Of a stretch of 64,000 nt of DNA, positions 1 to 64,000 are shown in pieces. The stretch's first letter is position 1, and every line of letters starts with the position of its first letter. The translations under genes and the position numbers were made by a program. The notes under the pieces are model-generated. The model was not told where the DNA came from. It saw only the letters and a program-made list of their open reading frames with translations, and did no database searches. Location: IMG/VR virus record IMGVR_UViG_3300048833_000111, positions 1 through 64,000 of that record. One strand, given 5' to 3'. This DNA comes from a virus.

Positions 1-955
1 CCCAGAACATTAATCCTGGTTCAGCTACATTATGAGCAGATTTTATAATCTCATCCCAATATTCTTTAGCCTTTATTCTTTTAACCTTACAATATTCTTT
101 TTCTTCTCCATGTAATTCCCAATGATGTAAATCTTCTACAGATAATAATTTATTATATATTTTAGGAAATTCTCTATCATCAAAACCTACTCCATTTTCT
201 CTAGTAAGACCATCTACATACTCCTGATTAAAATCTATATCACATGGAAATCTAAGAAAATAATCTTCATCATTTTCTACAGCTTTCATAAACTCATCAT
301 TGAGTTTAATAGAAATATTAGCACCAGTTACCTGTGATAAATCTCTTTTAATTTTTATAAAATCAAGTACATCAGGATGATTAATATCAATACTAATCAT
401 TAATGCACCTCTTCTTCCATTTTGTGCCACTTCTCTTGTAGTATTTGAGAATCTATGCATAAAGCTTATAGCCCCTGTAGAGGATTTAGCTGCATTTGTA
501 GTAGTTGTACCCTCAGGTCTCAATGTAGATATATCTATACCTACACCACCTCTTCTTTTCATTAACTGAGCTAATTCTTGGTCCTTTTGGAATATACCAC
601 CATAAGAATCATAAGGTTGTCCTACAACAAAACAATTGGATAGTGAACCTATGTTACTAGCTCCTAATTGTGACATTATACTCCCCTGTGGTATAATATA
701 TTTAAAATCTTTGAATAGTTTATAAATTGAATTCTCATCTAACTCATCCCTACTATTCCCATAGTCAGAAAGATAATCTATAGGATTATTTTGGTCCTGC
801 TTTTCAATATAACTTTTTTCAATTCTAGCAAATTCTTTTGCCATTCTTTTATGCATATCATCAGGAGTTTCTTCTCCTTCTAATGCATACTTACTCTGCC
901 ATACATTGGCAGCTAATTCATTGTCATTAAAATATTCTAATAACTTACTTCCCAT
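1..955 (-). CDS. nrdJ: Class II (B12-dependent) ribonucleotide reductase, 5' part (runs off window start)
   Basis: Manual translation MGSKLLEYFNDNELAANVWQSKY...IPQGSIM...SLSNCFVV...RRGGVGIDISTLRP...GRRGALMISIDINHPD...GANISIK; typical RNR motifs. Confidence 0.9.
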   Translation of the reverse strand, partial: MGSKLLEYFNDNELAANVWQSKYALEGEETPDDMHKRMAKEFARIEKSYIEKQDQNNPIDYLSDYGNSRDELDENSIYKLFKDFKYIIPQGSIMSQLGASNIGSLSNCFVVGQPYDSYGGIFQKDQELAQLMKRRGGVGIDISTLRPEGTTTTNAAKSSTGAISFMHRFSNTTREVAQNGRRGALMISIDINHPDVLDFIKIKRDLSQVTGANISIKLNDEFMKAVENDEDYFLRFPCDIDFNQEYVDGLTRENGVGFDDREFPKIYNKLLSVEDLHHWELHGEEKEYCKVKRIKAKEYWDEIIKSAHNVAEPGLMFW

Positions 956-1096
956 TTTTTGTTTTTTAAAATAATATTATAAATTCTCTTGTAGTATAAT
1001 CTCCTGTTTTACCCTCTACTGTATACCATAAAAGGTACTTACCATACACACAATGTATGGAAGGTTTAAATCTTAGATAAAGTAAAAGCAAGACTA

Positions 1097-1104
1097 CAAA
1101 GATA
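1097..1104 (-). promoter_or_regulatory. Bacteroidota-type -7 promoter element upstream of RNR
   Basis: TATCTTTG on minus strand; -33 element weak. Confidence 0.5.
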
Positions 1105-1134
1105 CAAAATACTAATGCTATTATTAAATCCATA

Positions 1135-1377
1135 TTAATTTATTTTTACTATTTGTAATCTACCTTGCCTTTCCAATTCTTTCCTCATTTCTGCTGGAGT
1201 ACTAAAACCATATGGTCTATATAACCATCTTAACCTATAGTTAAAAGAACTACTAGCACTTCTTTTAGTCTCAAAACCAGCACTTCCATATCCTTGTATA
1301 GGATTACCATCTAGAAATATAACCCAAATATCTTCTTTAGCAATATTAAATTCACTAAGTTGTTTTAATTCAGCCAT
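1135..1377 (-). CDS. Hypothetical protein
   Basis: ORF overlapping upstream gene in operon-like arrangement. Confidence 0.6.
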   Translation of the reverse strand: MAELKQLSEFNIAKEDIWVIFLDGNPIQGYGSAGFETKRSASSSFNYRLRWLYRPYGFSTPAEMRKELERQGRLQIVKIN

Positions 1378-1871
1378 TTGTTTACTTCACTTAAATGTGT
1401 TATTATTTTAGATTTATCATCTATTTCTGCTGACATATAAGAAGGTTTAAATTGCAATGCAATTCTATTACCTTTATTTATAGTCTCAATTGTAGATATT
1501 TTATCATCTACAAGTATATCTATACCTAAACTTTTCATTGTACCTAATTTATCTTTAGAATGTAATACAGGCTTATCTGGAAATCCATTTCTAGATAACC
1601 AAGCTTTTCTTACATAAACTAAAGACTGAGGTGAAGAGGTTATATAACAGGTAAAATCAAAATTTATAGTATTAGGATGTGAAAGCACATCTAAATTATA
1701 ATAGAAAGAAGGGTCTGCATCTACTTCTGGCATACATTCTCCCAACCACTTACAATCTTCTTTTCCATCCCAAATATCCACTTTTAATTCAGGTTTTTTA
1801 TATTTTATACACATTGCTGGATAAAATGCTGCTAATACATCATCTATATCTAATGCTATTTTCTTTCTCAT
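1365..1871 (-). CDS. HAD-family 5'(3')-deoxyribonucleotidase-like protein
   Basis: N-terminal DIDDVL motif and C-terminal LVDD motif. Confidence 0.75.
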   Translation of the reverse strand: MRKKIALDIDDVLAAFYPAMCIKYKKPELKVDIWDGKEDCKWLGECMPEVDADPSFYYNLDVLSHPNTINFDFTCYITSSPQSLVYVRKAWLSRNGFPDKPVLHSKDKLGTMKSLGIDILVDDKISTIETINKGNRIALQFKPSYMSAEIDDKSKIITHLSEVNKWLN

Positions 1872-2191
1872 TTCTCTCTAGGTTTGTTATGTCTATCATC
1901 AAATTCAGGTTTATGTTCCATCATCCAAGATAGGAATAAGGTATTACATTGTAAATGTCCTATATGGGATATACCAGATTCAGGGTCTATATCCTCTCCT
2001 TCCATAAAGGCATCTAAATGTCTTTTCATACTTTCACATATTTCAGTAATAGATAAGCCTTTCTGCCAATTAAATGGTGCATATTTCTCTGCACCAAACT
2101 CTAATACTCTAACCATAGGAGCTAATGCAGATTGAGGTACTAAAGACCATTTTAATTTACCTTGGTTATGTCTTGTTCCTTTTTCTTCCAT
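1868..2191 (-). CDS. dATP/dGTP diphosphohydrolase-domain protein (DUF5664-like)
   Basis: K.KWSLVP...VLEFGAEKY...NWQKG...RHL...EDIDPESGISH..H pattern. Confidence 0.75.
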   Translation of the reverse strand: MEEKGTRHNQGKLKWSLVPQSALAPMVRVLEFGAEKYAPFNWQKGLSITEICESMKRHLDAFMEGEDIDPESGISHIGHLQCNTLFLSWMMEHKPEFDDRHNKPREK

Positions 2192-2212
2192 ATTTTATTA
2201 AAATTAAAGGGT

Positions 2213-2863
2213 TCAAAGAGGCTTTACAGCCTCTTTTACTACCTCATAGTTAAAAATCTCTTCTTCTTTTTTTGGAGGAAAATCTAATTCTGCTTCTATA
2301 AAATCATTTACTGATGCAGTAGTTTTAAACTCCTTATTTACTATATCTACAAATGTCTTTATATAAGATTTCTCCTTATTAAGTACATCTTTAATTATCT
2401 TTAATTTACCATTTTGTTTTAGTTCCAATTCTTTATTGGGTATTTGAAGATATTTAAAATAATCTCTAATATCTTTTAAAGAATACATTTTACTATATTG
2501 TCCTTTTGTAAAGTTTATATAAGTAGAACTATACTCTTTTGGTATCCTAAGTACTAACATATGCATATCTTTCTCATAAATATAATCAGATACATAGTAC
2601 TCCTGATAACTTAACCAATCTAAAAACTTAGAAAACCTTTCTTTATAGTCTCTTATTTGACTATCACTAGCTAAAGGTATATTTGTATCTATAAGTATAT
2701 AAAGACAATTAGGTTCATCTTTTCTGTTGAAGTCTCTAACTCCTACAGCCAATTTAAAGAAACTACCTAAATTCTTCATTAGTTCTTCTCCATAGAATTT
2801 TAAACAAGGATATAAATATCTCCAGGTTTTGTTTTCATACAATTTCCCACGTTGTATTTGCAT
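2213..2863 (-). CDS. Hypothetical phage protein
   Basis: 216-aa ORF in co-directional block. Confidence 0.7.
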   Translation of the reverse strand: MQIQRGKLYENKTWRYLYPCLKFYGEELMKNLGSFFKLAVGVRDFNRKDEPNCLYILIDTNIPLASDSQIRDYKERFSKFLDWLSYQEYYVSDYIYEKDMHMLVLRIPKEYSSTYINFTKGQYSKMYSLKDIRDYFKYLQIPNKELELKQNGKLKIIKDVLNKEKSYIKTFVDIVNKEFKTTASVNDFIEAELDFPPKKEEEIFNYEVVKEAVKPL

Positions 2864-2878
2864 ATTTCTAATTTTTAA

Positions 2879-3943
2879 TTATACAATAATACCAGACCAA
2901 TCAATTTGTAGTTCAGATTTATTTTCTCTAACTACTTGGTCTACTTCAAAACCATTGGTACTATAATATTTGTATAATTCTAGTAATTGAACAAAACCCT
3001 TAATATCTTCAAGCTTTTGATAATATACAGTCTTTTTATTATCAGGATATAATGTATCTAATACATCTCCTTTTAAGTATATACATTCTCTACCATTCTT
3101 ACCTATATCAAGTAAAGTTTCATCACAAGTAAACACAAGAGGTTGCCCTGGGTCTGTTGTAGATTCAACTATAAATTTAAATGGTAAAATAGTATAATCT
3201 GGATATAAATACTTTAATGCTTCTGTATAAAAAGCAGCTTGAATATCATATCTCCTTCTTCTAAGAGATTTTGGAAATGTAATTGTATAATCTCCCATAG
3301 TTTTAATATCTATGGGTTGTATAGTTTTAGCCTTTCTATCAAATATAATCATATCTAATAAGGCTTTACAGTCTACACCCATACATTCAAAGTAAATTGG
3401 AACTTGATAATGTATTTCTGGAGCATTAAAATATACAGAAGTAGCCTCATTGGTTCTAAGTGACATAACTATAGTATCAATTAGTGTAGACTCTTCTTGG
3501 GATAATACAACTTTTCCTTGGGAAGCTTTTAAATCCTCCCAATATTCATAATTTTCACATATCTTATTTATCCTAGTGGCTTCATTCCATCTAGATTGAT
3601 AAGCATGACTATCACAAGCATTTATAATAAGTTCTTTGTAATCTTCATCAGTTATTCTACCTAATTCTGGACCATAGTGTTGTACAGCATTGTCAAATAC
3701 CATATTAATAATACTTTTTATAGTATCACTAGGTTTAGTATTTAAATCTGATACGTGATAGGTTTGATTATATATTTCCACATTTTGTGTTAACATACAA
3801 TCTACTGCTGAACCTATTATAAAATGAGTTTTTTCCTCAAAATATAGTTCAGCTTCTCTTTCATTTGTAAAAGCTTTGGGGCTAATTAATAAAGATTTTA
3901 ATTGTGATTGAGAAATACTACTATGTTCATAATAACTTTCCAT
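2879..3943 (-). CDS. PD-(D/E)XK exonuclease (RecE/exonuclease VIII-like)
   Basis: ISQSQLK, GSAVD, KALLD...IDIKT, YDIQAAFY motifs. Confidence 0.8.
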   Translation of the reverse strand: MESYYEHSSISQSQLKSLLISPKAFTNEREAELYFEEKTHFIIGSAVDCMLTQNVEIYNQTYHVSDLNTKPSDTIKSIINMVFDNAVQHYGPELGRITDEDYKELIINACDSHAYQSRWNEATRINKICENYEYWEDLKASQGKVVLSQEESTLIDTIVMSLRTNEATSVYFNAPEIHYQVPIYFECMGVDCKALLDMIIFDRKAKTIQPIDIKTMGDYTITFPKSLRRRRYDIQAAFYTEALKYLYPDYTILPFKFIVESTTDPGQPLVFTCDETLLDIGKNGRECIYLKGDVLDTLYPDNKKTVYYQKLEDIKGFVQLLELYKYYSTNGFEVDQVVRENKSELQIDWSGIIV

Positions 3944-4353
3944 TATTTCTTCATATTAAATTGTAAAATCTTTTTAAAATCTTCAAAAGTCATAAAGACT
4001 ATATCATCATATGGAATTCTATTTCTTCTACCTTTTTCCTTATTCTTTCTATGTATAAGTATTTTAGGTAAAGTATGTTCTATAGAAGATGGTGGAAATA
4101 ACTCCACCATCTTTTCCTCTATATAACTTAATTCCTTACTAGGATTTAATCCTTTATCATATCCAGCTTTAATCTGGACATTAAAAGGTAAAAATATTAA
4201 GTCTATACCTGCATCATCATGCAATTTTGAACCCATCCTAGCTGTTTTACAATGACTAAATCCTAATTCATCCCTAAAAATTTTAGCATACAGTCTTTCT
4301 GCATCTGAGCCTTTTCTTTTATTTGTTTTTCCATAACTTTTTTTATCTGCCAT
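3943..4353 (-). CDS. Holliday junction resolvase-like PD-(D/E)XK nuclease
   Basis: KRKGSDAER...GIDL...VQIK pattern. Confidence 0.65.
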   Translation of the reverse strand: MADKKSYGKTNKRKGSDAERLYAKIFRDELGFSHCKTARMGSKLHDDAGIDLIFLPFNVQIKAGYDKGLNPSKELSYIEEKMVELFPPSSIEHTLPKILIHRKNKEKGRRNRIPYDDIVFMTFEDFKKILQFNMKK

Positions 4354-4355
4354 AT

Positions 4356-5006
4356 TTATTGTATTTGTAACATTTTAGGCACATCTTCTTGTAAATGTTT
4401 CATCAATTGAGTAACATTCTTGAACTTAGGTTCCTCATAATTATTTTGAAATAACCATTCATTTATTCTTGAAGTTTGAACTACATCCATACCCAAATTT
4501 TTCAATGGGTCTATATACATTTCACCTACTTTTTTTCTTATATTTTTTAGCTCAGTTGTAGTATCAAAAGCATTATTAATAAATAAGGTAAATTTAGTTA
4601 TATCAGGATTACTTTCAATCTCACTTATAGGAGTATTTATAATATATTCTGAATTTATACCCAGACATACATATACAATATCACCTTTATAAATTATACC
4701 TCTATGTAAATTTACATACATATCCCTACCTCTTAATTTATAATTATATCTTATTGGTTGTCCAGTTGTAGATATAGTATTAAGTAGATGTGCATATTGT
4801 CTCACATAAGTATTGGGATTAGCATCCCCAGGTAATGAATATTCAATTAATCTTACACCACTTTCTTCAAATTCCACTAATTCATGTGCAAATAAAGAAT
4901 AAAATGGTACAAACATGTTACAATCAGAAGTTCCCATCAATCTAGTTCTATAATGCATTGGATTATATTGATTACTATTAAATTGAAAAGAAATTAAATT
5001 TCTCAT
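4356..5006 (-). CDS. Hypothetical protein coupled to the E1/ThiF gene
   Basis: 4-nt overlap with upstream ThiF ORF. Confidence 0.7.
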   Translation of the reverse strand: MRNLISFQFNSNQYNPMHYRTRLMGTSDCNMFVPFYSLFAHELVEFEESGVRLIEYSLPGDANPNTYVRQYAHLLNTISTTGQPIRYNYKLRGRDMYVNLHRGIIYKGDIVYVCLGINSEYIINTPISEIESNPDITKFTLFINNAFDTTTELKNIRKKVGEMYIDPLKNLGMDVVQTSRINEWLFQNNYEEPKFKNVTQLMKHLQEDVPKMLQIQ

Positions 5007-5752
5007 TGTTCTTGTTTTATTGGGTTAACTTCTTCATTTAAGTAATTAATAGGTATAAAATATTCCCATTTAAAAGGAACTATTCTATCATCTTCTCCAA
5101 TTACATTATTTGCATAATGGTTAGTAAAAAATCCCACCATATGTGATGCAATCATTGCTGCTGAGTGAGAGGTTTGCTTTAGAGTACAAGGTGCTTCCAT
5201 AACTTCAGAATCATCAAAAAGATATTGTTCATAATCTTCCATAGTTTCTGGAGTCACACAAAAGATAGTAAGTTGTTCCATAAGTAATCTACCATCTACA
5301 AATATAGGTATATTCTTATCTTTATCTTCTGCACCAGCTACAAGATTTACATCTTGCCAATCTTTTACATATTCTTTCCAATTTGCAAACATATCTTTCC
5401 TTGCTTGCATATTATCAAATGCTGAGAATACATAATGGTGACTCATAGAATCCTTAGTGTATCTCATATTGTTTGCCATTATATCTACATCTGCAAAATG
5501 TTTACATAAACCTTTTAATGCTTCTACTTTAGGTGCATTTTTCTCTGCATCCTCTTTTGTAAACAATTGACCTCCAATATTATGTTCTTCAATATTGTCA
5601 AAGTCAAACACTATAGGCTGAAAACCTGCTCTAGCTAACATTAGGGATAACCAAGAGCCTATTCCCCCAGCTCCCCCTACTATCACATGTATTGTCTGTT
5701 CTTTAGGATACCAAGGAGCATCTTTAAATCTACTTGCTTGTACTTGATTCAT
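5003..5752 (-). CDS. E1-like (ThiF/MoeB family) adenylating enzyme
   Basis: GGAGGIGS loop, DFDNIEEHNIGGQ, KVEAL, DN..AR, DGR; candidate catalytic Cys in APCT. Confidence 0.9.
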   Translation of the reverse strand: MNQVQASRFKDAPWYPKEQTIHVIVGGAGGIGSWLSLMLARAGFQPIVFDFDNIEEHNIGGQLFTKEDAEKNAPKVEALKGLCKHFADVDIMANNMRYTKDSMSHHYVFSAFDNMQARKDMFANWKEYVKDWQDVNLVAGAEDKDKNIPIFVDGRLLMEQLTIFCVTPETMEDYEQYLFDDSEVMEAPCTLKQTSHSAAMIASHMVGFFTNHYANNVIGEDDRIVPFKWEYFIPINYLNEEVNPIKQEQ

Positions 5753-6962
5753 ATTTCTTATATTTTTCTAACACACTCTTTAATCCTTCTATTACTGGCT
5801 TTAACATCTCTCTTATATAGTTTATATTGCTAGTATATAGTTCTTCTTCCAAAACTTCAATAACACCTTCTGTCATTTGTTCAAACATTTCTGGTGCATC
5901 TTTATCTTGTACGTGTATAAAGAATTTATTATAGATTTTTAAATAATTTTTAATAATATTGGAAGCTAGTGCAAATGGAGATACACTAAATGATTTATAG
6001 TGGTCAAGTATATCCTCTATATCAGAGAATTCACTATGGTCAGCACCATTATTTATCACAAACATTGCAAAATCTTCCATTATTTGCTGTTCCAATTCTT
6101 CTTCTGCTTCTTCAACTTCTTCTATCTGTTCAGCAAAATGTTTTAGAGATTGGGTCCTAACTTCTTCGGGGAAAAAATCTGCATCTTCCCAGGCATCATC
6201 TCCCCAATTTGAACCTGGATTTAACTTTCCCATAAAACTCCCTTTAGAGTTTGTAGGGTGTATTCTAGTTCTACTATGACCTATATTAAAACTTTTAGTA
6301 GTTGTAGTTTCAACAGATTCTCTTTTTTCAGCAGCTTCTATAATACCTTCTACCTTCTTTTTAAAATCATCCTCAACTTCTATAGTATTCTTTGGAGAAT
6401 TTATATCACAATTTAAGGTAATTAGTTTCTTTTCTACAACTTCTTCTACAGAATAGTTATACTTTTCTCCATTTTCATCTTTTGCAACAAATTGAGCTTT
6501 ATCACTCTCTACTATAAAAGCTACTTTTGCAGTAAACTCCATAAAGTTATTTACAATAAGTGATAAGTAGAAATTATGGTTTGGTGCATTATCTTCCAAT
6601 TCAGACCAATCTGTACCTGAGAAAAATACATTCATAGTATTATGACTATGTATATGCCCCATTTTCCAATCATCTGATTCTGGATTATCCATCATATAAT
6701 TTATTACTCTTTCATCAAAAGTATATTCTGTATAAGAAGAAGTGCCTTTATGCATAGGAAGTATATCCTGTAAAGTAAGTACCATATTTTCTGGGTCTTT
6801 AATAGAACCTTCCAATGAATAAAATAATACCCCTGACCACTCTACTTTAGGTATTTCCTTACACAGCCACTTTATCTGGTCTAGCACTTTCTTTGGCATT
6901 ACCAGTTTTATTTGAGTATCTTCTAACTGTACTCTCTCTAATTTTTTTGATATTGATGTCAT
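5730..6962 (-). CDS. JAB/MPN+ metallopeptidase with acidic C-terminal extension
   Basis: EWSG and HIHSHNTMNVFFSGTD = E...HxHx7SxxD JAMM motif. Confidence 0.85.
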   Translation of the reverse strand: MTSISKKLERVQLEDTQIKLVMPKKVLDQIKWLCKEIPKVEWSGVLFYSLEGSIKDPENMVLTLQDILPMHKGTSSYTEYTFDERVINYMMDNPESDDWKMGHIHSHNTMNVFFSGTDWSELEDNAPNHNFYLSLIVNNFMEFTAKVAFIVESDKAQFVAKDENGEKYNYSVEEVVEKKLITLNCDINSPKNTIEVEDDFKKKVEGIIEAAEKRESVETTTTKSFNIGHSRTRIHPTNSKGSFMGKLNPGSNWGDDAWEDADFFPEEVRTQSLKHFAEQIEEVEEAEEELEQQIMEDFAMFVINNGADHSEFSDIEDILDHYKSFSVSPFALASNIIKNYLKIYNKFFIHVQDKDAPEMFEQMTEGVIEVLEEELYTSNINYIREMLKPVIEGLKSVLEKYKKYESSTSK

Positions 6963-8028
6963 ATTCTAATTCTTGTTTTATAAAATTTCTTACTTCTGGG
7001 TGTAGAAAATACTTTATATTTGTAGTATCTCCTAAACTAGGGGGTTCCCCTATTTTAAATGTTAATTCTTTTCCTTGGAATATATATTTGAACTCAGGTC
7101 CAGTTGTACTCCTTACAGAAGGATACCCTGGTGGGCTACCAAACTGATAATAATTATTTTGACTATCCTTCATACATATAACCCTTTTCTTTAATGATTC
7201 ATCAAGTGGGACAGTTTCAGTAAGAAACTTTTCAAATCTATCATTGTCCACTATTATATATTGACCATTTTCAAGTTTAAAATCAACTTGTGGGGTTATT
7301 TTATTATTTCTATGATAATCTATAACTAAATCTTTTAAAGCCTTAAAATCATTTATATTAGGATTACTTCTCCTACCACTTTGAGTGTGTATTTGAATTT
7401 GCTCCATTCTTCTATGTGGTCCTCCCTCTAAAGATTCCCAACTTACTAATCCTGTTATCTGTATTAGAAAAGGTATTAATCTTTCTTCTGATATACCTTC
7501 AGAATTTATATCTGCAATAAAGTCATTTATATGTCCTGACCCTCTACAGAAAGAACTATAAAAAGGAGCTGTACTATTATGAAGATTAGTTGCACTTCCT
7601 GGTAAATGGCTATGGAAATAATTAGATGAATATTCAGCATAACTTACTGACATCCTTCCTCCAGATAGATGTGCTATATAAATTTCATCACCTCTTCTAG
7701 TTAAACTTATCTTTACAAATAAATCTGTAACTGTATGTTCTTTTTTATATGAATTTTTAAGTGTTATTTCAGGGAAATAAATAACTACACCAAGTATATC
7801 TACGATATCCTCATCAGGTCCTGTTAACGTTATATCCAAATCCCATAGTCCTTCATAAACTTCTTGAGTGCATTTAATAAATAACCTAAACTTTTCAAAT
7901 AAAGGTTTTGTCATATATTCTCCACTCAACAATAGTTTTTGATTCTTCTGTTGTTCTAAAATCCATTTAAAATCCCTACACTTATCAGCCTTTTTTATAT
8001 CTTGTATTTTTTTATTTAATGTTGACAT
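6859..8028 (-). CDS. Putative prokaryotic E2-like (UBC-fold) conjugating enzyme
   Basis: YFHSHL...SFCRGSG resembles the E2 HxH...C-G arrangement; lies between Ubl and JAB/E1 genes. Confidence 0.55.
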   Translation of the reverse strand: MSTLNKKIQDIKKADKCRDFKWILEQQKNQKLLLSGEYMTKPLFEKFRLFIKCTQEVYEGLWDLDITLTGPDEDIVDILGVVIYFPEITLKNSYKKEHTVTDLFVKISLTRRGDEIYIAHLSGGRMSVSYAEYSSNYFHSHLPGSATNLHNSTAPFYSSFCRGSGHINDFIADINSEGISEERLIPFLIQITGLVSWESLEGGPHRRMEQIQIHTQSGRRSNPNINDFKALKDLVIDYHRNNKITPQVDFKLENGQYIIVDNDRFEKFLTETVPLDESLKKRVICMKDSQNNYYQFGSPPGYPSVRSTTGPEFKYIFQGKELTFKIGEPPSLGDTTNIKYFLHPEVRNFIKQELEYDINIKKIRESTVRRYSNKTGNAKESARPDKVAV

Positions 8029-8050
8029 TATTATGTAGTAATATTATTAT

Positions 8051-8077
8051 AAAAGGGGAGCTGTATTGCCCCCCCTT
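8051..8077 (-). terminator. Intrinsic terminator-like hairpin after the Ubl gene
   Basis: G/C-run hairpin followed by T-run on minus strand. Confidence 0.55.
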
Positions 8078-8090
8078 AAATATTTGATTA

Positions 8091-8522
8091 TTAACCTAAC
8101 CAGTCATTGCTATTATTTCTTTCAGAGCTTTGTCCACTTGCCAATCTTCTCAAATCATCCATATCTGGGTCATTTGTACAAGAGTTTTTTATTAGAGCAT
8201 CTTCAGAACCTGTAAGTTCATCACCCAATGCTTCAAATAAATCTGCTAGTTCATTAAGTGAATTAGAGATTTGTGCAAGAACTCCTTCTACACTACCAGA
8301 TTTAGTTTTAGCTGGCATTAAGTACAATTTGAAATCTCCTTCAGGAAGCTGAGCCTCATCTAGATTCAATTCATTTCTTGTTTCACCAACCATCATCTTC
8401 ATTCCTTGATAGTTGATTTCTCTCTGTCTTAAAAGAGGTTTTAATTCTGCAACAGTTGTTACATTTGTCTCAATAGTACCAGAGGCACCTACTGTAGATA
8501 AAACTTTAATTTTTCTTGTCAT
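8091..8522 (-). CDS. Putative ubiquitin-like (beta-grasp) protein with C-terminal extension
   Basis: ~76-aa N-terminal domain RKIKV...TTVAELK...LPEGDFKLYLMPAKTKSG with Ub-like pattern ending in Gly; E1/E2/JAB context. Confidence 0.6.
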   Translation of the reverse strand: MTRKIKVLSTVGASGTIETNVTTVAELKPLLRQREINYQGMKMMVGETRNELNLDEAQLPEGDFKLYLMPAKTKSGSVEGVLAQISNSLNELADLFEALGDELTGSEDALIKNSCTNDPDMDDLRRLASGQSSERNNSNDWLG

Positions 8523-8543
8523 AATATTATGTTTTTAAATTAA

Positions 8544-8843
8544 TTAAATAGATACGTCAGAAAATCTAGATTTCTTAATATCTTGTGTGAATTCAAGAGC
8601 TTCCTCTAATCTAGCTAATTCAGAAGTTAATTTGAATTCAGATTTAACATCATAAGGAATCTGTCTTTGTGCTGCCACAATAGCTGATTTCTTTTGAGCA
8701 ATTTGAGAGTTTAGATTCATAATCTCTCTTTGTACTTCAATTGAAGCTTCTTGAGCTTTAATTTGTAAAGCTTCTGTTTTTTGTGTTTTCTCATCTTGAG
8801 AAATTAACTGCAAGTAAGTTACTTGTGCATTGTCTTTTGCCAT
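8544..8843 (-). CDS. Hypothetical coiled-coil protein
   Basis: Q/E/K-rich helical ORF. Confidence 0.7.
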   Translation of the reverse strand: MAKDNAQVTYLQLISQDEKTQKTEALQIKAQEASIEVQREIMNLNSQIAQKKSAIVAAQRQIPYDVKSEFKLTSELARLEEALEFTQDIKKSRFSDVSI

Positions 8844-8872
8844 TTTATTTAAATTTAAATATTAATAATTAA

Positions 8873-9943
8873 TTATATAATTTGTTTTTCTTTTAAGAAT
8901 TTTAATAAGGATTCTTTACCTTTTTTTTCAAAATAATCAGAAGGGTCTTTAATATTTTCATTTAATAATATAGGTGGTAAAAATAGACTACTGGTTTTTT
9001 TTAACTTAGTGATATTATTAATATAATCACTTACTATTTTAGAATTTGTTATTCCAGTACTATCATTATCAAACCATATTATTATAGTTTTAAATCTTTT
9101 ACTTAAGTGTAGTAATATCTTTTTATTGGGTATCATTCCTTCATTTTGGAACCAGATACAGTTAAAACCTAAATTTCTTAGTACTCTACAGTCTTTATAA
9201 GATTTTGTAATTATTAAAAGTTTTCCTTTAAGTGGTAAATTTTGTATAGAACCTACTTCATTTTGGCTACAATTTGTAAACCATTTTGCATCTTTAGATG
9301 CATGTGGTCTGTATATTTTAACCTTACCTTCTATTGGATTACCTTCAATATCTATAAAACCTGTATATGCATAACATATATCTAATGGTCTTACAGTGAA
9401 AGGTTCTCCCTTTCTAGAAATAGATTTATATATTTCTACAGGAATTACCTTATCTTCTATTAAATTTTCTTTTGTTATTTCGTATTTATTCCAAAATTGT
9501 TTATCTTTGTAGTTAAATTGTCTTGGTAAATAGGTGATAACTCTTTCCTTAAAGACTTTCTTAACATTCTTTTCTTCTACATAGCCATATTCGTGGATTA
9601 TTTCTTTAGCTTTTCCTAAGTTATCACCTAAACCAAGATTTAACTCTTTGTTGATTATTTCTAAAGCTTCTTTAAATGTTACATTGTAACAAGCTTTTAT
9701 GAAATCTATACAATTCATACTCTTTATAGGGTATGGAGATGCAAAATCAACAAATAATAACTTTCCATTAAACTCTTCAAAGTAACAATCTGGATTATTA
9801 TCATCACGATAAGGGGCTATATACATAGCCCCTTTATCCTGAATAATATCATCTTGTATGACTATTTTAAATATTTCTTCTTCTGTAGCTCTCTTGAATA
9901 TTTCCTCAGGCTTTAAAGGTACATACTTATTGTAGCCATACAT
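8873..9943 (-). CDS. DNA primase (TOPRIM)
   Basis: APYRDDNNP N-terminal motif, ITKSYKD, WFDNDSTG, KDPSD. Confidence 0.85.
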   Translation of the reverse strand: MYGYNKYVPLKPEEIFKRATEEEIFKIVIQDDIIQDKGAMYIAPYRDDNNPDCYFEEFNGKLLFVDFASPYPIKSMNCIDFIKACYNVTFKEALEIINKELNLGLGDNLGKAKEIIHEYGYVEEKNVKKVFKERVITYLPRQFNYKDKQFWNKYEITKENLIEDKVIPVEIYKSISRKGEPFTVRPLDICYAYTGFIDIEGNPIEGKVKIYRPHASKDAKWFTNCSQNEVGSIQNLPLKGKLLIITKSYKDCRVLRNLGFNCIWFQNEGMIPNKKILLHLSKRFKTIIIWFDNDSTGITNSKIVSDYINNITKLKKTSSLFLPPILLNENIKDPSDYFEKKGKESLLKFLKEKQII

Positions 9944-9957
9944 AGATTAAAATTTTC

Positions 9958-10680
9958 TTACCAAGTTGCTCCATTTCCACCACTAGTGGACATATCTTGG
10001 GTAGGTTCAGTATCCAATATAGTTTGTTTTGCATATGGGGAATTAGCATACCATTCACTTCTTTTAAATGGGTGTGTTATTCCTTCAGCATTTCTATATT
10101 TAATACCTGCTTCTTCTTGAACTTGGGTAAACCCTGGTCCCTGTGATTTTATAAGGTAAGTACCTTGTTTAACATCTTTAGGTATTTCTAAATATGTCTT
10201 ATTATTATCTCCAGTTGGTTTCCACTGATAAGATAAGAATATATCCAATGGAACTTTATTCCAATTTGGTACACTTGTAACAAGTCTTTGTAAAATTAAT
10301 GCATAGTCTTTAAAACTATTTATAGGAGTTTCAAGTGCAGCTTTAACATCTTCTTCAGATGCAAAACATCTTACAATATCAGTTAATGTTGCATTTAATA
10401 ACGCAACATCTTTTTTCTTCTGTTCTTTATACTCCTCAGAATTTACATCTGTAAGTTCTCCTACATCTCCTTTTCCAAACACTTTACTTACAGGGAAGAA
10501 TCTTTTTCTGTATTCTTTTTCTTCAACTTGTACTGTAAGGTCAATACCATCTCCTGGTGTTTCTCCAGTTCCTGAATTTGGGTTATATTCAAATTTAGTT
10601 AAAAATACTCCTGTGTTTAAACCAAACTTACCTCCTGACTTACCAGGTGTTATATCATTTGAATCTTGATATCCGTACAT
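9958..10680 (-). CDS. Putative single-stranded DNA-binding protein
   Basis: Position between Sak4-like ATPase and primase; flexible tail ending in W. Confidence 0.45.
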   Translation of the reverse strand: MYGYQDSNDITPGKSGGKFGLNTGVFLTKFEYNPNSGTGETPGDGIDLTVQVEEKEYRKRFFPVSKVFGKGDVGELTDVNSEEYKEQKKKDVALLNATLTDIVRCFASEEDVKAALETPINSFKDYALILQRLVTSVPNWNKVPLDIFLSYQWKPTGDNNKTYLEIPKDVKQGTYLIKSQGPGFTQVQEEAGIKYRNAEGITHPFKRSEWYANSPYAKQTILDTEPTQDMSTSGGNGATW

Positions 10681-10705
10681 ATATTTTGCTTTTTTAAATT
10701 AATTT

Positions 10706-11011
10706 TTACCAATCTTGTGCTGTTGCTGTCTGTGGTTCTACCTCTTCAAAAGTTGTTTCAATGTCTTCTACTGCTGTAGCTTCCATATTAACTTCTTCTT
10801 GTTCATAAGGATGTGAAGCTGGTTCTTCTACCTCATCTACTAACTCAAATTTAGGTCTATGAAATTTCCTAATTTTTAGTCCAGCTTGTTTCAAAGCTTG
10901 TGTCATTTGTGTCATTGGAAGTCCATAATGCTCTGCTAAAGCATCTTTTTTCCAACCTGCTTGGACTTTCTCTTCTAAGTCTTGTTTTGTGATTCTAACT
11001 GGTTCTGACAT
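10706..11011 (-). CDS. Hypothetical protein with acidic tail
   Basis: ORF in replication block. Confidence 0.7.
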   Translation of the reverse strand: MSEPVRITKQDLEEKVQAGWKKDALAEHYGLPMTQMTQALKQAGLKIRKFHRPKFELVDEVEEPASHPYEQEEVNMEATAVEDIETTFEEVEPQTATAQDW

Positions 11012-11016
11012 TTTTC

Positions 11017-11727
11017 TTAATTATTATATTTATTAATTTGTTCTAATACAAATCCCATATCATTGGGAATTAATTTTTCTTCAAACATTCCCACTGGAGA
11101 TTTTGCCATAATATGTATTCCCCTATCATCAATATGTTTATTGGTAACAAAATAATACTGTGTTCCTTGCGAATTTGTTTTAGTTGTAGTATATAATACT
11201 ACAGTAAATAAACCTGCAAGATTTACTTTATCATCTAACATTTTACCCAATGTTTTGATTTTAGATTTACCATCCTCCTCATCATCATGTGTTAGTATAA
11301 TAAAGTTAATATTATCTCTCATATTAATACCAGTATTAATAATATCATACATATTCTTAGCCATTTTATTGAATTTATCATACCCTGTTTTAAGGGCATT
11401 AGCCATAAATTCTTCTGACATAATATACTGACTATCATCTAGTACTACATTTTTAATATCTGGTCTATTTGCATTAATAAATTGTAAAGTTTTAATAATT
11501 AGCCCAGAATCTGTTGTTGAAAGATAATTTCCTTCTGTAGGTGGTTTACTAGTGTCTATAGGGACATACTTAGCTTTCCAACCTCTCATAGGTAAAGATT
11601 TGCCCTTTACATTCACTATAAATGTTTCTTTGGGGTCTAGACCTTTTATACCTAATTCTTCAATTTGTCCAATAGAGGTAGATTTTCCACTACCACTATC
11701 TCCTACAACTGCTATTGCGTTTGCCAT
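11017..11727 (-). CDS. AAA_24/Sak4-like P-loop ATPase
   Basis: GDSGSGKST Walker A, VVLDD Walker B, LTH, AKSP. Confidence 0.8.
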   Translation of the reverse strand: MANAIAVVGDSGSGKSTSIGQIEELGIKGLDPKETFIVNVKGKSLPMRGWKAKYVPIDTSKPPTEGNYLSTTDSGLIIKTLQFINANRPDIKNVVLDDSQYIMSEEFMANALKTGYDKFNKMAKNMYDIINTGINMRDNINFIILTHDDEEDGKSKIKTLGKMLDDKVNLAGLFTVVLYTTTKTNSQGTQYYFVTNKHIDDRGIHIMAKSPVGMFEEKLIPNDMGFVLEQINKYNN

Positions 11728-11732
11728 AAATT

Positions 11733-12884
11733 TTAACTGTTTAATTGATTTACATAATTGTAAACTCTTCTCATTCCTTCATTATCATCAGCCTTAGGTA
11801 ATTCTTTAAAGAAATCTACAGCTCCATCAAAGAATAGAGGTAGCTTTTTATTTGCTATACCATCCCTATCCTTGAGTATTGACATTGACCTGTACCTATC
11901 TCTAAAAAAGGTTATATCATATCCATTATGTTGTTCAATATTATATCTATCTGGTGCAAAAAGACCTAAGACTATATTGGCATCTCTTTGAGTAGTTTTA
12001 TTATCCCCTAAACCTTCTAAACTAGGTTCTAATTTTTCCTCAATAGTGTTTCCTTTATAATTATACTCAACCTGCTCTTTTGCTGAAGCTTGTTGTTGTA
12101 CATTTACAGGAATAAAACCAAATTTATCTCTTAATCTAAGACAGTAATCTGAGGACCACTTACTCATTGTTTGCCAAGGTGTTAACCTTAATCCATCATC
12201 TGACTCTGTATCCAATAAGGATATATGGTCTACTAGGACTATGACATAATGTTTGGGATGGTCTTTTTTATAATAGGAAATCTTCTTATAAGTATCTCCT
12301 TCTCCCATTCTAACCTGTCTTCTTTCTTCATCTGTGAAAGGTCTATTGTTCACATCATAATAGTTTCCTACCTCCATAGCATAATTTCTCATATGCTTAT
12401 ATATACCAGTAGGATTTCTAACACTGTCTATAATTTCAACTGTTTCTAGAAATTCTTCAACATAAGCTTCAGCTTCCTTTACCTTCTCTAATATTTCAGA
12501 AGATATAGTATTGAATCTACCCCTAGATTGTAATTGTTTTATAGAAATGGATATATTATATTCACTGTGAAGATATTTTGATATCTCAGATAGAATAATC
12601 TTTTTTTTGCTTTCTTCTAGACTAAAATATTTCACAGTTAGTTTAACTCCACTTTCTGGATTATGCTTTATATATTGATAAGGATTATGAATAAATAAAG
12701 ACCTGGCTAGTTTAGATTTACCTACTCCAGAACTTGCAGTCAACAAATAATATGTATCTTGCTCAATTCCTGGAATATATCTCTCTAATCTCTCCATACC
12801 AGTAAAAGGTATACAATTGTAATATCCTTCTTCATGATTGTGCTTATTAGCTACAATCTCATTATAGATTTGTTCAAACTTCAT
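11733..12884 (-). CDS. DnaB-like replicative helicase
   Basis: ASSGVGKS, FSLEE, VLVDHI, VQQQ, RDANIVL, KDRDG. Confidence 0.85.
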   Translation of the reverse strand: MKFEQIYNEIVANKHNHEEGYYNCIPFTGMERLERYIPGIEQDTYYLLTASSGVGKSKLARSLFIHNPYQYIKHNPESGVKLTVKYFSLEESKKKIILSEISKYLHSEYNISISIKQLQSRGRFNTISSEILEKVKEAEAYVEEFLETVEIIDSVRNPTGIYKHMRNYAMEVGNYYDVNNRPFTDEERRQVRMGEGDTYKKISYYKKDHPKHYVIVLVDHISLLDTESDDGLRLTPWQTMSKWSSDYCLRLRDKFGFIPVNVQQQASAKEQVEYNYKGNTIEEKLEPSLEGLGDNKTTQRDANIVLGLFAPDRYNIEQHNGYDITFFRDRYRSMSILKDRDGIANKKLPLFFDGAVDFFKELPKADDNEGMRRVYNYVNQLNS

Positions 12885-13414
12885 ATGATATCATTACTGT
12901 ATTTATGTGTTCTCTCCTTAAATCTATTGTTTTGTTCCACATAATCTAATAACATAGATGTACCATCTATCTCATATATAAACTTATGTGATTTTTTACA
13001 ATATTTAGGATTGTCCACCCCTTTAAGATATAGTTTAGTGGCTTCCACTACATCTTCTTTCCTAATTGCTGGATTATTAATAAAGAATTTTTTCATTCTT
13101 GTGAGAACTTCTTTTTTAACTCCTCTTCTATCTGGATTGACTGCTTTGAACATATCCATCCAACTGGATATCCATTCATATCCAGTAATTGTTTCTTCAA
13201 ATAATGGAATTAACCATTTAATTTCATCATTTGAATAATCTTTTGTAACTATCCCACTAGCTAATATTTTTCTCTCTAATTCTTTTGGTATGAAGGAAGG
13301 TTGTACTCCATAGTATAAACATAAGAGAAAAGATATACCATCGTGAATAGATATATTTTTAGTTTTAAGTGCTTGTTTTATAGCACTATTAACTTCTACT
13401 TTTATCCTATTCAT
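12881..13414 (-). CDS. Hypothetical replication-associated protein
   Basis: Between helicases with overlapping starts and stops. Confidence 0.6.
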   Translation of the reverse strand: MNRIKVEVNSAIKQALKTKNISIHDGISFLLCLYYGVQPSFIPKELERKILASGIVTKDYSNDEIKWLIPLFEETITGYEWISSWMDMFKAVNPDRRGVKKEVLTRMKKFFINNPAIRKEDVVEATKLYLKGVDNPKYCKKSHKFIYEIDGTSMLLDYVEQNNRFKERTHKYSNDII

Positions 13415-14522
13415 AATTTTTCCAACTTACATGTTTAACATTATCTAGATTAAAATCTTCTAGAACTTTATCCTTCCAAGATTCATCTACAGTATCTACA
13501 GCTACAAGAATATAAATATTTGCTTTATATCCTTCCTGTAATACTAAAGACCTTGCAATTTTCTGTGTTCCATCTCCTTTTTTATTGGAGTTTACCTGTA
13601 CTATAATAAGATTATCTACATTGGTAAATGTATGACCTACACCTCCAGAATTAACTAAAGAGAGTTCATCTATTTTACCTTCTTTGAACATATTTAAATA
13701 TTTATCATCTGTTTTAGAATGAAATACATATTTAGACATTTGTTCTGCTTTTTCTATACTTCCCGAAAATATCAAAGTTCTACCTTTGAGCTTTTTTAAT
13801 AGTTTTTTTGCAAATTCATTCTTTGAATCTAGATTATAGATAAATCTCATTCTATTTATATAAAAGAATGCAGGAACTGTTTCCCTATTGAATAATTTTA
13901 TATTTATAAGTCTTGTTAAATACTTATAATGATTAGCTTCAGTAGTTAAGAAAGGTTTTTTCTTATTACCTGCCTTAATTGTCTTTTTATTGGATTCCAA
14001 TCTACACTCTACAACTATAATATCATATGGAGCAATAAGTTTTTTATCAACAGCTTCATCTATAGTCATACTACTAAGTATTTCTAATTTAAGCTTTTTG
14101 TATAAATCCAATTTCTCCTTATGTTTTGGATGTGTTCCTGAGAGTCCTATTATAGTCTTGTATTTTATATTACCATTAAATAATGGTTCAGCATTATTCT
14201 CAGTTAAATCTTGATATTCATCTAATATGATTTTATCATATTTTCCAATATGTGATGCCATAGAGGCATAACATATTATATCAGTTTTATTAAGAAAGGT
14301 TTTAGCTTTCCACTCTTTAAATTCTTTGGGTATATCTACATCCCTTAATTTGGTATTAGGTGTTACCCATAATACTTTTTTGGGCTTTTCCTTTTTTATA
14401 ATATCAATACCAATCTTAGTTTTACCTACTCTTGGTGCTAAGTTAAGTAATCCATGACAAGGATTATCCAAAGAATCTACTATCTCTTGTTGTATTTCTT
14501 CTCTACTTATCACCTTTCCCAT
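13407..14522 (-). CDS. Superfamily 2 helicase
   Basis: APRVGKT, ILDEYQ, GLSGT, QKIAR. Confidence 0.85.
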   Translation of the reverse strand: MGKVISREEIQQEIVDSLDNPCHGLLNLAPRVGKTKIGIDIIKKEKPKKVLWVTPNTKLRDVDIPKEFKEWKAKTFLNKTDIICYASMASHIGKYDKIILDEYQDLTENNAEPLFNGNIKYKTIIGLSGTHPKHKEKLDLYKKLKLEILSSMTIDEAVDKKLIAPYDIIVVECRLESNKKTIKAGNKKKPFLTTEANHYKYLTRLINIKLFNRETVPAFFYINRMRFIYNLDSKNEFAKKLLKKLKGRTLIFSGSIEKAEQMSKYVFHSKTDDKYLNMFKEGKIDELSLVNSGGVGHTFTNVDNLIIVQVNSNKKGDGTQKIARSLVLQEGYKANIYILVAVDTVDESWKDKVLEDFNLDNVKHVSWKNYE

Positions 14523-14854
14523 AGACCATTTTCTTTTACTTCCATATTACCAGCTTTAGTCTGTATTTTATTTGGTGCAAATAAATGAGGATGTATAGAT
14601 TTTGCTTTACTCCAATCTCCCTTATGTAAACTTTCCCAAAACACACCACCTTCTGGTGTGTTACTCCAACCAAAAGCCATACCTAGACTTAAGTTATTTA
14701 TTTTTTCAATATTAGTATTACCTGAATATTTCTCTACATTTTTTACAGCTTTTTTATATAGTTCAGGATATTTTTTTAATTCATATACTACCATTATATC
14801 AATGTATTTTTGCATAATTAATACCAAATTGAACATCCACTCCAAGTGGTACAT
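14510..14854 (-). CDS. Hypothetical protein (true start probably near MVVYEL)
   Basis: ORF between polymerase and helicase. Confidence 0.55.
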   Translation of the reverse strand: MYHLEWMFNLVLIMQKYIDIMVVYELKKYPELYKKAVKNVEKYSGNTNIEKINNLSLGMAFGWSNTPEGGVFWESLHKGDWSKAKSIHPHLFAPNKIQTKAGNMEVKENGLWER

Positions 14855-16667
14855 TTAATTTTACTTTTTCATTTACAGAATCAATAGAGTCTCTAAGAGA
14901 TTTATCTACTTCTTCTTTTTGCTCTTTAAGTAAAGCTATTACTACCTCATCATGATATTGTAAGGTTATTTTGATACCCCTACTTCTAACTTCTCTTACC
15001 CACAGGTCAAAGCAATATACTCCAGTTCCTTGATTAAGTGTACTGAATCTATCTTTTAGGTATCTTAAAGAGTACCAAAATCCAGATACAGGATTCAATA
15101 ACCACATTTGTTCTCCTATAGTTTTAACAGCACAGGATTTTTCTACTAATTTTACAGCTTTGTTTCTCTGCCAATATATAGTATGTAGTTTTTTAGCTTC
15201 AGATAATGTCATACCAGAGGTAAGTGCAATCTTAGGTGGTCCTGCTCCATATACTCCTGCAAAATTAACTACTTTAGCTCTTCCCCTTATTTGTGAATGG
15301 TCTTCTAATTTTTGTTTATGTGCTTCTGCTTGCTCTTCTGTAAGCATTTTGGATAAAACTGCAATATCCAAATGAGGGTCAAATCCTGGCACTCTCATTT
15401 GCTCCACATACTCTGGGTCAAAGAAATACATATAATGCTGTTTAGTAGTATCCTCTAAGGAAGTCATATCAGCACCACATAATAAATATTCTTCACTAGG
15501 TGGTATAATTGCACCTCTTATTTGCTCACCATAAAACTTAAAAACTTTAGGGAGATTAACAATAGGTTTTTTATGCCTAAATCTTAAAGTATTTGTAAAT
15601 CCATGTATTTCAGCTATAGTAAAATTATTACTATCCATTGTATCTAAATAAGATTCAAATATACTAATCCTATGATTAATCAAAGTCAGCATATCTAAAC
15701 TCTCTAATGCTGGCTCTATATCATATAAAGCTTTAATAGATTCACATACTCCATCATCTCCATATATTTGTGGTATAGCTTTAACTTCTCCTGCACTATT
15801 AGCTCTATGTTCAAAAGTAATAGGTTCCCAACCCAATGAGTACAACCAATCTTTTAATTGTATGGTACTACCAGGATTACCTGGTTCATCAGATACTTTT
15901 ACCATTATACTATCTTCATAGTTAGCTGGTAAATTGTTTTCCTCTAATAATTCATACCATTTAATAGCCTTAACAGTAGGACTACCATCTATTTTTTCCA
16001 TTTTAGATGGTTTAGATACTTCCTTATATTTTATACTTCTGGGCATAGCTTCAGTTAAGATATTTTCTTTCTCTTCCTTTAAAATTATTAAATCCGAAAG
16101 ACTATCTTCTATAAGTTTCTTATCTAACTTACATTTTACTTCTTCTTGTTCTCTAGCACAATCTAATTTGAAACCTAGGTAATTAATTAAATTATCAATT
16201 TGTTTTGAATCTTCTTCATATATCTCTTTTAAATACTTTAATTGTTTAAAGAATAGAAGTTTATTAATCTTAACATCACTCTCACATCTGTGTACATAAT
16301 CCCTTATAGATAAATTTTGCCAATCTGTAATTACAGGTTTTGGAACTCCTAGTTCTTCTCCCCATAATTCTAGACCATGTTTAAGTCTTATAGGGTATAA
16401 GTACCAAGATAGACCTAAAGTATCTATCAATCTAGCAGTTACTTTTATATTAAGTATTTTTTCTAGTACAGGAACATCATATCTAATAATATTATGTCCT
16501 ACTAATATGTTTTGTTGGGTTAAAAATTGTTTTATTTGGTTATAATTGGTAATAGAGCCTTTATCTATCTCTCTACCATTTAATATAATACTATAGGATA
16601 AGCAATGTATTTTTGTTACAGTTTCTAATAGTCCATCTGTCTCAATATCTACAATTGTATATCTCAT
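14799..16667 (-). CDS. polA: Family A DNA polymerase with 3'-5' exonuclease domain
   Basis: VDIET, GHNIIRYD exo motifs; ADMTSLE motif A, RGRAKVVNFAGVYG motif B, QYHDE motif C. Confidence 0.92.
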   Translation of the reverse strand: MRYTIVDIETDGLLETVTKIHCLSYSIILNGREIDKGSITNYNQIKQFLTQQNILVGHNIIRYDVPVLEKILNIKVTARLIDTLGLSWYLYPIRLKHGLELWGEELGVPKPVITDWQNLSIRDYVHRCESDVKINKLLFFKQLKYLKEIYEEDSKQIDNLINYLGFKLDCAREQEEVKCKLDKKLIEDSLSDLIILKEEKENILTEAMPRSIKYKEVSKPSKMEKIDGSPTVKAIKWYELLEENNLPANYEDSIMVKVSDEPGNPGSTIQLKDWLYSLGWEPITFEHRANSAGEVKAIPQIYGDDGVCESIKALYDIEPALESLDMLTLINHRISIFESYLDTMDSNNFTIAEIHGFTNTLRFRHKKPIVNLPKVFKFYGEQIRGAIIPPSEEYLLCGADMTSLEDTTKQHYMYFFDPEYVEQMRVPGFDPHLDIAVLSKMLTEEQAEAHKQKLEDHSQIRGRAKVVNFAGVYGAGPPKIALTSGMTLSEAKKLHTIYWQRNKAVKLVEKSCAVKTIGEQMWLLNPVSGFWYSLRYLKDRFSTLNQGTGVYCFDLWVREVRSRGIKITLQYHDEVVIALLKEQKEEVDKSLRDSIDSVNEKVKLNVPLGVDVQFGINYAKIH

Positions 16668-16674
16668 AATCTTA

Positions 16675-17076
16675 TTATTTTAATCTAACCAATCCATTTG
16701 AAATTATATTTACATCAGAAGTATTTTTTTCCCAATCCAATACTTTTTTAGGTATTTTAAAACTACCAAATATATTATTAAATGTTACTTCTTTAGGTAC
16801 AGACTCAAAATCTTTATAGATATTCTTTAATTTATCTGTAATATCAGTACCAAATAAACTTTTAAATCTCCATACTTTAAGTTCCTCTGAACCATATGTT
16901 GTCAGCTTAGTGACAAAATGTGGATAAATAGCCTGTATATCTTCTTCTGTTTTTATTTTTAATTTAATGTGCATTGTTTTATATTTTAAGGTAAGTGAAT
17001 AATAAAAGGAAACCCTTAAGCAATTACCAAGAAGCACCAATAAGGCACAAAAAGAATAATCATTAAGGGTTTCCAA
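16675..17076 (-). CDS. Hypothetical protein (true start likely MHIKLK)
   Basis: ORF track. Confidence 0.5.
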   Translation of the reverse strand: METLNDYSFCALLVLLGNCLRVSFYYSLTLKYKTMHIKLKIKTEEDIQAIYPHFVTKLTTYGSEELKVWRFKSLFGTDITDKLKNIYKDFESVPKEVTFNNIFGSFKIPKKVLDWEKNTSDVNIISNGLVRLK

Positions 17077-17348
17077 AGAATAACTATTAGAAACTATAAA
17101 TTCTGTTACATTGGACTATTGAAGTCCAAAGTTTCTAACAGATGCAAAATATAACTGTGGGAAGCGTTATATGAAATTTTAAAAAGATTCAAACTAGTTC
17201 TCAAGGGTTCTCACTGCCTTGATACCGTCTCCTAATACACCAATACTTTCTGTGATGCAAAGCTCTTGAGCTGTCCAACAGTTGGTCTATAATTTAACCT
17301 ATTTGGTGAATGTTGTTTCATCTTACAGAATCTACTAACTATATTGAA

Positions 17349-17750
17349 CTAGTTTATAATCTTATATTGTATGTTTATTACACCTTTATTTAAATTAGCA
17401 ATACTATCAAAAGATGCTTTACTTAAATCTAATTTCCTTCTAGGATGTGGTATAAAAGAATTATTTATTTTTTTAAAAGGACCTCTATCATTGATTCTAA
17501 CCACAACAGTTTTACCATTTGCTATATTAGTAACTTCTACTAAACTATTAAATGCTATTGTTGGAGATGCAGCAGTAAGACTATCTTGATTAAAATACTC
17601 TCCATTTGCTGTAGTTTTACCATTAAAGCCTGGTCCATACCAAGAGGCTCTTGTTGTCTTATAATTAAAACTACATAAACTTATTATCATAAGAACTAAT
17701 AGTACTAATATTGGAATAAATCCTAATATTAAAAACCTTCTTTTTTTCAT
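17349..17750 (-). CDS. rlpA: RlpA-like (DPBB) lytic transglycosylase with N-terminal membrane anchor
   Basis: ASWYGPGFNGKTTANGE...TAAS...VRINDRGPF...LDLSKASF. Confidence 0.9.
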   Translation of the reverse strand: MKKRRFLILGFIPILVLLVLMIISLCSFNYKTTRASWYGPGFNGKTTANGEYFNQDSLTAASPTIAFNSLVEVTNIANGKTVVVRINDRGPFKKINNSFIPHPRRKLDLSKASFDSIANLNKGVINIQYKIIN

Positions 17751-17773
17751 TTGTTTATTTTGTTATATTAGAC

Positions 17774-17799
17774 AAAAAAGCAAGGATGATTCCTTGCTT
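17774..17799 (-). terminator. Terminator at end of tRNA array
   Basis: AAGCAAGG-AATCAT-CCTTGCTT followed by T-run on minus strand. Confidence 0.7.
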
Positions 17800-17808
17800 A
17801 AAATAATG

Positions 17809-17884
17809 AGGTGCCAACTGGATTCGAACCAGTGAAGAACAGTTTTGCAGACTGACCCTTTAAACCAAACTCAGGCACAGCACC
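17809..17884 (-). tRNA. tRNA-Cys(GCA)
   Basis: Cloverleaf, anticodon loop CTGCAAA, TTCGAAT T-loop. Confidence 0.9.
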
Positions 17885-17992
17885 ATAAAATAAAGGCTTT
17901 AAAAATACTTCCTCATGTTGTACATTATTGGATAGTTATCCCTAAAGCCTATACAAAGATACAAAATATCTTGTAAATTAAAAAATTTTCAG

Positions 17993-18077
17993 GGTGAAAG
18001 ATGGGATTTGAACCCACGAAAGGATATACCTAATAGAACCACAATCTATCTGCTTTGACCACTTGCATACTTACACC
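17993..18077 (-). tRNA. tRNA-His(GTG) with long variable arm
   Basis: G-1:C73, loop TTGTGGT, 15-nt variable region. Confidence 0.8.
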
Positions 18078-18175
18078 ATTTGTAAAATAGCTGCCTAACT
18101 ATTTTAATAATCTGCATATGAAAAAACTAAAAATTTTCACAGATTATCTCCTCCATAGAGTCTATTTTAATTAAG

Positions 18176-18249
18176 TTAGGATGGAGAGGCTCGAACTCCC
18201 AATCTTCTGGACCAAAACCAAACGTGTTAACCAATTACACTACATCCCA
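18176..18249 (-). tRNA. tRNA-Gln(TTG)
   Basis: Cloverleaf, loop TTTTGGT. Confidence 0.8.
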
Positions 18250-18358
18250 AGGACTCAGTTTTGAATGGAGAAAACTGACAAAACTCCTTAGGCAGACTGA
18301 TTTAACAGTCCAGCTCCACCACTTGATTTTTAATTTTCAGCTACCAAGAAACTGCTAG

Positions 18359-18431
18359 TGGACCAGATGGGACTTGAACCCACATCCTTCTCCTTGCAAA
18401 GGAGATACTCAGCCAATTGAGTTACTAGCCC
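18359..18431 (-). tRNA. tRNA-Ala(TGC)
   Basis: Loop TTTGCAA, G3:U70. Confidence 0.92.
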
Positions 18432-18436
18432 AAATA

Positions 18437-18522
18437 AAAAGAATAAAGAATGGTTAGAAAGTATGTTGTTTATAAAATCCAAATTTATACGAAGTAACTT
18501 TCTATTTACTATTATTCTCTTT
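18437..18522 (-). ncRNA. Y-RNA-like element A (minimal)
   Basis: TAGTAA/CATTCT internal loop, paired stem, TACTTCG motif shared with six other copies. Confidence 0.7.
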
Positions 18523-18523
18523 G

Positions 18524-18597
18524 TACTCTGTGTGAGATTCGAACTCTACGTGACCACCGTGAAAGGGTGGCATCCTAACCAACTAGATGAACAGAGC
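18524..18597 (-). tRNA. tRNA-Glu(TTC)
   Basis: Loop CTTTCAC; bulged T stem. Confidence 0.85.
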
Positions 18598-18608
18598 ATT
18601 AATCATTG

Positions 18609-18681
18609 TGCAGCAAGAGAGATTCGAACTCTCAACATCCTGCTCGGAAGGCAGGTAGACTACCAGTTGTCCTATTACTGC
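18609..18681 (-). tRNA. tRNA-Gly(TCC)
   Basis: Loop CTTCCGA. Confidence 0.88.
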
Positions 18682-18764
18682 AAATTGTGGCATTTCATTT
18701 GTACAGAGGTTGAAATCCCACAAGAAACTATCCTAGTCTTTTCCTAGACTTGTGACTTAACCAG

Positions 18765-18838
18765 TAGGAATATATGGATTCGAACCATAAACCTCTTCCG
18801 TATCAGGGAAGTACACTAACCAATTGTGTTATATTCCT
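18765..18838 (-). tRNA. tRNA-Ile(GAT)
   Basis: Loop CTGATAC. Confidence 0.9.
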
Positions 18839-18843
18839 ATAAG

Positions 18844-18926
18844 TAGAGAGAAAGGGATTTGAACCCTTGTACCATTTCTGATGTACTCCTTAGCAGGGAG
18901 CTGCATTACCACTCTGCCACCTCTCT
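18844..18926 (-). tRNA. tRNA-Ser(GCT)
   Basis: Loop CTGCTAA, long variable arm. Confidence 0.88.
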
Positions 18927-18933
18927 ATTGATG

Positions 18934-19018
18934 AAGAGGGTGTGGGACTCGAACCCACAAAGGTAATTAGCCTCTACCACTTTTCAAGAGTGGCTCTTCA
19001 TCCAGCCAGATACCCTCC
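18934..19018 (-). tRNA. tRNA-Ser(TGA)
   Basis: Loop CTTGAAA, long variable arm, short D arm. Confidence 0.82.
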
Positions 19019-19022
19019 TTAT

Positions 19023-19184
19023 TTATATATCACTAAAATAAAGACTTTTCAAATTATTGAAAGCTGATAAGAACTCTATATCATCAGTAGTTAGACTGTT
19101 GACCTCATTTAGAAACATATTTACATTACTCTTTAATCTTTCATAATCCTCTAATATCCTATTATTTTCTACTTCTGTAGTCAT
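19023..19184 (-). CDS. Small hypothetical protein (53 aa)
   Basis: Manual translation MTTEVENNRILEDYERLK...LYFSDI*. Confidence 0.5.
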   Translation of the reverse strand: MTTEVENNRILEDYERLKSNVNMFLNEVNSLTTDDIEFLSAFNNLKSLYFSDI

Positions 19185-19211
19185 AATAATAAAATTTAAA
19201 GATTAATATTG

Positions 19212-19285
19212 TACCCCTTGATGGATTCGAACCATCACTGAATGAATTTTAAGTCCAATGCCTCTCCCAGTTGGGCTAAAGGGGC
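19212..19285 (-). tRNA. tRNA-Leu(TAA), short variable loop
   Basis: Loop CTTAAAA. Confidence 0.82.
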
Positions 19286-19483
19286 TAATACTGTACCTAA
19301 CAGTTCTCCTTATTTCTAGTGTGTTTATAAGAAATTTAAAACTCCTTTTTCAGGGTTTCTGGTTTGTACAGTGCTTACTATAAACCCTTGTTCAGCTAAT
19401 AACTTCATCTCCACTATCCCTGTTTACCATTGGGAGAATTTTATAACTACCTACATTGTGTTAGGATTCAGGGTAGTTATTAG

Positions 19484-19559
19484 TACCTCTAATAAGATTC
19501 GAACTTATACTTAACCTACATCCTAAGTGTAGTGTGTTTACCAATTTCACCATAGAGGC
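19484..19559 (-). tRNA. tRNA-Leu(TAG), short variable loop
   Basis: Loop CTTAGGA. Confidence 0.85.
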
Positions 19560-19587
19560 AACTAGCAGTAAAAACTGCTAAGTTTTT

Positions 19588-19884
19588 TTACTCTTCTGCC
19601 ATAGTTAATATACCATTCTGCACAAGTTGACTTTTCAAACTTGCAAATTGGTCTTGTACTAAAAATAATAAGAAAGCAAGTTCTTCTTTTTCAAGTCCTT
19701 TACAGTATTCTTCTACTATTTTAGAGTTTGCAGAAACATTGGGTTTTTCAGTAGAAATAGGTGTACTTAGTACTTTTATAACAATTTTGTTAGCTTTTTG
19801 AACAATTTCTCCAGCAGTTTCTGCTGTAATTCCTAAGGCTTCATAAATATCCTCAGAGTCATGATTGTAAGTGAATTTTGACAT
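19588..19884 (-). CDS. Hypothetical protein
   Basis: ORF within tRNA array. Confidence 0.65.
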   Translation of the reverse strand: MSKFTYNHDSEDIYEALGITAETAGEIVQKANKIVIKVLSTPISTEKPNVSANSKIVEEYCKGLEKEELAFLLFLVQDQFASLKSQLVQNGILTMAEE

Positions 19885-19909
19885 ATAAAATAATTTAGGT
19901 TAATAATAG

Positions 19910-19984
19910 TTCCTCAACTAGGACTTGAACCTAGGACCTACCCCTTAAAAGAGGGTTGCTACCTGCCAACTGAGCTATTGAGGA
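19910..19984 (-). tRNA. tRNA-Lys(TTT)
   Basis: Loop CTTTTAA. Confidence 0.88.
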
Positions 19985-19990
19985 ATATAG

Positions 19991-20066
19991 TCTGTGTGGT
20001 TAGATTCGAACTAACGTGTTCTAACTCCCAAAGTTAGCGAGATAAACCAGACTCCTCTACACACAG
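19991..20066 (-). tRNA. tRNA-Pro(TGG)
   Basis: Loop TTTGGGA. Confidence 0.88.
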
Positions 20067-20441
20067 GTAATTTTTAATGTATTCTAAAATTGTATGCTCA
20101 ATCTCTACCTTATATTTACTATGCCAATACTGATGATGTGTAGGACACAATGGTATAAGATTTTCTGGAGAGTTATTAGTATTATCTTCATCTAAATGAT
20201 GTACTTCAACTATTTTACTCTCTTTACATACTACACATTCTTTTTTATGATAATGAAAACAAGTTGTTCTATAAGAAGATTCTTTCCAATTTGGATTGTT
20301 AATACCACTTCTAAAATAACTGTTTGCACAAGAATGTGAACAAGTAGTTTTTTCTCTAGGACTACCTAAACTTGTATTAAAAATTTGCTCACATATTGGA
20401 CAAACTTTTTCTATTGGGGGGTATGTATGTTTTCTTGCCAT
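20034..20441 (-). CDS. HNH endonuclease (start taken at MARKH)
   Basis: CVVC...VEVHHLDEDNTNNSPENLIPLCPTHH; N-terminal CPIC...CSHSC. Confidence 0.85.
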   Translation of the reverse strand: MARKHTYPPIEKVCPICEQIFNTSLGSPREKTTCSHSCANSYFRSGINNPNWKESSYRTTCFHYHKKECVVCKESKIVEVHHLDEDNTNNSPENLIPLCPTHHQYWHSKYKVEIEHTILEYIKNYLCVEESGLSR

Positions 20442-20445
20442 ATCA

Positions 20446-20477
20446 CAAAGATATGACTTTTGAACCAATTCCCCAAA
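20446..20477 (-). promoter_or_regulatory. Bacteroidota -33/-7 promoter for HNH gene
   Basis: TTTG-N20-TATCTTTG, 4 nt before ATG. Confidence 0.7.
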
Positions 20478-20489
20478 TGTAATAATAAT

Positions 20490-20628
20490 AAAAGGAAGAA
20501 TGCTAATTAAGTATAATTATCTATGCTCTAACCAGCTGAGCTAATATACCTACGGCATATATTGGATTCGAACCAATGACCTTAACATTAAAAGTGTTGC
20601 GAAGTAACTTAATTATTACTATCCTTTT
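20490..20628 (-). ncRNA. Y-RNA-like element B with circularly permuted tRNA-Lys(TTT)-like domain
   Basis: Order: Y stem, anticodon arm CTTTTAA, T arm, acceptor hairpin ATATGCC-GTA-GGTATAT, D arm, Y stem. Confidence 0.8.
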
Positions 20629-20636
20629 ATTTATTG

Positions 20637-20710
20637 TAGCGGACCTGGGACTTGAACCCAGAATTACAAACTTATGAGACTTGCGTGTTACCAATTACAT
20701 CCAATCCGCT
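20637..20710 (-). tRNA. tRNA-Met(CAT), initiator-like 5' end
   Basis: AGCGGAT acceptor, loop CTCATAA, weak anticodon stem. Confidence 0.75.
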
Positions 20711-21035
20711 ATATTATTTTTGTTTTTACTATTAGTAAACCATTATAAGACCAATCATATCCCTCTGTACATTCTATATACTCTATTATAGGGTATGTAG
20801 CATAATATATAATATGTACTTTTATTTCTCTAGGAAAAGATAATCTTAATGGGCATTCTAAATCATTATTATGCCCACTATGCCAATAAATTGGTTTTTC
20901 TGGAATATATAAAGAATCTTCTACAGATACATTCCATCTTGTTAAAGGTCTTAGACCTTTTTTACTTGTAAAAAAACTTTTATCTATAGTTAACATAGTT
21001 TCTAATTTTAGTGGGACCTGGTGGACTCGAACCAC
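20709..21035 (-). CDS. Hypothetical protein (true start likely MLTIDK)
   Basis: ORF between tRNAs; annotated 5' end overlaps tRNA-Tyr. Confidence 0.55.
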   Translation of the reverse strand: MVRVHQVPLKLETMLTIDKSFFTSKKGLRPLTRWNVSVEDSLYIPEKPIYWHSGHNNDLECPLRLSFPREIKVHIIYYATYPIIEYIECTEGYDWSYNGLLIVKTKII

Positions 21036-21092
21036 TCCCCTAAGGACCAGATTTACAGTCTAGCTGCCATATCCAAATGACTTTCAGTTCCC
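21012..21092 (-). tRNA. tRNA-Tyr(GTA)
   Basis: Loop CTGTAAA, variable arm. Confidence 0.82.
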
Positions 21093-21209
21093 ATTATTTT
21101 TAGTATGGAAGGGGTGTTTACACACCCCTACACCACTATAAGGACATCTCCTTATAACTTCTTAATAGTGTTTCACATGTCTGCTACTTTTCTATTAACA
21201 TACCTTATG

Positions 21210-21283
21210 TGGTACAGGCTAGATTCGAACTAGCAACACTCTGGGCTTCACTCAGATGCTCTACCAATTGGAGCTACTATACC
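21210..21283 (-). tRNA. tRNA-Phe(GAA)
   Basis: Cloverleaf, atypical loop GTGAAGC. Confidence 0.8.
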
Positions 21284-21287
21284 ATTT

Positions 21288-21431
21288 AAAAGAGAGAAAT
21301 TAATGTAACTGTGTTTGTGTATACAAATTCTTAAGATTTGCGTGTCTACCAATTGCACCAAATAGTTTTGCAACTATTAAAGGATTCGAACCTTTATTTT
21401 ACGAAGTAAGTTATCATTTTACTACTCTTTT
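21288..21431 (-). ncRNA. Y-RNA-like element C with circularly permuted tRNA-Leu(TAA)-like domain
   Basis: Order: Y stem, T arm, acceptor hairpin AATAGTT-GCAA-AACTATT, D arm, anticodon arm CTTAAGA, Y stem. Confidence 0.8.
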
Positions 21432-21439
21432 ATTTTTTG

Positions 21440-21567
21440 TGGGGAAGGCTGGAATTGAACCAACAATTTAAATTTCACATATTTTAATTTTGCCTTACGA
21501 AGTAACTTATAATCTCAGTATCATTGCTGAACAATATGACCTAAGTATTTTTGTATTTTTCTTCCCC
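21440..21567 (-). ncRNA. Element D: tRNA-like acceptor stem and T arm enclosing the Y-like motif
   Basis: GGGGAAG/CTTCCCC-A acceptor, GTTGG-TTCAATT-CCAGC T arm, internal AAGTTACTTCGT. Confidence 0.65.
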
Positions 21568-21594
21568 ATTGTAAGTTTATAGTTCTTCAACTTG

Positions 21595-21664
21595 CACATC
21601 CCTAAAGAATCGAACTTTATCCTAAGGTTTTGGAGACCTATTGGCTGCCATTAGCCTGAGATGT
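21595..21664 (-). tRNA. tRNA-Trp(CCA)
   Basis: Loop CTCCAAA, short D arm. Confidence 0.75.
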
Positions 21665-21856
21665 ATTTAATTAATTTTTTCTATCTTCCCGAAGTATAGA
21701 TTACATTTCTGTAAGTTTCTCACTAATCTATTAATTGCACATTTTTTATCACGAAGCCTGTACAAATCCTACTCATATATTCCATTATTTTTTCTCTTAT
21801 CTATATATTATATTATATTATATATTTTCATAAGATTAGGTCCTGGAACAACAAAA

Positions 21857-22021
21857 TTAATTTTCTTTAAGCCACTCTGTTACAATTTGATTGCTACAAG
21901 ACCAGTGTTTACCTGTCCATTCACATTCAAATCTATGACTATTACCCATTTGGGTCTTAGTACGGACTATGTACTTACCAGGTTTATCTGGTTGCTCTTT
22001 TAGATTGTCTATCCATTGCAT
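21857..22021 (-). CDS. Small hypothetical protein (54 aa)
   Basis: Manual translation MQWIDNLKEQPDKPGKYIV...IVTEWLKEN*. Confidence 0.55.
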   Translation of the reverse strand: MQWIDNLKEQPDKPGKYIVRTKTQMGNSHRFECEWTGKHWSCSNQIVTEWLKEN

Positions 22022-22035
22022 ATTTATAATTTTAG

Positions 22036-22111
22036 TACTACCACTAAGATTCGAACTTAGGACCTATTGCGTGTAAAACAATTGCTCTGAACCAGACTGA
22101 GCTATGGTAGT
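22036..22111 (-). tRNA. tRNA-Val(TAC)
   Basis: Loop TTTACAC. Confidence 0.88.
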
Positions 22112-22117
22112 ATATTG

Positions 22118-22193
22118 TGGACTCTACAGGATTTGAACCTATGACCTTCTCGTTATGAGCGAGTTGCTACTAACCAAGCTGAGCTAAGAGTCC
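22118..22193 (-). tRNA. tRNA-CAT (Ile2/lysidine-type or elongator Met)
   Basis: Loop CTCATAA, GGACTCT acceptor. Confidence 0.8.
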
Positions 22194-22203
22194 ATTAATA
22201 AAG

Positions 22204-22276
22204 AAAGGAGAAATTGAGAAGAGTTTATTTTGTGCAAATTATATATTAGCGAAGTAACTCTTCTCTTACTACCTTT
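22204..22276 (-). ncRNA. Y-RNA-like element E (minimal)
   Basis: AAAGG-TAGTAA-GAGAAGAGT-TACTTCGC...ACTCTTCTC-AATTTCT-CCTTT. Confidence 0.72.
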
Positions 22277-22286
22277 AAATATTTTG

Positions 22287-22358
22287 AGGACTGTGGAGGA
22301 TTCGAACCTCCAACCATTTGCTTAACAGGCAAAAGCTCTACCCTTGAGCTAACAATCC
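22287..22358 (-). tRNA. tRNA-Asn(GTT)
   Basis: Loop CTGTTAA. Confidence 0.88.
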
Positions 22359-22362
22359 AATT

Positions 22363-22567
22363 AAAAGAGAGAATAAAATAATAAGGATATAGATGTTTTG
22401 ATTCCATATCTAGAAAGAATGTTCCTAAAATACCCTTTAGTATAGGTAGAATAAAGTTTCAATTAGTTTTTCCTTTATTCAACTGTTCTTACGTCATATT
22501 TAGTATGTTCAGGCATATGCCTGTAATATAAAAATTTACGAAGTAACTTATTACTAACTACTCTTTT
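22363..22567 (-). ncRNA. Y-RNA-like element F with large multi-hairpin insert
   Basis: Same terminal stem and TACTTCG motif; ~150-nt insert with several hairpins. Confidence 0.68.
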
Positions 22568-22569
22568 AG

Positions 22570-22643
22570 TGAAGATAGAAGGATTCGAACCTACAACCCT
22601 CATCTTAGAAGGATGATGCTCTATCCAATTGAGCTATATCTCC
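22570..22643 (-). tRNA. tRNA-Arg(TCT)
   Basis: Loop CTTCTAA. Confidence 0.9.
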
Positions 22644-22706
22644 AATTGTACATTTTAATGAGATGTACTAACTCTTACTATCCAATATGTCAATGAGCTT
22701 ACATTG

Positions 22707-22779
22707 AGCTACAAGTAGGACTCGAACCTACAACTGCTAGTTTACAAAACTAGTATTCTACCAATTGAATTATTATAGC
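22707..22779 (-). tRNA. tRNA-Thr(TGT)
   Basis: Loop TTTGTAA. Confidence 0.9.
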
Positions 22780-22781
22780 AT

Positions 22782-22905
22782 AAAAGAGGGAAATTTAACA
22801 AACTTGTGAGATTTCTCTCGGATGGATTTGAACCACCAACAGATTGTGTATGAAACAATTACTCTACCAATTGAGTTACGAAGTAAGTTTGCTATTACCA
22901 CCCTT
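22782..22905 (-). ncRNA. Y-RNA-like element G enclosing a tRNA(CAT)-like cloverleaf
   Basis: Y stem, D arm, anticodon ATTGT-TTCATAC-ACAAT, T arm GGTGG-TTCAAAT-CCATC, Y stem. Confidence 0.78.
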
Positions 22906-22918
22906 ATATTTTATTTTG

Positions 22919-22991
22919 CGGATTATAAGAGATTCGAACTCTTAGCACTACATAGACAGTGTAGCATGTTAACCATTGACACCAATAATCC
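22919..22991 (-). tRNA. tRNA-Asp(GTC)
   Basis: Loop CTGTCTA. Confidence 0.85.
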
Positions 22992-23490
22992 TTATTATTT
23001 CTAACATCTGTTCATGTGTCATAGAATTTTTTAAATGATTCATAGCAACACTAATAAACTGGATATTATCTTTGTGATAACCTTTAGAAGAATCTATTCT
23101 ATCTAAACTAATAGTATAAATAGGGTCATTCTTTTTATTATTATCAGATTCTGAAAGTTTTACTTTAGAATAAACACATATTCCTTTTTGTTTATCCCAA
23201 ACTTCTTTCATTTGTTCTAATGTTAAAGAACAATCTTGTTTTCTATAACAAGCTCTTCTTAAATGAGGTCTAAACAATGTAAATTCATCTCTTCTGTTTC
23301 CAGGATTAAGATGTTCTACATTTCTCTCTACACCATCTAAATTAGAAATATTAGCTATTCCTAAGCAAGTTCTAGAACAGTAATTTTTTCTATTTAACTT
23401 TAAGTTTCTTTTAATTTCAGAAACATCTTTATTAAATAAGGTGTTGCAACCATCACATTTTATTTCTTGTTGTTTTCTTATGTATTTCAT
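22969..23490 (-). CDS. HNH-like (His-Me finger) endonuclease (start taken at MKYIRK)
   Basis: CDGC...YCSRTC zinc finger; SLDRIDSSKGY..DNIQF....N motif. Confidence 0.75.
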   Translation of the reverse strand: MKYIRKQQEIKCDGCNTLFNKDVSEIKRNLKLNRKNYCSRTCLGIANISNLDGVERNVEHLNPGNRRDEFTLFRPHLRRACYRKQDCSLTLEQMKEVWDKQKGICVYSKVKLSESDNNKKNDPIYTISLDRIDSSKGYHKDNIQFISVAMNHLKNSMTHEQMLEIIRIIGVNG

Positions 23491-23494
23491 AATA

Positions 23495-23525
23495 CAAAGA
23501 TACAAATTAATTGTGGAATACACAA
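23495..23525 (-). promoter_or_regulatory. Bacteroidota -33/-7 promoter
   Basis: TTG-N20-TATCTTTG, 4 nt before ATG. Confidence 0.7.
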
Positions 23526-23543
23526 GAAATATTTTTGTGGAAG

Positions 23544-23907
23544 TGGAGATGTGCGGACTCGAACCGCAGTCTTTAATACTCCTATATATAATACTTTATA
23601 CAGCTTATTCTCCAACACTTATTTAAAGACTCTGTTGGGACAGTCTATGAAATCAAATCGCTAGTTAGCTTATGCAGCTATTGCAACCTGTCTTGTTCCC
23701 CAAGATAAATCTTGAGAAGGAGATACAGATTTTCTCTCTCCTTTGTGTACTACCATCATTGGAGTACTAAATGTGTAGTTTATATCAACTACTTCTTGTG
23801 CATCATTATCAATGTTTCCATTTATTCAATTCACCTTAGTTTTAACCAGTTATCTCTCTGGGCTGAATATTATATAAGTCTTACCAAATCAAATCCAGGT
23901 CATCCCC
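23544..23907 (-). ncRNA. ssrA: tmRNA
   Basis: 5' GGGGATGACCTGGATTTGA, 3' GACTGCGGTTCGAGTCCGCACATCTCCA with G3:U70, internal ORF ending VAIAA*. Confidence 0.9.
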
Positions 23908-23912
23908 ATATA

Positions 23913-24170
23913 TTACTTTCTTAAAGAAAGTTCATTTTCAAAAGTCTTTCTCCAAAACTCTCTCCCTTTTCCATTAACAGGAAAGTATATTCTAGTTTTA
24001 CTTTTTTTTTTAATGCAATTTAGTGTATTTTTAATATGAGCTGTTGACATATCACATACACTAACTCTAGAACCATCTTTTCTAATCCAGAAATGTTTTG
24101 CATTAATGTAAGAACTTACAAAATAAGTACTTGTTATCCGTATCTCTTTCATATTAATAATACTTTGCAA
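23913..24170 (-). CDS. Hypothetical protein (true start likely MKEIRI)
   Basis: ORF track; promoter at 24168-24198. Confidence 0.55.
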   Translation of the reverse strand: MQSIINMKEIRITSTYFVSSYINAKHFWIRKDGSRVSVCDMSTAHIKNTLNCIKKKSKTRIYFPVNGKGREFWRKTFENELSLRK

Positions 24171-24198
24171 AGATAAATAATAAAATTAAACCCTGCAA
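24168..24198 (-). promoter_or_regulatory. Bacteroidota -33/-7 promoter upstream of tmRNA/tRNA array
   Basis: TTG-N20-TATCTTTG. Confidence 0.65.
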
Positions 24199-24233
24199 GT
24201 ACAGGGTTTAATTTTTTAAATATTTTTCTTTAT

Positions 24234-24473
24234 TTAATCATTTAAAAGCCTGTCTATTTTACTAGCAATCTTATAATTTTCTTTAGCTAGAACCTCTAAT
24301 TGTTCAGACTCTAACTTAGCTCGTTGCATTTCTTCAAGCTTAATTTTTCTCTGCTCTTCAGCTTTCTTACCTATATCATTTAATTTAGATATAGTTTGTT
24401 TAAACACTGATAATACATTGTCAGATTCTTTAGCTAGTGAATCTGGTGTTGGTTTTGTATTGAATATATCCAT
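24234..24473 (-). CDS. Hypothetical coiled-coil protein
   Basis: ORF track. Confidence 0.65.
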   Translation of the reverse strand: MDIFNTKPTPDSLAKESDNVLSVFKQTISKLNDIGKKAEEQRKIKLEEMQRAKLESEQLEVLAKENYKIASKIDRLLND

Positions 24474-24476
24474 AGT

Positions 24477-24785
24477 TTAAAATCTTTGTTTTCCCCAATT
24501 TCTATACTCATTCCAAAAATGGGTTCTAGCTTCTTTAGTGAATTCCCCATCTTCCAATGCTTTCTTCAAAGCTAGTTGTCTTCCAATTTCTTTGTTAAAA
24601 TTGTCATTTGGATGACATCTGGAATATCCTATAGAGATATATCCCAAATCTTCTTTACCTTCTTCAGCTTGAAGAATTTTGCATTGAGTGTGACGTACTG
24701 GATTTTCTGAATCCAAGTTTTCTTGGATATGTAAGAACTTAACAATATATGCTAAGCCTACTAATCCTGGCAATAATACTCTCAT
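24477..24785 (-). CDS. Phage hypothetical protein
   Basis: SRCHPNDNFNKEIGRQLALKKA motif resembling small phage proteins. Confidence 0.65.
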   Translation of the reverse strand: MRVLLPGLVGLAYIVKFLHIQENLDSENPVRHTQCKILQAEEGKEDLGYISIGYSRCHPNDNFNKEIGRQLALKKALEDGEFTKEARTHFWNEYRNWGKQRF

Positions 24786-24823
24786 AGTATTTAGTGAATT
24801 AAATTAATAGTTATTTTAAATAG

Positions 24824-24844
24824 AGGGGAGAAATTATCTCCCCT
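24824..24844 (-). terminator. Hairpin after Ro60 gene
   Basis: AGGGGAGA...TCTCCCCT inverted repeat. Confidence 0.55.
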
Positions 24845-24850
24845 TGAAAC

Positions 24851-26539
24851 TTATATTACTACTCTTTTCACTTTTTCTAAGTGATGGGCAGCATTGAATT
24901 CAGATGTAGCAATATCATCAAACATTGCATATCCGTATCCATAGTAATATCTTACCTTATCTCCTGCAATACAGTTAGTACCATATCCAGCTAAGTCAAC
25001 TGAATATACATAAGGATTGCCTGATTTCTCAACATACCCCATATAGCTCTTATAGCTATTGCCAATATTACATTCATTATCAGATAAGATAAATACTCTA
25101 GTATATTTATTACCAGAAGCATTTGCAGTATTCCAAGCTGATGCTAAACTAGTTCCTCCCATATTTGCACTACTTAAGTTTTTAGCTAAAGTAAATACAT
25201 CAACATTGGGATTATACTGCACATATTTAGCAGAAGAACCAAATACAATTATATCTGCATTGGTAGCTATTGCTATTGTAGCTGCAACAAGTGCTGCTTT
25301 ATGTGCGCATAATACACCAATCTTACCATTAGGTAGTCTAATAGGAGTATGCATAGAACCAGATTGGTCCAAGAATATACAGTTATTTCCTGGTAGCATT
25401 TCTGCTAAATTAGGAATAGCTTCAATATATCCTTTAGCTAATGCCTGTGATATTTGTCTAGAGTAAGGAGTATTAAACTCAGAGAGCATAATATCATTTG
25501 CCAAATCTAGTTGATATGGCATTATTTTTCCTTCTCTAATCAATCTTGGATTGGAAACTAATTCACACACCTTACTGACAGTATCTGGGTCTGGGTTATT
25601 GATAAGAATGTTTCTTAAATTTCTCAAACAAGCCAGTATACCCAGTTTGTTTGTATCAAGAAGTTCTTTCCAATTATCAGATTTTGCCTGCTTTAAGACT
25701 TGCTCTGCTTCATCTTTATCCAACTTACCTTCCTTAACAGCTTTTGCTACAATTTGTCCTGCTTCTCCTTGGTTAACTTCCCAAGTATTTGCTGACACAT
25801 TGTAACCTCTCATTATTGCATCTAAAGTATAGACATCTTTATCCTCATATTTAACTATAGCACCTGATTTTTCTCCAGATGGGTGTGTTAAATTGATTAC
25901 ATCTATAAGTTTAGATTTGTATTTCAATAATGAATAAGTGTCGATAGATTCCAAAGCATCTTTGAAACCTTTCTTCATAGCATTTGTAAGCTTTGTACCA
26001 CTTACATTTACTTCACTACTTGTTTCTCCAGTCCTGTGATTTACCACAGTAGTAGTTTTATATTCCCCATTAAGGGCAACAAAACCTGCAATAATTTCAG
26101 ACATATCATCAGGTCTGAATATTACTCCACCTTTTTCTTTTTTCTTATCCCATAGACCATAAAATCTCTTTCCAAACTCTTGTCCTGAAAGATGTGGGGC
26201 AATAAATACAGATGCTGCGTGAGAGATAGTTCTCATACCTTCTCCTAAGCATCTAGAATAAACTATACATTGACAAGTTAAGTACAGATTTTCTGTAGCA
26301 CATTCCCTAATTAGACTTTCTAGTTCTACTAGTGTCTGTTTATCAGTTCTGTAATACTGGTTCTGTAATTTTAATGTGTTAAGCATAGTTAACAATTTCA
26401 ACCATTTATCTTGTGTATGGGCAGGTAATCCCTGTCTATTTACAGTATCTGGTTTTGGAATAGCTCTTGAGGCTACTAAGTTTTCTTTAGGTTTCTTCTG
26501 ACCTATAACTCCTGCTAATTTTGAGTTTGTTTTTGACAT
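24851..26539 (-). CDS. Ro60/Rsr-like TROVE-domain RNA-binding protein with C-terminal vWA domain (ATG start MSKTNSK)
   Basis: VNRQGLPAH, TWE, WKELL..NKLG..ACLRNLRNI, MPYQ, MIDAS DQSGSM, GGT, ILSDNE, VDLAGYGT. Confidence 0.88.
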   Translation of the reverse strand: MSKTNSKLAGVIGQKKPKENLVASRAIPKPDTVNRQGLPAHTQDKWLKLLTMLNTLKLQNQYYRTDKQTLVELESLIRECATENLYLTCQCIVYSRCLGEGMRTISHAASVFIAPHLSGQEFGKRFYGLWDKKKEKGGVIFRPDDMSEIIAGFVALNGEYKTTTVVNHRTGETSSEVNVSGTKLTNAMKKGFKDALESIDTYSLLKYKSKLIDVINLTHPSGEKSGAIVKYEDKDVYTLDAIMRGYNVSANTWEVNQGEAGQIVAKAVKEGKLDKDEAEQVLKQAKSDNWKELLDTNKLGILACLRNLRNILINNPDPDTVSKVCELVSNPRLIREGKIMPYQLDLANDIMLSEFNTPYSRQISQALAKGYIEAIPNLAEMLPGNNCIFLDQSGSMHTPIRLPNGKIGVLCAHKAALVAATIAIATNADIIVFGSSAKYVQYNPNVDVFTLAKNLSSANMGGTSLASAWNTANASGNKYTRVFILSDNECNIGNSYKSYMGYVEKSGNPYVYSVDLAGYGTNCIAGDKVRYYYGYGYAMFDDIATSEFNAAHHLEKVKRVVI

Positions 26540-26567
26540 ATTCAGTTCAATTTTATATGTTGACAAT

Positions 26568-26596
26568 TTTAAAGGGGAGTTTTCCTCCCCTTTAAA
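26568..26596. terminator. Inverted repeat / terminator upstream of Ro60 gene
   Basis: TTTAAAGGGGAG...CTCCCCTTTAAA. Confidence 0.55.
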
Positions 26597-26603
26597 TTGG
26601 TTA

Positions 26604-27032
26604 TTACCATCTAAATTTCTTTTTCACTTTAATAAGTAGATTATCATCTTCCTTTAATTCCTCTATAGAAGGAACATTAAAGAAATCTTCTTCATCTTCA
26701 TCTTTAGGATGTGGATTCCAATGATGTGTAGGTATAGTTGGATGAAAGAAACTATCTGGAATATCTTTGGATGTTCCTTTTTGATTTTTTAAAGTACTAT
26801 CAGAACTATCTGATTGTCCTTTACCACTTCCATCTCCACTTCCATCTCCTTCATTGCCCTCTCCTTCTAATTTAAAATAGGTCTTATCTATTATGATTTC
26901 ATCTGGCTCATCACAAAAATCCTTCTTAGCTTTTTTAAGAAGTTCCAATTGTCTTTCAGTATGTGTTTTTTTAGGAGGTATATTACCTTTAAAAACATTA
27001 TACTTATCTGTTGATTCTACATCTATTATCAT
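26604..27032 (-). CDS. Hypothetical protein with G/S/D-rich linker
   Basis: Coupled to upstream gene. Confidence 0.65.
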   Translation of the reverse strand: MIIDVESTDKYNVFKGNIPPKKTHTERQLELLKKAKKDFCDEPDEIIIDKTYFKLEGEGNEGDGSGDGSGKGQSDSSDSTLKNQKGTSKDIPDSFFHPTIPTHHWNPHPKDEDEEDFFNVPSIEELKEDDNLLIKVKKKFRW

Positions 27033-27910
27033 CCTAAACCTATTTTTAAAATTCTACTTACCATTTCTCTTTGCTCTTCATTATCTCCTGGTATCCTAAG
27101 TGTATTACCTCCTATGATATCATATCTAGAAGATAAATCTTCTATTAACCTCTTCTCAGGTAAGAAAGTACCTATACTTCTTTGTATACCTGATGCAGAA
27201 TAACCATTAAATAATGTTGTACTAAAGAACTCTCTGTGTGAGCAAGCTAAAATATTCTTTAAGTTTAATTTTTCACTGGACTTAGCTACATTACATATAA
27301 CATATCCCATTCCATTTCCAATTGCATAAGTATCAGAATCAAACATATCAATATTTACATTGATATTCATTGCCTGACACATAAGTATTGTTTTAAGTAT
27401 TTTTACAAAAGATTTTGTATAATCCCCTCCTACAAAAGTACCTACTTGAAAAGCTAAATTTAAAGTTAACTTCTTTGCTCCTGGTCTCCCCCTCTTGAAT
27501 ATCTTTTCAGAATTAGAGGCATAATGTGGCATAGAAAGATTACCCTCAAATCTATTGAGGGTAAATTCTCTTTTTGAAGACTTTGCTTTATATACCAATT
27601 CTAGAAAATCCTTATCAACAGACATATCTTTCATAGCTATATTAATAATTTTCTGCTTGTGAGCAGTCAATATATTTCTATCTCTAAAATATTCTCTATG
27701 ATTGGATAAGTAATATGATATATCTCCACCATGTTGGATATCTCTTTTTAAAGCAATTCCATCAGGGTTGTTAGCAGGAATATCATACCAAAATATATCT
27801 GATAAATTATCAAATCTAATTAGTTTACTTCCTGATTCTAAAGTAGTATAAAGCACCTTTGGCTTAGGAATAGAAGAATCAAACATATTAATAATATAAA
27901 TCTCTATCAC
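27029..27910 (-). CDS. Putative vWA-like partner of MoxR ATPase
   Basis: Directly downstream of MoxR; beta/alpha pattern but no clear DxSxS MIDAS. Confidence 0.45.
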   Translation of the reverse strand: MIEIYIINMFDSSIPKPKVLYTTLESGSKLIRFDNLSDIFWYDIPANNPDGIALKRDIQHGGDISYYLSNHREYFRDRNILTAHKQKIINIAMKDMSVDKDFLELVYKAKSSKREFTLNRFEGNLSMPHYASNSEKIFKRGRPGAKKLTLNLAFQVGTFVGGDYTKSFVKILKTILMCQAMNINVNIDMFDSDTYAIGNGMGYVICNVAKSSEKLNLKNILACSHREFFSTTLFNGYSASGIQRSIGTFLPEKRLIEDLSSRYDIIGGNTLRIPGDNEEQREMVSRILKIGLG

Positions 27911-29039
27911 TTGCAGCTACTAGAGGTCTATCACCTTTTTGCATCCTAGCTAAAGCCTTTGCAACTTGTTCGTCTCTAGATATCTGTTGTGGATTCCTAT
28001 ACTCAACTTGTGGTTCATTAGAAAAATTAATATTGTTATTAACCTTTCTAAATATATTAGACCTATCCTCTGTAGATAAATCCTGACATACCATATTAAG
28101 AATTCTTTTGCTGGTATAACCAGCATTGATTAAAATAGATATATCTTCTACATTTCTGGTAGATAGATAATTACCTATTTCTTCAAAAGCATCTCTCATA
28201 GCTTCAACCCAAGGATAATAGTTACCCATAAGTTGTTTCTCCAATTGAATATGATATCCAATATGGTGTCTACAAAATCTAAATCTATCCATTAAAGCCA
28301 TATCTTGGAAATCCCTACCTGAATAATCAGTAGAGCCTTTCCCCCAAGTATTTCCACACATAACTAAATAAAAATCCTTGTGCTTTTTAGCTGTTGGATT
28401 ATCATCTCTATGTGGAATAGATATAAAGTTAGAATTATCTGCAATACCATTAAAGAATAGTGCCATATCTCCTGACATAGCATCATATTCATCTACTAAG
28501 AATAGACCACCATTTTCATATGCATTCAAGAAAGAAGTCTGTAAGTATACCTCAGATTTAGGTTGTTTATAACCTAATAAATCATGTACACTAGAGTCTC
28601 TAGAACAAGAATATTTATAAAAAGGTATGTTCATTCTTTTAGCTATTTCAGCTACCATATAAGTTTTACCAGTTCCTGCTGGTCCAACTAACATAGTTTT
28701 CTTTTGTATTACAAGGGATTTTACAACATCTTCCATTTTAGGATGGTCCATATGTTGTATTTCAATTTCAGAGGTATTGGGGAGAACTATTGTAGTTCTA
28801 CCTTTTACTATCTCTTCCATTATTTTATCCCGCATATTTCTTGCAGCATATTTTGCTGCATCTTTATGCTCTTTCAATATATTTTGAAGCTCTAGTCTCC
28901 ATTCATCTGAAGATTTAGATACATCAACATCAAAAGCAAGAATACTATCTTTCAATTTATCTTGAAAGATAGTATCTATTTCCTTTGCCAATCTATCTAA
29001 ATCAAATTCAGGTACTGCCTGTGATTTGATTTCATCCAT
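27888..29039 (-). CDS. MoxR/CbbQ/CobS-like AAA+ ATPase
   Basis: GPAGTGKT, LFLVDEYD, GNT, QDMALMDRF, STR. Confidence 0.85.
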   Translation of the reverse strand: MDEIKSQAVPEFDLDRLAKEIDTIFQDKLKDSILAFDVDVSKSSDEWRLELQNILKEHKDAAKYAARNMRDKIMEEIVKGRTTIVLPNTSEIEIQHMDHPKMEDVVKSLVIQKKTMLVGPAGTGKTYMVAEIAKRMNIPFYKYSCSRDSSVHDLLGYKQPKSEVYLQTSFLNAYENGGLFLVDEYDAMSGDMALFFNGIADNSNFISIPHRDDNPTAKKHKDFYLVMCGNTWGKGSTDYSGRDFQDMALMDRFRFCRHHIGYHIQLEKQLMGNYYPWVEAMRDAFEEIGNYLSTRNVEDISILINAGYTSKRILNMVCQDLSTEDRSNIFRKVNNNINFSNEPQVEYRNPQQISRDEQVAKALARMQKGDRPLVAASDRDLYY

Positions 29040-29041
29040 TG

Positions 29042-29431
29042 TTATGGTGTTATTTTTTGTTCTATGAATAATTTGAATATCTCCAATATAAGATACTTTT
29101 CTTCTGAAAATAAGAATTGTACAAAAGTTTTTGCAACTGCATTATTATCTTTAATCCATTTGAAATCTTTTGCAATACTATCCCTATCAGTAAAGAGTTC
29201 TATGTCCAATTCAACTAAATCCTCTATTTGGGAGTCCTTGAGTTTTTCTCTAGGGTCTCTCATAAAGAAAGGTAAATTGTTCATTGAAGTATATCTATTA
29301 TATACTTTATTGAAAGAAAATAAACTATCTTCTTCCTCTTCTGCATAATAGAAACAAATCAGAGCTTTCTTTTTATCAAAGTAAAACCCTGATTTTAAAT
29401 TTCTCTTATTGTGTTCAAATGGATTCTTCAT
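29042..29431 (-). CDS. Hypothetical protein
   Basis: ORF track. Confidence 0.65.
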   Translation of the reverse strand: MKNPFEHNKRNLKSGFYFDKKKALICFYYAEEEEDSLFSFNKVYNRYTSMNNLPFFMRDPREKLKDSQIEDLVELDIELFTDRDSIAKDFKWIKDNNAVAKTFVQFLFSEEKYLILEIFKLFIEQKITP

Positions 29432-29438
29432 AATAATA

Positions 29439-29804
29439 TTATGGTTTTATCCTACTTATTTGTTCTTCAAATTGTTCGGATTCTTTCATAATATCCTCCA
29501 TTTTCATACCATCATCTTGAAACTTTATGGTAAGCATCATAACCTCAGACATAGGTTTAGGTACACCTTCTTTCCCAGGATTTAATTTTCTTGGGGTATC
29601 TTTGTGTTTATTGGATTTAAAGAAATCTGCAAGTCCTCCCTTACTTAGTTCTTTTTGAACTAAAGTACCAGGTACTTTTTCTATTTCTTCTGTTTCTCCA
29701 AACTTCTCTTTTTGGTACTTTTGAAGAGCTTTGATAGTTTTTTCAAGGATAATCTCTTCTGGCATTAGGGCTGTTAACATACGAGCCATTCCAAGTGTTG
29801 ACAT
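29439..29804 (-). CDS. Hypothetical protein
   Basis: ORF track. Confidence 0.65.
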   Translation of the reverse strand: MSTLGMARMLTALMPEEIILEKTIKALQKYQKEKFGETEEIEKVPGTLVQKELSKGGLADFFKSNKHKDTPRKLNPGKEGVPKPMSEVMMLTIKFQDDGMKMEDIMKESEQFEEQISRIKP

Positions 29805-29838
29805 AATTTAAGTATTTAAAAGTTTAAAAATAATTTTA

Positions 29839-30165
29839 CTAACTGATTATGAAATAGGATGCACCTATATCATTGGCAGTATCTTGAAAAACATCAAGTA
29901 CTTCTTGAGGAGACCTCCTTACCAATTTTCCTTTTACTTCCTTTTGGAATACCAAAGGACTTATTGGAGCTGAAGTACTGCTTTTATGTTTTACAGTAAT
30001 TCCCAAAGGTGATTGCTTTGTGAATTTTATTCTTTCCTGTATAAATACATAAGTTACTGTACCACCTTGGTTTTTATGTATTGTTTGTAAGGTTTTTAGT
30101 AACCTTGGACTGGGATTCTGGATACTGTACTTCTCCTTTGCACCCTTTTTTGAATTGTTATTCAT
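29839..30165 (-). CDS. Hypothetical protein
   Basis: ORF track. Confidence 0.65.
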   Translation of the reverse strand: MNNNSKKGAKEKYSIQNPSPRLLKTLQTIHKNQGGTVTYVFIQERIKFTKQSPLGITVKHKSSTSAPISPLVFQKEVKGKLVRRSPQEVLDVFQDTANDIGASYFIIS

Positions 30166-30168
30166 TTT

Positions 30169-30306
30169 TTATTCTTGATAATCTATAGCTTTAGCTATTG
30201 CCATTGGTAGTGGCATACGCATAGAGCTTACCTTATGCTTACACATCCATTCTACGAGTGTAAGCTTCCTAGGATTTTTTTCAATCTTTTTTTCTTGATT
30301 GTCCAT
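30169..30306 (-). CDS. Small hypothetical protein (45 aa)
   Basis: Manual translation MDNQEKKIEKNPRKLTLVEWMCK...; fills gap between genes. Confidence 0.5.
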   Translation of the reverse strand: MDNQEKKIEKNPRKLTLVEWMCKHKVSSMRMPLPMAIAKAIDYQE

Positions 30307-30310
30307 AAAA

Positions 30311-30508
30311 CTAAAGTTTGGTTCTAAGGAATATTATTAGAAATACTATAAATAGTATAAATAATCCAAATAGTAATGAAATCCAAATTGGACTCAATAC
30401 CCACCACCAACTCCAATCAATGTAGTTGGTAAGCTTAAGCACTATAAATACAATAGTAAGTAATCCTGTAAATCCTACACCTGAACTGGTTGATTTTGAA
30501 TTTGACAT
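30311..30508 (-). CDS. Small two-helix membrane protein
   Basis: Hydrophobic, IDWSWWWVLSPIW motif typical of small phage membrane proteins. Confidence 0.75.
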   Translation of the reverse strand: MSNSKSTSSGVGFTGLLTIVFIVLKLTNYIDWSWWWVLSPIWISLLFGLFILFIVFLIIFLRTKL

Positions 30509-30509
30509 T

Positions 30510-30950
30510 TTAAACTATTTTTAAAGGTGACTTTTCTTCTCTTTTTACTTCTTGATTTGAGATTTGGAGCAAAGCCTCGAAATTTACATGTGGATTAAAT
30601 AATATAGTATTATCAACTTTAAATCCTTCCATAACTTCGTGTTCAACAGCTTGTTTAAATGTAACATAAGCTGTTTTAATGATTTCATCATCAGTCATAT
30701 GGTCTGATAGATAATTCTTTCTACCTTTCCATTCTTCTTCTACACCTGTCTTTGTACATTTAGATACATAGTGTGCTTGAAGATATATTCTACCTTTAAC
30801 ATCTCCATTGGGAAATGTTAAACTGTATTTATCATCATAACTGGCACGTATTTCAAATGTTTTATCCAAACAAATACAACTAATACGTGCCAATATTTCT
30901 AATACTCTTTCCATTACACTTTCCAATATAATGAAACCATAAAATCCCAA
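30510..30950 (-). CDS. Phage hypothetical protein (true start likely MERVLE)
   Basis: WKGRK.YLS.HMT..EI...EHEVMEGF...FNPH pattern. Confidence 0.65.
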   Translation of the reverse strand: MGFYGFIILESVMERVLEILARISCICLDKTFEIRASYDDKYSLTFPNGDVKGRIYLQAHYVSKCTKTGVEEEWKGRKNYLSDHMTDDEIIKTAYVTFKQAVEHEVMEGFKVDNTILFNPHVNFEALLQISNQEVKREEKSPLKIV

Positions 30951-31477
30951 CGTATCTCTTTACCTTCATTAATAAGAGCTTGTTCAGCTCTAAATGCATT
31001 AAATCCAGCACCACAATACCATTTTCTATACATTCTATATTGAAATTCAAGGTTAAGACCAGGATTAAGTACCCGTGTTGATGTTTTCTTCCTAAAATTC
31101 TCTGGATTGCCATACCAGGCATCTTTATGCCTTCTGTATATAACAGAAGTTTCAGCCCCTGCGTAAATACCAAAGTTTTTTACTGGTACATCTACTATTT
31201 TATAATCTAGAGCTAACCAAGTCCATTTAGAATAATTTATAGCTGGATGTATTTCATAATACATACCAACTCTAAAATGTTCTTTTTCAATACCCAATTT
31301 AAACTCTCCATTAAATGTAGTACCAATATCATTTGGTTTACCTGCATAAGGTCCTTCAATTGCCATTTTGGGGTCTATTGAAAACCCTATAAAAATATCA
31401 AATCCTTTATCAGAGTTTGTCTGACCATAACTACCCAGTGTTAGGATACACACTAAGAGAATAAATAGATTTTTCAT
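30914..31477 (-). CDS. Putative outer-membrane beta-barrel protein
   Basis: Sec signal peptide, alternating aromatic beta strands, C-terminal SLYWKV. Confidence 0.6.
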   Translation of the reverse strand: MKNLFILLVCILTLGSYGQTNSDKGFDIFIGFSIDPKMAIEGPYAGKPNDIGTTFNGEFKLGIEKEHFRVGMYYEIHPAINYSKWTWLALDYKIVDVPVKNFGIYAGAETSVIYRRHKDAWYGNPENFRKKTSTRVLNPGLNLEFQYRMYRKWYCGAGFNAFRAEQALINEGKEIRWDFMVSLYWKV

Positions 31478-31513
31478 TTGTTTTTGTTTTAATTATTATT
31501 GGATAGTTTTAAA

Positions 31514-31634
31514 TAAACTCTCACAAGGTTGCACCTTGAGTATAGTCATCTCATCACCTATACCACCGATGTGTCTTATATCGCTCCTAAGAGGATCACG
31601 CAGCATCAAGTTCCTGCAATTGGATGAGAGTTTA
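31514..31634. ncRNA. Candidate multi-branched structured RNA
   Basis: 10-bp closing helix TAAACTCTCA/TGAGAGTTTA with 4-5 internal hairpins; GC-rich relative to flanks. Confidence 0.5.
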
Positions 31635-31887
31635 AAACAATAGGTTTTGATGATTTTTATATACTATCTACATTAGTACTCCTATTATATTAAAAAATAG
31701 TTGTTTAATCGCAAGGTACAACTATTAAAACCTAATTATAAATAACTACTACATCTAAGTGGATTTTTCCTCCTTATAATGTAATTTTAACGTTTCTGAG
31801 CATATTAATAGTTATCTATAGTTCTATTAATACTCTAAGTTATATTTTGTACCACCAATTCTAATCATACAATATAAGGTGTAGTAG

Positions 31888-32169
31888 TTATTGATATTTA
31901 TTTTCAAGACAATCCAATCCTTCTTGGTTATCTGATACTGTTATATCTGAAATGTATTTCTTCAATTCAGCTTGTGTATTAAACCGTATTGGTGGATTAC
32001 TATTTTCATCTGTTACAGTTAGACCATTTATATAATAGATATTTTCTAATGTATAAATTTCAAGATTTGTTGGTTCTTGTTTAGTATTTACTCCTTTTAC
32101 ATCAAATATATGAATTAATGTGCTTGTAAGTGTAAAACTAACAATAAGTGCAATTATAAAGTATTTCAT
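31888..32169 (-). CDS. Hypothetical secreted/membrane-anchored protein
   Basis: N-terminal hydrophobic helix. Confidence 0.6.
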   Translation of the reverse strand: MKYFIIALIVSFTLTSTLIHIFDVKGVNTKQEPTNLEIYTLENIYYINGLTVTDENSNPPIRFNTQAELKKYISDITVSDNQEGLDCLENKYQ

Positions 32170-32623
32170 AATTTGGCTATTTAGAAGTTATTGGTGTATA
32201 TTGTGTGGTATTCTATGGTATTACAATATAGTACCAAGGTATTTGAATATTTGGGTATTCTGTAATTAATTATTGTATAATATTACAGAAGGTGATTTGT
32301 CTTGAAGATGTATTGATTGTATCAAAAAGGCTATATTAATATATGAAGGCAATTTTGATGATTTTGAATATGTAGTGAAATGTGTGTAATGTTGTCTGGA
32401 CAGCATACAGCCTTAAACTACAAAATAAATCTAGTTTCAGTAAGAATGCACCATTGGAGGCAGTATTGAACTAATTAATCTTCAAAACTTTTCAGCTTGT
32501 TAGGACTGTATGGAGCATTCCGCAATGGTTTACTCCCAAAAAATAACCAATAAGTGAGGTCAATAAAATAATAAAGGGGAATACATTACATATTCCCCTA
32601 AATTAACTAAGGCACCTATTCTA

Positions 32624-33073
32624 TTAGATAGCTTGTCCAGCTAATGCCTCTTGTACATTCTCTGCTACTTCCGCAGGACTTTCATTTACCCATACATCAG
32701 GAGTATTTGGGTCTTCCACATACTCAAACTGAAGGTAAGTTTCTCTACCATTGGTAAGTACAACCTCCCCTGTAGTAGGATTGATTTTAGGATTTTGAGT
32801 GGATGTGGCACCATTTTGTCCAGCTACATAGAAAGGCTGAAAGCTCTCTTGTTTCTGGATTTTACCTGGCAACACTTGTCCTTCCCTTAATCCCAAAGAT
32901 TCCAAATCTGCAATCTTACCTCTAATGAAGGCACTTCTCTTGGAGACATTAAGAATACCTCCAGCAAAGGATTTATTCTCAGAGTCTACTCTGATTGTAC
33001 CCCACTCTGGGTTGTTTGTACTTGGGGTAATGATATTACCTGTTTCTGGATGTTTTGCAACTTTTACTGACAT
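32624..33073 (-). CDS. Hypothetical phage protein (early region)
   Basis: Clean ORF followed by hairpin at ~32576-32599. Confidence 0.75.
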   Translation of the reverse strand: MSVKVAKHPETGNIITPSTNNPEWGTIRVDSENKSFAGGILNVSKRSAFIRGKIADLESLGLREGQVLPGKIQKQESFQPFYVAGQNGATSTQNPKINPTTGEVVLTNGRETYLQFEYVEDPNTPDVWVNESPAEVAENVQEALAGQAI

Positions 33074-33210
33074 AATAAGATTATTTAAAGGTTATTAAAA
33101 GATTTTAAGAGTGCAAATACAATGCCTTCTAGGCTTTCAACTCTTCTAGCAAGATTTGCAAAAACAAGTGAGGGTATTTAGTGTGAGTGAATATAGAAAA
33201 GAAGAGAGTA

Positions 33211-33417
33211 TTAAACACTCTCTTCTTTTATTTTCCATATATATCTTCTACTGTATTCTCCTCTACTTGCTAATACACCCATAGCTTGAAAATATTCAAT
33301 ATTTGGTACCTCTTGAATTAATAGTCTATATTTAGATTGAGCAGAGATATTTCTAGATATAATATCTTCAATAAGAGCTTTATCTTTTACAGATATATTT
33401 ATAATAGGTTTTTTCAT
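33211..33417 (-). CDS. Hypothetical protein
   Basis: ORF track. Confidence 0.55.
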   Translation of the reverse strand: MKKPIINISVKDKALIEDIISRNISAQSKYRLLIQEVPNIEYFQAMGVLASRGEYSRRYIWKIKEESV

Positions 33418-33605
33418 AATATTTGGTTTTAGATTAAGGCACTATTGCCACTAATAAGAAAGGGTATTTAGTAATAGTAGAGATAACAATAAAAAAACAA
33501 AGAGAAGGCATAACACCTTCTCTAAGTCTAACCAAATATTAATTGGGGATATATACTGAAGGTATTTTACCTTCTGTAGTATTGTGTAATAGTGATACTA
33601 CCAAG

Positions 33606-33794
33606 CTATTGAAGCCTGGTAATATCATCTTTTATTTCCTTCTGTTCTTTTAGTATGTACATCATCCATACCATAAGACCAACAATAGAACTAACAAGCA
33701 GACCACACACACCACGTTGTGATGAAGTGATGGCAAAGTCTAGTGAAAAGCCAACCACACTGACAATCAATAAAGCATAAAATAAATATTTCAC
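33606..33794 (-). CDS. Small membrane protein
   Basis: Two hydrophobic helices. Confidence 0.5.
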   Translation of the reverse strand: MKYLFYALLIVSVVGFSLDFAITSSQRGVCGLLVSSIVGLMVWMMYILKEQKEIKDDITRLQ

Positions 33795-33940
33795 GAGGAT
33801 AAAAGTTTAAGTTAATAATGATGGGTGGGGGACTTTCCCTTCCAAAAATAAGTAGGGGTGTTTTTTGAGGTACACTCACACATCCATAATATTACAACTT
33901 AAAAAATTTTTTATAAAAATTTTGTGGTGGTATAGTATAT

Positions 33941-33973
33941 AAAAAAAACCCCAGTAGACTTAACTACTGGGGT
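33941..33973 (-). terminator. Intrinsic terminator downstream of GIY-YIG gene
   Basis: ACCCCAGTAG/CTACTGGGGT stem with T-run on minus strand. Confidence 0.75.
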
Positions 33974-34103
33974 ATATTGTTAGAACATACATCACAGATA
34001 CTTTCATAAAAAGGTACTCTCCTCTCTTATAAACACACCTCACCCAAAAAACTAAAGTTTTTTAAGTTCAGCTTATCAGCTTCCTTATTAAGTAACAAAG
34101 TTA

Positions 34104-34850
34104 CTACTTTTTTTTTACATTATTGCAATCTGTCAAGTTAAATTTTTTTAAATAAAATCCTGAAGACTTATGAAATTTATTTTTAGTTAAAAGTATTTGT
34201 CTTACTCTTTCCCTACTTATACTAAGAAAATTTCCTACTTCTTTTAAGGTTTTAAAAGTATATTCTTTTTCATCATTATACACTTTAACTCTTTTTAAGT
34301 TATATAGTTTAGATTTTTCCCTACTTTCATTAGTATAAGATTTCCAATTATTTATAATATGTTTATTACATACATAAAATTCAGGAGTTACTAATCTATA
34401 CTTTCTCTTGTAAACAGTTTCAGTATTTATTGTACTTGTATTATAAGTACTTCTTTTATTATTAGTAGTATACCTAATACATTCAGATATACTAGGAAAA
34501 ACTTTAATTAGATTTCCTTTTAAATCAATTAAACACACAGCTATTTGCATACAATCAAACCCTCCTGCTTTAGCTATTTTAGTTTGATTATAATTCTTAT
34601 TAAAATCTAAAGTATCAAGGTATTTTTGTTCAATTTCATATAAGTTATTATAACTACATATTTCTAGTATCTCCCATTTAAAAGCTTGTTTTCCATATTT
34701 ATTAAATGAGGATTGTAAATGAGAATTTTTATGTGTACCTTTTTTTAATTCTCTAAAATGTCTCCTTATTCTATCTTCTATATTTTTAGAAGAACCTATA
34801 TAACATTTATTATTTTTAATATTTGTTATTTTATATATTCCTGTTTTCAT
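34104..34850 (-). CDS. GIY-YIG homing endonuclease with NUMOD/HTH-like C-terminus
   Basis: GIYKITN...CYIGSS...R...H. Confidence 0.9.
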   Translation of the reverse strand: MKTGIYKITNIKNNKCYIGSSKNIEDRIRRHFRELKKGTHKNSHLQSSFNKYGKQAFKWEILEICSYNNLYEIEQKYLDTLDFNKNYNQTKIAKAGGFDCMQIAVCLIDLKGNLIKVFPSISECIRYTTNNKRSTYNTSTINTETVYKRKYRLVTPEFYVCNKHIINNWKSYTNESREKSKLYNLKRVKVYNDEKEYTFKTLKEVGNFLSISRERVRQILLTKNKFHKSSGFYLKKFNLTDCNNVKKK

Positions 34851-34854
34851 ACTA

Positions 34855-34885
34855 CAAATTTAATAAAAAGTCAAGACCTGACAAA
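34855..34885 (-). promoter_or_regulatory. Bacteroidota -33/-7 promoter for GIY-YIG gene
   Basis: TTTG-N19-TAAATTTG, 4 nt before ATG. Confidence 0.6.
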
Positions 34886-34924
34886 ATAATAATTAATATT
34901 AATATTAAAAAAGTTTAATATTTA

Positions 34925-34956
34925 TTTGTATAGATTAAATAAAGTTTATATCTTTG
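34925..34956 (+). promoter_or_regulatory. Bacteroidota -33/-7 promoter at start of plus-strand (late) block
   Basis: TTTG-N20-TATCTTTG, 4 nt before ATG 34961. Confidence 0.7.
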
Positions 34957-34960
34957 CCTT

Positions 34961-35296
34961 ATGGAAAATTTACTAGAATATAAAGTGGTTATATACCTTA
35001 ATAATGCTAAAGCTGAAGAACAGGCTGAAAAGTATAGGGATTTAGGTATACAGATTCCTGAAGAAGAACAGGAAGTAGAAGAAAAGATTGTTAAATACTC
35101 TTTTAATATTAGTGGAGAGATAGTAGAGATTAGGGAGACTTTTGTTAAATATATGTCAGAATGGCTACCTGCTGTATGTGTCTCCTTTACTACAAAGGAA
35201 GGTACATTTATAGATACACCTCCATTACTTGTTACATATGAAGAGTTTAAAAGAAATTTAAATGAACATAATAAGAAAGATACTCAGGTTAAATAA
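34961..35296 (+). CDS. Hypothetical protein
   Basis: First ORF of plus-strand block. Confidence 0.7.
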   Translation: MENLLEYKVVIYLNNAKAEEQAEKYRDLGIQIPEEEQEVEEKIVKYSFNISGEIVEIRETFVKYMSEWLPAVCVSFTTKEGTFIDTPPLLVTYEEFKRNLNEHNKKDTQVK

Positions 35297-35618
35297 GGAG
35301 GAGTATTATAAAAAACATTTACTGATAATTAATCATTTGTTACCTATACAGATGACTCCTAAAGAAGCTGAAGTTTTAGCTGCCTTTATGTCATTGGAAG
35401 GAGATATAGCAAATGACCCTTTTGGTACATCTGGAAGAAAGATAGTAAAAAATAAATTAGGTATATCTGCTGGAGGATTGGGAAATTATTTAGACCAATT
35501 GAAAAAGAAGGAATTTATATTGACTAGAGATGACAGCTCACTTTATATATTACCTATACTGATTCCTGACAGAGATATACAGGGATACCAATTTAAATTA
35601 GAAAACAATGAAGTGTAA
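35262..35618 (+). CDS. Putative winged-HTH DNA-binding protein
   Basis: MTPKEAEVL...KLGISAGGLGNYLDQLKKKEFI pattern. Confidence 0.55.
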   Translation: MNIIRKILRLNKEEYYKKHLLIINHLLPIQMTPKEAEVLAAFMSLEGDIANDPFGTSGRKIVKNKLGISAGGLGNYLDQLKKKEFILTRDDSSLYILPILIPDRDIQGYQFKLENNEV

Positions 35619-35772
35619 GAGAACTAAAAATGGATTACTACTTCCAACTATATTTGAAATGGAATTCTTTGGAGTGAAAGCAATACCAGATAATACTTAC
35701 TATAATCCAAATACACTTGAAGTAGTAGAAAGAGAATTATTCAGTCAACAAGAATTTCACACATATGCATAA
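35608..35772 (+). CDS. Small hypothetical protein (54 aa)
   Basis: Manual translation MKCKRTKNGLLLPTIFEMEFF...; overlaps both neighbours. Confidence 0.5.
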   Translation: MKCKRTKNGLLLPTIFEMEFFGVKAIPDNTYYNPNTLEVVERELFSQQEFHTYA

Positions 35773-36145
35773 TTATAAAGTAAGTAGAAATGGTCTTTGG
35801 GGGGATAGGGTAAAACCATCTTATCCAGGTATTACCAAAGAAATGATAGAAGAGACTGTACAATATGTCTTTAGGGACCAACCTGAAAGACAGATGGTAT
35901 TACATACTGGACCAAGAGGAATGGAACAATTTAGACAAGCTGTGCAAGAAGAGTTAAATAGTGATGAACAGCTCTGGGCTGATATAAGAAATGAACAGTA
36001 TCCTTTAACACCAGAAGAGTCTTTTGATACAGGTGTAGTAACACAAGTAGGTTGGACAACAGCAACCAACCCTAATTATTTAAGATTACAGAGAGGAGAA
36101 ATAACACCAGTGGAATATCTGGATTTAATAAGTGAAGAAGAATGA
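35765..36145 (+). CDS. Hypothetical protein containing a major-capsid-like segment
   Basis: ITKEMIEE..VF...RQMVLHTGPRGMEQFRQAVQE aligns by eye to the MCP. Confidence 0.65.
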   Translation: MHNYKVSRNGLWGDRVKPSYPGITKEMIEETVQYVFRDQPERQMVLHTGPRGMEQFRQAVQEELNSDEQLWADIRNEQYPLTPEESFDTGVVTQVGWTTATNPNYLRLQRGEITPVEYLDLISEEE

Positions 36146-36552
36146 ATATATTTAAATTTCAACACCCATCAGACTTAATCTCAAGATTATTTATACTTGA
36201 GTATATGAGAGAAATTGGGGCAAGCACATTATATAGTAAAGCAAATAAACATCAGAGAAATAAGTTTTTCTATAAGTTTACTTCAGAGGATACAGAAGGT
36301 ACTCAAGAGATAGAATCAGTAGATATTAATTATGAGTATTGTTTATTTATAGCTACTCTTCATGAACTAGAATCATTCTTGAAATTATTTCTTGATGAAA
36401 TAGAACAAGTGGAAGCTAGTAGACAAAAGATTTATAAAGAGGCTAAAAAGAAGTTAATTGAGGAAAGAATAAAAGCTCCTGTAGATATTAATATAATGGA
36501 TTTAGCCCAAACTGAAATAAATAAAAATAACTCTAATGAACTCATTCTCTAA
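36142..36552 (+). CDS. Hypothetical protein
   Basis: ORF track. Confidence 0.65.
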   Translation: MNIFKFQHPSDLISRLFILEYMREIGASTLYSKANKHQRNKFFYKFTSEDTEGTQEIESVDINYEYCLFIATLHELESFLKLFLDEIEQVEASRQKIYKEAKKKLIEERIKAPVDINIMDLAQTEINKNNSNELIL

Positions 36553-36826
36553 TAATATAGAAGAATATTGGGAAGAAGTAAAAGACCAGTATGATATAGA
36601 TTTTGAAGAATTTAAAAAAGTATGTAAGAATGTATTTACTTTTATAAAGGAAACTATATCTTCTGGTGTTGGTAAAAATATTAGGGTAAAATATCTTGGG
36701 GTATTTGAAGTTTCTAAAAGTAGAGTAGAATATTGTAAAAAATCACTTCTTAATAATCTAGAGAAAGGAGCTATATCCCAAGAAAGGTATGATAAAAGAA
36801 TAAAGATATTAAATAATTATGTTTAG
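36536..36826 (+). CDS. IHF/HU-like DNA-binding protein
   Basis: FIKETISSG...IRVKYLGVFEV. Confidence 0.55.
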   Translation: MNSFSNNIEEYWEEVKDQYDIDFEEFKKVCKNVFTFIKETISSGVGKNIRVKYLGVFEVSKSRVEYCKKSLLNNLEKGAISQERYDKRIKILNNYV

Positions 36827-37211
36827 ATTTATTAAGGATATGTATTATTATGTACAAGGTAATTTGAGATATAAATTATTTTATAGTAACTTTGCATTTT
36901 TAATACCTACACATATTTATGAACAGATATGTGTTAGAATAAATAGCATGGATAAAAAATGCTATGATGATGGACAATGTAAGCTATGTGGTTGTAATAC
37001 TACAGCTCTACAAATGGCAAATAAAGCTTGTGACAAGCCTTGTTACCCACCTTTGTTAAATCAAAGTATGTGGAATAAGATGAAAGAATCCAGAGATAGA
37101 AAGGTAGTTAGGTTTGGTGTTAGATTTAAAAACTGTAATTGGTTTTTATATAAAGATAAATTTTTAAAAAATGAATTGGGAGAAGACAAGGCTGGATTTA
37201 GGAGAAGTTAA
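36819..37211 (+). CDS. Cys-rich hypothetical protein
   Basis: C..G.CKLCGC...AC...CYP. Confidence 0.65.
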   Translation: MFRFIKDMYYYVQGNLRYKLFYSNFAFLIPTHIYEQICVRINSMDKKCYDDGQCKLCGCNTTALQMANKACDKPCYPPLLNQSMWNKMKESRDRKVVRFGVRFKNCNWFLYKDKFLKNELGEDKAGFRRS

Positions 37212-37464
37212 ACAAGGTTCTTCTAAGAAATTTATTTTTAAGGCTACTAAAGATTTAGATATAAGTAGTATAAAACTTGGTTGTAATAGCTGTACCAAAG
37301 CTAAATACAAGGATAGGATACTTAATGTAACCTTTACACCACAGAATATACCTGTACACATATCTTTAACTCAAAACTGGCAAAGAGTAGCTAAGATAAT
37401 AGTAATAAAATATAGTAATGGTACAGAGGAAACTCTTACCTTTACTGCTAAAATAGTGAAATGA
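37171..37464 (+). CDS. DUF1573-like Ig-fold protein
   Basis: DLGEVKQG...F.F....I..I..GCNSCT. Confidence 0.55.
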   Translation: MNWEKTRLDLGEVKQGSSKKFIFKATKDLDISSIKLGCNSCTKAKYKDRILNVTFTPQNIPVHISLTQNWQRVAKIIVIKYSNGTEETLTFTAKIVK

Positions 37465-38051
37465 TGAGTGATAATAAAGTAAGAGCGTATAGTAATAAAG
37501 AACTATTGGATAGGGTATCATCCCTACCTAGTTTCAAAGGTATACCTACAGATTATTGGATATTGGGAGTTCAATCTAATGAAGATTCCTATAATTTATT
37601 TGATGACAAATTCTATATTTTTAAAGGAACTAGATTTGTAAAAGTAGTATCAGGTACAACTAATGCTGGAACTACTGGATTAATGAACTATGAAAAGTAT
37701 AGTAAGGATGGTGTATTGGTAGTTAAGACCAATGAATGGTATTATGGATTATGGAAATTTGGATATCATAATGGTAGAATGCCAGCATTAAAACAAGTTA
37801 GACCTATAAAATATTTTAGAGATTGGAACAAAAACAAAAGTGTAGAAGAGATTGGACAAGTATACTCAGGAATGAGAGGGATAAACTTTCATACAGTACT
37901 CTATGAAAAAACTTTATCTTTTGTAAGAAAGTTTATAGGAGGGTGGTCCGTGGGTTGCCAAGTGGTAAATAGTGTGGGAGATTACTATGAAATTTTAGAG
38001 CTTATGAAGGACCAAAATAGTGTGACTTATTGTATAATAAAAGAATTTTAA
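37461..38051 (+). CDS. Putative peptidoglycan peptidase, L,D-transpeptidase (YkuD)-like; endolysin candidate
   Basis: GINFH...GGWSVGCQV His/Cys motif. Confidence 0.6.
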   Translation: MMSDNKVRAYSNKELLDRVSSLPSFKGIPTDYWILGVQSNEDSYNLFDDKFYIFKGTRFVKVVSGTTNAGTTGLMNYEKYSKDGVLVVKTNEWYYGLWKFGYHNGRMPALKQVRPIKYFRDWNKNKSVEEIGQVYSGMRGINFHTVLYEKTLSFVRKFIGGWSVGCQVVNSVGDYYEILELMKDQNSVTYCIIKEF

Positions 38052-38052
38052 T

Positions 38053-38262
38053 ATGAAAATAAAAGTAGATTTTGATACAAAACAAATAGAGATTATAGGA
38101 GAGGTAAATTTGGGTGAATTTTCTAGAAAGATTATGGACCTTGGGTTGGATGTAGAAGAGTGGAGTGTAATAACTAAAGTAGAATATGTACTTGGAAATA
38201 TCTTTACAACTCCTAATATAACTCCTTATAGAAACCCTTTTGAACCTTATGTGACTTACTAA
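38053..38262 (+). CDS. Hypothetical protein
   Basis: ORF track. Confidence 0.6.
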   Translation: MKIKVDFDTKQIEIIGEVNLGEFSRKIMDLGLDVEEWSVITKVEYVLGNIFTTPNITPYRNPFEPYVTY

Positions 38263-38263
38263 T

Positions 38264-38815
38264 ATGGCATTTTTATTTGTAGTAGAAAATAGTATAGCTA
38301 AGCCCAATACAGAAACCCTACTTATAGAGCCTTTTAAGACTATATGGGAGAGAGATAAATCCTCTTCTAAAAGTCTAGCTCTCAAGGAACTTACTTTTAT
38401 AGAGTTTATGTCCTCAAAGAAAAAGACAAATCCTTATGCAGGTTATGATGATGATATAAGATATGAAAGACTTAAGGAAACAATGCCAGAGGATTGGGAG
38501 ATGGATAGTGTTGTAGAGCAAGGGTTAATAAAGATTAAGGACTTTCAAATAGAAGCATCCCCAACTTACCAATATTATTTGTCTGCACAGAAGGCAGCAG
38601 AAAAGATGAGAGGATTCTTTAATACTTTTGATATAAATGAAAGGAATGAAAGGAATGGAAATCCTGTATATAAGCCAAGTGATATTACAAAAGCTCTAAA
38701 TGATACTGATAAAGTGTTACAAAATTTAAACTCAATGAAGGAGAAGGTAGAGCAGGAATTATTTGAACAAACAAAGACAAGAGGAAATAAACAAATTAAT
38801 CCATTTGAAGTATAA
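38264..38815 (+). CDS. Hypothetical protein, possible terminase small subunit
   Basis: Helical protein two genes upstream of TerL. Confidence 0.45.
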   Translation: MAFLFVVENSIAKPNTETLLIEPFKTIWERDKSSSKSLALKELTFIEFMSSKKKTNPYAGYDDDIRYERLKETMPEDWEMDSVVEQGLIKIKDFQIEASPTYQYYLSAQKAAEKMRGFFNTFDINERNERNGNPVYKPSDITKALNDTDKVLQNLNSMKEKVEQELFEQTKTRGNKQINPFEV

Positions 38816-38820
38816 GAAAT

Positions 38821-39090
38821 ATGATTATATTACCAACAGGTGCTGTTATAGTAAAACAGAGAATAGAGAAATATAAAAATTCAGGGGGTATAATATTGGA
38901 AGATACCAGTGCATTGGATAAAGTGTATAATGATGGAGAGATTATATTTACTGCCCCAGAGCTTACAGATTTACAGTCAAAGAAAATAGTATTTAGACCT
39001 AATTATGCAGAGGAAATAGATATTGAGGGAGAAAAATATTTATTTTTTAGGGATGTACAATCCTCTATGTATTATATTATAGAAGAATAA
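38821..39090 (+). CDS. GroES-like co-chaperonin
   Basis: LPTG.VIV...SGGIIL mobile loop...EIDIEGEKYLFFR. Confidence 0.7.
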   Translation: MIILPTGAVIVKQRIEKYKNSGGIILEDTSALDKVYNDGEIIFTAPELTDLQSKKIVFRPNYAEEIDIEGEKYLFFRDVQSSMYYIIEE

Positions 39091-41297
39091 TGATTAGAAA
39101 AAGTAGTGGTGTTTGGGTAGACTCTTCAGTATTTAGAGCAGAGGCAATTAAATTCCAAGAGAATGGAGTTTATTGTTCTGCTCCTATTGGTACTCCAGAT
39201 TGGTTTACATATTGGGAAGAACAGTTGAGAAGATGTAGAGAAGGTTATGAAGTTGATGGTCATAAGATAACTGGTAATCACTACTTTTATTTAAATTTTA
39301 CCCAAATACAAATTGTAAAAGAAGAAGATGATGATTCTGTAGTAGCAGAGAAAATCACCCAACAACCTGACTTTTGGGATGGGGATTACAATTACTTTTG
39401 GGCTTTGGAAATAGCTAAGAATGGAATCTGTACAAAGAATAGTTTAGTACCTTCAACTGAGCAGGAAAGAAAAGATTGGATAGCTTACAATAAAAAAGTA
39501 AAATTAATTAAGAAAAAAGATAGAAAGACCTATAGAAATAATCCAGAATATTTAAAGGCTAAAGAGAAAAGAGATACTATTTCTAAAGCTATATTGGATA
39601 GGTTAAATTTATTTGTAAAACCCCATCTGGATTATTTGGATGGTGGTTATCATATGATTGTAGGTAAGTCTAGAAGGAAGGGTTACTCTTATAAGGATGG
39701 TGCAATTTGTGCTAATATTTATAATACAGTTAGAAAAGCACAGGTTATTATTGGAGCGCATGAAAAGAAGTTCCTTTATCCTAAAGGGACTATGGGTATG
39801 GCATCAGATTATTTAAACTTCTTAAATGAACATACTGGATGGGCAAAATCTAGAGATTATGTAGATAAACAGGACCATAAAAAAGCTTCTTATAAAACAG
39901 TAGTAAATGGTGTACCTGTAGAGAAGGGTTATGAATCTGAAATATTTGCACTATCTTTTAAAGATAATCCAGATGCTGCTAGGGGAAAGGATGGTAAGAT
40001 TGTACTATTAGAGGAGGCAGGAGCTTTCCCTAATTTAAAAGATGCATACAATGCTATATATCCTGCACTTACAGGGGGTTCTTATATTACTGGACAAATT
40101 ATTATATTTGGAACTGGTGGGGATATGGAATCAGGTACTGTAGACTATGCTGATATGTTCTATAATCCTACTGCCTACAGATTAATGCCTTTTATAAATA
40201 TATGGGATGAAAATGGACAGGATTCTGTTTGTGGATTCTTCCATCCAGTTACTTGGAATCTTGAAGGTTTTTATGATTCACAAGGTAATTCAGATATAGA
40301 GGGTGCTACTGAGTTTGAAAATGATAGGAGACAGACATTATTGGAAGAATCCTCATCATCAACTACCCTTCAGAAACACGTACAGGAATACCCATTCTGT
40401 CCTTCAGAAGCCTTTCTTACTGTCAGTACTAACAACTTCCCTGTTATTGAGCTGAGAAACCAACTTAATAAAGTTATACATGAGAGATTACAATTGAAAA
40501 AGGGTACTCCTGTGTATTTAGATAGGGTAAATGGAAAAGTAGTTGCAAGACCAGATTTACAGAATAAATTACAACCAGTATTAAACTATAGACCTAAGAT
40601 AGAAGATTTAACTGGGTGTCCAATTATATATGAATATCCAATAGATAATCCTCCTAAAGGATTATATAAAATAGGATATGACCCATATAGGCAGGATTTA
40701 TCAACAGGTGTATCTTTAGCAGCTATTTATGTATACAAGTCTTCACATAAATTCTCATATAAGAGAAACATTATAGTAGCTGAATATGTAGGTAGACCAC
40801 CAGAAGCAGATGATGTAAATAGAATAGCAGCTCAATTGGCTGAACTTTACAATGCAGAAATAATGCATGAAAATGAAGTTACACATGTAAAGAATTATTT
40901 TAGAAGAACAAAACAATTACATTTGTTAGCTGCACAACCTGATGAGGTTATCAGTAAAAATATAAAGAACTCTACTGTTGCAAGGATATATGGTATACAT
41001 ATGAATGAACAGTTAAAAGATGCTGGGGAGAAATATATAAAGGATTGGTTATTGGAAGTAAGAGATTATGATGAGAATGGTAGTCCAATATTAAATCTGG
41101 AAAGTATATATTCTATAGGTCTTTTAGAAGAATTAATACAATATAACAGAAAAGGAAACTTTGATAGGGTAATGTCTTTTATGATGTGCATGTTCCAAAT
41201 ACAAGAAGAAGATTTAGGTAAGGAATATGGCGATAAAGAAAATACAAGAGTGCAAAGTATTGTAAACTTTTTTGATAAACTAAATAAAAGAAATTAA
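39090..41297 (+). CDS. terL: Terminase large subunit
   Basis: KITGNHYFYLNF, KSRRKGYS Walker A, LLEEAG Walker B, GTGG, GYDPY, NFDRV nuclease motifs. Confidence 0.92.
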   Translation: MIRKSSGVWVDSSVFRAEAIKFQENGVYCSAPIGTPDWFTYWEEQLRRCREGYEVDGHKITGNHYFYLNFTQIQIVKEEDDDSVVAEKITQQPDFWDGDYNYFWALEIAKNGICTKNSLVPSTEQERKDWIAYNKKVKLIKKKDRKTYRNNPEYLKAKEKRDTISKAILDRLNLFVKPHLDYLDGGYHMIVGKSRRKGYSYKDGAICANIYNTVRKAQVIIGAHEKKFLYPKGTMGMASDYLNFLNEHTGWAKSRDYVDKQDHKKASYKTVVNGVPVEKGYESEIFALSFKDNPDAARGKDGKIVLLEEAGAFPNLKDAYNAIYPALTGGSYITGQIIIFGTGGDMESGTVDYADMFYNPTAYRLMPFINIWDENGQDSVCGFFHPVTWNLEGFYDSQGNSDIEGATEFENDRRQTLLEESSSSTTLQKHVQEYPFCPSEAFLTVSTNNFPVIELRNQLNKVIHERLQLKKGTPVYLDRVNGKVVARPDLQNKLQPVLNYRPKIEDLTGCPIIYEYPIDNPPKGLYKIGYDPYRQDLSTGVSLAAIYVYKSSHKFSYKRNIIVAEYVGRPPEADDVNRIAAQLAELYNAEIMHENEVTHVKNYFRRTKQLHLLAAQPDEVISKNIKNSTVARIYGIHMNEQLKDAGEKYIKDWLLEVRDYDENGSPILNLESIYSIGLLEELIQYNRKGNFDRVMSFMMCMFQIQEEDLGKEYGDKENTRVQSIVNFFDKLNKRN

Positions 41298-41299
41298 TT

Positions 41300-43735
41300 A
41301 TGTCAGAACAAAGAGTCAGTACACAACAAAGATTGACAAGAAAACAAAAAAATGCTAATGATAAGCAGTATTTTAAAGACCAATTGGATTCCTTAGATTC
41401 ATTGTCTTTTATAAATGGTGGTATCTTTACATTTGGAGAGAATGCTACTGGAATGTCAGAGTATAGAAGAATGAAAATCAACTATGATTTATTTAATAAT
41501 ATAGTAAATAAAACTGATTTTGAACATGTATGTTCTCCATTTGGTAAAGAGGTTGGAGAGCTTCCAGCAGATTTTACAAACAAAGATATCATATCAGGTA
41601 AGGTTAAAGCTCTACTTGGTATGGAAATGAAAAGACCTTTTTCATGGAAAGTAGCAGCAACCAATGAGGAAGCTACTACTAGAATAGAACAAGAGGAGTT
41701 TAAACTTTTAAAGGATTTTGTAATAAACAGTATTATGTTGCCAATAAGACAACAAATAGAACAACAGTATTTAGAGCAAAGTCAAGGAAAAGAGCTTTCT
41801 CCAGATGAGCAAAGAAAAATTCAGGAACAGGTAGAACAGGAGATGCAATCTATGACACCACCTGAAGTTAAGAGGTATATGTCCAGGGAACATCAGGACC
41901 CTGCTGAAGCATTGGCACATCAAATTTTAGAATATCTTATAGAGAAAGAAGATATAAAAATGAAATTCAATAAGGCTTGGAAACATGGTCTTATATCAGG
42001 AAGGGAAATATTCTGGGTAGGTATAGTAAATGGGGAGCCTTGTATAAGAGTTGTAAACCCATTAAGATTTGATTATGATAAAAGTCCTGATTTAGATTAT
42101 ATTGAAGATGGAGAATGGGCTGTATATGAAATGTATATGACTCCCTCTGAAATTGTAAAAAGCTTTGGTAGTGAACTTAGTGATGAGGATATAGATGATA
42201 TATATGAAGAATACCATAATGTAGCTAGTTTTTCAGATGACTCATTTACATTTAGAAATGATGGTGTCTCTAGTATAAATGGAGTAAGGGTGTTACATGG
42301 TGAATGGAAAGGACTTAAACCTATAAAATTTATAGAAGGGGTAGACCCTGTTACTGGAGAATTTTATGAAGATATAGTAGATGAAAGTTATCAGTTAAAT
42401 GGAGAAGCTGGAGATATAAATGAAAGAATTGAATGGATTATTACTAAGTATGAGGGTTATAGAATAGGAAGGGATAAGTATGCTTTCCTTAGAGAAGTAC
42501 CAGGTCAGTATAAGGATTTAACTAATTTATATCATTGCAAGCTATCTTTTATAGGTGCTGCCTATGATAATCTAAACTCTGAAGTTACATCTTTGGTGGA
42601 TAGGATGAAATACTGGCAGTATTTTTACAATATTATAAGTTATAGAATAGAACTTCTTACTGCATCTGATGAAGGAAAGAAAATATTACTTAACTTAAAT
42701 TTAATACCTAAAGGTTCAGGTATAACTTTAGAAAAGTGGATGCATTATTTTTCTGCAAATAAAATAGGTTTCTTGAATCCAAATGAAGAGGGTAATAGAA
42801 ATGCAGATATCACACAGGCAGCAAAAGAAATTGATATGTCTCTTGCATCTGACATCCAAAAATATATAGCTTTAGCTGAATATATAGAAAGAAGATGTGG
42901 AGAATCTGTTGGTATTACTAAACAAATTGAAGGGCAAATTAAAGAAGATGAGGCTGTATCTAATACTAGAACAGCAATTATACAATCTTCAAATATTATT
43001 GAACCTTACTATGAAGTGCATAATAATATAAAAAGAAATGCTCTACAAGCTCTTATTGAATGTGCTAAGGTAGCATATGCTGAATTCCAACCTAGGTATA
43101 TAAACTATGTACTTGATGATATGTCAAGAAGAATGGTCAATATAGATTATGAGTTGTTAGAAAATTCTACTTATGGCATCTTTGTATCTAATTCAATGAA
43201 GTCACATGAAGCATTACAAATGGTACAACAATTATCACATGCAGCATTACAGAATCAAACTGCTGAACTATCTGATGTACTTAAGATTATGAGAAGTGAA
43301 TCTGTACAAGAGGCAGAAGAATTACTTAAAGTTGCAGAACAAGATAGAAAAGATAGAGAGCAACAAATGCAACAACAACAACTTCAAGCTCAAGCTGAAT
43401 CTGAAGAAAAAGCTAGAGAATTTAAGAGAGAGGAATGGCAACATGAAATGAATAAGATGGAGAGAGAGGAAGAACTTAAAACAGAAAGAGAACTTCAGAA
43501 ACAAGCTATATTATCACTTGGATTTAATGAAGATAAAGATTTGGATAAAGATGGTATGCCAGATGTACTTGAAGTTTATAAAGCTGGGGTAGATGCCCAA
43601 ATAAAAGCAAGTAAACAAAAATTAGATGAAGACAAACTAATGCATCAAAAAGAAGTTGATAAGAAAAAGCTTGAACAAAAGGATAAAGAGATAAAAATTA
43701 AACAACAACAAGGTAATAAAGTAGTTAAAAAGTAA
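41300..43735 (+). CDS. Portal protein
   Basis: 811-aa ORF after TerL with coiled-coil C-terminus; crAss-like synteny. Confidence 0.82.
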   Translation: MSEQRVSTQQRLTRKQKNANDKQYFKDQLDSLDSLSFINGGIFTFGENATGMSEYRRMKINYDLFNNIVNKTDFEHVCSPFGKEVGELPADFTNKDIISGKVKALLGMEMKRPFSWKVAATNEEATTRIEQEEFKLLKDFVINSIMLPIRQQIEQQYLEQSQGKELSPDEQRKIQEQVEQEMQSMTPPEVKRYMSREHQDPAEALAHQILEYLIEKEDIKMKFNKAWKHGLISGREIFWVGIVNGEPCIRVVNPLRFDYDKSPDLDYIEDGEWAVYEMYMTPSEIVKSFGSELSDEDIDDIYEEYHNVASFSDDSFTFRNDGVSSINGVRVLHGEWKGLKPIKFIEGVDPVTGEFYEDIVDESYQLNGEAGDINERIEWIITKYEGYRIGRDKYAFLREVPGQYKDLTNLYHCKLSFIGAAYDNLNSEVTSLVDRMKYWQYFYNIISYRIELLTASDEGKKILLNLNLIPKGSGITLEKWMHYFSANKIGFLNPNEEGNRNADITQAAKEIDMSLASDIQKYIALAEYIERRCGESVGITKQIEGQIKEDEAVSNTRTAIIQSSNIIEPYYEVHNNIKRNALQALIECAKVAYAEFQPRYINYVLDDMSRRMVNIDYELLENSTYGIFVSNSMKSHEALQMVQQLSHAALQNQTAELSDVLKIMRSESVQEAEELLKVAEQDRKDREQQMQQQQLQAQAESEEKAREFKREEWQHEMNKMEREEELKTERELQKQAILSLGFNEDKDLDKDGMPDVLEVYKAGVDAQIKASKQKLDEDKLMHQKEVDKKKLEQKDKEIKIKQQQGNKVVKK

Positions 43736-43806
43736 AAAAAGCTATTAGCTACTATTTTTAAAAATTAAGTTTAAAACTTAAAAAAATTAAATAATTAATC
43801 TTAAAT

Positions 43807-44943
43807 TTGCAACAGATTATGGCACAAGAAGAACAAGAAGGTCTATTAGGATTTAATTGGGAGAATGATGGAGATGATTTCTTTGGTATAGAACAAACTA
43901 CCACAGCAACTCCATCAAAAAAAGAAAAAGAGAAAAAAGTTGAAATTGAAGAAGAGGAAGGTAATCCTACTCCACCTACATCAACTGAACCTGAGGAAGA
44001 AGAGGAAGATGATTTCTTTGAAACTTCAGAAGAGGAAGAAGAAGAGGGTGATGAAGGTAAACCAAATCCTCCAGCATCAACAAGTATCTATTCAGATGTA
44101 TATAAAGATTTAAAAGAACAAGGAATCTTTAAACATATTGAAGTAGAAGAAGGAGAAGAATTAGATGCTGACAAATTTTTTGAATTACAACAAGAGGAAT
44201 ATGAAGCTGAAGTAAATGCTAGGTTGACCAATTGGGCAACTAAAGAATTGGATGAAGATGCAAAAGCATTTATTAAGTTTAAAAGAGATGGTGGTAATAC
44301 TGAAGACTTCTTTAGTATTTATTCTAAATCTACTGACCTTCCTACAGGAGATATCTCAGAGGAATCCCATCAAGATAGGGTAATTAGATACCAATTAAAG
44401 CAAGAAGGTTGGGATGCAGATGAAATAGAAGATAGATTAAGATATCTTACAGAATCTGGTAGAAAGGAAAAAGTTGCTAAAAAATATAATGCTAAGATAA
44501 AAGAGCAAAGTGAAGCTCAAAAAGCAGAAGTATTAAAGCAAGCTAATAAACAAAAAGAATTAATTCAAGCTCAAGAACAAGAGTTTAAAGATAATATTAA
44601 ATCTGTATTAGATACTACAAAAGATGTAAAAGGTATTAAAATTTCAGATAAAGATAAAATACAGTTGTATAATTTTCTAACAAAAAAAGCTCATAAGATT
44701 TCAGATACTAAATCTATTACAGGCTTCCAAAAGAAATTAGGAGAAGCTTTCCAAGATACAAATAAGATGATACTCTTGGCAAAATTGATAAGTTCTGATT
44801 TTGATATGAAAGATTTTGAAAAAGCAACTGTAACAAAAAAGACACAACAAATAAAAAGTAATTTAGAACAGCGCAAGGGCTTAAGACCAACTAATTCTGG
44901 AAGTTCATTAGAAGGAAAAGGGCTTGCTGATTTATTTAATTAA
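43807..44943 (+). CDS. Putative scaffolding protein
   Basis: Highly acidic N-terminus; between portal and MCP. Confidence 0.6.
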   Translation: MQQIMAQEEQEGLLGFNWENDGDDFFGIEQTTTATPSKKEKEKKVEIEEEEGNPTPPTSTEPEEEEEDDFFETSEEEEEEGDEGKPNPPASTSIYSDVYKDLKEQGIFKHIEVEEGEELDADKFFELQQEEYEAEVNARLTNWATKELDEDAKAFIKFKRDGGNTEDFFSIYSKSTDLPTGDISEESHQDRVIRYQLKQEGWDADEIEDRLRYLTESGRKEKVAKKYNAKIKEQSEAQKAEVLKQANKQKELIQAQEQEFKDNIKSVLDTTKDVKGIKISDKDKIQLYNFLTKKAHKISDTKSITGFQKKLGEAFQDTNKMILLAKLISSDFDMKDFEKATVTKKTQQIKSNLEQRKGLRPTNSGSSLEGKGLADLFN

Positions 44944-44970
44944 AAAAAAGAAAACTAATAAAAACAAACT

Positions 44971-46437
44971 ATGGCAACATTAGGAAGTAGATTAAAAACA
45001 AAGCAGATGCCTTGGCATGCTAATATGACTGAGTTGAATCACTTGGGAGCTGCTTTGATTGCTAAGCCTCACGTATTTGAAGGTAAGATGAATCAACTAT
45101 TTTCTGCACAAAATTATTATTCTGATAACCCACTATCAAGTATAGCTTGGGGTACAGGAGCAGAAAAAGTTATCACTACAATGGAGTGGGAATGGCAGTT
45201 AAAAGGTGCTAATACTAGACCTCTAGTAGTTATTGAAAATGTTGAACCAGCAGCTAATACAACTCCAGGAAAAGGTAAAGAACCATTTTTCGTAAAATTG
45301 GATGAGAATTGGTATGAAGCAGGGGATACAATAACTCCAGGTACAGCAGGTCAGAAGTATCAGTGTAGAATTATGGAGAAACCAGAGAAACATGGTAATG
45401 GTTGGATATATAAAGTTAGACTTAAGTCTGATGATTTCCAAGCATTCTTACCAGTATCTTTGTTACAACCAGGTCAACAATGGGCTAAGCTATGGGCTGA
45501 ATACGAAGAAGGTGCTAACCAAGATGGTAGTACTCAGTATGCAATGCCTTTGACACTTAGAGATTCTCTAGGTAAATTCAGAAAGAAGTATGAAGTAACA
45601 GATTACGCATCTGAAGAAGTTCTTGCAGTAAAAATTCCAGATTCAAAAGGTGGATACCATGATTCTTGGATTAAATATGCTGAAGTAGAATATTGGCAAC
45701 AATGGTACAGAGAGCTTGAAAGAGCATTCTGGTATAATAGAAAAACAAAATCTGTACAAGGTTCAACAGGTAGAAGTGTAGATAACTTCTCAGGTATCCA
45801 AGAGAAACTTGAAGATAGTCATTTACACTATTACACTGAATTAACAGCTAAACTTATTGAAGAATTCTTATTGGATATCTTCTATTCAAGAGTTAAGCCA
45901 GGTTCAGGTAGAAAGATTAAAGTATTCACAGGTGAATATGGAATGGTATTGTTCAATAGAGCTATGCAAGATATTATGGATAAGAGAGGTTGGGTTATTG
46001 CTAACCAAAACTTCAATCCAGTACAAAAAGCTACTTCTGCATACCACTCAAATGCTTACTCTGTAGGATATCAATTCGTACAGTACAAAATGCACAATGG
46101 TGCTGAACTTGAATTAGTACACAATCCTCTATATGATGATAGAAGTATTAACTTTGAAATTGACCCAGTAACTGGTTATCCAGTAGAATCAATGAGATTT
46201 ACTTTCCTTGATTTCTCAGGTGGAAATGGAGAAAGTAATGTATCTCTAGTATCTAAGAAAGATGGTTACAAATTTGGATATGTTGGTGGATTAGTAAACC
46301 CAATGGGACCTAATAAAGGTGGTCTTATGGCTCACGCAGGGGAATACTACTCAATGCACGTATCTAAAATATGTGGTGTACATATTGAAGATATCACTAA
46401 GTGTGGTGAACTTATATTAAAAAGAAACGTAGGTTAA
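44971..46437 (+). CDS. Major capsid protein
   Basis: 488 aa, highly-expressed codon bias, TGEYGM and HNPLYDD segments, synteny, downstream hairpin. Confidence 0.85.
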   Translation: MATLGSRLKTKQMPWHANMTELNHLGAALIAKPHVFEGKMNQLFSAQNYYSDNPLSSIAWGTGAEKVITTMEWEWQLKGANTRPLVVIENVEPAANTTPGKGKEPFFVKLDENWYEAGDTITPGTAGQKYQCRIMEKPEKHGNGWIYKVRLKSDDFQAFLPVSLLQPGQQWAKLWAEYEEGANQDGSTQYAMPLTLRDSLGKFRKKYEVTDYASEEVLAVKIPDSKGGYHDSWIKYAEVEYWQQWYRELERAFWYNRKTKSVQGSTGRSVDNFSGIQEKLEDSHLHYYTELTAKLIEEFLLDIFYSRVKPGSGRKIKVFTGEYGMVLFNRAMQDIMDKRGWVIANQNFNPVQKATSAYHSNAYSVGYQFVQYKMHNGAELELVHNPLYDDRSINFEIDPVTGYPVESMRFTFLDFSGGNGESNVSLVSKKDGYKFGYVGGLVNPMGPNKGGLMAHAGEYYSMHVSKICGVHIEDITKCGELILKRNVG

Positions 46438-46462
46438 GACTATTTTTCTTATCTTTGCAAAT

Positions 46463-46485
46463 GGGGAGTAAAGATACTACTCCCC
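46463..46485 (+). terminator. Hairpin after MCP gene
   Basis: GGGGAGTA...TACTCCCC; preceded by TATCTTTG at 46450. Confidence 0.55.
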
Positions 46486-46518
46486 TATGTAAAGAAATAT
46501 TAATTAAACACGAAACAA

Positions 46519-47316
46519 ATGGCAATAGTAGAAGTAAGACCCATTGAAAAAGAAAGATGGCATAATAAAAAAGGAAAGGATTCTTTTAAAAGACCAGTAA
46601 CAATTGAAGCATTAATAGATGTTAATACAGGTCAATTTGCTACAGGTCTATCAACAGAAGATAGAGAGAGGTTAGAGAAGGCTACTGGACAGAATCTATC
46701 ACCAGATTATATGGTTGGAAAACCACATGAATTTTGGAATTCACCAGCAGCAGCAATTAAGTTAGAATATAAAACAAATATATTTGATACTAAAAAAGCT
46801 TTTGATGAGATAAAGGTTAAAGTACTTAAGGCATCTGATTTAGTAGCTAATTCAATGAAAGAATACGAGGAAGGTAAATTTCCAAATGCAATCTTTGTTA
46901 TATTTGATGAAACTGAAGAAGTTGAAAGAAAAGCTAGTAAAGCTGCTATAAAAAGAAAAGTAGTTATAGAGAGTTCTAAATTAACAAAGTCTAGAAAGGC
47001 TGAAATAGTACAGATTTTATCTGGAGTTTCAGTTAAAAATCAAACAGAAGATTATATTGATTTGAAACTAGATGAAGAAATTGAAGATAAAGGTCCAGAC
47101 AAAGTACTTGCAATAATCCAAAGAGATAAGGCTAGAACTAGTTTACATGCATTGGTATTGGAAGCAATACAAAAAAATGTACTTAGAAAAGAGGGAACAG
47201 CAGTGTATTATATGGATGACCAAGTAGGATTTGATTTGGAATCTGCAATAGATTATTTTGCAGATAGTAAGAACCAAGCTTTAAAAGCACAAATTTTAGA
47301 AAAAATAAACGAGTAA
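46519..47316 (+). CDS. crAss-like protein downstream of MCP
   Basis: Synteny. Confidence 0.6.
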   Translation: MAIVEVRPIEKERWHNKKGKDSFKRPVTIEALIDVNTGQFATGLSTEDRERLEKATGQNLSPDYMVGKPHEFWNSPAAAIKLEYKTNIFDTKKAFDEIKVKVLKASDLVANSMKEYEEGKFPNAIFVIFDETEEVERKASKAAIKRKVVIESSKLTKSRKAEIVQILSGVSVKNQTEDYIDLKLDEEIEDKGPDKVLAIIQRDKARTSLHALVLEAIQKNVLRKEGTAVYYMDDQVGFDLESAIDYFADSKNQALKAQILEKINE

Positions 47317-47317
47317 T

Positions 47318-48046
47318 ATGGATATTAGAAGTATGCACTATGACTTCAAGCAGAAGTTAAATAAAATTGACTCCCAACAATATAGGAACTTAAGAGTACC
47401 TGAAATTGATTGGAAGCTTAATGAAGCATACGAAATTTTTGTAAAATCCATAGCAGAACCAAGGTATAATAATCACTTAGGGTTTGAAGTAAATCAAAGA
47501 ACAACTGATGACATAAGAACTATAGTTAAAAATAATGTAACTATAGCACCTTTTATGGTAAATGAAACTTTAAAACCAGAAGTGATATTTAATATACCAA
47601 CAGATTATATGTTCTTCATATCTGGATATGCTACTATAGAGAAACCAGGGTGTGGCTCTAAACTAGTTAGAATAAAGATAAGACAACATGATGACGAACA
47701 TGAAGAGAGTTCTTTTGATAAATCCTCATATGAATGGGGAGAAGTAAATGCTAGATTTGTAGGTAATACTATAAAAGTATTTACAGATGAAACTTTTTAT
47801 GTACAAAATATAAAATTAAATTATATAAGAAAACACGCATATATTCACAATGCTCAAGACTTTTTGCCAAGCTCTAGTTATAAATTACCAAATGGTACTA
47901 TATTAACAGGCTTTCAAAATTGTGAACTTCCAGAACATACACATAGAGAAATAGTGGATATAGCTGTGCTTATAGCAACTGGTGAATTGCAGATACCAGA
48001 TTATCAAACAAAACAAGCAAAAATAAATTTAAATCAAATTAATTAA
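47318..48046 (+). CDS. Putative head-tail adaptor / ring protein
   Basis: EIDWKLNEA...YIRK...CELPEHTHREIVDIAV pattern. Confidence 0.6.
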   Translation: MDIRSMHYDFKQKLNKIDSQQYRNLRVPEIDWKLNEAYEIFVKSIAEPRYNNHLGFEVNQRTTDDIRTIVKNNVTIAPFMVNETLKPEVIFNIPTDYMFFISGYATIEKPGCGSKLVRIKIRQHDDEHEESSFDKSSYEWGEVNARFVGNTIKVFTDETFYVQNIKLNYIRKHAYIHNAQDFLPSSSYKLPNGTILTGFQNCELPEHTHREIVDIAVLIATGELQIPDYQTKQAKINLNQIN

Positions 48047-48057
48047 ACTAAAAAATT

Positions 48058-49284
48058 ATGAGTAGAAACAATCATGTGTTTCAAGTTTTAGTAACTAAAG
48101 GAAACCAAGCACCTATTGCTGCTGGTAATAGAGTTACAGACTTAGCTCCAGGTCAAATTGGTGTATTTGATTTCAACACTAATCTATCTTTAAGTGCTGC
48201 AACTCCATCTAGAAATTTCTATATGGCAGTTGGATTGGATTTAGATGGAGATACTGTTACTGATGATGTAATAAAATCTAGAGGTACACATATCCAGGGA
48301 AGAAATTCAGTATACTATACTTACAGACCACATACTCCAGGACAACCTATGAAAGTAGTTCTAAAGGATTATACAGCAGAGTGTGAAACAGAATATGGAA
48401 TTAAACTTGAACTTAGAAATCAAGAAATCTACAGAACACAAGGGTACAATCAGTTTACAAAAACTTATAGTATTGTAACTTCTTGCTGTAATGGTTGTAA
48501 TCCAACATGTCCATCAGGAGATGCTAATGAGATTACTAAACTATTAAAAATTAATATTAATAATGACCCATCTGGTCTAGTAGTTGCAGAAGCTATTGCA
48601 AGACAAGATATACTAGCAGAAGATGTACCAGATTTATCTGGAGATTTAGATGCAGGTGATGTTGTTTCTGATGCAGATTTAGAAGCTATTATGGCTTATA
48701 ATGCTACATTGGAAGACCCAGCAAATATGTTGTATACTGATTTAGAAGTAACAACTGTACCACAAAAGTTGAAATCTTTTGGAGATTTAAATCTTCAATA
48801 TTTCTACCCAAGAGAAGGTACTGTTATTATGAGTAAAGCAGGTTCAGATGGATTCAGATGTTCAGGTACTATTGAGGTTACTCAACAAGCTGTATTTGAA
48901 GAAGGTGCTGGATATGATATCAAGCAATTAGAATTCTTTGCAAAAGGTTGGGATGAATCTCCATATAGAGTGTCTACTCTAAATGGTGTAGCTGATGCTA
49001 AATTCTACAACACTGATGCAACTGTAAAATATGACCAATTTGTATTGGCTTATGAGCAAATGCATAAAAATGCTTGGTTGACATACAGTAATTCAGAAGC
49101 TACTTATATAGCTATTCCTACTACAGATGGTACAACTAGAACAGGTCTAGTAGCAATATTAGATGCTTTACTGGCAGATGAGAAATTTGATGCTAAAGCT
49201 GATGATGTAGCAGCTACAGTAGCTAGTACATCTACTATAGAAAGAACACAGGATAAAACTCCTGCTACTGATGGTATAGGGTAA
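48058..49284 (+). CDS. Abundant virion structural protein
   Basis: Highly-expressed codon bias; strong terminator follows. Confidence 0.6.
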   Translation: MSRNNHVFQVLVTKGNQAPIAAGNRVTDLAPGQIGVFDFNTNLSLSAATPSRNFYMAVGLDLDGDTVTDDVIKSRGTHIQGRNSVYYTYRPHTPGQPMKVVLKDYTAECETEYGIKLELRNQEIYRTQGYNQFTKTYSIVTSCCNGCNPTCPSGDANEITKLLKININNDPSGLVVAEAIARQDILAEDVPDLSGDLDAGDVVSDADLEAIMAYNATLEDPANMLYTDLEVTTVPQKLKSFGDLNLQYFYPREGTVIMSKAGSDGFRCSGTIEVTQQAVFEEGAGYDIKQLEFFAKGWDESPYRVSTLNGVADAKFYNTDATVKYDQFVLAYEQMHKNAWLTYSNSEATYIAIPTTDGTTRTGLVAILDALLADEKFDAKADDVAATVASTSTIERTQDKTPATDGIG

Positions 49285-49310
49285 TAAGTATTAATAATAC
49301 AAAATAACCA

Positions 49311-49340
49311 AAAAGGAGGAGGAAAGCCTCCTCCTTTTTT
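49311..49340 (+). terminator. Intrinsic terminator
   Basis: AGGAGGAGG-AAAG-CCTCCTCCT followed by T-run. Confidence 0.85.
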
Positions 49341-49369
49341 ATAATAAATAACTTTAATACTTATATAAT

Positions 49370-50035
49370 ATGGTTGCCGTAAACTATTTTTACTCTTTTG
49401 TTGAAACATCTATAGGTGTTTTTAAACTTGAAAACATTTCAGCTAATTTAAATCTAGATTATATATTAACTAGTGATAATGGTTGTGGTAGTTCTACTTT
49501 AGTACAAAAAGGACAATTAACTTCTAAAACTGTTATAGTTACTAATTCTGTAAATAATGAAGTAACTTTTTCAAATTTACCTGATGGCATATATTATTTA
49601 AGAGTTAAACATGTAGGACAATCTTATTATCCTACTATTCAAATAAATAATTTTGCAAATTTAGAATTATCTATATTGCAAGATGTAAAGGGGGTATTTG
49701 GAAACTGTACAGATTGTAGTGACCCAGCTAATCTATGTTGTCTATTAAATAAGATGAACTATTATTTTTTCTTAAAAGGAGGTACTAATAATAGTTTGGT
49801 TAAAAATGCTAATCAAAATCTTTTTGATAGTTATAAATGTTCTATGATAGGTAATATTGATTGTACCTTAAATAATGAATTATTTTATGGAAAATGTAAA
49901 ACTGATTTAAGATATATTATATCTTTTTTCTATTTATGGATGTATAACAGTAGGGTATTAGTTGATAAGATAACAGTATATGACTACACTAGAATATATA
50001 AATATATTTCAACAAAAATAGTAAACTTACAATAA
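49370..50035 (+). CDS. Putative tail/fibre-hub structural protein
   Basis: LPDGIYY Ig-like segment and Cys clusters; position. Confidence 0.45.
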   Translation: MVAVNYFYSFVETSIGVFKLENISANLNLDYILTSDNGCGSSTLVQKGQLTSKTVIVTNSVNNEVTFSNLPDGIYYLRVKHVGQSYYPTIQINNFANLELSILQDVKGVFGNCTDCSDPANLCCLLNKMNYYFFLKGGTNNSLVKNANQNLFDSYKCSMIGNIDCTLNNELFYGKCKTDLRYIISFFYLWMYNSRVLVDKITVYDYTRIYKYISTKIVNLQ

Positions 50036-50036
50036 T

Positions 50037-50498
50037 ATGGATTTTTTCTTAAAAAAAGAAATAGAACAACTTAAGTGTACAATAAGAAAGTTACTATGTT
50101 GTAATTGTACTTGTGATGATGGTGGTTCAACTGGACCTCCAAAGAACACTGTAAAAGTATTTTTAAACAGTAATTTCTGTTGTAATTATGAGGATAGTGT
50201 ATCTTTAAATATACCCAATAATTGCTGTTCTAATCCTACTGTGTATGTTCAATTATTTCAAGATTGCTGTGAAAACACAGCCCCAAGAGTACTATTAAAT
50301 ATGTATAGTAATTGCTGTACTCCAGATAATGTATCTGTTGAAATAGCTAATCCTTGTTGTGCTAATTTAGTTGTAATCTCAATGCCTAACCCTTGTTGTC
50401 AGGTAAATACTGTAGAAGTAATCTTATCTACAGACTGTTGTCAAGATGATGATAATACAGTTACATTAAACTTATATAGTAACTGTTGTGAAAATTAA
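50037..50498 (+). CDS. Cys-Cys repeat protein
   Basis: Eight ~15-aa repeats of VxVxLxxxCC. Confidence 0.7.
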   Translation: MDFFLKKEIEQLKCTIRKLLCCNCTCDDGGSTGPPKNTVKVFLNSNFCCNYEDSVSLNIPNNCCSNPTVYVQLFQDCCENTAPRVLLNMYSNCCTPDNVSVEIANPCCANLVVISMPNPCCQVNTVEVILSTDCCQDDDNTVTLNLYSNCCEN

Positions 50499-50526
50499 TA
50501 AATAAAAAAATAAAAATAAAAATAAA

Positions 50527-51048
50527 ATGTGTGTAATAGATTTTAACATTGTAACTACTGGTACAGAACCAGTAGCAGCAGAAGGTAGATACAGAAATTT
50601 AGATGTTGTAGATGCTTTATGGACAACATTTACAGTAAATTTATTAGAACAAGAAACTCCAGATATTGTTATTAATGGTAACTATGAGCTTCAAGTAAGA
50701 GTTCAATATCCAGATACAACTTGGTCTGATTGGACTGGTTCTTCATTATTTACTATAGGTAATTGTACTCAAACAGGTAACTTATATGCACCTTTAGGGG
50801 AATCAGATTGTCAAGATATAGTAGCAGGAGACTTTACTACAGTATTATTTTCAGATAATCCTGATTCAGGTCAAGCTTGTTATAGTGTAGAAATAGGAGA
50901 TATGTTGTATAAAGATAGTAGCCTTACTATACCAGCAGATGCTGGAACTTATATAATGTATGGTTCCTTTAATGGATGTTTCCAAGAAAGAAGAGGATTT
51001 ACTGTAAATGGTTCAGGACAAGTTATAGATAATTTCTTCTGTGCTTAA
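50527..51048 (+). CDS. Virion-associated protein with FN3/Ig-like domain
   Basis: YELQVRV...WSDW motif. Confidence 0.55.
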   Translation: MCVIDFNIVTTGTEPVAAEGRYRNLDVVDALWTTFTVNLLEQETPDIVINGNYELQVRVQYPDTTWSDWTGSSLFTIGNCTQTGNLYAPLGESDCQDIVAGDFTTVLFSDNPDSGQACYSVEIGDMLYKDSSLTIPADAGTYIMYGSFNGCFQERRGFTVNGSGQVIDNFFCA

Positions 51049-51065
51049 TATAAAAAATATATAAT

Positions 51066-52073
51066 ATGTTTCAAAATTTAAAACAGAAAACTAGAAATAG
51101 AGAAGATATTTCTAAGTTACTTGTAAGACTTATGTATAAAGTTGCTCTTTTAGAAAAAGAAGTTTCTGAAGGAGGGGGTGGTGGTGGAATACAATCTGTA
51201 GTTGAAGGAGAAAATATATCTATTGATAATTCTGACCCTTTAAATCCAATAATAAATAATACAGCAGGTATAGGACCTCCAAATACTTTTATAGGTAATG
51301 CTGGAGCAACTTTAACAACAAAGGAATTGTTGGCAAATAGATATGTAGATATTACTGCAAATGATATACATAATTTTCAAATTGATGCTAATAATAACAT
51401 TTCTTGTTATATAGGTAAAGAATATACATTTAAGAGAGATGCTTTTAGAAATTCTGCTATACCAGGAATATCTTATTATATAGATATTGATGGAAAAGCT
51501 GTAGATACTGTTTATGATGGGGCTAATATTTTTAGGCAAATTACTAAACTTCTTGTTATATTGCCTAATTGGAAAAGAATGGAATATAATACTTTTGCCT
51601 ATAGTAGTATTGAGTTGATAAGTATTCCTTCCGCAATACCTATTGGTTATAACCCTGCTGCAAATAGTGAATTTCAAAGTGCTACTTTTCTAAATACAGC
51701 AAATATTTATGTTAATAAAACAAATGAAACAATAAATGCAGGAAATCCAGATGCTGATTTAACTGGAGGAGCAGCTCCTTTTGTAAAATATTCTACAAAT
51801 AAAGATAAACCTATGCCAGTAAATTACATAGAAAGTACACAAGGAAGTAATAATATTAATGTTACATTAATAGGTAAAGTCTTTCATTCAAACCCAATAG
51901 ATTGGTATTTAGTATTTGTAGATGGTGTTTATAAAGGAAGAACTAATACTACAAGTTTTGATATTACTGGCTTAAATCCCTCCACAAGTTATAAAATAAA
52001 ATTTTTAACAATTGATAGTATGGGTAATAATTCAAAATTTAGTAGAGAATTTAATATAACAACAACAGCTTAA
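51066..52073 (+). CDS. Putative tail fibre with BspA-like repeats and C-terminal FN3 domain
   Basis: DAFRNS/NTFAYS repeats; ITGLNPSTSYKI...DSMGN.S FN3 signature. Confidence 0.6.
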   Translation: MFQNLKQKTRNREDISKLLVRLMYKVALLEKEVSEGGGGGGIQSVVEGENISIDNSDPLNPIINNTAGIGPPNTFIGNAGATLTTKELLANRYVDITANDIHNFQIDANNNISCYIGKEYTFKRDAFRNSAIPGISYYIDIDGKAVDTVYDGANIFRQITKLLVILPNWKRMEYNTFAYSSIELISIPSAIPIGYNPAANSEFQSATFLNTANIYVNKTNETINAGNPDADLTGGAAPFVKYSTNKDKPMPVNYIESTQGSNNINVTLIGKVFHSNPIDWYLVFVDGVYKGRTNTTSFDITGLNPSTSYKIKFLTIDSMGNNSKFSREFNITTTA

Positions 52074-52075
52074 TT

Positions 52076-54385
52076 ATGAGAAACTTAAGAAGTACAATAA
52101 ATAAAATATTAAAAGACATTAAATGTCTTAAATGTGCTGTAAAAGAGCTTATAGAAGGTGGAACTGGTGGTGATGGTATTCAGTCTATTCAAGAAGGAAC
52201 TAATATAACTGTAGATAACACAGACCCAAGCAGCCCAATAATAAATGCTATTACACCAACACTTCAACAAGTAACCACAGCGGGAAATACAAGTAATAAA
52301 GATATAGAACTCGCCTATTCAGCCAACCAAAAAACGTCAATCAAGAGTTATGGAAATATAGACCTTCAATCATCAATCGGAAAAGCTGCATTAAACTCCC
52401 AAGGATTAACCATATATCAAAATGCGTCATCTACTAATGCATATACTTTTAACTACTCGAAATTTAGTTTTAATACTTCGAGCGGTGCAGTAACGTATCA
52501 CCTACCCACACAAGCAGACTATAATAGTACATCTATTAATAATATTGCTATTGTAGGCAGGAAGCCTGTAAAAACAATAAGTACAGCAACATATAGTTTG
52601 GTTTACAATGACAGAAATAACATTCTACTCTTCACACATCCCGCTGGTTGTACGATAACTGTATCATCTAGTGACTTGGCTAGTACAAGAACTAATAACC
52701 ATTATTATGGATTACAGCTTGGCGGAAAATTAACTTTTACACCACAAGCAGGAATTACATTAACAGGTAGTACTGAAACATTGGGAGTTGGTTGTCGTTT
52801 TGAGATAAACTTTATTGCAAATGAAAATTTTCACATATCAGTAACTCCAACAAAAGAATGGGTTTTAGCTAATTCTAATATATCAGCAAATGATGTTAGA
52901 AGCTTTGGAGCAGTTGGAAATGGTGTTACAGATGATACAGTAGCTATACAAGCTGCTTTAGATTCAGCACATAAAGAAATTATATTTCCAGCAGGATTTA
53001 CATTTTTAGTAGATGGTGGAGTAGAAGACAATGTTGGTTTTAGGACTATACATGCAAATGGTAGTACAATTAAATTAAAAGACAATGCTTCTGTTGATAA
53101 AGTAATACTTAGAGTAAATGCTGATTTTACAACCATACTTGGTGGTACTTGGGATGGTAATAAAACTAATGGTAATGCTACTGGAGATACTTATAGTAAT
53201 TCAGGTATTTCTTTATATGCTGATAATTGTGTAGTAAGGGATGCTTGGTTAAAAGACTCTTCTGATATAGGTATTAAAGGAAATGGTAGTTATAATGAAT
53301 GTATTAATAATAGAATAACAGGAACTACTCACTATGGTATTTTCTTTGATGCAGATGACTCAACTATTTATGTAGGTAACAAAGCTTTATCCAATAAAAT
53401 AGATATGTCTTCTGCTACAGGTGAAGGACAAGGGATATTATTTACTTCTTCTGAATCAACAGGAGGAGACCAACAAGATTGGGAAATTTCTTATAATTAT
53501 GTAATTGGAGATAATAGTCCAGGAGTATTAGACCAAGCTATCAACCTTAATTGTAGAGGAACTAATGGAAAAGTTATTGGAAACAATACTAAATATGGTT
53601 CTATGGGATGGTCAGAAGGTGGGGATGGTACTTTAATACAAGGTAATAATTTCCATGATTTAGCAGCTACAGGAATAGGGTATGGTATTGAACCTTCTGG
53701 TAAACAAATTATAATAGGTAACACTATTACAGGGGCTAAGACAGGTATTATTGTATCTGATTACTACTTTGATAAAGGTATTATATCTAATAATGTAATT
53801 CAAAGTACAGTAGCAGGAATTGAAATAGCTCCTTCTGTTGGTAAGTCTGCTAATTATGCAGTAATAATAGGAAATACAATTACATCCTATGACCCAATAG
53901 TACTTATTAGAGAAACAATAGGAATGGCTATTAAAGGTAATACCTTAATGGGAACAAATAGTGCAAGAAGTGGTATTACTGCTGATAGTATAACACAACC
54001 TTGTTATTTAAATGTAGTAGGTAATACTTTCTATAATTTACATGCTCCTGTTAGATTATACGCTGGTTCAGCATTAGCTTATCAAAATGTATATGTAAGT
54101 GATACTACCACAATAGGAATGAACTTAGATAGAGCAACATCATTCTATTTAGATGGTTCAGCCACATTAGGTGCCAATTGTAAAATAGTAAATCATTCTG
54201 AAAGAAATGTAAATGTTTTAGATGCCCAAAATAACATAGTTGATTATACAGTAGGATGGTATTCAGACCCTAATGGAGATATTGCTGCGGGAGTAGGCTC
54301 TACTTACAAAGGAACAAGTGGAGGTGGTTACTATTTTAAACAGACAGGAACAGGTAATACAGGATGGGTTAAAATAGACCCTTAA
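52076..54385 (+). CDS. Tailspike / depolymerase with right-handed beta-helix (pectate-lyase-like)
   Basis: DVRSFGAVGNGVTDDTVAIQAALD and repeated I.GN motifs. Confidence 0.85.
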   Translation: MRNLRSTINKILKDIKCLKCAVKELIEGGTGGDGIQSIQEGTNITVDNTDPSSPIINAITPTLQQVTTAGNTSNKDIELAYSANQKTSIKSYGNIDLQSSIGKAALNSQGLTIYQNASSTNAYTFNYSKFSFNTSSGAVTYHLPTQADYNSTSINNIAIVGRKPVKTISTATYSLVYNDRNNILLFTHPAGCTITVSSSDLASTRTNNHYYGLQLGGKLTFTPQAGITLTGSTETLGVGCRFEINFIANENFHISVTPTKEWVLANSNISANDVRSFGAVGNGVTDDTVAIQAALDSAHKEIIFPAGFTFLVDGGVEDNVGFRTIHANGSTIKLKDNASVDKVILRVNADFTTILGGTWDGNKTNGNATGDTYSNSGISLYADNCVVRDAWLKDSSDIGIKGNGSYNECINNRITGTTHYGIFFDADDSTIYVGNKALSNKIDMSSATGEGQGILFTSSESTGGDQQDWEISYNYVIGDNSPGVLDQAINLNCRGTNGKVIGNNTKYGSMGWSEGGDGTLIQGNNFHDLAATGIGYGIEPSGKQIIIGNTITGAKTGIIVSDYYFDKGIISNNVIQSTVAGIEIAPSVGKSANYAVIIGNTITSYDPIVLIRETIGMAIKGNTLMGTNSARSGITADSITQPCYLNVVGNTFYNLHAPVRLYAGSALAYQNVYVSDTTTIGMNLDRATSFYLDGSATLGANCKIVNHSERNVNVLDAQNNIVDYTVGWYSDPNGDIAAGVGSTYKGTSGGGYYFKQTGTGNTGWVKIDP

Positions 54386-54451
54386 TAAATCAAACATAAT
54401 AATATTCATAAATTATGTATAAAAGACATTAACCCTCTTAAAATAAGAAAT

Positions 54452-54946
54452 ATGAAAATTTTAAAAGAAATAAATAAAAAGTTTAATATAATATTTCAAA
54501 GACTTAGAAATATTGAGAATACTACAACTGAAGTACCTACACCTAAAATATTAATCTATAGGAAATTTTTAACAGCTGAAGAAGTTAGAAGTGGTTATGT
54601 AGAGTTATTTTCAGCTCCAAATATATCCTCTTATATATTACCTAGAAGTTGTTACTTGAGATTTACTCCTTTTAGTACTCCTTATGATGCTACTGCAATA
54701 ACTATAGCATACAACAACCCCTCTCAAACTACAGCATTCACAGGACCAGATGATATACTTACAGGAGTTGCTAATATAGTTACACCACTTACAAATGTAT
54801 TTACTGGTGAAATTAGATTATCTGGAGGGAGTTCAGCTATTAGGGGAGCTGGACTTGTATATCAACATGATGGAGATGCAGGTATTGATGGAGATGGTAG
54901 AGTAGAAATCATAATAGAATATACTATAGAAAGTTCGCAGTTATAA
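54452..54946 (+). CDS. Putative virion/fibre-associated protein
   Basis: N-terminal coiled coil like neighbouring fibre genes. Confidence 0.5.
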   Translation: MKILKEINKKFNIIFQRLRNIENTTTEVPTPKILIYRKFLTAEEVRSGYVELFSAPNISSYILPRSCYLRFTPFSTPYDATAITIAYNNPSQTTAFTGPDDILTGVANIVTPLTNVFTGEIRLSGGSSAIRGAGLVYQHDGDAGIDGDGRVEIIIEYTIESSQL

Positions 54947-54950
54947 TAAT

Positions 54951-55064
54951 ATGGAAGTACATCCAGTATATTATATAACAGTAGTTGTATTTATAATTAT
55001 TGCAACTTTAGTAACATTATATAGAATATTGAGAATTATGCCAAAATATATGTGTAGAAAATAA
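54951..55064 (+). CDS. Small single-TM peptide (37 aa) coupled to holin
   Basis: MEVHPVYYITVVVFIIIATLVTLYRILRIMPKYMCRK*; TAATG overlap. Confidence 0.55.
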   Translation: MEVHPVYYITVVVFIIIATLVTLYRILRIMPKYMCRK

Positions 55065-55435
55065 TGGAACAATTAATAGAACACCTAATACCCTATATTA
55101 AAAAATATGGTCCCCTTATATTAGGAGGGGTATTAGGTGCTATAATACATAGATTAAGAACACAAATGTCCCTATTACAATTTATAGGGTCTGTAATAAT
55201 ATCTATGTTTGTAGCCCTTAGTGTAGGTATTGTATGCCAAGATTATTTTGAACTTAAAGATACTATTATATTCGTATTATGCGGAGCTTCAGGAGTATTT
55301 AGTAAAGCTATACTTGATGAGATTGAAGAGATAATTAAAAGTGCATCAAGTATTGTTAAAGCTAGATATGGAAGGTCAGAGCAAATAGAGATAATACCAG
55401 GTACAGAGCCTGAGGGAAATTCTGAAAAATATTAA
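55064..55435 (+). CDS. Putative holin
   Basis: Three hydrophobic helices and charged C-terminus. Confidence 0.65.
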   Translation: MEQLIEHLIPYIKKYGPLILGGVLGAIIHRLRTQMSLLQFIGSVIISMFVALSVGIVCQDYFELKDTIIFVLCGASGVFSKAILDEIEEIIKSASSIVKARYGRSEQIEIIPGTEPEGNSEKY

Positions 55436-55508
55436 ATTTTCGCTATATATAAATTAGGTTTTTAGGGATTTTTTTTGTAATTTTGTACTTACAAAATTAT
55501 ATAATAAT

Positions 55509-56477
55509 ATGCAAAATTTACAAAATTTATTTAGAGAAAATGAGTGGAATCTTATTCAGGACATTTTAACAAATGGAAAAACTGAAAGTTGGTATGAATT
55601 ATCTACAAGATATAATATTAAACCACAAGGCAGTTCAATACAAAGAAGAAAAGCTGCAAATGATATTTACAGAAAATATTTAAGAAAAATTAATAGTACT
55701 ATTGAAGAATCAATACAACCTAAAGTTTTAATATATGATATTGAAACTTCTAAAACAATATTTGAATTGTGGTGGAGTGGTAAACAATTTGTAAATGGTA
55801 ATAGTTCATTAGAAGATTCTAAAATAGTTACTATATCTTATAAGTGGTTAGGCTCAGATGAAGTGGGAGCAGTTAAATGGAGTAAGAAGAAATCTGATAA
55901 GAAGCTTATAAAAAAGTTTCTTAAGGTCTACAATCAAGCTGACATGGTTATAGGAATTAATAATGACAGATTTGATAATAAATATATAAATACAAGAGCA
56001 GCAAAGTATGGTCTAGATGTAAACTTACATGTTAAGTCTTTAGATGTTCAAAGAGAATGTAGAAGATTATTTAGGTTACCTTCTTATTCTATGAAATATT
56101 TAGGAAGATATTTCCAATTACCACAGCAAAAAATGAAAGTACATTTGGAAGATATCTGGGAAGATATAGCACATGGTACTCCAAAACAAGCTAAGAAGGC
56201 TATGAATCTTCTTATTGAATATAATGTAGTTGATATTCTTACTACAGAACAATTATATTTAAAATTAAAAAAATATTTAAAACACCCTATACATTTAGGA
56301 GTTTTAAAAGGGGAAGGTAAGATAACTTGCCCAGCTTGTGGAAGTAATAATGTTAAGGCTAAAAAGACAACTTGGACTTCAGCAGGTACAGTACAAATAA
56401 TAATGGAATGTAAAGAGGATGGTCATACTTACAAAGTAAGTAATTCCACTTATCTAAAAGAATTTACAAATGGGTAA
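55509..56477 (+). CDS. DnaQ/RNase H-like 3'-5' exonuclease with C-terminal zinc ribbon
   Basis: YDIET, N.DRFD, YNVVD motifs; CPACGS. Confidence 0.8.
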   Translation: MQNLQNLFRENEWNLIQDILTNGKTESWYELSTRYNIKPQGSSIQRRKAANDIYRKYLRKINSTIEESIQPKVLIYDIETSKTIFELWWSGKQFVNGNSSLEDSKIVTISYKWLGSDEVGAVKWSKKKSDKKLIKKFLKVYNQADMVIGINNDRFDNKYINTRAAKYGLDVNLHVKSLDVQRECRRLFRLPSYSMKYLGRYFQLPQQKMKVHLEDIWEDIAHGTPKQAKKAMNLLIEYNVVDILTTEQLYLKLKKYLKHPIHLGVLKGEGKITCPACGSNNVKAKKTTWTSAGTVQIIMECKEDGHTYKVSNSTYLKEFTNG

Positions 56478-57210
56478 ACAAAGTATAATAGATAGGATGA
56501 AACCTTTACAGGAAATTACTAATAGAAAACAGCAAATTCTAGACTTCTTTGGGAGTCTAGAATTTAATGCTAAAGAACATAGCTACAGTGTAGCTAATAA
56601 AAATATGAAGTCTGTATCTTCAGTTATAAAAGATTTTACAGAACCTTTTGATGCTGATAAAGTAGCTGGATTTGTGGCTAGGAAAAGAGGTATTTCAAAA
56701 GAAGAAGTTTTACAGGAATGGGAAAATAAAAGAATTGCAGCTTGTAGTAAAGGTAATAGGGTACATAGCTTTGGAGAGAATTTTACAGGTGAAACAACTC
56801 CTATAGATGGATATGAAAAAGCAGTATGTGCTTTCTGGGATTCAATTCCAAATCATATACAACCTTTTTTATTTGAACTTCAAATGTTTTCAGAAGAATT
56901 GGGAATTGCAGGTACAGCAGATATTATATTGTATAATACCAATACTGGTAAATTTGTAATAGCAGATTATAAGACTAATATAGATTTATTTAAAAACTAT
57001 AGGGGTAAAAAAATGTTACCACCTTTTGACCATATGTTAGATTGCCCATATAGTAAATATGAATTACAATTATCTTTTTATCAGTATTTATTTGAACAAT
57101 CAGGTTTTGAGGTTGAAGATAGAAAAATAGTTTGGTTAAAAAATAATGGTACTTTCAAAGTGTATAGAACACAAAATTGGATACATGAAATTAAAAATGC
57201 ACTACAATGA
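56470..57210 (+). CDS. PD-(D/E)XK (Cas4/RecB-like) nuclease
   Basis: SVSS, GNRVH, E...AGTAD...DYKT, YELQLSFY. Confidence 0.8.
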   Translation: MGKQSIIDRMKPLQEITNRKQQILDFFGSLEFNAKEHSYSVANKNMKSVSSVIKDFTEPFDADKVAGFVARKRGISKEEVLQEWENKRIAACSKGNRVHSFGENFTGETTPIDGYEKAVCAFWDSIPNHIQPFLFELQMFSEELGIAGTADIILYNTNTGKFVIADYKTNIDLFKNYRGKKMLPPFDHMLDCPYSKYELQLSFYQYLFEQSGFEVEDRKIVWLKNNGTFKVYRTQNWIHEIKNALQ

Positions 57211-57908
57211 AAATAAAAAATCTTATAGATAGAGTACAGACCTTATATTCTAAAGGAGTAAAATCTGATGATTCTAGATTATCTAATAGATATATTTATA
57301 ATAAGTTACTTTCTATAAGAGCTAAACTTATTGCACAACAGTATAAGAAGAAACAATCTGTTTCTCAATGGAACTATCAAACCCTTCCCTGTGTTAAACT
57401 TATTAAAGTTCCAGCACACCAATGTCCATGCTTACCACCTATAGGATGTAATATATTAAGAAGTGAGTATAGATTGCCAAAACCTATAATGGGATTTACT
57501 GATGAATTAATACAAAATGTAACTTCAGTTGATAGGGTAATGAAAATTGATAGGGTAAATCTTAATGCAGTTAATTCACAGAAAGGTAATAAGTATACTT
57601 CTATGAAAACTAATTATTTTGTACAAGATGGTTATCTGTATATTACTACTCCAGTTAATATAAAAGTAGTATCTTTGTCAGGTCTATTTGAAGACCCACT
57701 AGAAGCAGAAACTTTTAAAGGATACTGTGATGATTGTGTAGATTGTATGAAATGTATAGACTATTTAGAACAAGATTTTCCTATAGATAATGATATGATT
57801 GATAGCCTTATAGAACTTACTGTACAGGAAGTTGTTGTACTATTCTCTCAAAGTGCAGAAGATATAACTAATAATACTAGGGATAACTTAAAAGAACAAA
57901 GTAAATAA
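57207..57908 (+). CDS. Putative tail ring protein
   Basis: crAss-like synteny; GLFEDP...FPID motif. Confidence 0.55.
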   Translation: MKIKNLIDRVQTLYSKGVKSDDSRLSNRYIYNKLLSIRAKLIAQQYKKKQSVSQWNYQTLPCVKLIKVPAHQCPCLPPIGCNILRSEYRLPKPIMGFTDELIQNVTSVDRVMKIDRVNLNAVNSQKGNKYTSMKTNYFVQDGYLYITTPVNIKVVSLSGLFEDPLEAETFKGYCDDCVDCMKCIDYLEQDFPIDNDMIDSLIELTVQEVVVLFSQSAEDITNNTRDNLKEQSK

Positions 57909-58375
57909 TGCCAAAGAAGTTTTATAATACAAGAGATAGTTACAAACTATATCTAAAAAGTACTGATACACCTATAGATATATCTATGTATTTATCTATT
58001 GTAAATGGTTTTATGAAATTTCTAATTAAAAAGTTATTTAGTACAGGCAGTATAATGTTTCCTGAAAGATTGGGTAGCCTACAAATTGTAGGTAGAAAAG
58101 TGAAGGTAAGGATTGAAGATGGAGAAATAAAAGGGCTTGCCCCAGACTGGGCAAATACCAAAAAGCTTTGGGAAGAGAATGAACAAGCTAAAAAAGATAA
58201 ACAGTTAGTATATCATTTCAATGAACATACAAATAGTGTAAGATATAGATTCTTCTGGAGTAAAGCTAGAGCTTTAGTAACCAATAAAACATTATACAAC
58301 TTAAGAATGACTAGAAGTAATAAAAGAGAATTATCTAAGTTAATACAAGAAGGCAAAGAATATTTAATAAAATAA
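57908..58375 (+). CDS. IHF-like protein
   Basis: FPERLGSLQI...PDW..TK; synteny upstream of tail tubular gene. Confidence 0.6.
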   Translation: MPKKFYNTRDSYKLYLKSTDTPIDISMYLSIVNGFMKFLIKKLFSTGSIMFPERLGSLQIVGRKVKVRIEDGEIKGLAPDWANTKKLWEENEQAKKDKQLVYHFNEHTNSVRYRFFWSKARALVTNKTLYNLRMTRSNKRELSKLIQEGKEYLIK

Positions 58376-58376
58376 G

Positions 58377-59321
58377 ATGGGAAAAAAATTTCAATATGTC
58401 ACTTTAGATAGAATACTATCTAAACTATATAGAGACCTAGGACTAGATGAAATCTCTGAAACAGATGTAATTGAGTGGACTGGAGAAGCTCTTAACTTTA
58501 TGGAAACACCTAGCCTCTTAGAAGAGGCTGTTGCATTTATAGAGGTTTCTAATCATTCAGCTACCTTACCAAATGGTCTACAAGCTATTATACAAGTAGC
58601 TAGGAACAATAATTTTATTAAGGATAATAGCTGTCCAGCTAATGTAGTATTAGATACTACAGAGGAAATAACAGAAGATACTACTTGTCCCAACATAAAT
58701 AATATTCCTTTAATACTAGATTGCAAGGGTAGTCCAATAAGAGGATTTGAATTAGCTTACTATAGACCTTACTATGATTTACAATATGAATATTCAGGTT
58801 GGGGTAATAGTCATTATTACAAATCTCAATTCACACCTATGAGGTTAGCAAATCATAGTTTCTTTAACACTTTAGTATGTCCAGAAGATAAACAGATATA
58901 TACTGAAAGTTGTAGAGATGAATATACTATTGCAGGAGACCAAATTAAAACATCTTTTAAGGATGGGCAAATTGCTATAGCTTATTATAGACAAATAGTA
59001 GATGAGGAAACAGGGTATCCAATGATACCAGATGATTCTTCTTTTACTACAGCTATTACAATGTATATTACTATGAAGTATATGGCTAGAATGTGGTATA
59101 TGGGAAGAGAGGGGTATGCAGATAAAATGCAAAAAGCTGAAGCTGATTGGCAATGGTATTGTAAACAATCTACCAATAAAGCTTTTACATTATATGGATT
59201 GGATGAACATCAAAATATGTTGGATAGTAGATACCAGATGATACCAAATTTTAATAAATATTATGGATTTTTTGGTAAATTAGGTACTACAGATAGAGGA
59301 ATTAGTTTAAGAGGAATATAA
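58377..59321 (+). CDS. Tail tubular protein
   Basis: DVIEWTGEAL, DEETGYPMIPDD, WQWYCKQ; synteny. Confidence 0.65.
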   Translation: MGKKFQYVTLDRILSKLYRDLGLDEISETDVIEWTGEALNFMETPSLLEEAVAFIEVSNHSATLPNGLQAIIQVARNNNFIKDNSCPANVVLDTTEEITEDTTCPNINNIPLILDCKGSPIRGFELAYYRPYYDLQYEYSGWGNSHYYKSQFTPMRLANHSFFNTLVCPEDKQIYTESCRDEYTIAGDQIKTSFKDGQIAIAYYRQIVDEETGYPMIPDDSSFTTAITMYITMKYMARMWYMGREGYADKMQKAEADWQWYCKQSTNKAFTLYGLDEHQNMLDSRYQMIPNFNKYYGFFGKLGTTDRGISLRGI

Positions 59322-59322
59322 T

Positions 59323-62300
59323 ATGCAAGGAGATAAATTACAAAGACCATATAAAGGTTTATATAAAGATACTTCTAAACAGGACCAACCTAAAGATACT
59401 TATTTATTTGCATTAAATGCAGTTAATGAGACTGAAGTAGGGGATTCTAATCTTATAGGTAATGAAGAGAGTAATGCATTATGTGCAAATATAACTTCTG
59501 GATATATACCTCTAGGAAAGGTTTATATTGGCAATAATGAAACTGTAATATTATCAGTTTCTCAAGATGAAACTAGTTCTGAAATAGGTATATTAGATGG
59601 TAACTGTAAGTACAAAGTATATGTAAATGATAGTGATAGTACAGAAGAAGATAAACTTAATTTTAAAGTAAGTAATCAAATACAGGCTGTGTATAGATTA
59701 AGGAGAGGTTGTGAAAGAACAATTTATTTTACTGATGATTATAACAAACCTAGATACTTTAATTTTAATAATCCAAATAAATTTAAAAATAATGATGGTA
59801 GTTGGAATGCCAATTTATTTGATTTACAAAAACAATATTCTAAAATACCTAACTTTCAAAGTGTTGAGATATTAGATTCTGGAGGTAATTTAGAACCTGG
59901 TGGATATAATATTGCTATACAGTATGTAGATGATAGTTTAAATCCAACAGAATGGATAACAACATCTCCCCTAATAGAAATATATAATGACCTATCTTCT
60001 GAGGAATTTAGAAAAATAAGTGGTAGTATTAATGGAGATGAGGACTTCTTTGCATACCCTAGAACCAGTAAAGCTATTAAAATAATATTATCTAATATAG
60101 ATACAGATTTTGTTTTCTACAGATTAGCTTTTATAGAATCAAATAATGGGTCAGGACAAATAAGTGATGTAAAGTATTCAGATATAATACCTACATCAAA
60201 AAACTTCTTTATATATACAGGAGATAATGCTATAAGTACAGGTACTACTCAAGAGATAGCAGCTTTCTCTGATATTATATATAAAGCACAAAGTATTGAA
60301 CAGATAGAAAATAGATTATTGTTAGGTAATACAGAAGGTAAGAAAGTAGATTTTTGTAAGTTACAACAATATGCATCTAGAATTAAAGCTGATTGTATTA
60401 CAAAGACTGTTAATCTAACAGATTTGGTAGACCCAGCTAACCCTAAAAATCCATCCCACCAATTTAATGGTATAGGTTATATGCCTGGTGAGATATATTC
60501 TTTTGGTATAGTTTATATATTTGAGGACAATTCATTATCTCCAGTATTCCATATACCTGGAAAAAACCCTACAGTAGACCCAGAGGCTGTATTCTCTCCA
60601 GCAGAGAATGTATATCCTATGTCAAATAACAATCAAATAAGTACTACTTATATAGATAATGATACTTGTGGTAATAATAACTTCTGGGGTAAAGATGCAC
60701 AAGGGGATTCTCTTACAGGTAAGCCTGTAAGACATCATAGATTTCCCTTAAGAAGTGATATAAATCTACCTTTGGTAACAGACCAAATAGGAGAAGAACA
60801 AACTGTAGATTATTACCAATTATTTTTAAGGATACAGGGAACACTTATAACTCCTGTTTCCTGTCCACCTGAAAACCCAGGTTGTGGAACTGATGTATCT
60901 AACTTTTTTGAAGTTAGGGTAAATTACAAAGTAGAAGGAGAAAGTTTTAGTTTTACTGAACTAGTAGACCCTGCTTTCTTTGCAGATGAATCAGGTACTT
61001 TTGAGCTGGATATACAGGAAAACTCACAATATCATTCTACTAATGTCTTTACAGATATTGAAATAGAGATATCTGATATTAATGGAACTTTCCATCCACT
61101 GGTAACAGTAGGGGGAGATGCTGAATATAATAATGAGTTTGGGGATTATTTTGATGGTACAGCAGATTTTACAACATCAGTAGAGTTATTTGAAGCTACT
61201 GTACAAGATAGAACTTATAGTACTGAGATATTAGGTATAAAATTTTCTGGTATTGAATTACCAGAATTAAATGAGTTGAACCAGGATAGAGGTAATAGAA
61301 TAATTGGATACTATATAGTAAGAAATGAAAGAACTGAGTTTGATAAGACTATATTGGATTCAGCAGTTCTTACTCCTTCTACTATTTATAAGAATTATAT
61401 ATCACATGGGTTGCTACAACCTGAAACTAATAATATATCAGATTCTGTATATGGTATAATACATCCAGAACATAAATTTAATGATAAAGAATATACCCAA
61501 TATGATGAGATTATACAGCAAGGTAATTTTACATTAAGGGATAGAAAATATGGTAAAGTCTCTTTTAATGATGTTTTTGATGGTTCATCTTTAGATACAA
61601 GTAAACAAAAAGATACAGGAGATGATGGAAAACCAGCAGATGGTAAACCTAGAACTGATGGGTATGATGGATGGAGTTTAGAGATAATATCTAGAGATAA
61701 TATTGTATCCTATGAAAGTAAATCAGAGTTTACTATAAGTAGAGCTAATATTGAAGAGAATTTTTATTTAGATGCTCTAGAGAGTAGAGCTATAAATGCT
61801 GAAGCAAATGATGTCTTTAATATTACTACTGATAATAAGATTGGTATAGTACAATTAAAAGAAGGTACAACAATACCTCAAAGTAGTAATTTACCTTATG
61901 TAGTATTTAGAAAAAATAATTTAGAATCTTATTCAGATTTTAGAACTCTTCCTTATTATAAGGAAACAGTAAATCCTAAGTACTTCAGTGGAGGACCTAG
62001 TGGAGAGATATGTACAGTATTTAATGGAGATAGTTATGTATCTCCAATGAGATATGTAAACTCTGTATTCTGGGATAATAGAGTTGCTAAAAGAGCAGGA
62101 AAAACTAATGTTTGGAAATATATTGTAGGGGCTATATTAATTGTAGTTGCTGTAGTATTAGCTTATTTTACTGTAGGTACTTCTCTAGCTCTTATTGGAG
62201 CTGCTGCTGCATTGATGGCAGCAGGTGGTGGAGTACTGCTTATTAGTGCTGGAGTAAAGCAGGATAACTGGAATAAGGTATATATGCAAGAATATGACAA

Positions 62301-64000
62301 AGGTCTTAGGGAGACAGCTCTAGATAGTTGGGTAAATGCTTTTTATAGATATAGGGCTACAGTAGGTTCTTATTTTCCAATTCCTTGGACTGGACAAACA
62401 GAACATTCTGGACAACACGCTAAGGATGGTCCAACTGATGATACTATACAATGGATAGGGGATTGTATAACAGACCTATGGTTTGAAAGTTCTATAAATA
62501 TAAACTTAAGGGTCCCTTTAATTACAGATTTACCTAGTTTCTTGGATTCTCCAGGCAAGATAGAATCAGGTAATAATAAACCTATAGATTTATATGAATT
62601 TTTTGATATTTATTATGCTTCAAGTAATCAAGAAAGATACCCAGTATCTTCTCTTGAAAGACACTTAGCACAGAAATTACTAATGTTCAATGGAGATAGA
62701 AATGATAATAAAGAATATATTGGACTTGCATTAGGTGAATTATATAAACTTAATCCAGATTACTTAAGAATAAATAAAGAAAAAATATTTTATCATTTAC
62801 CTCTAGAGTATGATTGTTGTTCAGAATGTCAAGAGAACTTTCCACATAGAATACATTATTCAGAACAGTCATTCCAAGAAGAGTTAAGTGATAATTATAG
62901 AATATTCTTACCTAATAACTATAAAGATATACAAGGTGAAACTGGAGAGATTACAAACTTATTTAAAATAGGTAATGATTTATTTATACATACCTTAGAG
63001 GGATTATGGCAAATGCCAAGAAACTATCAAGAAAGAGTTACAGACCAAGTAGTATCTTTTATTGGTACAGGTTCTTATTTTGAAATCCCACCTCAAAAGA
63101 TATTAGATGATGATACAGGGTTATCAGCAGGATTACAACATAAGTGGAGTGCTATAAAAACTCCTTCTGGATATTTCTTTGTTTCTGAAAACCAGAAAGC
63201 TATATATCAATTCAATGGTAAAAAACTTAATCCTATATCTTCTGTAGGATTATCTAATTGGTTTAAGGAAAACTTAGAATCAAAATTGGATAAGGATTAT
63301 AATATTAGAAACAATAAAATATACCCTTATAAAGATAACCCCAGTAATCCATTTGGTACAGGATTTATTTCTACTTATGATAGTAAAAAAGAGAGATTAA
63401 TATTTACTAAAAAAGATAGAAATTTTACACAAAATATAGTGGGCAATACTGGATATGAGATTGCAGTTTGTAATGGACAAGTTATAGTGTTTTATGATTT
63501 TCAAGCTACTATAGATAATTATGAGAATCTTGGTTATAAGTATTTAGGTATAAAAGATTGTCAAATGGTATTCTCTATAGAAGTTATTGAAGAAGTACAA
63601 GTTGTAGAGTATGTATGGGTTCCACCTGTAATAGAAACACACTTCGTAACTTATTTTAAAGGCTTCTGGGAAGAAGATGACCCTGCACATCCTAATGGTG
63701 GTACTGTAACTTATATAATCTATCCAGGTGGTATAGAAAGTACTATTGATAATATATGGAATAATGACTGTATAGGATTACCAAATCAAGGTATTGTAAG
63801 TTATCATGGATGCGCACCTGGATGTGAACCACAAGAGACTATAGAAGTTATTATAACACCAGGTTATTATGAACAAATAATTAAAGTTGTAGAACAACCT
63901 GTAACAGAGTATCTATACATAGATGGTACTCCACTTGAAGATAAGAATAGTATAAATAATTCATGGACTATTAGTTATTCTTTAAAAAGTAACTCTTGGA
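59323..64000 (+). CDS. Tail stabilisation (muzzle) protein, partial (runs off window end)
   Basis: Manual translation MQGDKLQRPYKGLYKD...YLFALNAV...NEESN, IYFTDDYNKPRYFN, GYMPGEIYSFGIVYIF; long open frame. Confidence 0.75.
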   Translation, partial: MQGDKLQRPYKGLYKDTSKQDQPKDTYLFALNAVNETEVGDSNLIGNEESNALCANITSGYIPLGKVYIGNNETVILSVSQDETSSEIGILDGNCKYKVYVNDSDSTEEDKLNFKVSNQIQAVYRLRRGCERTIYFTDDYNKPRYFNFNNPNKFKNNDGSWNANLFDLQKQYSKIPNFQSVEILDSGGNLEPGGYNIAIQYVDDSLNPTEWITTSPLIEIYNDLSSEEFRKISGSINGDEDFFAYPRTSKAIKIILSNIDTDFVFYRLAFIESNNGSGQISDVKYSDIIPTSKNFFIYTGDNAISTGTTQEIAAFSDIIYKAQSIEQIENRLLLGNTEGKKVDFCKLQQYASRIKADCITKTVNLTDLVDPANPKNPSHQFNGIGYMPGEIYSFGIVYIFEDNSLSPVFHIPGKNPTVDPEAVFSPAENVYPMSNNNQISTTYIDNDTCGNNNFWGKDAQGDSLTGKPVRHHRFPLRSDINLPLVTDQIGEEQTVDYYQLFLRIQGTLITPVSCPPENPGCGTDVSNFFEVRVNYKVEGESFSFTELVDPAFFADESGTFELDIQENSQYHSTNVFTDIEIEISDINGTFHPLVTVGGDAEYNNEFGDYFDGTADFTTSVELFEATVQDRTYSTEILGIKFSGIELPELNELNQDRGNRIIGYYIVRNERTEFDKTILDSAVLTPSTIYKNYISHGLLQPETNNISDSVYGIIHPEHKFNDKEYTQYDEIIQQGNFTLRDRKYGKVSFNDVFDGSSLDTSKQKDTGDDGKPADGKPRTDGYDGWSLEIISRDNIVSYESKSEFTISRANIEENFYLDALESRAINAEANDVFNITTDNKIGIVQLKEGTTIPQSSNLPYVVFRKNNLESYSDFRTLPYYKETVNPKYFSGGPSGEICTVFNGDSYVSPMRYVNSVFWDNRVAKRAGKTNVWKYIVGAILIVVAVVLAYFTVGTSLALIGAAAALMAAGGGVLLISAGVKQDNWNKVYMQEYDKGLRETALDSWVNAFYRYRATVGSYFPIPWTGQTEHSGQHAKDGPTDDTIQWIGDCITDLWFESSININLRVPLITDLPSFLDSPGKIESGNNKPIDLYEFFDIYYASSNQERYPVSSLERHLAQKLLMFNGDRNDNKEYIGLALGELYKLNPDYLRINKEKIFYHLPLEYDCCSECQENFPHRIHYSEQSFQEELSDNYRIFLPNNYKDIQGETGEITNLFKIGNDLFIHTLEGLWQMPRNYQERVTDQVVSFIGTGSYFEIPPQKILDDDTGLSAGLQHKWSAIKTPSGYFFVSENQKAIYQFNGKKLNPISSVGLSNWFKENLESKLDKDYNIRNNKIYPYKDNPSNPFGTGFISTYDSKKERLIFTKKDRNFTQNIVGNTGYEIAVCNGQVIVFYDFQATIDNYENLGYKYLGIKDCQMVFSIEVIEEVQVVEYVWVPPVIETHFVTYFKGFWEEDDPAHPNGGTVTYIIYPGGIESTIDNIWNNDCIGLPNQGIVSYHGCAPGCEPQETIEVIITPGYYEQIIKVVEQPVTEYLYIDGTPLEDKNSINNSWTISYSLKSNSW

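Follow-up and report, generated by a model that had tools for sequence, protein, structure and literature searches.

A putative ubiquitin-like conjugation module in the replication block of a crAss-like phage

The locus and its neighbourhood

The DNA analysed, hereafter the window, is a stretch of 64,000 nucleotides from a complete crAss-like phage genome of 96,217 bp (~96 kb). Six genes between positions 4356 and 8843 are considered here. In the direction of transcription, their predicted products are a small coiled-coil protein (p99), a ubiquitin-like precursor (pro-Ubl), an E2-like protein, a JAB/JAMM metallopeptidase, a ThiF/E1-like enzyme, and a further conserved protein (p216). An earlier inspection, made from the sequence alone, had proposed these six open reading frames. 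All are present at the coordinates given below and every one is on the (-) strand. The genes had also been described as consecutive and mostly overlapping. This is the case for the E2-like and JAB genes (104 nt), JAB and E1 (23 nt), and E1 and p216 (4 nt). The exception is the junction between the pro-Ubl and E2-like genes, where a 62 nt gap contains a terminator hairpin.

The locus is flanked by genes for primase, a Sak4-like protein, a DnaB-like helicase, a RusA-like resolvase, an ExoVIII-like nuclease, a MazG-like pyrophosphohydrolase, and RNR. The proposed setting, within a replication block, therefore held. Similarly, the sequence-only reading had noted no sulfur-transfer genes nearby. 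This observation also held, and extends from the neighbourhood to the complete genome; PP-loop ATPase, rhodanese, and cysteine desulfurase are absent from all 96,217 bp, with control genomes scoring positive.

Synteny was assessed at 18 related loci, drawn from crAss001, FpV4, IMG/VR contigs, and MAG contigs. The order primase-Ubl-E2-JAB-E1 was found in 17, including those of the cultured phage crAss001 and Flavobacterium phage FpV4. At the remaining locus, a CRISPR array takes the place of the front part of the Ubl gene, and no primase gene was found. We infer, from this strict synteny across distant phages, that the four genes constitute one functional unit.

Proteins encoded at the locus

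The pro-Ubl gene (8091..8522, (-) strand) encodes 143 amino acids. Residues 1-76 (8295-8522) are the predicted beta-grasp domain and a 67-residue tail (8094-8294) follows. The domain ends with an invariant LYLMPxKTKSG76 sequence; thereafter, the protein is variable and mostly helical. In the family alignment, 30 invariant columns lie inside residues 1-76 and none lie in the tail. Gly76, closing the fold, does not vary among 29 homologues, nor at the crAss001, FpV4, and remaining loci. Note that this position is internal, and exposing it would require a cleavage not yet demonstrated. Although the KSG junction is retained in crAss001 and FpV4, the tails of these proteins are unrelated to one another, and to that encoded in the window. 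Tails range from 60 to 210 amino acids across the aligned loci. A weakly conserved ED...DLRRLA motif is present in the tail of the window's protein. Residues 3-70 fold as beta-beta-alpha-beta-beta-beta in an AlphaFold2 model. When this model was compared to the PDB with Foldseek, the matches listed were nearly all ubiquitin, SUMO, NEDD8, ISG15, or other ubiquitin-fold domains (E 2e-4 to 3e-3, probability 1.00, 72-90 alignment columns for the ubiquitin-fold matches). A Pfam scan of every alignment member, at E <= 10, identified no consistent family and a PADLOC search gave no match. On the basis of the modelled fold, and the invariant glycine closing the beta-grasp, we predict that 8091-8522 encodes a ubiquitin-fold protein.

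Between the pro-Ubl and E2-like genes is a hairpin resembling an intrinsic terminator (8047..8077, (-) strand), with a 10-bp G+C-rich stem followed by a U run (MFE -16.7 kcal/mol, z -3.18). A strong hairpin and U run occur directly 3' of the Ubl stop codon in all nine related loci checked; the sequence is not conserved. With a terminator in this position, the Ubl is likely made in excess over the enzymes, an inference drawn only from the DNA sequence.

The E2-like gene (6859..8028, (-) strand) encodes 389 amino acids. A UBC-like domain spans approximately residues 37-213 (7390-7920) and precedes a C-terminal domain of unknown fold. The HSHL...FCRG motif, recognized in the earlier inspection, held. 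It corresponds to Y137-x-H139-S140-H141 and F160-C161-x-G163. Among 58 diverse family members, there is no variation at H139, S140, H141, C161, or G163. In the model, the Y137-x-H139-S140-H141 segment and C161, all invariant or close to it, fall between strand 4 and helix 2. Canonical E2 enzymes have YHPN...C, and the order in the phage protein, an aromatic residue, x-H-S-H, and then cysteine, is the same. The family comprises 3,221 clusters at 50% identity.

The model (pLDDT 87.2) has the order of secondary structure expected of a UBC fold: a helix, a four-strand meander, an active-site loop, and helices. VIA-align was used to compare it with 48,161 PDB cluster representatives. Approximately 43 of the top 50 were E2, UEV, or RWD domains. 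The best match (Z 5.5, rmsd 4.0) aligned 148 residues, and the top matches had Z 5.0-5.5 and rmsd 3.5-4.4 over ~115-150 residues. A second structural search gave the same picture. Note that unrelated models often reach values above this best Z of 5.5. Further searches were uninformative. Foldseek found nothing in the PDB at E <= 1e-3, and E2S appeared only at rank 10 (E 0.58). Family profiles built from 26 and 58 members produced only chance matches to PDB sequences, and no E2. At E <= 10, none of the 26 members matched UQ_con or a Prok-E2 family, Pfam scans pointed to no consistent family, and PADLOC had no match for the protein. In the ESM Atlas, the only plausible neighbours of the domain were uncharacterised viral proteins, and the Atlas's own model had a pLDDT of just 0.37. 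Likewise, BFVD returned only uncharacterised proteins of crAss-like and other phages. Hence, the E2 identity of the 6859-8028 product is a model-based prediction, resting only on a modest fold match and the invariant histidine and cysteine residues. Superposition of Cys161 on the catalytic cysteine of E2 enzymes is unchecked.

The JAB/JAMM metallopeptidase gene (5730..6962, (-) strand) encodes 410 amino acids, with a catalytic domain at approximately residues 13-170 (6453-6926) and a conserved helical C-terminal domain. The full JAMM motif reported earlier held: E41...H105-x-H107-x7-S115-x2-D118 is complete, and all five residues are invariant in 32 homologues. The Prok-JAB profile matched 30 of these 32 weakly (best E 0.0023), and the protein from the window scored 12.5 bits against a cut-off of 25. 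The PADLOC model for CBASS JAB was also a weak match (E 0.0048, residues 13-131, 117 of 157 model positions). Compared with the PDB, the family profile had only a sub-threshold match, to a Rpn11-like protein from Caldiarchaeum (E 0.53). Separately, JGI names two of the homologues 'proteasome lid subunit RPN8/RPN11'. The complete invariant motif, and weak but consistent profile matches, support the assignment of 5730-6962 as a JAMM peptidase gene; activity is inferred.

The ThiF/E1-like gene (5003..5752, (-) strand) encodes a minimal, single-domain adenylating enzyme of 249 amino acids. It matches Pfam family PF00899 (E 1.8e-16, 60.5 bits, cut-off 28.1). Compared with PDB sequences, the family profile matched UBA5 best (7e-11), followed by MccB, TcdA, ThiF, and the NEDD8, SUMO, and ubiquitin E1s; all are E1-like. 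MccB and PaaA are among the best matches, with coverage limited to the shared Rossmann half. The best single-sequence PDB matches were entries 9EGB and 9EGC, for which no paper was found in the literature searched. PADLOC models of the Cap2 E1-E2 protein matched over the E1 part only (4.9e-07). Across nine diverse members, R8, G27, G29, G30, K75, D113, N114, R118, and C189 are invariant. The Rossmann GxGxxG is present as an invariant GGAGGIG. We take R8, K75, and D113/N114 to be the ATP- and Mg-binding residues of MoeB-type enzymes (N-terminal Arg, Lys, and Asp of D-N). In all nine members, the arginine of the ATP-site N-x-x-R-Q motif is replaced by glycine (N58-x-G-G61-Q62). The APCT cysteine seen in the earlier inspection is Cys189 and so held as an invariant feature. 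However, alignments to solved E1 enzymes cover only residues 15-120, and the relation of Cys189 to known catalytic cysteines is untested. Deposited phage records label this enzyme 'thiamine biosynthesis protein'. The genomic context, and lack of sulfur-transfer genes, argue against that name. We conclude, from significant Pfam and PDB profile matches, that 5003-5752 encodes a genuine ThiF-family E1; adenylation activity is inferred.

Two flanking genes had been suggested to encode adaptors or substrates. Directly behind the E1 gene, p216 (4356..5006, (-) strand) fits this suggestion as a conserved fifth gene. Homologues occupy the same position in 11 loci, FpV4 gp49 included, and locus L015 also has one. 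Only P34 and L205 are invariant, and neither is of catalytic type. There was no informative family match, and none with PADLOC. A role as adaptor or substrate is possible. Just upstream of the pro-Ubl gene, p99 (8544..8843, (-) strand) fared less well. Homologues are in the same position at 7 close loci and missing from crAss001 and FpV4. Neither Pfam, PHROG, nor PADLOC provided a match. We consider p99 an accessory gene outside the core set, conserved in close relatives only.

In summary, all four assignments made by the sequence-only reading (Ubl, E2, JAB, and E1) are supported, the E2 only by its predicted fold and its invariant histidine and cysteine residues. Two outcomes that would have refuted it, no beta-grasp fold for 8091-8522 and no UBC fold for 6859-8028, were checked and did not arise.

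Relation to known systems

Bil is a bacterial anti-phage ubiquitination system, composed of BilA-BilB-BilC-BilD (Chambers et al., PMC10557695; summarised in 10.1101/2024.11.21.623953). Like the phage set, Bil consists of four separate proteins: Ubl, E2, JAB peptidase, and E1. Pre-processing of the Ubl by JAB exposes a C-terminal glycine, as we infer for the phage. In both cases, conserved cysteines in E1 and E2 imply thioester chemistry and, with no E3 evident, target choice is proposed to fall to the E2. BilB differs from eukaryotic E2s by 3.4 A rmsd over 93-96 residues (PMC10557695), a distance similar to that of the phage E2-like protein. Conversely, the Bil E1 has IAD-AAD-CYS architecture (PMC10557695; 10.1101/2024.11.21.623953), whereas the phage E1 is one 249-residue adenylation domain. 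The Bil E2 has a C-E-H-H motif after the cysteine (PMC10557695). In the phage protein, H139-S140-H141 is before C161, with no E-H-H after, and there is an extra C-terminal domain of ~170 residues. The phage Ubl tail is long (60-210 residues), and the phage set is encoded in a phage replication block rather than as host defence. Membership of Bil was rejected because the E1 lacks IAD-AAD-CYS and the E2 lacks C-E-H-H.

Type I Bub operons (formerly 6E.1 or DUF6527) encode BubAB-BubCD-BubE (Ye et al., 10.1101/2024.11.21.623953). Here, a Ubl precursor is released by JAB cutting after a conserved glycine, again as inferred for the phage, and, like the phage enzyme, the E1 consists of one short adenylation domain and has no CYS domain. 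The phage E1 profile also retrieved BubCD (E 0.0011), and structural matches to the E2-like model include a chain from a Bub complex (Z 4.1). Unlike the phage proteins, with invariant C189 in E1 and C161 in E2, Bub uses oxyester chemistry and its E1 and E2 have no catalytic cysteine. Moreover, Bub has Ubl-E2 and JAB-E1 fusions where the phage has separate genes. A search of the complete phage genome at E <= 0.1 found no BubE, the DUF6527 serine protease (PF20137), whereas a control genome was positive. Hence, lacking BubE/PF20137, and with an invariant cysteine in both E1 and E2, the phage set was also rejected as a Bub system. Membership of type II CBASS (Cap2/Cap3) was rejected since the E2 and E1 are unfused, with the JAB gene between them; this decision did not include a CD-NTase search.

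Two further comparisons are informative. UBA5 is a minimal homodimeric E1 with its catalytic cysteine inside the adenylation domain. Among solved structures, the phage E1 profile matches UBA5 best (7e-11), over E1 residues 15-105 only, and its partner UFC1 is among the E2-like fold matches (Z 4.2-4.4). In contrast, the phage Ubl and E2 have no detectable sequence relation to their eukaryotic counterparts in the UBA5-UFC1-UFM1 pathway. UFM1 is matured by cysteine proteases, not by a JAMM peptidase. The second comparison is with the tail-assembly Ubl of phages lambda and T1, TAPI, and the JAB-NlpC/P60 protein TAPK (Iyer et al. 2006, PMC1779556). TAPI is also a phage Ubl, with a conserved glycine closing the domain, a fused C-terminal part, and predicted release by JAB (PMC1779556). 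However, TAPI and TAPK have no E1 or E2 and no predicted conjugation cascade, and belong to a tail module rather than a replication module.

A putative conjugation cascade and its alternatives

Our preferred reading, which we hold by a modest margin, is that the locus encodes a ubiquitin-like conjugation cascade co-expressed with replication genes. The folds, motifs, conservation, and synteny are shown; that any of the chemical steps takes place, or that a target exists, is inferred. The Ubl would be synthesised as a precursor, with a 76-residue beta-grasp and a variable tail. The JAMM peptidase would cleave after Gly76, freeing a reactive C-terminus, and might later reverse conjugation. There is precedent for this step, since JAB pre-processes the Ubl at a conserved glycine in Bil and Bub systems (PMC10557695; 10.1101/2024.11.21.623953). 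The minimal E1 would adenylate Gly76 and form a thioester on Cys189, probably working as a homodimer, as ThiF, MoeB, and UBA5 do. The Ubl would then be handed to Cys161 of the UBC-fold E2-like protein. Finally, the C-terminal domain of the E2-like protein, p216, or both, would choose a target lysine in a host or phage protein; no E3 is evident.

Counting for the cascade are the Ubl fold with its invariant KSG and unrelated tails, the invariant JAMM motif, the E1 cysteine, the UBC-like fold, gene order, terminators, and the lack of sulfur-relay genes. Counting against it are an E2 recognized by fold only, an E1 without the canonical arginine, the inferred status of Gly76 cleavage, and the lack of any known target or E3. 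The sequence-only reading had likewise proposed that the phage has its own ubiquitination-like pathway. This is supported as a reading; conjugation, the target, and any role against host Ubl immunity remain inference.

An unlikely alternative is that the Ubl is a sulfur carrier. In this scenario, modelled on ThiS/ThiF, MoaD/MoeB, and TtuB/TtuC, the E1 would adenylate the Ubl to generate a thiocarboxylate, whose sulfur would be used to thiolate tRNA, DNA, or a cofactor. The JAB would merely mature the carrier and the E2-like protein would have a different role. In favour, the E1 is a minimal ThiF/MoeB-type enzyme, named for thiamine biosynthesis in deposited records. Sulfur-assimilation operons are another setting for sets of JAB, Ubl, and E1 (see also Iyer et al. 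2006, PMC1779556). Against this, a rhodanese domain is missing from the E1, the Ubl has KSG and a long tail rather than GG at the end of its fold, and a UBC-fold protein with an invariant cysteine is always present. With no sulfurtransferase partners in the complete genome, for which control genomes were positive, and no GG C-terminus, we rejected a sulfur-carrier system as the main explanation.

Also unlikely is counter-defence without conjugation by the phage. Here, the JAB would remove Ubl-type marks made by the host, whether conjugates placed on phage proteins by Bil or CD-NTase primed by Cap2. Its three partners (the Ubl, the E1, and the E2-like protein) would be decoys or inhibitors of host E1 and E2. 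Consistent with this, Bil and type II CBASS employ the same kinds of enzyme, the phage JAB weakly matches the CBASS JAB model, and the missing E1 arginine could signal an inactive enzyme. However, each of the four proteins retains invariant catalytic-type residues, in a family exceeding 3,000 clusters. Furthermore, the Gly76 junction and terminator suggest a modifier that is consumed, and the module is inside the replication block, fixed in very distant phages, rather than among typical variable anti-defence genes.

Unlikely too, and marginally the least favoured, is that an uncleaved, never conjugated Ubl merely forms the N-terminal part of a longer protein associated with replication, beside functionally unrelated genes, with the E1 acting, in the manner of MccB and PaaA, on a peptide or nucleotide; non-conjugated Ubl domains occur in many proteins, the E1 has some of its best matches in MccB and PaaA, and the tail has its weakly conserved motif, but those matches span only the shared Rossmann half, the tails from the window, crAss001, and FpV4 are unrelated despite an invariant KSG junction, and the four genes co-occur in strict order.

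Returning to the cascade, a bolder version is that crAss-like phages, including crAss001, DAC15, and FpV4, operate a complete ubiquitin-type cascade of their own during infection. A minimal cysteine E1, and an unrecognised E2 family, would tag host or phage proteins, so steering replication or disarming host defence. We consider this whole claim slightly more likely to hold than to fail. The hypothesis is open to direct test, since phages carrying the module can be grown on known hosts: crAss001 on Bacteroides intestinalis, DAC15 on B. thetaiotaomicron, and FpV4 on Flavobacterium psychrophilum. No paper tying crAss-like or other phages to an E1-E2-Ubl cascade was found in the literature searched. 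If correct, this would be, as far as that literature shows, the first full Ubl conjugation system known from a virus of bacteria. It would also reveal enzyme variants: an E1 without the canonical arginine and a new, very divergent E2 lineage, of more than 3,000 clusters, with an HSH...C signature. Prokaryotic Ubl conjugation has so far been known as a cellular system and, latterly, as anti-phage defence (Bil, Bub, and type II CBASS). No tagging by the phage proteins has been demonstrated, but a complete and conserved kit on the phage side would invert this picture, with the virus being the party that tags proteins.

Genome setting and gene order

The virus record is complete at 96,217 bp, with direct terminal repeats, and the window covers its first 64 kb. 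The G+C content is about 30% and the minus strand holds all genes from position 1 to about 33 kb. The six open reading frames, p99 to p216, are embedded in a block for replication, recombination and nucleotide metabolism. Also on the minus strand, this block encodes a DnaB-like helicase (11733-12884), a Sak4-like annealing protein (11017-11727), a DnaG-type primase (8873-9943), a RusA-like resolvase (3943-4353), an ExoVIII-like PD-(D/E)XK nuclease (2879-3943), a MazG-like pyrophosphohydrolase (1868-2191) and a ribonucleotide reductase (2-955).

Related loci were compared using HMMs of the four families, for Ubl, E2-like, JAB and E1 proteins, and phmmer for adjacent genes. In 13 of 13 loci, from IMG/VR, crAss001 and FpV4, the order was primase-(p99)-Ubl-E2-JAB-E1-(p216)-RusA-ExoVIII. 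The module runs from Gp80 to Gp75 in crAss001 and from gp55 to gp47 in FpV4. Note that for one of the 13 loci, L010, the contig stops inside the JAB gene. Four of five further loci, on MAG contigs, had the same order; the fifth had E2-JAB-E1 plus a truncated Ubl gene. The p216 product (4356-5006) is a conserved fifth gene, and an iterated search identified FpV4 gp49 as a homologue. It has no catalytic-type invariant residues, which would suit an adaptor or substrate. The sequence-only reading had proposed this role for both p216 and p99 (8544-8843). The proposal is compatible with our data for p216; p99 is confined to close relatives.

Three MAG loci warrant separate description. L016 (positions 1-5250) belongs to a 639,747 bp contig of the MAG 'Bacilli bacterium'. 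Here a CRISPR-like array, in which a 37-nt repeat occurs at least 70 times at a spacing of about 73 nt, enters the middle of the phage Ubl gene. All that is left of the beta-grasp is its C-terminal half (…PKSG), and intact E2, JAB and E1 genes follow. The insertion may be real; alternatively, the assembly could have joined array and gene where a spacer matches its protospacer, which would link the phage to a host. L017, from a Puia sp. MAG, has the whole primase-Ubl-E2-JAB-E1 module at 281-294 kb of a 373,651 bp contig. Its position, deep in a very long Bacteroidota contig, could indicate an integrated or mis-joined crAss-like element. Finally, L015, a 41,565 bp contig in a Nitrososphaerota archaeon MAG bin, carries every gene of the module, along with p216, RusA and ExoVIII. 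This is probably a phage contig mis-binned as archaeal.

E1, JAB and E2-like proteins

The E1 protein (5003-5752, minus strand, 249 aa) matched ThiF with an E-value of 1.8e-16, over the curated cut-off. For a profile of nine family members, UBA5 was the best match (7e-11), followed by MccB, TcdA, PaaA and ThiF, then the NEDD8, SUMO and ubiquitin E1s. The profile also matched MoeB, Citrobacter BubCD and Cap2. Note that these matches span the Rossmann half only. Invariant residues include R8, GGxGGIG, K75, D113-N114, R118 and C189 within APCT. The canonical ATP-binding motif, N-x-x-R-Q, is replaced by N-x-G-G-Q at residues 58-62 (N-x-S-G-Q in crAss001), and glycine stands in place of the motif arginine in all nine members examined. 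This substitution is a real caveat on adenylation, which is itself inferred. The protein is a single domain, without a CYS insertion, zinc-binding CxxC pairs or a rhodanese domain. Using tblastn, E1 was found in 74 deposited phage records, including Flavobacterium FpV-type phages, crAss001, PhiCrAssBcn phages, DAC15, DAC17 and several uncultured 'cr' phages. The usual annotation is 'thiamine biosynthesis protein'.

The JAB peptidase (5730-6962, minus strand, 410 aa) has an exact JAMM motif, E...HxHx7Sx2D, formed by E41, H105, H107, S115 and D118, and invariant in 32 homologues. Two motifs first read from sequence alone, the complete JAMM motif and the APCT cysteine of a ThiF/E1 enzyme, both held. 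Profile support for JAB is weak yet consistent. Prok-JAB weakly matched 30 of the 32 family members (best E-value 0.0023), the PADLOC JAB model matched residues 13-131 (E-value 0.0048) and a Caldiarchaeum Rpn11-like protein matched across the motif, below threshold. Two homologues carry the JGI name RPN8/RPN11. For 104 nt (6859-6962), the final part of the E2 gene is also read, in another frame, as the beginning of JAB, and both frames are conserved at the protein level. The first 28 JAB residues lie in this overlap. Since these are conserved among the homologues that include them, the long JAB start is probably real. An overlap of about 30-290 nt occurs in 17 of 18 related loci; the exception is L019.

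By sequence, the E2-like protein (6859-8028, minus strand, 389 aa) matched nothing in Pfam, the PHROG functional categories or PADLOC. No PDB match was obtained, even using profiles of 26 and 58 members. The family is large, with 3,221 clusters at 50% identity (2,988 at E <= 1e-10), and N92, H139, S140, H141, C161, G163, E198, S199 and G202 are invariant in 58 diverse members. The structural model is confident (pLDDT 87.2, pTM 0.75). After a helix (41-57) come four strands, long and antiparallel (62-125), then the loop bearing HSH and Cys161, and lastly two helices (166-177 and 181-196). This is the element order of a UBC domain, so the model predicts a UBC-like fold. A further 170 residues are C-terminal. 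In a Flavobacteriales MAG contig, L019 (4822-6951), the E2-like reading frame is 709 aa, nearly double the usual length, and may include an extra fused domain.

A Foldseek search with the model was not significant. In an exhaustive VIA-align search, over 48,161 PDB cluster representatives, about 43 of the top 50 matches were E2, UEV or RWD domains (Z 4.0-5.5, rmsd 3.2-5.7, 95-154 residues aligned). These included UBE2O, TSG101, the GCN2 RWD, UBE2S, UBE2F, Ubc13, UbcH5, Ubc9 and a Bub complex chain. A second look, at the 1,000 chains ranked highest by Foldseek, agreed with this, with UFC1, Atg3 and the Cap2 E2 domain included. Note that these are modest Z-scores; according to the tool, values under 8 may reflect chance arrangement. 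Our E2 assignment, a prediction from the model, rests on near-exclusive enrichment for one superfamily rather than on Z-scores. The UBC fold proposed earlier is thus supported by predicted structure, at modest Z, and not by any sequence match. For reference, BilB, an experimentally proven bacterial E2, aligns with eukaryotic E2s at an rmsd of 3.4 Å over 93-96 residues (PMC10557695). Canonical E2s have Y-H-P-N ... I-C-L-D, resembling Y-x-H-S-H ... F-C-x-G here, where Cys161 is the putative catalytic residue by analogy.

Relation to known systems

We used definitions of Bil, Bub and CBASS from Ye et al. (10.1101/2024.11.21.623953) and Chambers et al. (PMC10557695). As in Bil, Ubl, E2, JAB and Cys-E1 are individual proteins in the phage set and the Ubl would be processed beforehand, although the phage chemistry is inferred. 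BilB has a C-E-H-H motif (PMC10557695), whereas the phage protein has Y-x-H-S-H ... F-C-x-G. Bil membership is ruled out because the defining E1 architecture and E2 motif are both unmet. The inferred precursor form of the Ubl and the short E1 resemble type I Bub, but the phage set retains catalytic-type cysteines and lacks DUF6527. Unlike type II CBASS, there is no E2-E1 fusion. The lambda-type TAPI/TAPK phage Ubl-JAB pair, in contrast to this module, is without E1 or E2. No paper describing the module was found in the full-text literature searched.

Alternatively, the module could be a sulfur-carrier system, with E1 and its partners serving sulfur transfer. This is unlikely; no PP-loop ATPase, rhodanese or cysteine desulfurase was found in the complete genome, by searches that were positive in 13-14 control genomes. 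Hence, for these three gene classes, the initial remark that no sulfur-transfer genes are nearby holds for all 96,217 bp. We favour a Ubl conjugation cascade, of which each chemical step, and the target, are inferred.

The probable Ubl precursor and its hairpin

The Ubl protein (8091-8522, minus strand, 143 aa) had no match in Pfam or PADLOC; a homologue search found 788 relatives. In the AlphaFold2 model (mean pLDDT 75.9), residues 3-70 have beta-grasp topology, followed by long helices. Foldseek matches in the PDB were almost all ubiquitin, SUMO, NEDD8, ISG15 or other ubiquitin-fold domains, with E-values of 2e-4 to 3e-3, a probability of 1.00 and about 75-80 columns aligned. The Caldiarchaeum ubiquitin:Rpn11 complex was among them. 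The beta-grasp fold suspected by the sequence-only reading was therefore upheld.

In an alignment of 29 relatives, residues 1-76 contain 30 invariant columns, the last stretch being LYLMPxKTKSG76, whereas the 67-residue tail after Gly76 contains none. The KSG junction is retained in distant phages, including FpV4 (gp53, 289 aa), crAss001 (Gp79, 225 aa) and an IMG/VR clade with a 185 aa protein, and their tails differ wholly in length and sequence. This pattern is expected for a pro-Ubl cleaved at the glycine, although cleavage is an inference.

Right after the Ubl stop codon is a terminator-like hairpin (8047-8077, minus strand), with a 10-bp G+C-rich stem followed by a U run (MFE -16.7 kcal/mol, z-score -3.18). 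A comparable hairpin and U run lie directly 3' of the Ubl stop codon in nine of nine loci, including crAss001 and FpV4, and these hairpins have no sequence similarity to one another. We infer that partial termination at this site would leave the modifier in excess over its enzymes.

What the first reader, a model, noticed from the sequence alone, without database searches (positions are those of the whole stretch)
20490..20628. Element B: tRNA-Lys(UUU) circularly permuted at the D/anticodon junction
Inside the Y stem the order is anticodon arm AACA-CTTTTAA-TGTT, variable loop, T arm ATTGG-TTCGAAT-CCAAT, acceptor closed as hairpin ATATGCC-GTA-GGTATAT, then D arm GCTC-AGCTGGTTA-GAGC. It has no free acceptor end yet keeps an intact Lys anticodon loop, unlike YrlA where the Ro stem replaces the anticodon arm. 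tRNA-Lys(UUU) is the known target of PrrC and PARIS AriB anticodon nucleases. Inference: a non-chargeable decoy for anticodon nucleases or tRNA-modifying toxins.
Basis: partly seen in the sequence, partly recalled or inferred. Interest (0 to 1): 0.8.

Follow-up and report, generated by a model that had tools for sequence, protein, structure and literature searches.

The report
Phage Y RNA mimicking host tRNA-Lys
Element B is a phage-encoded Y RNA (YrlA class, partner of the phage's Ro60/Rsr protein) whose core is a complete, circularly permuted copy of a Bacteroidota-type tRNA-Lys(UUU), anticodon arm included. The same hidden anticodon arm turns out to be the normal design of this RNA class in hundreds of bacteria and phages.

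Summary
On the minus strand, 20630-20487 reads Y stem, anticodon arm CAACA-CUUUUAA-UGUUA, AGGUC, T arm, closed 7-bp acceptor hairpin, UA, D arm, Y stem. When un-permuted, ARAGORN calls it tRNA-Lys(UUU).

The element is not "unlike YrlA". An Rsr/Ro60 gene lies 4 kb upstream on the same strand. The same architecture sits beside rsr in at least 120 bacterial contigs and at least 120 viral contigs. The hairpin is the stem-loop published as the YrlA "V" arm.

New here: across 231 distinct elements that hairpin behaves as a true anticodon loop. U33 is present in 93% and R37 in 97%; U36 goes with A37 and G36 with G37.

Element B's D arm and anticodon arm match cellular Bacteroidota tRNA-Lys(UUU) almost exactly, while the phage's own tRNA-Lys has a different anticodon stem.

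"Non-chargeable" is not safe: a 7-bp acceptor stem is what makes M. smegmatis YrlA an RNase P and CCA-addition substrate. The anticodon-nuclease decoy idea is plausible but untested.

The parts
20487..20631 (-). Element B as a whole: a YrlA-class Y RNA of about 144 nt, lying between tRNA-Met (20636-20710) and the HNH endonuclease ORF (20034-20468)
   Evidence: orthologues aligned
20622..20631 (-). Outer Y stem S1, 5' strand (AAUAAAAGGA); pairs with 20487-20496
   Evidence: MFE fold; RNAalifold finds 8 pairs, 7 of them with double changes across 17 elements
20616..20621 (-). Conserved UAGUAA internal-loop motif. It is the AT-rich counterpart of GGUGAAG / GCCGUAGAA in bacterial relatives and the likely equivalent of the published Rsr-binding GNCGAA motif (inferred)
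   Evidence: motif described in PMC4201824
20607..20615 (-). Inner Y stem S2, 5' strand (UAAUUAAGU); 9 perfect pairs with 20504-20512
20600..20607 (-). Family-invariant UUACUUCG motif
   Evidence: 211 copies on the rsr strand against 26 on the other strand in 1.44 Mb of rsr loci; invariant in A2
20583..20599 (-). Anticodon arm CAACA-CUUUUAA-UGUUA (anticodon UUU). It matches Bacteroidota tRNA-Lys(UUU) at 16 of 17 positions
20578..20582 (-). Class-I variable loop AGGUC; C48 can pair with G15
   Evidence: read from the sequence
20561..20577 (-). T arm AUUGG-UUCGAAU-CCAAU
20544..20560 (-). Acceptor stem of 7 bp closed by a GUA loop (AUAUGCC-GUA-GGUAUAU)
   Evidence: all 7 pairs covary across 17 elements
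20525..20541 (-). D arm GCUC-AGCUGGUUA-GAGC, preceded by U8 A9 (20543-20542)
20497..20503 (-). Conserved 3' internal-loop strand GCAUUCU (family consensus A-W-U-U-Y-C-Y)
24851..26566 (-). Phage Rsr/Ro60 orthologue (571 aa; TROVE plus Ro60 vWA domains), the presumed protein partner
   Evidence: best PDB match is Thermus phage phiLo Ro60, 9KOP/9L5Y
19909..19984 (-). The phage's own canonical tRNA-Lys(UUU). Its anticodon stem ACCCU/GGGGU differs from both Element B and Bacteroidota tRNA-Lys
21288..21431 (-). Sibling element with the same Y stem and motifs. Order is T arm, acceptor hairpin, D arm, then anticodon arm CAAAU-CUUAAGA-AUUUG (UAA); it is permuted at the variable loop
22782..22905 (-). 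Sibling element: the Y stem encloses a normal-order cloverleaf (CAU), which ARAGORN and Rfam call tRNA-Met 22812-22886
18437..18522 (-). Small sibling element with the same 5' and 3' motifs and no tRNA-like module. Similar ones lie at 22204-22276 and 22363-22567

Best explanation
Element B is a YrlA-class Y RNA made from the phage's tRNA-array transcript.

Its two-part terminal stem, with the conserved UAGUAA/AUUCU internal loop and the UUACUUCG motif, is the binding platform for the phage Rsr (Ro60) protein encoded 4 kb upstream. This step is inferred from family precedent.

The stem carries a full L-shaped tRNA mimic with all four arms, opened at the 26/27 junction and closed at the acceptor end. 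The mimic reproduces the D arm and anticodon arm of cellular Bacteroidota tRNA-Lys(UUU). Its acceptor and T stems drift freely through compensatory changes.

The most likely working mode is as follows. The Rsr-bound RNA presents a host-type tRNA-Lys anticodon stem-loop plus elbow to a host factor that reads tRNA-Lys: an anticodon nuclease, an anticodon-loop modification enzyme or LysRS. It sequesters or senses that factor, while translation is served by the phage's own tRNA-Lys(UUU), which has a divergent anticodon stem.

Shown: the anatomy, conservation with covariation, linkage to rsr, anticodon-loop signatures, and identity to Bacteroidota tRNA-Lys.
Inferred: Rsr binding, which factor is engaged, and a decoy or sentinel outcome.

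My odds: member of the YrlA class about 0.9; the anticodon arm is functionally read by some partner about 0.55; specifically a decoy or sentinel for a tRNA-Lys-targeting nuclease about 0.25. The confidence figure given for this explanation refers to the middle claim.
For: 1. Anatomy: the un-permuted sequence is called tRNA-Lys(ttt), and Rfam YrlA matches the core.
2. Partner: an Rsr gene lies on the same strand.
3. Family: the UUACUUCG motif is 8-fold enriched on the rsr strand in 79 phage loci. At least 7 sibling elements sit in this tRNA array.
4. Structure: the anticodon-plus-T alignment has 93.8% of cells paired, against 33-55% in the slid controls, and 4 of 5 anticodon-stem pairs carry double changes. 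S1, the T arm, the 7-bp acceptor and the D arm are recovered by RNAalifold.
5. Selection on the arm: the phage L003 orthologue (Rsr 69% identical) keeps the 22-nt anticodon arm plus variable loop unchanged, while its acceptor stem is wholly different.
6. Family-wide anticodon-loop signatures in 231 distinct elements: U33 in 214/231 and R37 in 223/231. U36 goes with A37 in 126/133 and G36 with G37 in 43/50 (Fisher 3e-28). There are about 57 class switches on a flank tree.
7. Linkage to rsr: 96/120 bacterial and 92/117 viral loci have an Rsr-like gene nearby, and 5/5 genomes tested have TROVE.
8. Host-type mimicry: the best matches among 401 Bacteroidota genomes are cellular tRNA-Lys(UUU), 88-90% over nt 8-63, with anticodon arm CAACA-CUUUUAA-UGUUG. 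Only 1 of 61 Bacillota genomes reaches E 1e-8. The phage's own tRNA-Lys stem is ACCCU/GGGGU.
9. The phage already has tRNAs for all 20 amino acids, so B is not needed for decoding.
10. Literature: tRNA-Lys(UUU), Thr(UGU) and Asn(GUU) are AriB targets, with U36-A-A-U39 near the cut site (10.1101/2025.02.04.636281). B has UAAU; the phage tRNA-Lys has UAAG.
Against: - There is no expression, binding or cleavage data.
- The host is not identified.
- The host-type anticodon stem is already AU-rich, so part of its retention in a 30% GC phage could be lack of mutational pressure rather than selection for mimicry.
- The sibling Leu(UAA) element's anticodon arm had no match above chance in 5 Bacteroidota genomes.
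- Anticodon identity is not conserved across the family, and bacteria carry the same RNAs next to their own rsr. The general function of the arm therefore cannot be phage counter-defence.
- The AriB motif UAAU is not conserved among Lys-type relatives; for example, L006 has UAAC.
- The Rfam YrlA score is below threshold (31 against 69 bits).
Confidence: 0.55

Rival explanations
1. Two-piece, CCA-tailed tRNA-like RNA. RNase P opens the 7-bp acceptor hairpin at G1, and the 3' end is trimmed and receives CCA, as in M. smegmatis YrlA. With an intact Lys anticodon arm, the nicked RNA could then be recognised or even charged by LysRS. Element B would then be a chargeable or CCA-protected Y RNA rather than a closed decoy.
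For: - The acceptor stem is exactly 7 bp and abuts the T stem in all 17 aligned elements.
- Two relatives with long acceptor loops encode N-CCA directly after the 3' acceptor strand (L020 and L039).
Against: - The loop in B is only GUA, with A at position -1 and G at the discriminator position. Bacteroidota tRNA-Lys genes have A73, so a LysRS identity element may be missing.
- CCA is not conserved in the loops of relatives.
- The phage encodes no CCA-adding enzyme, RtcB or RNA ligase, although host enzymes could do the job.
Confidence: 0.2
2. Evolutionary relic. The anticodon arm is left over from the tRNA, or tRNA dimer, from which the Y RNA arose. Only the elbow (T and D loops) and the Rsr site matter, as proposed for YrlA in general, and the Lys identity has no function.
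For: - The dimeric-tRNA origin model comes from the literature (10.1101/312249).
- The element lies in a tRNA array.
- Anticodon identity varies freely among relatives.
- The stem-loop was described as "less conserved" (PMC4201824).
- The C27.A43 mismatch in B looks like decay.
Against: - A relic should lose the 7-nt loop, U33 and R37. These are kept in 93-97% of 231 distinct elements.
- Position 37 tracks position 36 as it does in working tRNAs, across many independent switches.
- The loop-closing pair is Watson-Crick in 103/109 viral and 119/122 bacterial elements, using four pair types.
- The 22-nt arm is unchanged between the window and L003, although the acceptor stem was replaced.
Confidence: 0.2
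3. A genuine circularly permuted tRNA gene of the Cyanidioschyzon type. The Y stem would be excised and the ends ligated to give a circular intermediate, and the acceptor would then be opened to yield a normal tRNA-Lys.
For: The gene order resembles permuted pre-tRNAs. The possibility was raised for YrlA in 10.1101/312249.
Against: - No bulge-helix-bulge motif is visible at the junction.
- The Y stem carries family-conserved motifs typical of a protein-binding site.
- Splicing endonucleases are not known in bacteria, and there is no ligase in the phage.
- The phage already has a tRNA-Lys(UUU).
- C27.A43 and G73 are poor features for a working tRNA-Lys.
Confidence: 0.03
4. A chance resemblance or dead tRNA fragments between genes.
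For: ARAGORN and Rfam tRNA do not call it in its native order.
Against: There are orthologues with compensatory changes, hundreds of relatives linked to rsr, and a clear strand bias of the motifs.
Confidence: 0.01

Closest known systems
YrlA (Y RNA-like A), the bacterial and phage Ro60/Rsr-associated Y RNA with a tRNA-like domain (Chen et al. 2014, PMC4201824; structure in 10.1101/312249; Rfam RF02553)
   Same: - It is encoded near rsr and on the same strand.
- The 5' and 3' ends form a stem with a conserved 5' motif.
- The order of parts is stem-loop, T arm, closed acceptor hairpin, UA, D arm.
- All tRNA tertiary-interaction nucleotides are kept.
- The M. smegmatis YrlA sequence ACUUC..GGAAUGGUC lies at the same place as UUACUUCG..CGAGAGGUC in this family.
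- YrlA-like RNAs were already reported in 22 phages.
   Different: - The published description calls the 5' stem-loop a poorly conserved variable ("V") arm and states that YrlA lacks an anticodon loop. Here it is a 5-bp, 7-nt anticodon stem-loop followed by a 5-nt class-I variable loop.
- In Element B it copies Bacteroidota tRNA-Lys(UUU).
- The linker from the D stem to the Y stem is 12 nt, so the Y stem cannot simply stand in for the anticodon stem as it does in the Salmonella crystal structure.
- The upstream motif is UAGUAA rather than GNCGAA.
- The element sits inside a 24-tRNA array with at least 6 siblings, in three different permutations.
- The Rfam model scores only 31 bits.
Thermus phage phiLo Ro60 with Yrl1/Yrl2 (PMC12135203)
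   Same: - It is a phage-encoded Ro60 with phage-encoded Y-like RNAs.
- It is the best solved-structure match of the window's Rsr.
- A complex with host PNPase was shown there.
   Different: Yrl1 and Yrl2 are described as stem-bulge-stem RNAs with a CGAA motif. No tRNA-like module or anticodon arm is reported for them.
Circularly permuted tRNA genes of Cyanidioschyzon merolae and some archaea (cited in 10.1101/312249)
   Same: - The 3' part of the tRNA is encoded before the 5' part.
- The acceptor ends are joined by a loop.
- The termini pair into a stem.
   Different: Those are processed, through a bulge-helix-bulge motif and a circular intermediate, into working tRNAs. No such motif or enzyme set is evident here, and the stem carries Y-RNA motifs.
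Phage tRNAs that escape anticodon nucleases (T5 tRNA-Lys/Thr/Asn against PARIS AriB; PMC11464382, 10.1101/2025.02.04.636281)
   Same: - The setting is a phage tRNA array.
- The phage's own tRNA-Lys(UUU) has an anticodon stem that differs from the cellular type, including position 39.
   Different: Those are working replacement tRNAs. Element B is the opposite: a non-canonical RNA that keeps the cellular-type anticodon arm. No tRNA-mimic decoy against anticodon nucleases came up in the papers I searched.

Membership tests
YrlA-class Y RNA | Encoded near an Ro60/Rsr (TROVE) gene, on the same strand | tested here: met
   The Rsr ORF is at 24851-26566 (-) and Element B at 20631-20487 (-), 4.2 kb downstream. 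Among relatives, 96/120 bacterial and 92/117 viral loci have an Rsr-like gene nearby.
YrlA-class Y RNA | tRNA-like module in the order T arm, closed acceptor-like hairpin, UA, D arm, with conserved T-loop and D-loop nucleotides | tested here: met
   Rfam alignment to model positions 23-86; RNAalifold with covariation.
YrlA-class Y RNA | 5'/3' terminal stem with the Rsr-binding motif GNCGAAN0-1G near the 5' end | tested here: inconclusive
   The terminal stem is present and covaries. The motif here is UAGUAA. Bacterial relatives have GGUGAAG or GCCGUAGAA at the same place. The equivalence is inferred, not shown.
YrlA-class Y RNA | Reaches the Rfam RF02553 gathering score (69 bits) | tested here: not met
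   It scores 31 bits. The model also missed all four rsr-genome bacterial elements tested (L256, L266, L274, L280), so the model is narrow rather than the element foreign.
YrlA-class Y RNA | Physically bound by Rsr; modified by TruB/DusA | not testable with these tools
   This needs immunoprecipitation and modification mapping.
Canonical tRNA-Lys | Contiguous cloverleaf with free 5' and 3' acceptor ends | tested here: not met
   ARAGORN finds none in the native order. Rfam tRNA gives 25.1 bits, below its 29-bit threshold, with a broken acceptor.
Permuted tRNA gene (processed to a mature tRNA) | Bulge-helix-bulge at the junction, and a splicing endonuclease plus ligase | tested here: not met
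   No BHB is visible in the fold. The phage has no RtcB or RNA ligase. Host enzymes were not examined.
Anticodon-nuclease decoy (no defined family) | Carries the recognition elements of the nuclease's cellular target and competes for it | tested here: inconclusive
   The D arm and anticodon arm equal Bacteroidota tRNA-Lys(UUU), and U36AAU39 is present. Competition and cleavage were not testable.

The most novel reading that the evidence does not exclude
The "variable arm" of YrlA-class Y RNAs is really an anticodon arm, so these RNAs are complete tRNA mimics that display a chosen anticodon on an Ro60 scaffold. In this phage, Element B displays the host's tRNA-Lys(UUU) anticodon arm as bait. 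It would act as a decoy, or as a cleavage-sensing sentinel coupled to Rsr, for a tRNA-Lys-targeting defence nuclease, while a stem-diverged phage tRNA-Lys keeps translation going. That would be a bait-plus-replacement pair.
Probability: 0.22. Interest if true: 0.85.

Novelty: new variant of a known kind. Interest (0 to 1): 0.62.

Why it matters
The effector of the tRNA-like domain of bacterial Y RNAs has been unknown since 2014. The published expectation is a factor that reads the tRNA elbow.

The data here show that the domain normally includes a bona fide anticodon stem-loop: U33, R37 and the 36/37 rule hold in 231 elements from bacteria and phages. In one phage it copies the cellular tRNA-Lys arm. 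Together these points direct attention to anticodon-reading partners: nucleases, position-37 or position-34 modification enzymes, synthetases, or the decoding site.

That gives concrete, testable candidates. If the decoy or sentinel reading holds, it would add a new kind of phage counter-measure to the tRNA-centred arms race. It would also link Ro60/Y RNA biology to tRNA damage, a link already hinted at by the rsr-yrlA-rtcBA operon of Salmonella (PMC7790460).

Tried and rejected
- Rfam at gathering threshold finds nothing at Element B. Only a sub-threshold YrlA hit and a sub-threshold tRNA hit appear.
- Nucleotide search of the phage collection found only generic tRNA and HNH matches and no close relative.
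- A strict viral pattern for the Lys-type arm returned only the two loci already in hand. Looser patterns were needed.
- A single consensus structure could not hold the anticodon stem in the full-length alignment, because its 5' strand is UUCGN in most relatives but a separate CAACA in B. I therefore counted pairs on a sub-alignment anchored at the T arm.
- Phage-encoded RNA repair or CCA enzymes (RtcB, RNA ligase, PolyA_pol/CCA) were sought and not found.
- The host-mimicry test of the sibling Leu(UAA) arm in 5 Bacteroidota genomes gave only chance-level matches.
- Two reviews that might discuss the V arm (PMC6047535, PMC10870794) are not held. I cannot exclude that the anticodon-like nature of the V arm is noted there.
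- A first literature search with loose terms was useless.
- Rejected readings: pseudo-tRNA debris, and a permuted tRNA gene processed to a normal tRNA. The reasons are given under the rival explanations.

Full report
**Setting**

The window is the first 64 kb of a 96,217-bp IMG/VR phage record with direct terminal repeats. It is about 30% G+C. On the minus strand it carries, in transcription order:
- an ORF of 571 aa with TROVE and Ro60-vWA domains at 24851-26566. Its best solved relatives are the Thermus phage phiLo Ro60 and Xenopus Ro60;
- a tmRNA at 23541-23907;
- 24 ARAGORN tRNAs from 22991 down to 17808, covering all 20 amino acids.

Element B lies in one gap of this array, between tRNA-Met (20636-20710) and an HNH endonuclease ORF (20034-20468).

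**Observation**

Read on the minus strand, the element runs:
- S1 5' strand AAUAAAAGGA (20631-20622)
- UAGUAA
- S2 5' strand UAAUUAAGU
- UUACUUCG
- CAACA-CUUUUAA-UGUUA (20599-20583)
- AGGUC
- AUUGG-UUCGAAU-CCAAU
- AUAUGCC-GUA-GGUAUAU
- UA
- GCUC-AGCUGGUUA-GAGC
- a 12-nt linker
- S2 3' strand ACUUAAUUA
- GCAUUCU
- S1 3' strand UCCUUUUAUU (20496-20487)

The minimum-energy fold recovers S1, S2, the T arm, the acceptor hairpin and the D arm, with z = -2.5. ARAGORN finds no tRNA in the native order. Once the two halves are swapped it draws a complete tRNA-Lys(ttt) cloverleaf. Rfam's YrlA model aligns to the T-acceptor-D core at 31 bits, with a gathering score of 69. All nucleotides needed for the tRNA tertiary fold are present, read directly from the sequence. 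The one refinement is that the anticodon stem is best counted as five positions with a C27.A43 mismatch, which leaves the canonical five-nucleotide variable loop AGGUC.

**The element belongs to a family**

The gaps of the same tRNA array hold at least six more elements. They share the 5' signature AAAGRG-UAGUAA-(stem)-UUACUUCG and the 3' signature (stem)-AUUUCUCY-CUUUU. Their inserts differ:
- a T-acceptor-D-anticodon(UAA) module permuted at the variable loop (21431-21288);
- a normal-order cloverleaf that the tRNA finders call tRNA-Met (22886-22812);
- several with no tRNA-like module.

**Relatives in other phages**

Using the Rsr protein I fetched 78 viral loci whose Rsr is 28-74% identical. 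UUACUUCG occurs 211 times on the rsr strand and 26 times on the other strand in 1.44 Mb. After the motif, many elements show the same order as Element B. Seventeen full-length relatives align. RNAalifold recovers S1 (8 pairs), the T arm, a 7-bp acceptor hairpin in which every pair covaries, and an invariant D arm.

I also made a sub-alignment of the anticodon hairpin plus T arm from 13 elements. It has 93.8% of cells paired, against 33-55% when the partners are slid. Four of the five anticodon-stem pairs change on both sides.

The closest orthologue is L003, whose Rsr is 69% identical. It keeps the 22-nt CAACACUUUUAAUGUUAAGGUC unchanged, while its acceptor stem is entirely different and its T stem carries a compensatory change. 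L006 has a different but fully paired stem, UUUUG-CUUUUAA-CAAAA.

**How this relates to published YrlA**

Chen et al. 2014 (PMC4201824) described YrlA as a terminal stem with a GNCGAAN0-1G motif, a "less-conserved" stem-loop V, a T arm, an acceptor-like hairpin and a D arm. They equated V with the tRNA variable arm and the terminal stem with the anticodon stem. They also reported such RNAs in 22 phages. The Salmonella structure paper states that YrlA "lacks the anticodon loop" and calls YrlAs circularly permuted tRNAs with closed acceptor stems (10.1101/312249).

A primer sequence for M. smegmatis YrlA (CACUUCUAAUGGAAUGGUCGC) places ACUUC..GGAAUGGUC exactly where this family has UUACUUCG..CGAGAGGUC.

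I tested how general the arrangement is. Of these loci, 92/117 viral and 96/120 bacterial ones also encode an Rsr-like protein, and 5/5 genomes tested have TROVE. Rfam's YrlA model misses these bacterial elements too, so its low score on Element B reflects a narrow model.

**The hairpin is an anticodon loop, not a variable arm**

The nine free positions of the pattern give an unbiased sample of 231 distinct elements.
- The loop-closing pair is Watson-Crick in 103/109 viral and 119/122 bacterial cases, using four pair types.
- Within the 7-nt loop, position 33 is U in 214/231. Position 37 is a purine in 223/231. Position 38 is A or C in 214/231. Position 32 is a pyrimidine in 193/231.
- The three middle positions are the most variable.
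- Position 37 follows position 36 as in working tRNAs: U36 goes with A37 in 126/133 and G36 with G37 in 43/50 (Fisher 3e-28).
- On a tree of the flanking sequence these classes switch about 57 times, so the rule is not the legacy of one clade.

Because the flanking stem was fixed by the pattern, these loops evolved in place rather than being imported with whole tRNA arms.

Linker lengths point the same way. Five nucleotides separate the hairpin from the T stem, as in a class-I variable loop, where a variable arm would leave one or two. Eight to twelve nucleotides separate the D stem from the Y stem, where a true anticodon stem would leave one. I therefore read the hairpin as the structural equivalent of the anticodon arm, with the Y stem leaving the molecule at the 26/27 junction. 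I found no statement of this in the papers held. Two reviews were not available.

**What is special about Element B**

In most relatives the 5' strand of the anticodon stem is the UUCG of the invariant motif, paired with CGAG. In Element B and L003 a separate arm has been inserted after the motif.

I compared the un-permuted sequence with 401 Bacteroidota genomes. The best matches are cellular tRNA-Lys(UUU) genes, 88-90% identical over nucleotides 8-63. Their D arm, nucleotide 26 and anticodon arm read UAGCUCAGCUGGUAGAGCA-CAACA-CUUUUAA-UGUUG, or UAACA..UGUUA. That is identical to Element B except for one extra D-loop U and G43A. The acceptor and T stems differ. In 61 Bacillota genomes only one match reached E 1e-8, at 80% identity.

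The phage's own tRNA-Lys(UUU) (19984-19909) has the stem ACCCU/GGGGU and shares only the loop. The phage thus carries a working tRNA-Lys whose anticodon stem differs from the cellular type, alongside a Y RNA that keeps the cellular type.

An earlier unchecked note calls the phage crAss-like and Bacteroidota-infecting. The tRNA match agrees with that, but the host remains unproven.

**Mechanism**

What is shown is the anatomy, selection on the anticodon arm, linkage to rsr, and identity to a cellular tRNA-Lys arm. What is inferred is as follows.

By precedent (PMC4201824, PMC12135203), the stem binds Rsr and the variable module engages a second factor. Since the module is a whole tRNA-Lys with a cellular-type anticodon arm and D arm, the factor is most likely one that reads tRNA-Lys at the anticodon and elbow. 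Candidates are an anticodon nuclease, a position-34 or position-37 modification enzyme, or LysRS.

The decoy idea gains some support:
- from the bait-plus-replacement arrangement;
- from the fact that AriB's three targets, Lys UUU, Thr UGU and Asn GUU (10.1101/2025.02.04.636281), are among the commonest anticodons in the family;
- from B having the U36-A-A-U39 of AriB substrates, while the phage tRNA-Lys has G39.

It is weakened by several points:
- anticodons in the family are varied;
- bacteria use the same RNAs;
- UAAU is not conserved among Lys-type relatives;
- the Leu sibling shows no cellular match;
- an AU-rich stem would survive in an AT-rich genome without selection.

I put the decoy or sentinel reading at about 0.25 and "the arm is read by some partner" at about 0.55.

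**The "non-chargeable" claim**

The acceptor stem is 7 bp in Element B and in all aligned relatives. Chen et al. showed that M. smegmatis YrlA, the one with a 7-bp stem, is cut by RNase P and acquires CCA in vivo. They attributed the lack of cutting in Salmonella to its 6-bp stem. Two relatives even encode N-CCA right after the 3' acceptor strand.

Against processing in B are the 3-nt loop, G rather than A at the discriminator position, and the absence of a conserved CCA. The phage has no CCA enzyme, RtcB or RNA ligase, but host enzymes would suffice. This rival stays open at about 0.2.

**Verdict**

Element B is a new phage member of the known YrlA class. It is a variant worth attention because it carries a complete cellular-type tRNA-Lys anticodon arm. 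The comparative work also suggests that the "V arm" of the whole class is an anticodon arm.

Noticed in passing
window 21440-21570 (-): An odd tRNA-like element. GGGGAAG and CUUCCCC form a 7-bp acceptor stem next to a T arm (GUUGG-UUCAAUU-CCAGC), but about 105 nt lie between them, including a UUACUUCG motif. The ending '...CCAAC CUUCCCCACA' recurs in relatives L009, L011, L062, L065 and L081. No tRNA finder calls it.
   Followed up: partly
window 22812-22886 (-): The ARAGORN/Rfam 'tRNA-Met' (49.6 bits) is nested inside a Y-RNA stem (22905-22782). Its 5' acceptor strand is the family motif UUACUUCG and its acceptor pairing is poor. It is probably a Y RNA rather than a working tRNA, so the phage likely has two tRNA-Met/Ile(CAU) genes, not three.
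   Followed up: partly
window 23541-23907 (-): A phage-encoded tmRNA (Rfam 60.6 bits) sits between the Rsr gene and the tRNA array. Rsr, tmRNA, Y RNAs and tRNAs thus form one co-oriented RNA-centred block.
   Followed up: no
window 20034-20468 (-) and 22969-23523 (-): An HNH endonuclease ORF (Pfam HNH_2) is inserted in the tRNA array directly after Element B. A second unannotated 184-aa ORF lies between tmRNA and tRNA-Asp.
   Followed up: no
window 27888-29039 (-): A MoxR-like AAA_5 ATPase gene lies just upstream of two unknown ORFs and the vWA-containing Rsr. MoxR ATPases usually work with vWA proteins, so a functional pairing with Rsr is possible.
   Followed up: no
loci L084, L085, L090, L093, L094 and others (metagenome): A distinct, highly repeated subfamily has the 5' motif GGUCAAUCAAAAC-UUACUUCG, followed by UACA-CUUUUAA-UGUCC, a T arm and CUGCUUCAC. 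No acceptor hairpin or D arm follows, and the unit occurs in tandem with a second UUACUUC unit. It is another architecture carrying a Lys-type loop.
   Followed up: no
loci L260, L267 (genome contigs): The same YrlA-type pattern occurs in two archaeal MAG contigs (DHVE2 group and Methanophagales). This may reflect archaeal Y RNAs, viruses of archaea, or binning contamination.
   Followed up: no
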